In this document: piece by piece, positions 1 to 11,765 of the stretch
Numbering within the stretch: the first letter of the stretch is position 1
Layout: each line of letters opens with the position of its first letter
Assembly (NCBI GenBank): GCA_045805065.1
Contig: JBJMMA010000023.1
Span: 1-11,765, forward strand
Direction of reading: 5' to 3'
Length of the DNA stretch: 11,765 nt
Source of the DNA: Bdellovibrionia bacterium
GTDB lineage: Bacteria; Bdellovibrionota; UBA1018
Notes under the pieces: model-generated
Database searches by the model: none
Seen by the model: only the letters and a program-made list of their open reading frames with translations
Told to the model about the DNA's origin: nothing
Position numbers and translations under genes: made by a program

Positions 1-362
1 AGGGCTGCACGGATTCCAACCAGATGGGAGTATCCATGGTCATGTCCGCCGCCAACGATTACCGATAGACCGGTACTCTGATGAGCCTGAGAAATGAGGT
101 CAGAGGCTAAATCGTGATTCTGAGCCACGTTCGATCCCAATCCACCGAGATCGCCCACGTCTTTCAGGCTGCTTTGAACGGCGCCTTGGCCTTTGAGACG
201 GGTAAACACCCTTCTGAAAGCGAGCGGCCCCATGGCGGCACCTAGCCTTCCCCCGACGTTCATCACGCCTTGGTGGTCAGGAATCCCAATAAGACTCCAT
301 TTGGATGTCGCTGATTGATTGAATCCTTTTGATTTTCGGTTAGAGTTACTTAGAGTTCTCAC
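1..362 (-). CDS. hutG: Formimidoylglutamase (arginase/ureohydrolase family), 5' part; runs off the window edge
   Basis: Manual minus-strand translation: ...KWSLIGIPDHQGVMNVGGRLGAAMGPLAFRRVF...LKDVGDL...SVIVGGGHDHGYSHLVGIRAA. This contains the HutG-type 'GVxxNxGRxGAxxGP'-like, 'DxGD' and 'GGGH(D/E)' motifs. The start is uncertain; the nearest in-frame start upstream of the conserved block is GTG at 362-360. Confidence 0.82.
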   Translation of the reverse strand, partial: MRTLSNSNRKSKGFNQSATSKWSLIGIPDHQGVMNVGGRLGAAMGPLAFRRVFTRLKGQGAVQSSLKDVGDLGGLGSNVAQNHDLASDLISQAHQSTGLSVIVGGGHDHGYSHLVGIRAA

Positions 363-374
363 GGTTAATACATT

Positions 375-1940
375 ATGGATCAATTCGAAGAAAAAAAGTG
401 GTTTGTTTTTCTGGGCGATCATCACGAAGGTCCATTTTCAATGGCCGAGATGCTTTCCAAGGTTGAGCAAAAGGTTGTCACCCCATCGAGCTATGTTTGG
501 GCTGAGGGAATGACCGATTGGAAGCTCATGAAAGAGATCTCAGCTTTTGAAGGACTTGAAAAAAAGCCCGTGGCTTCAGGGAACAAAAGTGAACCTTCAA
601 ATGCCCCAAGCTCAAAGAGTAATGACGAGAGAAAAGAGCCAAGTGGCGCTCTCGATCTGGGTGCATTAAAAGCCGTGTCGCTTCCCTTGGATATGACTCC
701 GCTTAAAAAAGCGGAGCCTCCTGTGAACACCGCGCACGTTGAGAAATCCTGGAAGCGCCGCCGATTGATCCGCAGGACCCTTAAAACTGCAGCTGGACTT
801 GCCGTGGTGGGCGGAGTTGGAGCGGCCTATCAATCGGGTCTGTTGAACTCTTACATCGACACCGCCAAGGTCAGTGAAAAAGTGCAGGAAGTCAGCGGCG
901 CTGTCATGGAGCAGGCTCGCCCGCAGATGCTTTCTCTTGCTGAGAAGTACCCTGTGCTGAACAAGGTCATTTCACCTATCCCACATCTTAAAGATGTGAG
1001 CGCAGAAGATTATGAAAGGCTTCGAGCTGCAGCAAGCGAGCATCTGGACAAAGGTCCAAGTGTTGCCGTTGCTCAGTCCAACGAAGATCCTGCTCACCCG
1101 GTTTTTTATGTGAGCACGAACCTGCCGGATGGCGCCAAGTTTGATGTTTACCTCGAAGGCAAGAGCGACACTCTGGTTGGAAAGATTCATGCTTCCGCCA
1201 AGGTCAGCGTGGATGTGCAAAAGAATCTTGGAAAAACCGCTCCATTGGTTCTTCCGCAGAACGCAGCTCTTCCAATGGGCGAGTATCAGGTTTTTGCAAC
1301 CGAGAGCGATGGTCAGCCTGAAGCCATCACTTCGATCCTGAAGTCGCTTCCACCGCTGAACGCCGCCAAGACGGATCGCTTGCCAGCAGGCCTGAAGCTT
1401 CTGGCCCGCAGAACCTACTTCCTCGGTGGCGCAAAGGATGAAGCCTACAATCAAAAGCTTCGTGATTATCGCACCCAGCTTCAGCAAAAGGCTCGCATTG
1501 AGATCGCAGACCTGAAAGATCTAGGCTCTGTGTTTGAGAAGCAGATGCAGGCAACGATTCATCAGTTCAAGGCCATCCACAAAGGACGCGGAATTACCGC
1601 GGCCAAGAAAAAGGCCTGGTCGAATTTTCATTCGGAATGGATGAAAAACGAAATTGCCTGGCTGGACCGTTTCTCAAAGCTCACACCAGATGCCTTGCGG
1701 GATGACTATGTCTACGCTGAGCAATATGAACTTGCTCGACAAGCGGGGCAGGAGCTTCAGAAGCTTCACGATTTGCAGAACGATTACTTTGAGAATCGCC
1801 TGGACGAGCGCGGACTTGATATCCAGCTTGGAACGGCAACATCCGTGATGGAAAGCGCGTTTCTGACTTTTAAAACTAAAACCGAGCAGGCGGAGAAGGC
1901 TTCAACCAATCCTCCGAATCTGTCGGGAGGGGCGACATGA
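375..1940 (+). CDS. GYF_2 (DUF4339) domain single-pass membrane protein with a large helical extracytoplasmic region
   Basis: N-terminus WFVFLGDHHEGPFSMAEM...YVWAEGMTDWKLMKEI fits GYF_2 (W..GPF/S..VW..GM.DW). It is followed by a Ser/Pro/Lys linker, a basic patch KRRRLIRR and a hydrophobic segment AAGLAVVGGVGAAY; 521 aa. Confidence 0.8.
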   Translation: MDQFEEKKWFVFLGDHHEGPFSMAEMLSKVEQKVVTPSSYVWAEGMTDWKLMKEISAFEGLEKKPVASGNKSEPSNAPSSKSNDERKEPSGALDLGALKAVSLPLDMTPLKKAEPPVNTAHVEKSWKRRRLIRRTLKTAAGLAVVGGVGAAYQSGLLNSYIDTAKVSEKVQEVSGAVMEQARPQMLSLAEKYPVLNKVISPIPHLKDVSAEDYERLRAAASEHLDKGPSVAVAQSNEDPAHPVFYVSTNLPDGAKFDVYLEGKSDTLVGKIHASAKVSVDVQKNLGKTAPLVLPQNAALPMGEYQVFATESDGQPEAITSILKSLPPLNAAKTDRLPAGLKLLARRTYFLGGAKDEAYNQKLRDYRTQLQQKARIEIADLKDLGSVFEKQMQATIHQFKAIHKGRGITAAKKKAWSNFHSEWMKNEIAWLDRFSKLTPDALRDDYVYAEQYELARQAGQELQKLHDLQNDYFENRLDERGLDIQLGTATSVMESAFLTFKTKTEQAEKASTNPPNLSGGAT

Positions 1941-2350
1941 GCAAATCGACCAAGGCAGGACAGCAATCTGGAGCCGAACGCAGAAAATCCAAGCGGATGG
2001 ACATCCTGGATACCTTCTCACTTTTCGTAGTCGTGCCTGCCAAGGGCCCGATGCGTTTAAAAGTGCACGATATCAGCGACGCGGGAATCGGCTTTAACCT
2101 GGATATCGAGGAAGAGCAGGGCGCTTCAAGCTTTGAAGCCAAGGTTGGCGATTCGTTCGAGGTTCATCTTTACCTGAACCAATCCCTCTATCTGCCATTC
2201 TCCGTTTCGGTGCGCCGAATTGTTGACACTGAGGGAGTTCGCCGAATCGGCGCTGAATTCCAAGGCAAAGGCTCAAAGGGCCAGGTCGCTCTGACTTCCT
2301 TTGTGCACATGCTGGACGCTCTTGGCGAAGCAGCACGGATCGAAGGCTGA
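1937..2350 (+). CDS. Stand-alone PilZ domain protein (c-di-GMP receptor)
   Basis: RxxxR (ERRKSKR), DxSxxG (DISDAG) and terminal 'IGAEF' strand. ATGA overlap with the upstream gene; GGAGG upstream of the ATG. Confidence 0.88.
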   Translation: MSKSTKAGQQSGAERRKSKRMDILDTFSLFVVVPAKGPMRLKVHDISDAGIGFNLDIEEEQGASSFEAKVGDSFEVHLYLNQSLYLPFSVSVRRIVDTEGVRRIGAEFQGKGSKGQVALTSFVHMLDALGEAARIEG

Positions 2351-2383
2351 AACTTTTCAGTTAGCCGGCTGCGAAATCTGGCC

Positions 2384-2410
2384 TAAAGGTCCCCAACTTG
2401 CTTCCGATAA
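2384..2410 (+). promoter_or_regulatory. sigma28 (FliA)-type promoter for the second PilZ gene
   Basis: TAAA (2384-2387)-N15-TCCGATAA (2403-2410) versus consensus TAAA-N15-GCCGATAA: 11/12 matches with exact spacing. Intergenic, followed by GGAGG (2418-2422) and ATG 2430. Confidence 0.82.
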
Positions 2411-2429
2411 GACCCTTGGAGGAATTGAT

Positions 2430-2933
2430 ATGCCCCAAGGATCGGGAAATTTTGGTAAACGTTCTAATCAAAGCGGTGACAATGGTACGCCGCGCGTCGT
2501 CGACTTCAACCAAGTCCGTACGCAAAAACTCGAAGAAAAGCGCCGGACTACCGAGCGCATCTTCTTTAAACACCTTTTGAATGTCTATTCGGTAGTGAAT
2601 ACCGATCAGATGATGCCCATCGAGTTCATCGATGTGAGCGATGACGGTTGCTCGTTTCAGGTTCCATACGATCCTGAAAAGCCGTGGCCGACCACCACGA
2701 GCGATATCCCGCTTCGTGTGTATTTCAGCCAGGACACTTATCTTGAGATCCGCGTGACGGTTCAGAATTCTCGTCCATCGATCGAGAACAACCGCCGTTA
2801 CGTCCGCTACGGATGCACCGTGGACACGACCACGGCATCGTACGCAGCTTACCAGCAATTTGTCCGCTTCCTGAAGCTCTACTCAGAGCACGCCCATAAA
2901 GACATGGGCGACGTCAGTATCTTCTATCTTTAA
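2430..2933 (+). CDS. PilZ domain protein with N-terminal extension (167 aa)
   Basis: RxxxR (KRRTTER), DxSxxG (DVSDDG), 'YGCTV' strand. Start moved from 2301 to ATG 2430 because of the GGAGG RBS and the promoter just upstream. Confidence 0.82.
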   Translation: MPQGSGNFGKRSNQSGDNGTPRVVDFNQVRTQKLEEKRRTTERIFFKHLLNVYSVVNTDQMMPIEFIDVSDDGCSFQVPYDPEKPWPTTTSDIPLRVYFSQDTYLEIRVTVQNSRPSIENNRRYVRYGCTVDTTTASYAAYQQFVRFLKLYSEHAHKDMGDVSIFYL

Positions 2934-3206
2934 TTAAAGCTGTCCGGTTTCGCCGGCAACGGGTACGTTCACTTGAACGTTGCTAGTTGTCGGCGTATCC
3001 GCCGGAATCTCCTGAATATCATCATCATCTTCTTCTTCGATGACATCAGTTTTACCGGTTGAGGTCTTGCCAGCAGCAGGATGACTGCGAGCCGTGAGGG
3101 CGGCCAGAGCCGCGGCTTGAGACGAATATTGCTGGGTTTCCGCAGCATGTGCTGCAGAGATCGCCAAAACAAAGGTGCAAATCGAGACGAGAGTAAGGCT
3201 CTTCAT
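2934..3206 (-). CDS. Small secreted, acidic, low-complexity protein (90 aa)
   Basis: MKSLTLVSICTFVLAISAAHA-AET is a typical Sec signal peptide with an AxA site; acidic run EEEDDDD; AAAGGGA upstream of ATG 3206 (ORF-track start is TTG 3230). Confidence 0.65.
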   Translation of the reverse strand: MKSLTLVSICTFVLAISAAHAAETQQYSSQAAALAALTARSHPAAGKTSTGKTDVIEEEDDDDIQEIPADTPTTSNVQVNVPVAGETGQL

Positions 3207-3265
3207 GAAGAAAGCGATCCCTTTCTTCAATCGATGTTAACATGTGAAATGAAAAATGGAATCTG

Positions 3266-3296
3266 AAAAAGAGGCGGGTTTTAGCCCGCTTTTTTT
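3266..3296. terminator. Intrinsic terminator-like hairpin, stronger on the + strand, overlapping the stop of the 76-aa gene
   Basis: AAAAAGAG-GCGGG-TTTTAG-CCCGC-TTTTTTT: 7 T after the stem on +, CTCTTTTT after the stem on -. Confidence 0.55.
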
Positions 3297-3511
3297 CTAG
3301 TAATTGTTGAAGATTTTCCAGTGACTGGAGATTGGGATTCGAGCCATCGTGTCAGAAGCGACGCGGCTTTGGCGGGATCTTTTTCGACGAGTTTCGTAAT
3401 TTCATCGCGCAAACGAAAAAGCTCCGCCTTCGCGTCCTCGGGTTTTCCCGAAGCGTCAGGCCGGAGCTTCTTCACGTTATTATTGTTACTGTTGTTCTTG
3501 AAGCCTTTCAT
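3281..3511 (-). CDS. 76-aa protein carrying a FliF C-terminal (FliG-binding)-like helix-Pro-helix motif
   Basis: Residues 34-58 LRDEITKLVEKDPAKAASLLTRWLE resemble the FliF tail pattern (I/L)xx(L/M)xxx(D/N)PxxxAx(L/V)(L/I)xxW(L/M). ATGA overlap (3508-3511) with the upstream 70-aa gene. Confidence 0.7.
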   Translation of the reverse strand: MKGFKNNSNNNNVKKLRPDASGKPEDAKAELFRLRDEITKLVEKDPAKAASLLTRWLESQSPVTGKSSTITRKKAG

Positions 3512-3720
3512 GAATTTCCAATGCTTGGGCCCTGCAGAGCAGGTGCGGCACCTTGCTCAAGCTGCAGGCTATCAATTTCGTCCTGGGAGATGGAGCCAAC
3601 AAACACTTCTTCATCGATCAACGAGAATGCGAACCAGCGATTACCCATCTTTTGATAAAGGACTTCGACGGTTTGATCGTTGGACTTACGGATTTCGTTT
3701 TTCTTAGAGTTGTTCGCCAT
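3508..3720 (-). CDS. 70-aa hypothetical protein with a small predicted beta-sheet core
   Basis: Strong RBS GGAGG (3726-3730, minus strand), promoter upstream, protein-like core VEVLYQKMGNRWFAFSLIDEEVFVGSI, coupled to the next gene. Confidence 0.75.
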   Translation of the reverse strand: MANNSKKNEIRKSNDQTVEVLYQKMGNRWFAFSLIDEEVFVGSISQDEIDSLQLEQGAAPALQGPSIGNS

Positions 3721-3763
3721 GGCACCCTCCCTGGTTTGTTGGCTGAAAGTTGTTACATGAGAC

Positions 3764-3790
3764 CTATCGGCGCCCCGCGCCTTTCCTAAA
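3764..3790 (-). promoter_or_regulatory. sigma28 (FliA)-type promoter for the two-microprotein operon
   Basis: Minus strand TTTA (3790-3787)-N15-GCCGATAG (3771-3764). The -10 box is 7/8 to GCCGATAA, the -35 box is weaker, and the spacing is exact; it lies 43 nt upstream of ATG 3720. Confidence 0.72.
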
Positions 3791-3849
3791 CGAGAAAGTT
3801 TTGCCCTGTTTTGTCATGCTAGCCCGCCGTTTCAAAATGGGCGCAGCGC

Positions 3850-3878
3850 TGGACGGGAAGGGTTCGCGCGGATAAGAT
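3850..3878 (+). promoter_or_regulatory. Putative sigma70 promoter giving a leaderless transcript
   Basis: TGGACG (3850-3855)-N17-TAAGAT (3873-3878)-N6-ATG 3885; no clear Shine-Dalgarno. Confidence 0.45.
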
Positions 3879-3884
3879 GGCGAC

Positions 3885-4628
3885 ATGAAAAGTTTATCTC
3901 TCATGGCTTTCGCTCTGATCCTCTCAGTTCATACGGCCAGCCCGGCAAATGCTGCCGAGTCAAAACCAAAGTACGGACCGATGGCAAACGTGCTGTCGCA
4001 ATCGCATGATTATTTCAAAAGCGCACCCGCTCCGGACTTCTGGGCGCTCATCCCGTATTATGCCGCTCAAATGGACGAGTCAGCTTGCTCGGTTGCCTCG
4101 GTGACCATGATCACGAACGGCGCACGCGTCGGAAAAAAGCTGACCGCGGACGATGAGCTGGTCACTCAGCAAGCAATCGCCGAAAAAGTTCTTCATAAAG
4201 CCTGGCACAAGGGAATGATGAAAAAGGCGATGGGTTATTCAACAAACCTGGATGAGCTGGGCGAGATTGCGCGCGAAGCATTCGAGAAGTACGGAATCCA
4301 CGTCAAATCGGTTGAGGTCGTTCACGCTGATGCGATCGATGAGAAGACCAAGGCAAAGCTTCATGAGGCATTGGTTGAGAACGAGAAGTCAGCGCACGAT
4401 TTCATTCTCCTCAACTTCAATCAGAAGGTTTTCACCGGTGATGCTGAAGTAGGTCACATCTCTCCGATTGGCGCCTATGATGAGAAGAACCACAAAGTCC
4501 TCGTCATGGATCCTGATCGCAAATGGTATGAGCCTTACTGGGTCTCCGAAGAAACTCTTCTTATGGGAATGGCGACCAAGGACTCATCGACACAGCGCAA
4601 CCGCGGCTTTGTCTGGATCAAGTTCTAA
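3885..4628 (+). CDS. Phytochelatin synthase family (papain-fold) protein with signal peptide
   Basis: Oxyanion Gln and catalytic Cys in QMDESACSVAS, His in GHISPIGAYD, Asp in VLVMDPDR, 'PYWVS' and terminal 'RGFV'; N-terminal Sec signal ending ANA-AES. Confidence 0.88.
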   Translation: MKSLSLMAFALILSVHTASPANAAESKPKYGPMANVLSQSHDYFKSAPAPDFWALIPYYAAQMDESACSVASVTMITNGARVGKKLTADDELVTQQAIAEKVLHKAWHKGMMKKAMGYSTNLDELGEIAREAFEKYGIHVKSVEVVHADAIDEKTKAKLHEALVENEKSAHDFILLNFNQKVFTGDAEVGHISPIGAYDEKNHKVLVMDPDRKWYEPYWVSEETLLMGMATKDSSTQRNRGFVWIKF

Positions 4629-4658
4629 GCTTGCTCTGATCTGCTGCCGTTATTGCCA

Positions 4659-5105
4659 CTATTGAACGATGATCGTACCGTTGATCGTGTGATTGTAAAC
4701 GTCCTCGAACTCATAGCTTCCAGGATCTGTCAGAGTCACGACGTGAGCGCGGACAGTGTTCAATGAACCTGGATCACTGAGCGGGCTTGTTGGAAATGTC
4801 GGCTGAGCCGTCGACTGAATCTGATGAAACTCCGTTGTATTGAGGTACCAGAAAATAATCTGGGTCCCTGCGCTAACGGTGCATGTGAGGCTCACGGGTG
4901 GCTGCACAATGCCAGGCGCTTCCTGGCAGCCGCAGAGGTTTTGAATAAAATTGTCATAAATCACAAGCTGAGCTTTGGTCGGAGTGCAATTCCCTGAGGC
5001 GCTGCCGCTGGTACCCGACACGCTGGCCTGCTCTTCACAAGAAAGCGTAGTTAAACCAAGGGTTACGGCCAAAATCAGGGGGGTTAAAATCCTAAAGCTT
5101 CGCAT
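4659..5105 (-). CDS. Lipoprotein with cupredoxin-like fold
   Basis: Signal peptide II with lipobox (TLS-C); 'TVSAGTQIIF', 'HQIQS' and C-terminal 'PGSYEF...GTIIV' follow the cupredoxin strand pattern. Confidence 0.62.
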   Translation of the reverse strand: MRSFRILTPLILAVTLGLTTLSCEEQASVSGTSGSASGNCTPTKAQLVIYDNFIQNLCGCQEAPGIVQPPVSLTCTVSAGTQIIFWYLNTTEFHQIQSTAQPTFPTSPLSDPGSLNTVRAHVVTLTDPGSYEFEDVYNHTINGTIIVQ

Positions 5106-5216
5106 CTGCTTGTAATCTAACCCGAATGCTTACCCGCTTGTACTTAAATTTTTTGCTCAACAGGGCCTTGCGCTGTGCGGCTATTTCATGTATTTCATGG
5201 TCCACCTTTCACGAGT

Positions 5217-5294
5217 GGACCCGTAGCTCAGTTGGATTAGAGCGTCAGACTACGGATCTGAAGGTCCCAGGTTCGAACCCTGGCGGGTCCGCCA
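5217..5294 (+). tRNA. tRNA-Arg (anticodon ACG)
   Basis: Acceptor stem GGACCCG/CGGGTCC + G-CCA; D arm TAGCTCAGTTGGATTAGAGC; anticodon arm TCAGA-CTACGGA-TCTGA; T arm CCAGG-TTCGAAC-CCTGG. Confidence 0.97.
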
Positions 5295-5312
5295 TTTCAA
5301 GGTTAAGCATCA

Positions 5313-5358
5313 AAAATAAAAAAGCCGGCACGCGCAAGCAAGCCGGCTTTTTTATTTT
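5313..5358. terminator. Bidirectional intrinsic terminator between the tRNA and the M14 peptidase gene
   Basis: Perfect 17-bp inverted repeat AAAATAAAAAAGCCGGC (5313-5329) / GCCGGCTTTTTTATTTT (5342-5358) with a 12-nt loop and U-tracts on both strands. Confidence 0.88.
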
Positions 5359-5370
5359 CTACAGGTCCAC

Positions 5371-6264
5371 CTAAGTTCTACCCAAGATAAAATCCAGGCC
5401 GCCTTTAATCGCCATCATCTGGGCATTTCTGCAGATCGCATCGTTCGCCTTAGGGCTGTCAGGATAAACTTCAGTAGTCGTCGTATACTTCGCTCTCGAG
5501 ATCCCAGCGCAAAGCGAGAGTTCCTTCAATGAATAATTGATGACGCCTTCTTGCTCGATCTCAACACCAATGATTTTCCCCTCAGCGTCAGGAGGTGCAA
5601 TGTGGGTCACCTTCCTCACCGAATCGATGACTGCCTTCTGAAATTCGGGCACTGGATTTTCAGTATCCCCCACAGCGTAAAAGCCGTCCGGGATTTCACT
5701 CCACGGGTCCTCTTCGGTCCCATCTCGCAACGCTTTCTCCGGACGAAAAATGGAATTGTCCGTATCCGTAGTTTCATGCAGGTCAAAGTGCACATAGATA
5801 TCGCTGAGAAAGGACGATACAGCGCTCAGAAACAGACGGCACTCCTCGGCTGGACTGTTCAGAATGAAACTGCGGTTTGGATCGATCGCTTGAGGGTTCC
5901 AGCGATTGATCGTCTCATAAGCCCAAGGGCTGATAGCGGGAGCGCAAATGAAGTTGAATGCCTCACTGTAATGCGAGGCCTCCTGCTCCATGAATGCAAG
6001 CGCCCCATGGACGCCGCTGGTTTCATAACCGTGAACGCCTCCCGTAATGAGGACCGTTTTCTTATTGGGAGAGAAGGTTTCTGATTGAACCAGGAAAAGC
6101 GGGTATTTTTCTGGGTTAAGAGAGAGTGCGCCGTACTGCGTGACTTTAAATTTAGCGCCAAGCTTCTGAATGGGAGTCACTACTTCTTCAAGGTAGGAGC
6201 GCTGGATCTTTTGTTTGTTAAACCATTTTCTTTTGTCGTCATCGGACCAAGGCCTTCGGTTCAT
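5371..6264 (-). CDS. M14 family zinc metallocarboxypeptidase / succinylglutamate desuccinylase-like protein
   Basis: HxxE in GGVHGYETSG, 'NRWN..AIDPNRSF', third ligand in DLHET, catalytic Glu in TTTEVYP. Start placed at ATG 6264 (MNRRPW...) rather than TTG 6342. Confidence 0.87.
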   Translation of the reverse strand: MNRRPWSDDDKRKWFNKQKIQRSYLEEVVTPIQKLGAKFKVTQYGALSLNPEKYPLFLVQSETFSPNKKTVLITGGVHGYETSGVHGALAFMEQEASHYSEAFNFICAPAISPWAYETINRWNPQAIDPNRSFILNSPAEECRLFLSAVSSFLSDIYVHFDLHETTDTDNSIFRPEKALRDGTEEDPWSEIPDGFYAVGDTENPVPEFQKAVIDSVRKVTHIAPPDAEGKIIGVEIEQEGVINYSLKELSLCAGISRAKYTTTTEVYPDSPKANDAICRNAQMMAIKGGLDFILGRT

Positions 6265-6439
6265 GGGAATGATGTTACACCGGTTTTTCGATACAAGCAG
6301 GTCTAAACTCGTCCAAGCGGCATACTCAGCAGCCGGTTTCAAGAGTTGAGGTGAGGTACGTGATTTGCTCGGCTCAAAATATTACAGAATAAATGAAGCA
6401 ATCTAAAACGCAGCTGCCCGTGCTGCGCAGGAGGAAGGG

Positions 6440-7222
6440 ATGAAGCTTAATCAGAAAAGGCTCGCAAAACGAAAGATTGCCGTCTTAGTTGCCGACGGAT
6501 TCGAGATGGCTGAATATATGGTCCCGGTGAATGCCCTTCGGATGGCGGGAGCTGACGTCACTGTCGTTTCGCTCCGGTCCGGCCGGATCCGAGGCGTCAA
6601 CTTGCATGAGCCTGCCCATAAGATCCGTGCTGATCTCACAGTCGATCAAGCGAATGAAGCGGACTACGATGCCTTGTTCGTCCCTGGTGGATTCATCAAT
6701 CCCGATCTGTTGCGACAATCGGCTCAGGTTCGCGGTTTTGTGAGCGATTTTGAGCGCTCCAAAAAGCCAATCGCGACGCTTTGTCACGGTCCATGGGTGC
6801 TCGCATCGGCCGGGCTTTCGAGCGGACGCACTCTGACCTCCTGGCCTGGCACGCGTGACGACATGGTCAACGCAGGTGCGACGTGGTTGGATCAGGCCGT
6901 TGTGCGCGACGGAAATTGGGTGACCAGCCGCGGGCCTCAGGACTTCGCGGATTTCGTTCCCGCCATGATCGATTTGTTCACTCGATCGACTTTCGCACCA
7001 GAAAACCTCGGTGATAATGAGAGAGCGGTATCGTCGCCACAGCGAGACGAACCCCCTAGCGTCGTGTTGTCGGCCTTCAAGTGGATGCCGCGGCCTTCGC
7101 TCCGAGGATTTGCGCTCGGTCTGTTGGTTGGAGGATTGACCATTGCTAGCCGCCGCGTTGCTTCGCGACAGGCGCAGTCAAGAAACGAGGCGCAGCGGGA
7201 CGACTTCGCGATCGCGGTGTGA
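6440..7222 (+). CDS. PfpI/DJ-1 family type 1 glutamine amidotransferase-like protein with C-terminal hydrophobic extension
   Basis: DGFExxE, YDALFVPGG..NPD.LR, nucleophile elbow LCHGPW, VVRDGNWVTSRGPQD; RBS GGAGGA upstream. Confidence 0.92.
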   Translation: MKLNQKRLAKRKIAVLVADGFEMAEYMVPVNALRMAGADVTVVSLRSGRIRGVNLHEPAHKIRADLTVDQANEADYDALFVPGGFINPDLLRQSAQVRGFVSDFERSKKPIATLCHGPWVLASAGLSSGRTLTSWPGTRDDMVNAGATWLDQAVVRDGNWVTSRGPQDFADFVPAMIDLFTRSTFAPENLGDNERAVSSPQRDEPPSVVLSAFKWMPRPSLRGFALGLLVGGLTIASRRVASRQAQSRNEAQRDDFAIAV

Positions 7223-7345
7223 CGCTCGCAGGTAAAGTAAGTGGTGATTGTTTTTTTTAAGTCGCTCATTCAGTGATCAAGAAATTTTTCGTATTCCACT
7301 GCATAGCAGCGACGAGATGGCCTCTGGCCTGCACTGCTTTTAAGG

Positions 7346-8575
7346 GTGGCCAATCGACTAGCCGATGTTGCTCGGCGTTTCAGCGAAAATAAAGAAACAA
7401 TCCTCCAGGAGTGGGAACGCGCTGTATTAGAGGAGATACCCGAAGCAAGGGATAAGGGAAAAAAAGCGATCAGGAACAGCATTCCCGCGCTCTTGGAGAA
7501 AATCGCGCGCACGCTTTCGAAAGAGTCTCCTAAAGATACCGCTGATTTTGAGTCCGAGCTTTCAATGGCGAAGGAGCACGGTCAGCAGAGAGCAAGGTTC
7601 ACGGATTACTCGATGGAGCAGGTGATTCACGAATACCAGCTTCTGAGAAAAGTCATATTACGAGTCCTGGAGAAAAAAAAGCCTCTCAATTCTCAAGATC
7701 GTGATGTGATCATTGACGCCGTCGCGCTTGGCGAGCGGATTGCCGCATCTGAGTTCCATAACCTTCATCTCAAATCAATGCGCGATTTAAGTGAACGCAC
7801 CGAACAGAGGGATGTCGCTCAAAAGCAGAGGGATGATTCCAGAATCGAAGTACGCGATCTCATCTCAGAACGAGGAATGCGAGAGAGCTTTGTTTCGGGC
7901 TTGGCGCATGACTTGAGGACGCCGATCACCGCAGCTCGAATGAACCTGGAGCTTCTAATTCGAAGAAGAAATGATGTGGGGGCCTTGGAGCTCCATACAG
8001 GTCGAGCCTTGGGAGAGCTTTCGCGTCTTGAGGGCATGATTCAGGATCTTCTGGATGCAAATCGAATCCGAGCTGGCGTGAAGCTGCCCATCAAGCTGGC
8101 TGGCTTTGATCTCGTCGAAGAAGTTCAACATACTCTTGATTCTTTGGCTGCGGTGCACGGGGATCGGTTCGAACTTGAGGCAGAGGAAAGGGTTGTGGGC
8201 TATTGGGATCGAAAAGGAATCAGGCGTATCGTTGAAAATCTCTGCATCAATGCCATCAAGTATGGCGATAAAACCACTGAGGTCACCGTTTGCATAAAAC
8301 CAAACTGGGACGAAAGAAGGGTGGAGCTCTCTATCCATAACTGGGGACCTGTCATCGATAGTGAATCCCAGAAGACGGTTTTCGAGCAGTTCCGAAGAGC
8401 GAGCTTGAAAGACATCCATAGCATTCACGGATGGGGAATCGGTCTGGCCGTAGTTCGTGGAATGGCGGAATCACACGGCGGTCATGTTGAAGTTCAAAGC
8501 AGTCCGGAGGAAGGGACTACTTTCAAGCTCCTCCTGCCAATCGACGCTCGAGAGCGGTTGCAGCGCGCGAGTTAA
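7346..8575 (+). CDS. Soluble sensor histidine kinase (N-terminal RsbRD_N-like helical domain, HisKA, HATPase_c)
   Basis: H-box AHDLRTPI, N-box NLCINAIKYG, G1-like HNWGPVI, F-box VFEQF, G2 GWGIGLAVV..HGG. N-terminal ILQEW...EHGQQRA...EYQLLR pattern; no TM segment. GTG start is uncertain. Confidence 0.9.
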   Translation: MANRLADVARRFSENKETILQEWERAVLEEIPEARDKGKKAIRNSIPALLEKIARTLSKESPKDTADFESELSMAKEHGQQRARFTDYSMEQVIHEYQLLRKVILRVLEKKKPLNSQDRDVIIDAVALGERIAASEFHNLHLKSMRDLSERTEQRDVAQKQRDDSRIEVRDLISERGMRESFVSGLAHDLRTPITAARMNLELLIRRRNDVGALELHTGRALGELSRLEGMIQDLLDANRIRAGVKLPIKLAGFDLVEEVQHTLDSLAAVHGDRFELEAEERVVGYWDRKGIRRIVENLCINAIKYGDKTTEVTVCIKPNWDERRVELSIHNWGPVIDSESQKTVFEQFRRASLKDIHSIHGWGIGLAVVRGMAESHGGHVEVQSSPEEGTTFKLLLPIDARERLQRAS

Positions 8576-8632
8576 GTCGCAAACCCCAAACCTACTAAAC
8601 TATTTGGGATTTCCTAACGGCCAGCGCCAGGA

Positions 8633-8677
8633 TTGACATTTCCTGATAGTTCTATTATTCTAGAAATATGGAAATGT
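8633..8677 (+). promoter_or_regulatory. ars operon sigma70 promoter with overlapping palindromic operator
   Basis: TTGACA (8633-8638)-N17-TATTCT (8656-8661)-N6-ATG 8668. Inverted repeats ACATTTCC (8636-8643)/GGAAATGT (8670-8677) and inner TTCTA (8650-8654)/TAGAA (8661-8665). Confidence 0.72.
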
Positions 8678-9000
8678 ATGAAGCCACTGAAGCTTTCTCT
8701 TCGCTCTCTCAGGAAACCCGTCTCAAGGTTTTCAAGCTTCTGATTGAGTACGGCAGAGAAGGCGCCGTTCCAGGAAAACTGGCTGAGGAGCTCAAGATTC
8801 CGGACAATACGCTGTCTTTTCATCTCTCGCATATGAACAAGGCAGGGCTGATTACTTCAAAGAAAAACGGCCGCTCCATCACTTATTACGCGAACACGGA
8901 TCTCATCGAAGACCTGATCGATTACCTGCAGGCAAACTGTTGTGCTCGAGAAACCAAGTCCAAAACCAAGAGCAAATGCTCTCCGGAAAGGAAGTGCTAG
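8668..9000 (+). CDS. arsR: ArsR/SmtB family repressor with C-terminal Cys ligands
   Basis: LSQETRLKVFKLL, HTH 'NTLSFHL..M.KAGLI...GRSITY', C-terminal NCC plus two further Cys; first gene of the ars cluster. Confidence 0.92.
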   Translation: MEMYEATEAFSSLSQETRLKVFKLLIEYGREGAVPGKLAEELKIPDNTLSFHLSHMNKAGLITSKKNGRSITYYANTDLIEDLIDYLQANCCARETKSKTKSKCSPERKC

Positions 9001-9001
9001 T

Positions 9002-9439
9002 ATGAAACGCTTTCATATTCATGTCGGAGTTAAGAACCTGGAGAAATCGGTCCAATTCTATTCCACTCTCTTTGGACAAAAGCCAGCGAAGCTCAAGTCA
9101 GACTATGCAAAGTGGATGCTTGAGGACCCCAAACTCAACTTTGCCATCTCCACTCGCACGAACGAAGAAGGTGTTGACCACCTGGGCATTCAAGTGGACG
9201 CAGACTCCGAACTTGCCGAAATTACAGAACGCCTGAAAAACGCAGACCTTGGTGTTTACGATGAAGGTGAGACAACCTGCTGCTATGCGGAGTCCAAAAA
9301 GGCCTGGGTACAGGACCCTTCAGGCGTGGCCTGGGAAGCGTATCGCACAATGGCAGACGCTGAACTCTTCAAAGGCATGGCAGATGAAGACAAATCAGAC
9401 TGCTGTGTGCCTGATGGCTCTGAACAAAACTGCTGCTGA
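9002..9439 (+). CDS. arsI: ArsI/CadI family VOC metalloenzyme (putative C-As lyase)
   Basis: MKRFHIH, YAKWMLEDP.LNFAIS, DHLGIQV, vicinal Cys in TTCCYA, KAWVQDP.G..WE. Start moved to ATG 9002, 1 nt after the arsR stop. Confidence 0.85.
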   Translation: MKRFHIHVGVKNLEKSVQFYSTLFGQKPAKLKSDYAKWMLEDPKLNFAISTRTNEEGVDHLGIQVDADSELAEITERLKNADLGVYDEGETTCCYAESKKAWVQDPSGVAWEAYRTMADAELFKGMADEDKSDCCVPDGSEQNCC

Positions 9440-9451
9440 TCGGATCATAAA

Positions 9452-10531
9452 ATGGAGAACAGCCTTGTCAGCTCAGTCGTTTGTCCGCGTAGGGAACTGT
9501 CGTTCCTGGATCGCTACCTGACGTTATGGATCTTTCTCGCCATGGCGGGGGGCGTATTGCTGGGTTACATCGCACCAGGCCTGGTCCCAGCACTGAACCA
9601 GATGAGCGTTGGCACCACTTCGATCCCAATCGCAGTGGGCCTGATCCTCATGATGTATCCGCCTCTGGCGAAAGTGAAATACGAGGATCTGGGTCAAGTC
9701 TTCCGCAATAAGCGTGTCTTGGCTCTCTCTCTTCTCCAGAACTGGATCATGGGTCCAGTTCTGATGTTTGGATTAGCCGTGCTCCTGTTGCGCGACCGTC
9801 CTGAGTACATGATCGGGCTCATCCTGATCGGGCTTGCTCGCTGTATCGCCATGGTCATCGTGTGGAATGAGCTTGCCGAAGGAAATAGCGAATACTGCGC
9901 AGGCCTGGTTGCCTTCAACTCCATCTTTCAGATTCTATTTTTCCCTCTTTATGCTTGGTTCTTCATGACCAAGCTTCCCGCTTGGCTTGGGCTTCAAGGA
10001 TCTGAAGTCAATATCAGTATGGGAGAGATCGCGCGGTCAGTGTTTGTGTATCTAGGGATCCCATTTTTTGCAGGATTTCTTACGCGCCTGATTCTACGGA
10101 AGGCAAAAGGCGATGCATGGTATCGTGAGAACTTTCTTCCAAAGATCAGCCCCATTACGCTCACTGCGTTGCTTTTTACGATTGTTTTGATGTTCTCCAT
10201 TAAGGGCGAACAAATCGTACAATTGCCTTTGGATGTTTTGAGAATCACCCTTCCTTTGGTGATCTACTTTGGCGTGATGTTCTTGCTCTCTTTCTTCCTG
10301 AGCAAGAAGGCTGGAGCGGATTACCCTCAAGCAGCAACGCTTTCTTTCACCGCAGCCTCGAACAACTTTGAGCTTGCGATTGCAGTCGCGATTGCAACGT
10401 TTGGTATTCACCACGGCGCAGCTTTTGCCGCCGTGATTGGTCCACTGGTTGAGGTCCCAGCACTCATTGCTCTGGTGCAACTGGCCTTGAGATTCAAAGC
10501 TAAGTTCTTTGACAGGAAATCTCTCGCGTGA
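9452..10531 (+). CDS. acr3: Acr3 family arsenite efflux transporter
   Basis: [55 protein letters not shown]; multiple hydrophobic helices. Confidence 0.96.
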
Positions 10532-10971
10532 AAAAGATCCTCTTCATGTGCGTTGCCAATTCCGCTCGTAGTCAGTTAGCAGAAGGGCTCGCACGTCACT
10601 TGTTCGGTGATCAGATTGAGGTACAGAGTGCTGGTTCGAAGCCTACGAAGCCAAATCCCTTTGCCATCCAAGTCATGAAAGAAATCGGAATTGATATCTC
10701 ACAGCATTACTCAAAGACGTATGACGAACTTCCTCCTCGGTTCCTGGTGGACTTGGACTGCGTCATTACTCTTTGCGCCGAAGAGATATGTCCCGTGATC
10801 GTTTCTAAAGCAAAAAAGATCCATTGGCCGTTCCCTGATCCCGCAGGCCATGGCGGTTGCGATGAGCTGCAGCTTCAGCGCTTTCGAGAAACACGTGATG
10901 CGATCACAGCAAAGCTGAAAGCTTCTATTTTAGTGAATGGGGAAGCGCAGAGCGGCTATTCCAACGGGTGA
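10528..10971 (+). CDS. arsC: Arsenate reductase, LMW-PTP (thioredoxin-type) fold
   Basis: P-loop [38 protein letters not shown] overlap with acr3. Confidence 0.92.
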
Positions 10972-11600
10972 TCGTAGCCCTCAAGATCCTTCAGCTGACG
11001 TATGCCGTTCTTCAGAACAGCACGCAGGGTTTCCGAGATCGTTGCGGCCTCGAGGATTTTCTGGTCCTCGTACACGCCAAAACCAAACATGGTGGCGATG
11101 GCATAGGAGAGAGCAAGAGGTTCGTCGTCCAGCGCGGCTAGAGCGCCAAGATCGACCGGAAGTTCAGCTTTTACGAGCTCAAGCAGTTTGCGCACGAGCC
11201 CAAGAAGGGGATCCAAAAAGACTCCGGTTGAACCTGAGACATCATCCACGGGAGCCCCATGGGCTCGCACTGCTCCTGACAAGAAGGGCTCCTTATGAAT
11301 GATCCCTTCGAGAAAAATCCGTTCGACTCCCACGATTTTTACCCGAAAGCCCTCTTCGACTTCAGAGATACTCTCGATAATCCCGCGCGTACCTACACGA
11401 TACAATTGCGAAGTGTCGCTGATCCGCTCGGTCGAATAGTCGCGCTGAGCAAAAACGGCAATCGACTGATCGTCCCTTTGCAATGCGACTCTTGAGGCTT
11501 CCACTGTTTCAGCGCGACCGATGATGACAGACACGGCTAATTCAGGGAACAAAACCGAGCCTCGGAGTGGAAGAATTGGCATCAGCAGAATGTCATTCAT
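10956..11600 (-). CDS. Isolated Lon protease N-terminal substrate-binding domain protein (possibly a truncated lon)
   Basis: MPILPLRGSVLFP...IGR, VFAQRD, LYRVGTRGII, VKIVGVERI, QKILEA..I.E.L match the Lon N-domain; no Walker A or Ser-Lys protease domain follows. Confidence 0.8.
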   Translation of the reverse strand: MNDILLMPILPLRGSVLFPELAVSVIIGRAETVEASRVALQRDDQSIAVFAQRDYSTERISDTSQLYRVGTRGIIESISEVEEGFRVKIVGVERIFLEGIIHKEPFLSGAVRAHGAPVDDVSGSTGVFLDPLLGLVRKLLELVKAELPVDLGALAALDDEPLALSYAIATMFGFGVYEDQKILEAATISETLRAVLKNGIRQLKDLEGYDHPLE

Positions 11601-11765
11601 GCGTATTCCATTGCTGCACTTAAAATACCGCTCTAAGCAGCTTGAATGGGATAATTGCCAAAGCGAGCATCCAATTACTGGCGCCTGAAGTGCAGAGACA
11701 TAAGGCTCAAATGGTTCTCAGAGCAGGTGCATTAACGAATTCGAGTGGCATTTTAACTCCAGAGC

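Follow-up and report, generated by a model that had tools for sequence, protein, structure and literature searches.

Organisation of the locus

The window analysed here, meaning the whole stretch of 11,765 nucleotides, is contig C23 of a 4.2 Mb genome which is 94% complete and whose relatives are labelled as Bdellovibrionota, Oligoflexia or Bacteriovoracaceae MAGs. Its features are listed in Table 1. The plus strand carries a gene for a GYF_2-domain protein followed by two PilZ genes, PilZ1 and PilZ2, and the minus strand carries a two-gene operon encoding proteins of 70 and 76 amino acids. PilZ1 had originally been predicted to be coupled to the GYF gene and this is the case, as the two frames share an ATGA overlap at 1937-1940. 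The N-terminus of the GYF protein is weakly similar to the gliding protein GltJ (NCBIfam NF033761, 4e-5, far under its cut-off).

The region between the two promoters had been described as a compact module of a PilZ gene and microproteins; it also holds a gene for a 90-aa acidic protein and a likely bidirectional terminator. The 90-aa protein matched no Pfam family above cut-off, and a similar small protein, recognised by a crude hydrophobic-start filter, fills the same slot in 36 of 43 convergent loci. The terminator hairpin, which has its plus-strand T-run at 3290-3296, overlaps the last codons of the 76-aa gene. A tRNA was the sole match in an Rfam scan.

Elsewhere in the genome we found two FliA-family genes above cut-off, with FliA adjoining the flagellar cluster, eight flagellin-domain matches (seven of them strong) and an intact 561-aa FliF with membrane helices and YscJ_FliF ring domains, followed by FliG.

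Table 1 Features of the locus, with positions counted from the first letter of the window.
Feature	Position	Strand	Evidence
GYF_2-domain protein, 521 aa, one likely membrane helix	375-1940	+	Pfam PF14237, 6e-13
PilZ1, 137 aa	1937-2350	+	PF07238, 1.3e-7
sigma28-type promoter of PilZ2	2383-2410	+	CTAAAG ... TCCGATAA
PilZ2, 167 aa, Bd0760 family, likely flagellar brake	2430-2933	+	PF07238, 6.7e-5
90-aa acidic protein, signal-peptide-like start	2934-3206	-	ORF list
Hairpin flanked by T-runs on either side; likely a bidirectional terminator	3274-3289		Listed on the - strand
76-aa stand-alone homologue of the FliF C-terminal tail	3281-3511	-	Profiles, hhalign, alignment, model
70-aa conserved protein, first gene of the operon	3508-3720	-	ATGA overlap with the 76-aa gene
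sigma28-type promoter of the 70-aa and 76-aa operon	3764-3790	-	TTTAG-N14-GCCGATAG
Quasi-palindrome abutting the -35 box, candidate regulator site	3791-3806	-	GG-C-AAAA-CTTT-C-TC type

Conserved sigma28-type promoters

The original prediction had placed a sigma28-type motif, a GGAGG and an ATG before both PilZ2 and the 70-aa gene, and its coordinates are exact. On the plus strand TAAA-N15-TCCGATAA (2384-2410) is followed by GGAGG (2418-2422) and ATG (2430), and on the minus strand TTTA-N15-GCCGATAG (3790-3764) is followed by GGAGG (3730-3726) and ATG (3720). The minus-strand site retains only two of the four letters of TAAA and is better read as TTTAG-N14-GCCGATAG, which is near the Bdellovibrio consensus TTAAG-N16-CCGATA. 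In B. bacteriovorus this attack-phase FliA-type consensus is reported at 92 of 140 mapped promoters, many of which are non-flagellar (PMC3627812).

Across the genome the strict motif occurs 73 times, against approximately 81 occurrences expected from shuffles, and a single match is therefore at chance level. This is what would be expected if the motifs were chance matches and the small ORFs noise or a remnant of fliF. Of these 73 sites, 18 lie in sense upstream intergenic zones, where 2.5 were expected (using simple ORF calls as the gene calls for this genome), and both sites in the window are among them.

We compared the upstream regions of 68 related loci, retrieved via an alignment of the 70-aa protein, 60 of which are PilZ2 loci with enough upstream DNA. 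Of the 68 loci, 41 have the strict motif no more than 110 nt upstream of the 70-aa gene (shuffles 1.4%), and 43 of 60 have it at this distance upstream of PilZ2 (shuffles 0.9%). A relaxed motif, the pattern of which was chosen after the sites had been seen, was found in 57 of 68 (shuffles 5.0%) and 57 of 60 loci (shuffles 4.4%) respectively. By comparison, it preceded GYF in 0 of 33, the 76-aa gene in 6 of 64 and PilZ1 in 14 of 54. It should be noted that the loci are kin and so these counts are not independent. The motif nevertheless persists in distant families, and a motif of this type lies within 300 nt of two of the seven flagellin genes. The predicted conservation in relatives is thus borne out; it settles that the promoter motifs are real and counts against the reading of the locus as noise. 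The suggestion that the two PilZ paralogues are regulated differently holds for this genome, given the coupling of PilZ1 to GYF and the absence of the motif before GYF in the 33 relatives, but does not hold throughout, as PilZ1 has a motif of its own in the 14 relatives mentioned above.

From the motif and its conserved position, we infer that both promoters depend on FliA, as had been proposed for the two ends of the locus. Start sites are predicted near 2417 on the plus strand for PilZ2, by analogy with the mapped site of Bd0760, and near 3757 on the minus strand for the operon. The further step from FliA control to a motility locus does not follow automatically, because FliA-type sites precede 92 of the 140 attack-phase promoters of B. 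bacteriovorus, many of them non-flagellar.

Together with the sigma28-type motif, a quasi-palindrome precedes the 70-aa gene at 50 of 68 loci and PilZ2 at 31 of 60 (shuffles 0.2%). In this genome the 70-aa promoter has the element and the PilZ2 promoter does not; one other promoter genome-wide scores as high, making two strong cases in total. In some divergent loci (L067, L086 and L094) one such element lies between both -35 boxes. A stricter pattern for this element gave seven sites in 6 of 26 genomes and none here, and was too strict. The possibility that palindrome-type promoters are read by a second FliA was rejected, since only 5 of 41 genomes have two FliA genes.

PilZ2 and the Bd0760 family

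Both PilZ proteins exceed the Pfam cut-off for PilZ. In the relatives, the RxxxR motif is present in 54/54 for PilZ1 and 58/60 for PilZ2, and the D/NxSxxG motif in 53/54 and 49/60 respectively. Of 40 genomes chosen from the phylum, 37 had a single PilZ2 match, most of them with a sigma28-type motif, family f18 being the exception.

In families f21, f24 and f31 the DNA upstream of PilZ2 resembles the published promoter of Bd0760, a gene with a mapped FliA-type start site and values of 13,264 and 58 in two RPKM columns of the published data (PMC3627812). When searched as a pattern, the published Bd0760 promoter was found in 14 of 121 f21 genomes; in the eight loci with this promoter which were read, a 169-aa gene follows, which is the length listed for Bd0760. 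The one 169-aa protein which was scanned is a PilZ protein and the sole match to the PilZ2 profile in its genome. In a reverse search, the best match of the Bd0760-type protein was PilZ1 (1.6e-17) and not PilZ2 (7.9e-12), meaning that it and PilZ2 are not reciprocal best matches. A quick tree of 66 rows, which sampled 11 of the 68 loci and in which the root is unsure, placed the Bd0760-type proteins and PilZ2 in one clade (SH-aLRT 81) with PilZ1 outside.

By sequence, PilZ1 and PilZ2 are paralogues within the Bd0760 family, and PilZ2 is the likelier orthologue of Bd0760 by architecture and promoter. In Bdellovibrio, bd0760 and bd1007 are described as homologues of the YcgR brake which control swimming in the attack phase (PMC11323537). 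By analogy PilZ2 is likely to be a c-di-GMP-dependent swimming brake, in agreement with the motor-brake role proposed for it originally.

A stand-alone homologue of the FliF tail

When the 76-aa protein was used as a query against 61 genomes, it matched short ORFs and also the ends of frames of 560-580 aa, which were identified as FliF. We therefore searched in both directions. A profile built from 35 FliF tails, with no microprotein included, was run on the 80,476 six-frame ORFs of this genome; FliF itself was the best match (2e-22) and the 76-aa ORF the second (3.6e-4), with the next at 0.31. A profile built from 54 microproteins had exactly two matches in this genome, the 76-aa ORF (1.6e-13) and the FliF tail (5.1e-10). 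The same profile had two or more matches in at least 24 of 26 genomes of family f1 and at least 51 of 57 genomes of family f22, and the f1 genomes with a single match (G205 and G253) are the two which lack the 70-aa gene. Using hhalign, the two families aligned over 42 columns at a probability of 96%, covering FliF residues 508-549.

The conserved core of the 76-aa protein consists of residues 24-59 (3442-3335) and has the form helix-Pro-helix. In an alignment of 148/149 microproteins with 31 FliF tails, the features common to both were E(-18), K(-11), P(-2), two alanines and a hydrophobic face, including the motif P-x-K-A-A-x-I-L-x-x-W. The proline is kept in 98% of microproteins and 100% of FliF tails, the two alanines in 92% and 91% against 100% and 96%, and the hydrophobic positions -14, -10, -7, -6, +4, +5 and +9 in 80-99%; the lysine and tryptophan served as the alignment anchor and so their 100% is by construction. 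The microproteins do not have, in that form, the invariant D-P-x-K-x-E-G-E-M stretch which precedes the helices in local FliF tails, and in family f22 the tryptophan is often replaced by methionine.

An AlphaFold2 model of the 76-aa protein has helices at residues 24-44 and 46-59, broken at Asp45-Pro46. Published structures of the complex between the C-terminus of FliF and FliG's N-terminal domain (PDB 5WUJ and 5TDY) likewise contain two helices on the FliF side (PMC8956890). Against the model, the H. pylori FliF tail (5WUJ_A) ranks 32nd (Z 2.7, rmsd 3.3, all 37 residues aligned), and a Foldseek search with the model found nothing. Matches of the peptide to FliF among PDB sequences were weak (E 0.34-2.3) and lay amid unrelated matches. 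The nearest named clusters in the Atlas were "FliF" proteins of 69-72 aa from Thermodesulfobacteriota at 0.89, which is a lead only, and a search with the FliF tail among shorter proteins scored eight candidates, mostly fragments of FliF. The 76-aa protein itself has no Pfam or NCBIfam match and has neither the membrane helices nor the YscJ_FliF ring domains by which a FliF is recognised.

Homologues of the 76-aa protein fall into 402 clusters at E values up to 0.001, and the top 150 are all 40-103 aa long bar one. Compared with an orthologue from the same genus, codon changes number 15, 8 and 34 at the first, second and third positions, a third-position bias. Together with intact ORFs and ribosome sites in distant families, these figures also argue against the locus being chance motifs with noise or a decayed piece of fliF, an explanation which is largely refuted and which we regard as very improbable. 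We conclude from these comparisons that the 76-aa gene is real and part of a conserved two-gene operon, and that its product is a homologue of the C-terminal, FliG-binding tail of FliF. The "putative FliG-binding peptide" of the original prediction has thus gained a named relative, recovered from either side of the search.

The C-termini of the microproteins were also examined. Of 150 homologues, 90 end in AA or AG, compared with 158 of the 3,598 called proteins in this genome and 54 of 502 proteins with basic tails. Such C-termini mark substrates of ClpXP, and the small-residue ends suggest that the 76-aa protein may be short-lived. FliF tails likewise end in small residues, and the f22 copies mostly end in lysine. 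The AA/AG tail may also reflect an overlapping terminator, such as the one overlapped here; against this origin, the codons vary and in several loci a strong hairpin lies after the stop.

Distribution of the operon

The 70-aa protein has 861 homologues, and its model contains three strands and a helix (pLDDT 72). No significant family or fold was found for it in Pfam, PDB sequences or Foldseek (VIA best Z 3.6; Atlas features 0.76). Its likeness to a PC4/PUR-type fold is only Z 2.1-2.4 and such a fold is not claimed.

Of 251 genomes of the phylum, 129 gave a match to the 70-aa gene, including 24/26 in f1, 57/57 in f22, 13/14 in f16 and 6/6 in f13, and it was not found in f18 (0/29), f21 (0/29) or f23 (0/13). 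Five f21 (Bdellovibrio-type) genomes gave no match to the 70-aa protein in a search run without a positive control, and none of the five Bdellovibrio-type genomes had a convincing stand-alone copy of the FliF tail (a mixed profile found FliF and one non-significant match). FliG was present in 61 of 61 relatives; its N-terminal domain was not found in one genome each of f15 and f19, and both of these families are without a match for either small gene.

Among the 68 loci, the 76-aa gene follows the 70-aa gene in 64, the pair often overlapping (spacing of -4 or -14 nt), and the neighbours include PilZ2 (n = 62), GYF (n = 55), PilZ1 (n = 54) and a gene for a cupredoxin-like lipoprotein (n = 41). 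Of 14 f22 loci, 12 have the peptide ORF among the called genes, and in the other two it is visible in the frame translations. Proteins encoded at two of these loci are identical to recorded entries, annotated as hypothetical, from Bacteriovorax stolpii and Halobacteriovorax sp. JY17. The operon and its promoter extend to Bacteriovorax and Halobacteriovorax.

The linkage to PilZ2 that had been expected across related genomes holds in 62 of the 68 loci but is absent from all 14 f22 loci and from all seven f2 and f7 loci of the same order, where no PilZ2 lies within approximately 4 kb of the operon; in those of these genomes which were checked, PilZ2 is elsewhere. Likewise the converging arrangement seen here, a block of 1.4 kb, recurs in 44 of the 62 loci which bear PilZ2, while 13 are divergent and five tandem. 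As the linkage is limited to part of one order and the orientation has changed, it is the two-gene operon and its promoter that form the conserved unit. The Bd1478-1483 operon was considered as an orthologous cluster and rejected, being a gliding-type operon.

These patterns bear on the possibility that the peptide, whether derived from the FliF tail or convergent with it, serves another partner such as the co-translated 70-aa protein, with the operon belonging to a broad FliA attack-phase regulon and its adjacency to the PilZ genes being lineage history. The tight coupling of the 70-aa and 76-aa genes, which travel as a unit away from PilZ2, is consistent with this, as is the presence of FliA sites before many non-flagellar genes. 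However, conservation falls on the residues held in common with the FliF tail, and in family f16 the 70-aa gene stands without a peptide gene (6/6 loci). We consider another partner unlikely.

A possible decoy for FliG

The C-terminus of FliF binds and co-folds with FliG's N-terminal domain (PMC8956890, PMC6445934), in a 1:1 complex which forms the joint that templates the C ring (PMC12222027). Because of this, the 76-aa peptide is expected to bind the same domain of FliG, likely in place of FliF, and that it binds FliG in some way is probable given its homology. A free FliF tail made by the cell itself would be a natural competitor, or else a chaperone, at the FliF-FliG joint. No report of a stand-alone FliF tail was found in the literature searched, most subscription papers being out of reach.

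In the standard flagellar cascade, FliA comes into action at a late stage. The 76-aa gene is likely transcribed by FliA jointly with the 70-aa gene and, given late timing and the absence of a membrane anchor, the peptide would compete with FliF for new FliG. As a decoy it would limit or loosen the assembly of the rotor ring, while the neighbouring PilZ2 likely brakes swimming via c-di-GMP on the same FliA-type timing. The direction of this effect is inferred from the timing. In Bdellovibrio, FliA regulates the attack phase broadly, so the timing need not be "after motor completion". Also counting against a decoy are that the helix pair is short and amphipathic with weak structural matches, that flagellated lineages do without the peptide and that f16 has the 70-aa gene alone. 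We put a FliA-timed decoy forward tentatively, at somewhat under an even chance.

The peptide may instead be a placeholder chaperone, which maintains free FliG in folded form until displaced by FliF, or which holds the FliG set free as a motor is dismantled, and which would promote assembly or recycling. The evidence of homology to the FliF tail applies here equally, FliG's N-terminal domain is reported to need FliF in order to fold (PMC8956890), and Bdellovibrio is described as retracting its flagellum on prey entry and rebuilding it (PMC13689555). A chaperone gene would be expected beside fliFG, but this one lies apart from the flagellar cluster behind a promoter of late type, and the Bdellovibrio-type genomes searched are without it; we consider this explanation somewhat unlikely.

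Another explanation is that the peptide is structural, completing those FliG subunits of the C ring which exceed the FliF tails and so tuning ring size or switching. C-ring diameter is reported to depend on templating by the FliF C-terminus (PMC12222027), and removal of this part of FliF together with the FliG N-terminal domain alters ring size and switch bias (PMC6445934). However, a wider MS ring at 1:1 has been given as the reason for the wider C ring of C. jejuni (PMC12222027), and degron-like tails better fit a transient protein; a structural filler is quite improbable. We favour the decoy over, in this order, a chaperone, another partner, a filler of the ring and noise.

A more extended form of the decoy, which is possible but more doubtful, is that in Bacteriovorax-like and related predators a FliA-timed, short-lived mimic of the FliF tail titrates FliG off the joint where MS ring and C ring meet. 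Such titration would be a feedback which stops further basal bodies or uncouples the rotor, and the conserved upstream palindrome would mark an as yet unnamed activator of this sub-regulon. If true, the motor would be subject to a control other than FlhF/FlhG counting or PilZ brakes.

Comparison with known systems

With the promoters and the PilZ brake, a known Bdellovibrio circuit gains members and is extended to uncultured relatives, and these are the ordinary part of the locus; it is the FliF-tail microprotein that merits further work.

PilZ2 is like Bd0760 in its N-terminal extension, length, C-terminal DxG tail and single-copy spread, and in having a FliA-type promoter approximately 20 nt before the start. 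The systems differ in that this genome has two members of the family, PilZ1 and PilZ2, and in that the microprotein operon and GYF are absent from the vicinity of the Bd0760-type loci (8/8 loci of f21, f24 and f31).

The locus shares with the FliA regulon of B. bacteriovorus the same -35/-10 consensus and a FliA gene beside the flagellar cluster. It differs from that regulon (PMC3627812) in the extra upstream quasi-palindrome at these promoters in this order. A further difference is the second FliA-like gene of the five genomes noted above, this genome included.

The 76-aa protein resembles the C-terminus of FliF in its two modelled helices with a proline break and in the hydrophobic face and P-x-K-A-A-x-I-L-x-x-W motif which it shares with the local FliF tails. 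Unlike FliF, it has no membrane helices or ring domains, its ends are variable and rich in lysine and proline, and it is encoded by its own gene at a separate locus with a sigma28-type promoter, in a genome which also has an intact fliF.

YcgR, MotI, FlgZ and EpsE are small motor regulators which act at or near FliG or the stator and stop torque in the built motor, whereas a free copy of the FliF tail would act where MS ring and C ring join.

Gene content around the microprotein operon

We compared the neighbourhood of the 70-aa gene across 68 related loci and found that the cupredoxin-like lipoprotein gene lying upstream of it was kept in 41 of these, while the insertion of a phytochelatin-synthase-like gene between the two was found in 5 loci. 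One locus of genome G188 (L174) carries the 70-aa gene twice, 10 kb apart (C1:883687 and 893857), with sigma28-type promoters on both copies and the FliF-tail gene after just one of them. A clear sigma28 motif was not seen upstream of the PilZ2 homologues of family f18 (L245-L248), in which they differ from other families.

The slot occupied by window 2934-3206 (-) holds small proteins with signal-peptide-like starts in 36 of the 43 convergent loci, and many of these share the motif R-x-P-[AG]-[IV]-L ... P-x-G-x-x-A-x-L-Y, which is absent from the copy in the source genome (G000). The remainder of the window includes a tRNA gene and a gene cluster that resembles an arsenic-resistance operon.

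Coordinates of genes in the window and elsewhere in the source genome
Feature	Position	Strand	Remark
Phytochelatin-synthase-like gene	window 3885-4628	+	inserted between 70-aa and lipoprotein genes
Cupredoxin-like lipoprotein gene	window 4659-5105	-	upstream of 70-aa gene
tRNA gene	window 5217-5291	+	
ArsR, glyoxalase-like, SBF-family transporter, low-molecular-weight phosphatase	window 8668-10971	+	cluster
79-aa four-Cys gene	G000:C68:16355-16698; L272	+	zinc-ribbon-like; palindrome-plus-sigma28 promoter
Second FliA/WhiG-family sigma factor	L104:3745-4578 = G000:C139	-	distant from flagellar cluster

Promoters and sigma factors elsewhere

The top-scoring sigma28-type promoter with a quasi-palindrome abutting the -35 box in the source genome is that of the 79-aa gene, whose homologue in relative G005 has one too; possibly they belong to a small sub-regulon under a putative activator. 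In relative G007 a promoter of this type (L275; C16:87581-87623) lies ~2 kb downstream of fliG, ahead of a FliJ-resembling start; no clean copy was found in the region upstream of fliJ in the source genome. A second FliA/WhiG-family sigma factor is present in 5 of 41 genomes.

Stand-alone pieces of FliG and possibly FliF

Twelve relatives (G048:C108, G020:C25, G014:C16 and nine others) have a second, short FliG match to the C-terminal part only, in frames of 141-281 aa; these are stand-alone FliG-C-like genes. In the ESM Atlas, some clusters consist of proteins of 69-72 aa that bear the name FliF and come for the most part from Thermodesulfobacteriota; these may be either fragments or stand-alone FliF tails beyond the phylum Bdellovibrionota.

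Follow-up and report, generated by a model that had tools for sequence, protein, structure and literature searches.

The stretch of DNA analysed here (the window, 11,765 nucleotides) belongs to a genome of the Bdellovibrionota, whose relatives are labelled as Bacteriovoracaceae, Bacteriovoracia and Bdellovibrionia MAGs. Its reverse strand carries a pair of small overlapping genes, called ProtA and ProtB in what follows, and two PilZ-domain genes lie on the forward strand nearby. The features, listed in the direction in which the pair is read and followed by their context, are these:

3791..3805, reverse strand: GGCAAAA..TTC.C box, abutting the -35 element upstream and kept in 12 of 17 loci; a candidate element
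3764..3790, reverse strand: sigma28-type promoter, with TTTAG (3790-3786), a 15-nt spacer and CCGATAG (3770-3764)
3725..3730, reverse strand: Shine-Dalgarno sequence GGAGGG of ProtA, called strong from the sequence
3508..3720, reverse strand: ProtA, a partner ORF of 70 aa whose stop overlaps the ProtB start
3281..3511, reverse strand: ProtB, a stand-alone protein of 76 aa and, judged by its sequence, a paralogue of the FliF C-terminal tail
3323..3445, reverse strand: ProtB core, about residues 23-63, aligning to FliF tails (K-x-E, hydrophobic heptads, DP, KAA, W)
3264..3289, reverse strand: putative intrinsic terminator (GCGGG stem, 6-nt loop, T-rich tail), overlapping the ProtB stop codon
2934..3230, reverse strand: ORF of 98 aa downstream of the terminator, its N-terminus resembling a signal peptide and its body acidic (context)
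2430..2933, forward strand: PilZ-domain gene (context); the ORF as listed begins at 2301, the start kept in relatives is 2430
1937..2350, forward strand: second PilZ-domain gene (context), Pfam PilZ E 1.3e-7

A small ORF similar to that of 2934-3230 also follows ProtB in L006, L008 and other loci. Pfam found no flagellar family among the 11 ORFs of positions 375-8575; the ORFs of 8668-11765 were judged by eye only. Both the ProtA ORF and the terminator had been overlooked in the earlier note on this DNA.

Residues 34-58 of ProtB read LRDEITKLVEKDPAKAASLLTRWLE (genomic span 3338-3412). The AlphaFold2 model, made with 37 homologues, places two helices at residues 24-44 and 46-60, with a break at D45/P46; the pLDDT of this block is 89-94 across residues 31-60 and stays below 75 in the flanks, so that the sole ordered part of the protein is, in the model, a helix-Asp-Pro-helix of residues 24-60. 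The sequence holds no hydrophobic segment or transmembrane helix, the model showing two amphipathic helices only, and no Pfam family matched ProtB at E<=1, PilZ and the periplasmic ring-building domains of FliF included. A Foldseek comparison of the model with the PDB gave no match at E<=0.001. The earlier note had described a 76-aa protein at these coordinates, with this peptide, a helix-DP-helix and neither a transmembrane nor a ring domain, an anatomy that the ORF, the AlphaFold2 model and Pfam bear out in full.

A word-indexed search returned nine close homologues of ProtB, with identities of 67-92%. When the profile of these nine was used as the query of an exhaustive HMMER search in 1.84 billion representatives, 36 ProtB-like small proteins were recovered at E<=1e-3, all of them of 41-103 aa. 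The alignment of 37 sequences has a mean column identity of 26%, and its conservation spans families: A49, A50 and W56 are invariant, L41, P46, K48 and L53 are conserved at 90% or more, and most members end in a basic terminus, K-K-A-G/A. P46 and W56, on whose conservation the earlier note had let its proposal hang, are thus both among the best-kept positions. Compared with its L006 orthologue, ProtB has a dN/dS of 0.12, a value from a single pair with a dS of 1.3, close to saturation. By these comparisons, ProtB is a genuine gene under purifying selection and no chance ORF. One family member of 60 aa is automatically named 'M-ring protein FliF/YscJ' in one public source, and besides this label no functional name was found on members of the family. 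A contig scan with ProtB gave two loci, of which L006 is a true relative. A match in L007 (Pseudoroseomonas) was discarded as due to chance, lying inside a 643-aa non-flagellar ORF without the tryptophan.

The stop codon of ProtA and the start codon of ProtB have the four bases ATGA in common. All of the 17 loci examined (17 of 17) have ProtA immediately before ProtB. In each of the 33 further genomes with both matches on one contig, ProtB comes after ProtA, at a distance of about 300 nt or less. Genome G239 has its small-ORF match and ProtA on separate contigs, and the match there may be a FliF tail where a contig ends. Among the 14 loci listed, 12 show an overlap of 1-14 nt between the ORFs, one has a 35-nt gap and one an ambiguous start. 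The alignment of ProtA has a conserved core around V-L-Y-Q...W-x-A-F-S, for which the AlphaFold2 model (strands 20-25, 28-35 and 38-44, helix 46-56, core pLDDT about 90) predicts a three-strand beta-meander followed by a helix. The dN/dS of ProtA is 0.115. ProtA matched neither PilZ nor any other Pfam family; its profile found no paralogue in its own genome and no match among PDB sequences, Foldseek found nothing in the PDB for its model at E<=0.001, and the best score in the ESM Atlas was 0.76 (DUF1902), too low for a lead.

At the other end of the pair, a terminator scan of 2900-3950 returned one site against a shuffle mean of 1.5, no more than chance would give; it is its position on the ProtB stop codon that argues for the terminator. 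From the sigma28-type promoter to this terminator, ProtA and ProtB form, as far as sequence can tell, a two-gene operon. The earlier note had placed ProtB behind a sigma28-type promoter: a conserved motif of that type exists, but it directly precedes ProtA, ProtB being the second, overlapping gene.

Promoters of sigma28 (FliA) combine a TAAA-like -35 element with a CCGATA-like -10 element at a spacing of about 15 nt. A motif of this type lies at most 130 nt upstream of ProtA in 12 of the 17 loci of the window's order (shuffle mean 0.41). In families f21 and f12, it precedes ProtA at 12 of 16 loci (shuffle mean 0.55), with a pattern that included the TAAAG-type -35 of other families; a narrower pattern matched 3 of the 16. 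The families that share the motif are deeply diverged. The Halobacteriovorax-type loci have TAAAGTTT, about 11 nt, then CGATA, which we take to be close to the textbook sigma28 consensus. In the window's genome, the promoter layout of ProtA also stands before two of the seven flagellin genes (of eight Flagellin_N matches), and two genes for FliA/WhiG-type sigma factors are present. A strict scan of the whole genome with the sigma28 pattern gave 5 sites; a loose scan gave 148, 52 of them with a downstream ORF and two flagellins among these, and is too noisy for a regulon to be defined. In two Halobacteriovorax-type (f21) loci, L050 and L059, a flagellin gene directly follows the cassette. From these motifs we infer that transcription of the cassette would depend on FliA.

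The distribution of the cassette was followed in 301 genomes sampled across the phylum; as the genomes are incomplete, absence is to be read as 'not found'. ProtA is present in 148 of them, in families f1-f13, f15, f16 and f21. ProtB follows ProtA in 34 genomes of the window's order, the window's own included, and in 7 of 7 f21 loci and 2 of 2 f12 loci first examined; among 20 further f21 loci it follows ProtA in nine, the ProtA pattern being unmatched in the other 11. Family f21 includes Halobacteriovorax marinus SJ, in which the pair is annotated as the hypothetical proteins BMS_0413 and BMS_0412. FliF was found in 256 of the 301 genomes and in every family that bears ProtB (all sampled genomes of f1-f10 and f12, 64 of 67 in f21). 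ProtB was seen only in families carrying FliF, in keeping with the co-occurrence with flagellar genes that the earlier note had anticipated. Several FliF-bearing families are without the cassette, ProtA against FliF being counted at 0 of 34 against 30 in f17, 0 of 35 against 35 in f20, 0 of 14 against 13 in f22 and 0 of 18 against 14 in f24; the cassette is therefore accessory and no core flagellar part.

The two genes of the cassette differ in their reach. ProtB is absent from the three f15 loci read, with ProtA present, and in two of the f15 loci (L053 and L055) a PilZ-like gene comes directly after ProtA. FliF was not detected in two ProtA-bearing genomes, G002 and G003, both incomplete. 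Going by this phyletic pattern, ProtA is the older and more widespread half of the cassette, and its occurrence without ProtB (f15) and without detectable FliF (G002, G003) implies that this older half is not strictly flagellar.

The genome carries a complete fliE-fliF-fliG cluster on another contig, encoding a FliF of 561 aa, which matches PF08345 at E 1.1e-39, and a FliG of 337 aa. The separate full-length fliF on which the earlier note had counted is thus present, intact and accompanied by fliG. Residues 512-544 of this FliF (of 561) align with ProtB 24-58 in BLASTP (28.9 bits, E 1e-5). Searched against the whole genome in six frames, the ProtB profile found only ProtB and the FliF tail at E<0.01 (tail E 0.003; 42 candidates), and a profile built from 14 FliF tails, searched the other way, found only FliF and ProtB (E 2e-6; 27 candidates; 3320-3433). 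With hhalign, the 37 ProtB sequences matched the 14 tails with a probability of 98.2% and an E of 4.3e-14 over 41 columns, an E that is flattered by the choice of these tails among matches of the ProtB profile; the reciprocal genome-wide searches are free of this bias. Across the phylum, the ProtB profile has a match in 134 of 301 genomes, FliF tails being matched in more than 90, and nearly all of the matches listed are small ORFs or open frames of about 550-590 aa (FliF).

The agreement extends to single positions. Six of the seven columns invariant in FliF tails are identical in ProtB (K23/K28, E25/E30, P41/P46, K43/K48, A44/A49 and A45/A50), the seventh, P13, lies outside the aligned core, and the hydrophobic positions of ProtB and the FliF tails agree in kind. 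Against PDB sequences, a narrow ProtB profile found no FliF at E<=10, and a diverse one found two entries named 'Flagellar M-ring protein' (E 0.28 and 0.30), the match falling on their final 23-26 residues. The FliF-tail profile of the phylum itself, run as a control, was likewise without FliF in the PDB, so that the silence of the PDB is no evidence against homology. By BLASTP, profile searches in both directions and hhalign, the core of ProtB and the FliG-binding tail at the C-terminus of FliF in this phylum are homologous, and what the earlier note had noticed as a resemblance in pattern turns out to be real homology.

Of 11 ProtBs read from Halobacteriovorax-type genomes, 7 have M, L or F in place of the tryptophan, which is thus not universally required. 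The FliF tails of f21 have M or I at the position where the window's order has W. Such a parallel change in the FliF tails and ProtBs of one family is suggestive, relatedness being a confounding factor in the comparison.

The two helices of the FliF tail co-fold with the N-terminal domain of FliG and so fasten the C-ring to the MS-ring. In the solved structures (5TDY, 5WUJ), as described in PMC6079021 and PMC8956890, the tails are two hinged helices embedded in the FliG N-domain. The fold of this domain is altered when the FliF tail binds, and the domain seems to have evolved within the complex (PMC6079021). A FliG_N domain is carried by only one ORF in the genome of the window. The complex of FliG 1-105 with ProtB 20-76, predicted from a 12-row alignment of FliG and a 37-row alignment of ProtB, reached a score of 0.55, while the best of three controls stood at 0.00. 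The mark for such scores is passed by 116 of 157 solved complexes and by 2 of 215 mismatched pairs, and scores of 0.60 or less while passing belong to only 18 of the 157 solved complexes and to both passing mismatches; these counts hold only roughly here, because in-house alignments were used. Contacts agree between the runs by at least 89%, with a partner pLDDT of at least 65. Since a similar complex has already been solved, the score may reflect memory or resemblance and not binding, and the prediction lends weak support to the binding of ProtB to the FliG N-domain.

We put first, with reserve and at somewhat less than an even chance, the reading that ProtB is a competitive binder of the FliF groove on undocked FliG, produced late together with ProtA, which limits or times the building of further C-rings. 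ProtA and ProtB would be made late in flagellar assembly and, because their two ORFs overlap, in roughly equal amounts. The two helices of ProtB would enter the FliF-binding groove of undocked FliG, and the ensuing competition of ProtB and MS-rings for free FliG would limit further C-rings, or time them, after the completion of a flagellum. ProtA would bind ProtB and control its availability. FliF and FliG co-fold at their interface in a ratio of 1:1, which would leave a soluble mimic access to undocked FliG only, and competition presupposes a pool of such FliG and enough ProtB. Whether the effect of ProtB would be negative or positive is pure conjecture.

The same elements can be carried further, to a scheme that we regard as rather unlikely: ProtA-ProtB would be an undescribed late checkpoint, in which, after completion of the hook-basal body and with sigma28 active, a soluble FliF-tail copy caps free FliG and is gated by ProtA and possibly by the adjacent, c-di-GMP-binding PilZ protein. 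With its N-domain capped, FliG would nucleate no further C-ring on spare MS-rings. Were such a checkpoint true, it could fix the predator at one polar flagellum, or bring about the loss of the C-ring when the flagellum is discarded on prey entry, and it would be the first regulator found to mimic the joint between MS-ring and C-ring.

The homology to the FliF tail and the weak support from the predicted complex would serve equally for a chaperone or assembly factor, with ProtB keeping new FliG folded and soluble until the FliF tail is met and ProtA loading or releasing it. A surrogate tail could stabilise the FliG N-domain, given that this domain refolds on binding the FliF tail (PMC6079021), and the overlap of the ORFs suggests a 1:1 ProtA-ProtB pair, an arrangement common in chaperone-like systems. 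However, a late sigma28-type promoter is ill-suited to the earliest step of motor assembly, and families f17, f20, f22 and f24 have FliF but no ProtA, from which it follows that the cassette is not needed for assembly in general. We consider this role distinctly unlikely.

The PilZ genes bear on a further reading. The gene of 2430-2933 matches Pfam PilZ at E 1.2e-4 (22.8 bits against a cut-off of 22.5), and the second gene (1937-2350) has counterparts in L006 and L028. The PilZ link drawn in the earlier note holds to the extent that both neighbouring genes are real PilZ genes by Pfam, but the family does not track the cassette: in 16 of 17 loci a member of the family of 2430-2933 is no more than 800 nt from ProtA, and this family is present in 244 of the 301 genomes, families without the cassette included, while in Halobacteriovorax-type (f21) genomes its member is hundreds of kb away from the cassette. 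The PilZ neighbourhood may be synteny inherited within one order. The phyletic profile of PilZ was accordingly dropped as evidence of a functional module, and we give the neighbourhood little weight.

The FliF-like helices could also have been re-used for a partner other than flagellar FliG, namely ProtA, the neighbouring PilZ protein or a FliG-like paralogue. Such re-use would suit the invariable adjacency of ProtA and ProtB (17/17 loci and 33/33 further genomes), the greater age and wider spread of ProtA (148/301 genomes), the PilZ gene that is found at no more than 800 nt in 16/17 loci, and the PilZ-like gene that directly follows ProtA in L053 and L055, where ProtB is missing. Candidates for a FliG-like partner are at hand, as the genome encodes a FliG_C-like protein of 146 aa, and a FliG_C domain is also present in a membrane protein of at least 647 aa, encoded next to cNMP-binding and MotA-like genes. 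Yet ProtB retains the residues invariant in FliF tails, for which the same binding partner is the simplest explanation; a FliG_N domain is found in FliG only, and the PilZ family, spread over 244/301 genomes, is far from the cassette in Halobacteriovorax-type genomes. All in all, re-use of this kind strikes us as improbable.

That ProtB is the functionless remnant of a decaying or split fliF duplication is barely credible: it spans only the tail of FliF, and the termini of ProtB and of FliF in the same order are alike (a basic residue, then small residues with A or G), but it shows cross-family conservation with an invariant core and a dN/dS of 0.12, it comes with a conserved promoter, a partner gene and a terminator of its own, and the full-length fliF-fliG elsewhere in the genome means that it is no split or decayed fliF, an outcome that the earlier note had named as fatal to its proposal and that the conservation data contradict.

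Competitive binding of undocked FliG, the reading we prefer, would concern the joint between the FliF tail and FliG, which is the first and best-conserved link in the building of the flagellar motor. The regulators that we found described affect transcription, ring placement or rotation and not this joint. The earlier note knew of no described regulator of this kind; likewise, our full-text searches of the literature turned up neither a FliF-tail mimic nor a FliG decoy, and nothing relevant on BMS_0412/0413. If the reading is true, a soluble copy of the FliF tail would be a new control of motor assembly or number, and ProtB would provide a ready-made tool to probe or block the docking of FliG. 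The claim is directly testable, as it involves two small proteins and one domain, and the genome of Halobacteriovorax marinus SJ is complete and published. ProtB, conserved and open to test, would be an apparently undescribed means of intervening at the joint with which the flagellar motor begins.

Among known systems, the closest is the FliF tail itself, with which ProtB has in common a homologous sequence, two helices with a proline hinge (predicted in ProtB), the K, E, P, K, A and A positions and the hydrophobic pattern. The tail, however, is the end of a membrane-anchored ring protein, whereas ProtB is a free-standing soluble ORF of 76 aa, and is no FliF because it is without ring domains and transmembrane helices. 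Unlike the tail, it also has a late-type promoter of its own and an obligatory partner gene, and it is confined to part of one phylum.

A clutch and a type of brake offer parallels to the role proposed for ProtB. EpsE, the clutch of Bacillus subtilis, is a protein of the glycosyltransferase family that acts on the assembled motor. Like ProtB in its proposed role, it is a non-core protein that disengages or disables the rotor through FliG; there is no sequence relation between the two, ProtB being without a Pfam match. PilZ brakes of the YcgR type are c-di-GMP effectors on the flagellar rotor and stator (bioRxiv 10.1101/2025.08.21.671521). They resemble the role proposed for ProtB in being accessory and in acting on the FliG part of the rotor, and PilZ genes adjoin ProtB. 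In contrast to YcgR, ProtB is devoid of a PilZ domain and is similar to the structural partner of FliG, not to a signalling domain; its target would be the FliG N-domain, and the process affected would be assembly and not rotation.

Finally, natural fusion proteins of FliF and FliG are reported (PMC4768692), and the FliG_C-bearing membrane protein of this genome was placed alongside them. These fusions and ProtB are alike as evolutionary rearrangements of the interface between the FliF tail and FliG, but of opposite kinds: the fusions join the two partners in one chain, whereas ProtB is, by its homology, the tail released as a free protein.

ProtA, the 70-aa partner encoded upstream of the FliF-tail homologue ProtB, also occurs on its own. 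At two loci of family f15 (L053:1919-2723 and L055:1842-2889), ProtA is immediately followed by a PilZ-like gene, with no ProtB-like ORF beside it. Moreover, FliF was undetected in some of the f15 genomes carrying ProtA, as well as in the ProtA-carrying genome G003 of family f16. An older, non-flagellar role of ProtA is therefore possible.

In the window, ProtA is preceded by a conserved sequence abutting the -35 element of its promoter on the upstream side:

3791-3805, minus strand: conserved box GGCAAAA..TTC.C

This box is kept in 12 of 17 related loci, and a comparable stretch, GGCAAGG...CGTTTAAG, lies upstream of one flagellin gene of the same genome. Such a pattern could correspond to a regulator site or to an extended -35 element.

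The surroundings of the ProtA-ProtB cassette comprise the following genes:

2301-2933, plus strand: PilZ ORF as listed, with a TTG start at 2301, overlapping the preceding PilZ gene
2934-3230, minus strand: 98-aa ORF just beyond the terminator, with a signal-peptide-like start and a highly acidic middle
3885-4628, plus strand: secreted phytochelatin-synthase-like / C39-like peptidase (Pfam, E 2.3e-26)
4659-5105, minus strand: 148-aa ORF; its N-terminus looks like a signal or lipoprotein sequence, and it contains a C-G-C-x-E motif
5217-5294, plus strand: tRNA-Arg (ACG)
8668-10971, plus strand: arsenic-resistance-like cluster, from translations judged by eye

A small secreted-looking ORF similar to the 98-aa one follows ProtB in most related loci. 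The 148-aa ORF, whose Pfam matches to Ig/cupredoxin domains are weak, is likewise conserved in its position near the cassette (L006, L009, L010, L011, L022, L023 and L028). The peptidase gene diverges from the ProtA promoter region and is a cassette neighbour in L006, L012, L015 and L019 as well. Because relatives begin at the methionine equivalent to 2430, the true gene is likely 2430-2933, encoding 167 aa. An 82-aa ORF listed across the tRNA gene is spurious. Further downstream, the translations, judged by eye, suggest an arsenic-resistance cluster, with one product each that resembles an ArsR regulator, a glyoxalase, an ACR3-type permease and an ArsC of the low-molecular-weight phosphatase type.

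In the Halobacteriovorax-type family f21, all 22 FliF tails read (L048-L099) carry M or I at the position of the tryptophan found in the order of the window. The 11 f21 ProtBs read alongside them have W (4), M (5), L (1) or F (1) at this position.

Elsewhere in the genome of the window, two further proteins carry or match the FliG_C domain:

L104:1468-1908, contig C105: stand-alone FliG_C-matching protein of 146 aa (E 1.7e-7)
L103:100-3324 (span including neighbours), contig C237: FliG_C-bearing membrane protein, 647 aa or longer

The 146-aa protein is a possible alternative partner of ProtB. On contig C237, the gene of the membrane protein is followed by one for a cNMP-binding and one for a MotA-like protein. 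A stretch resembling a FliF tail by appearance stands right behind the transmembrane helix of the membrane protein. This arrangement is similar to FliF-FliG fusion rotors.
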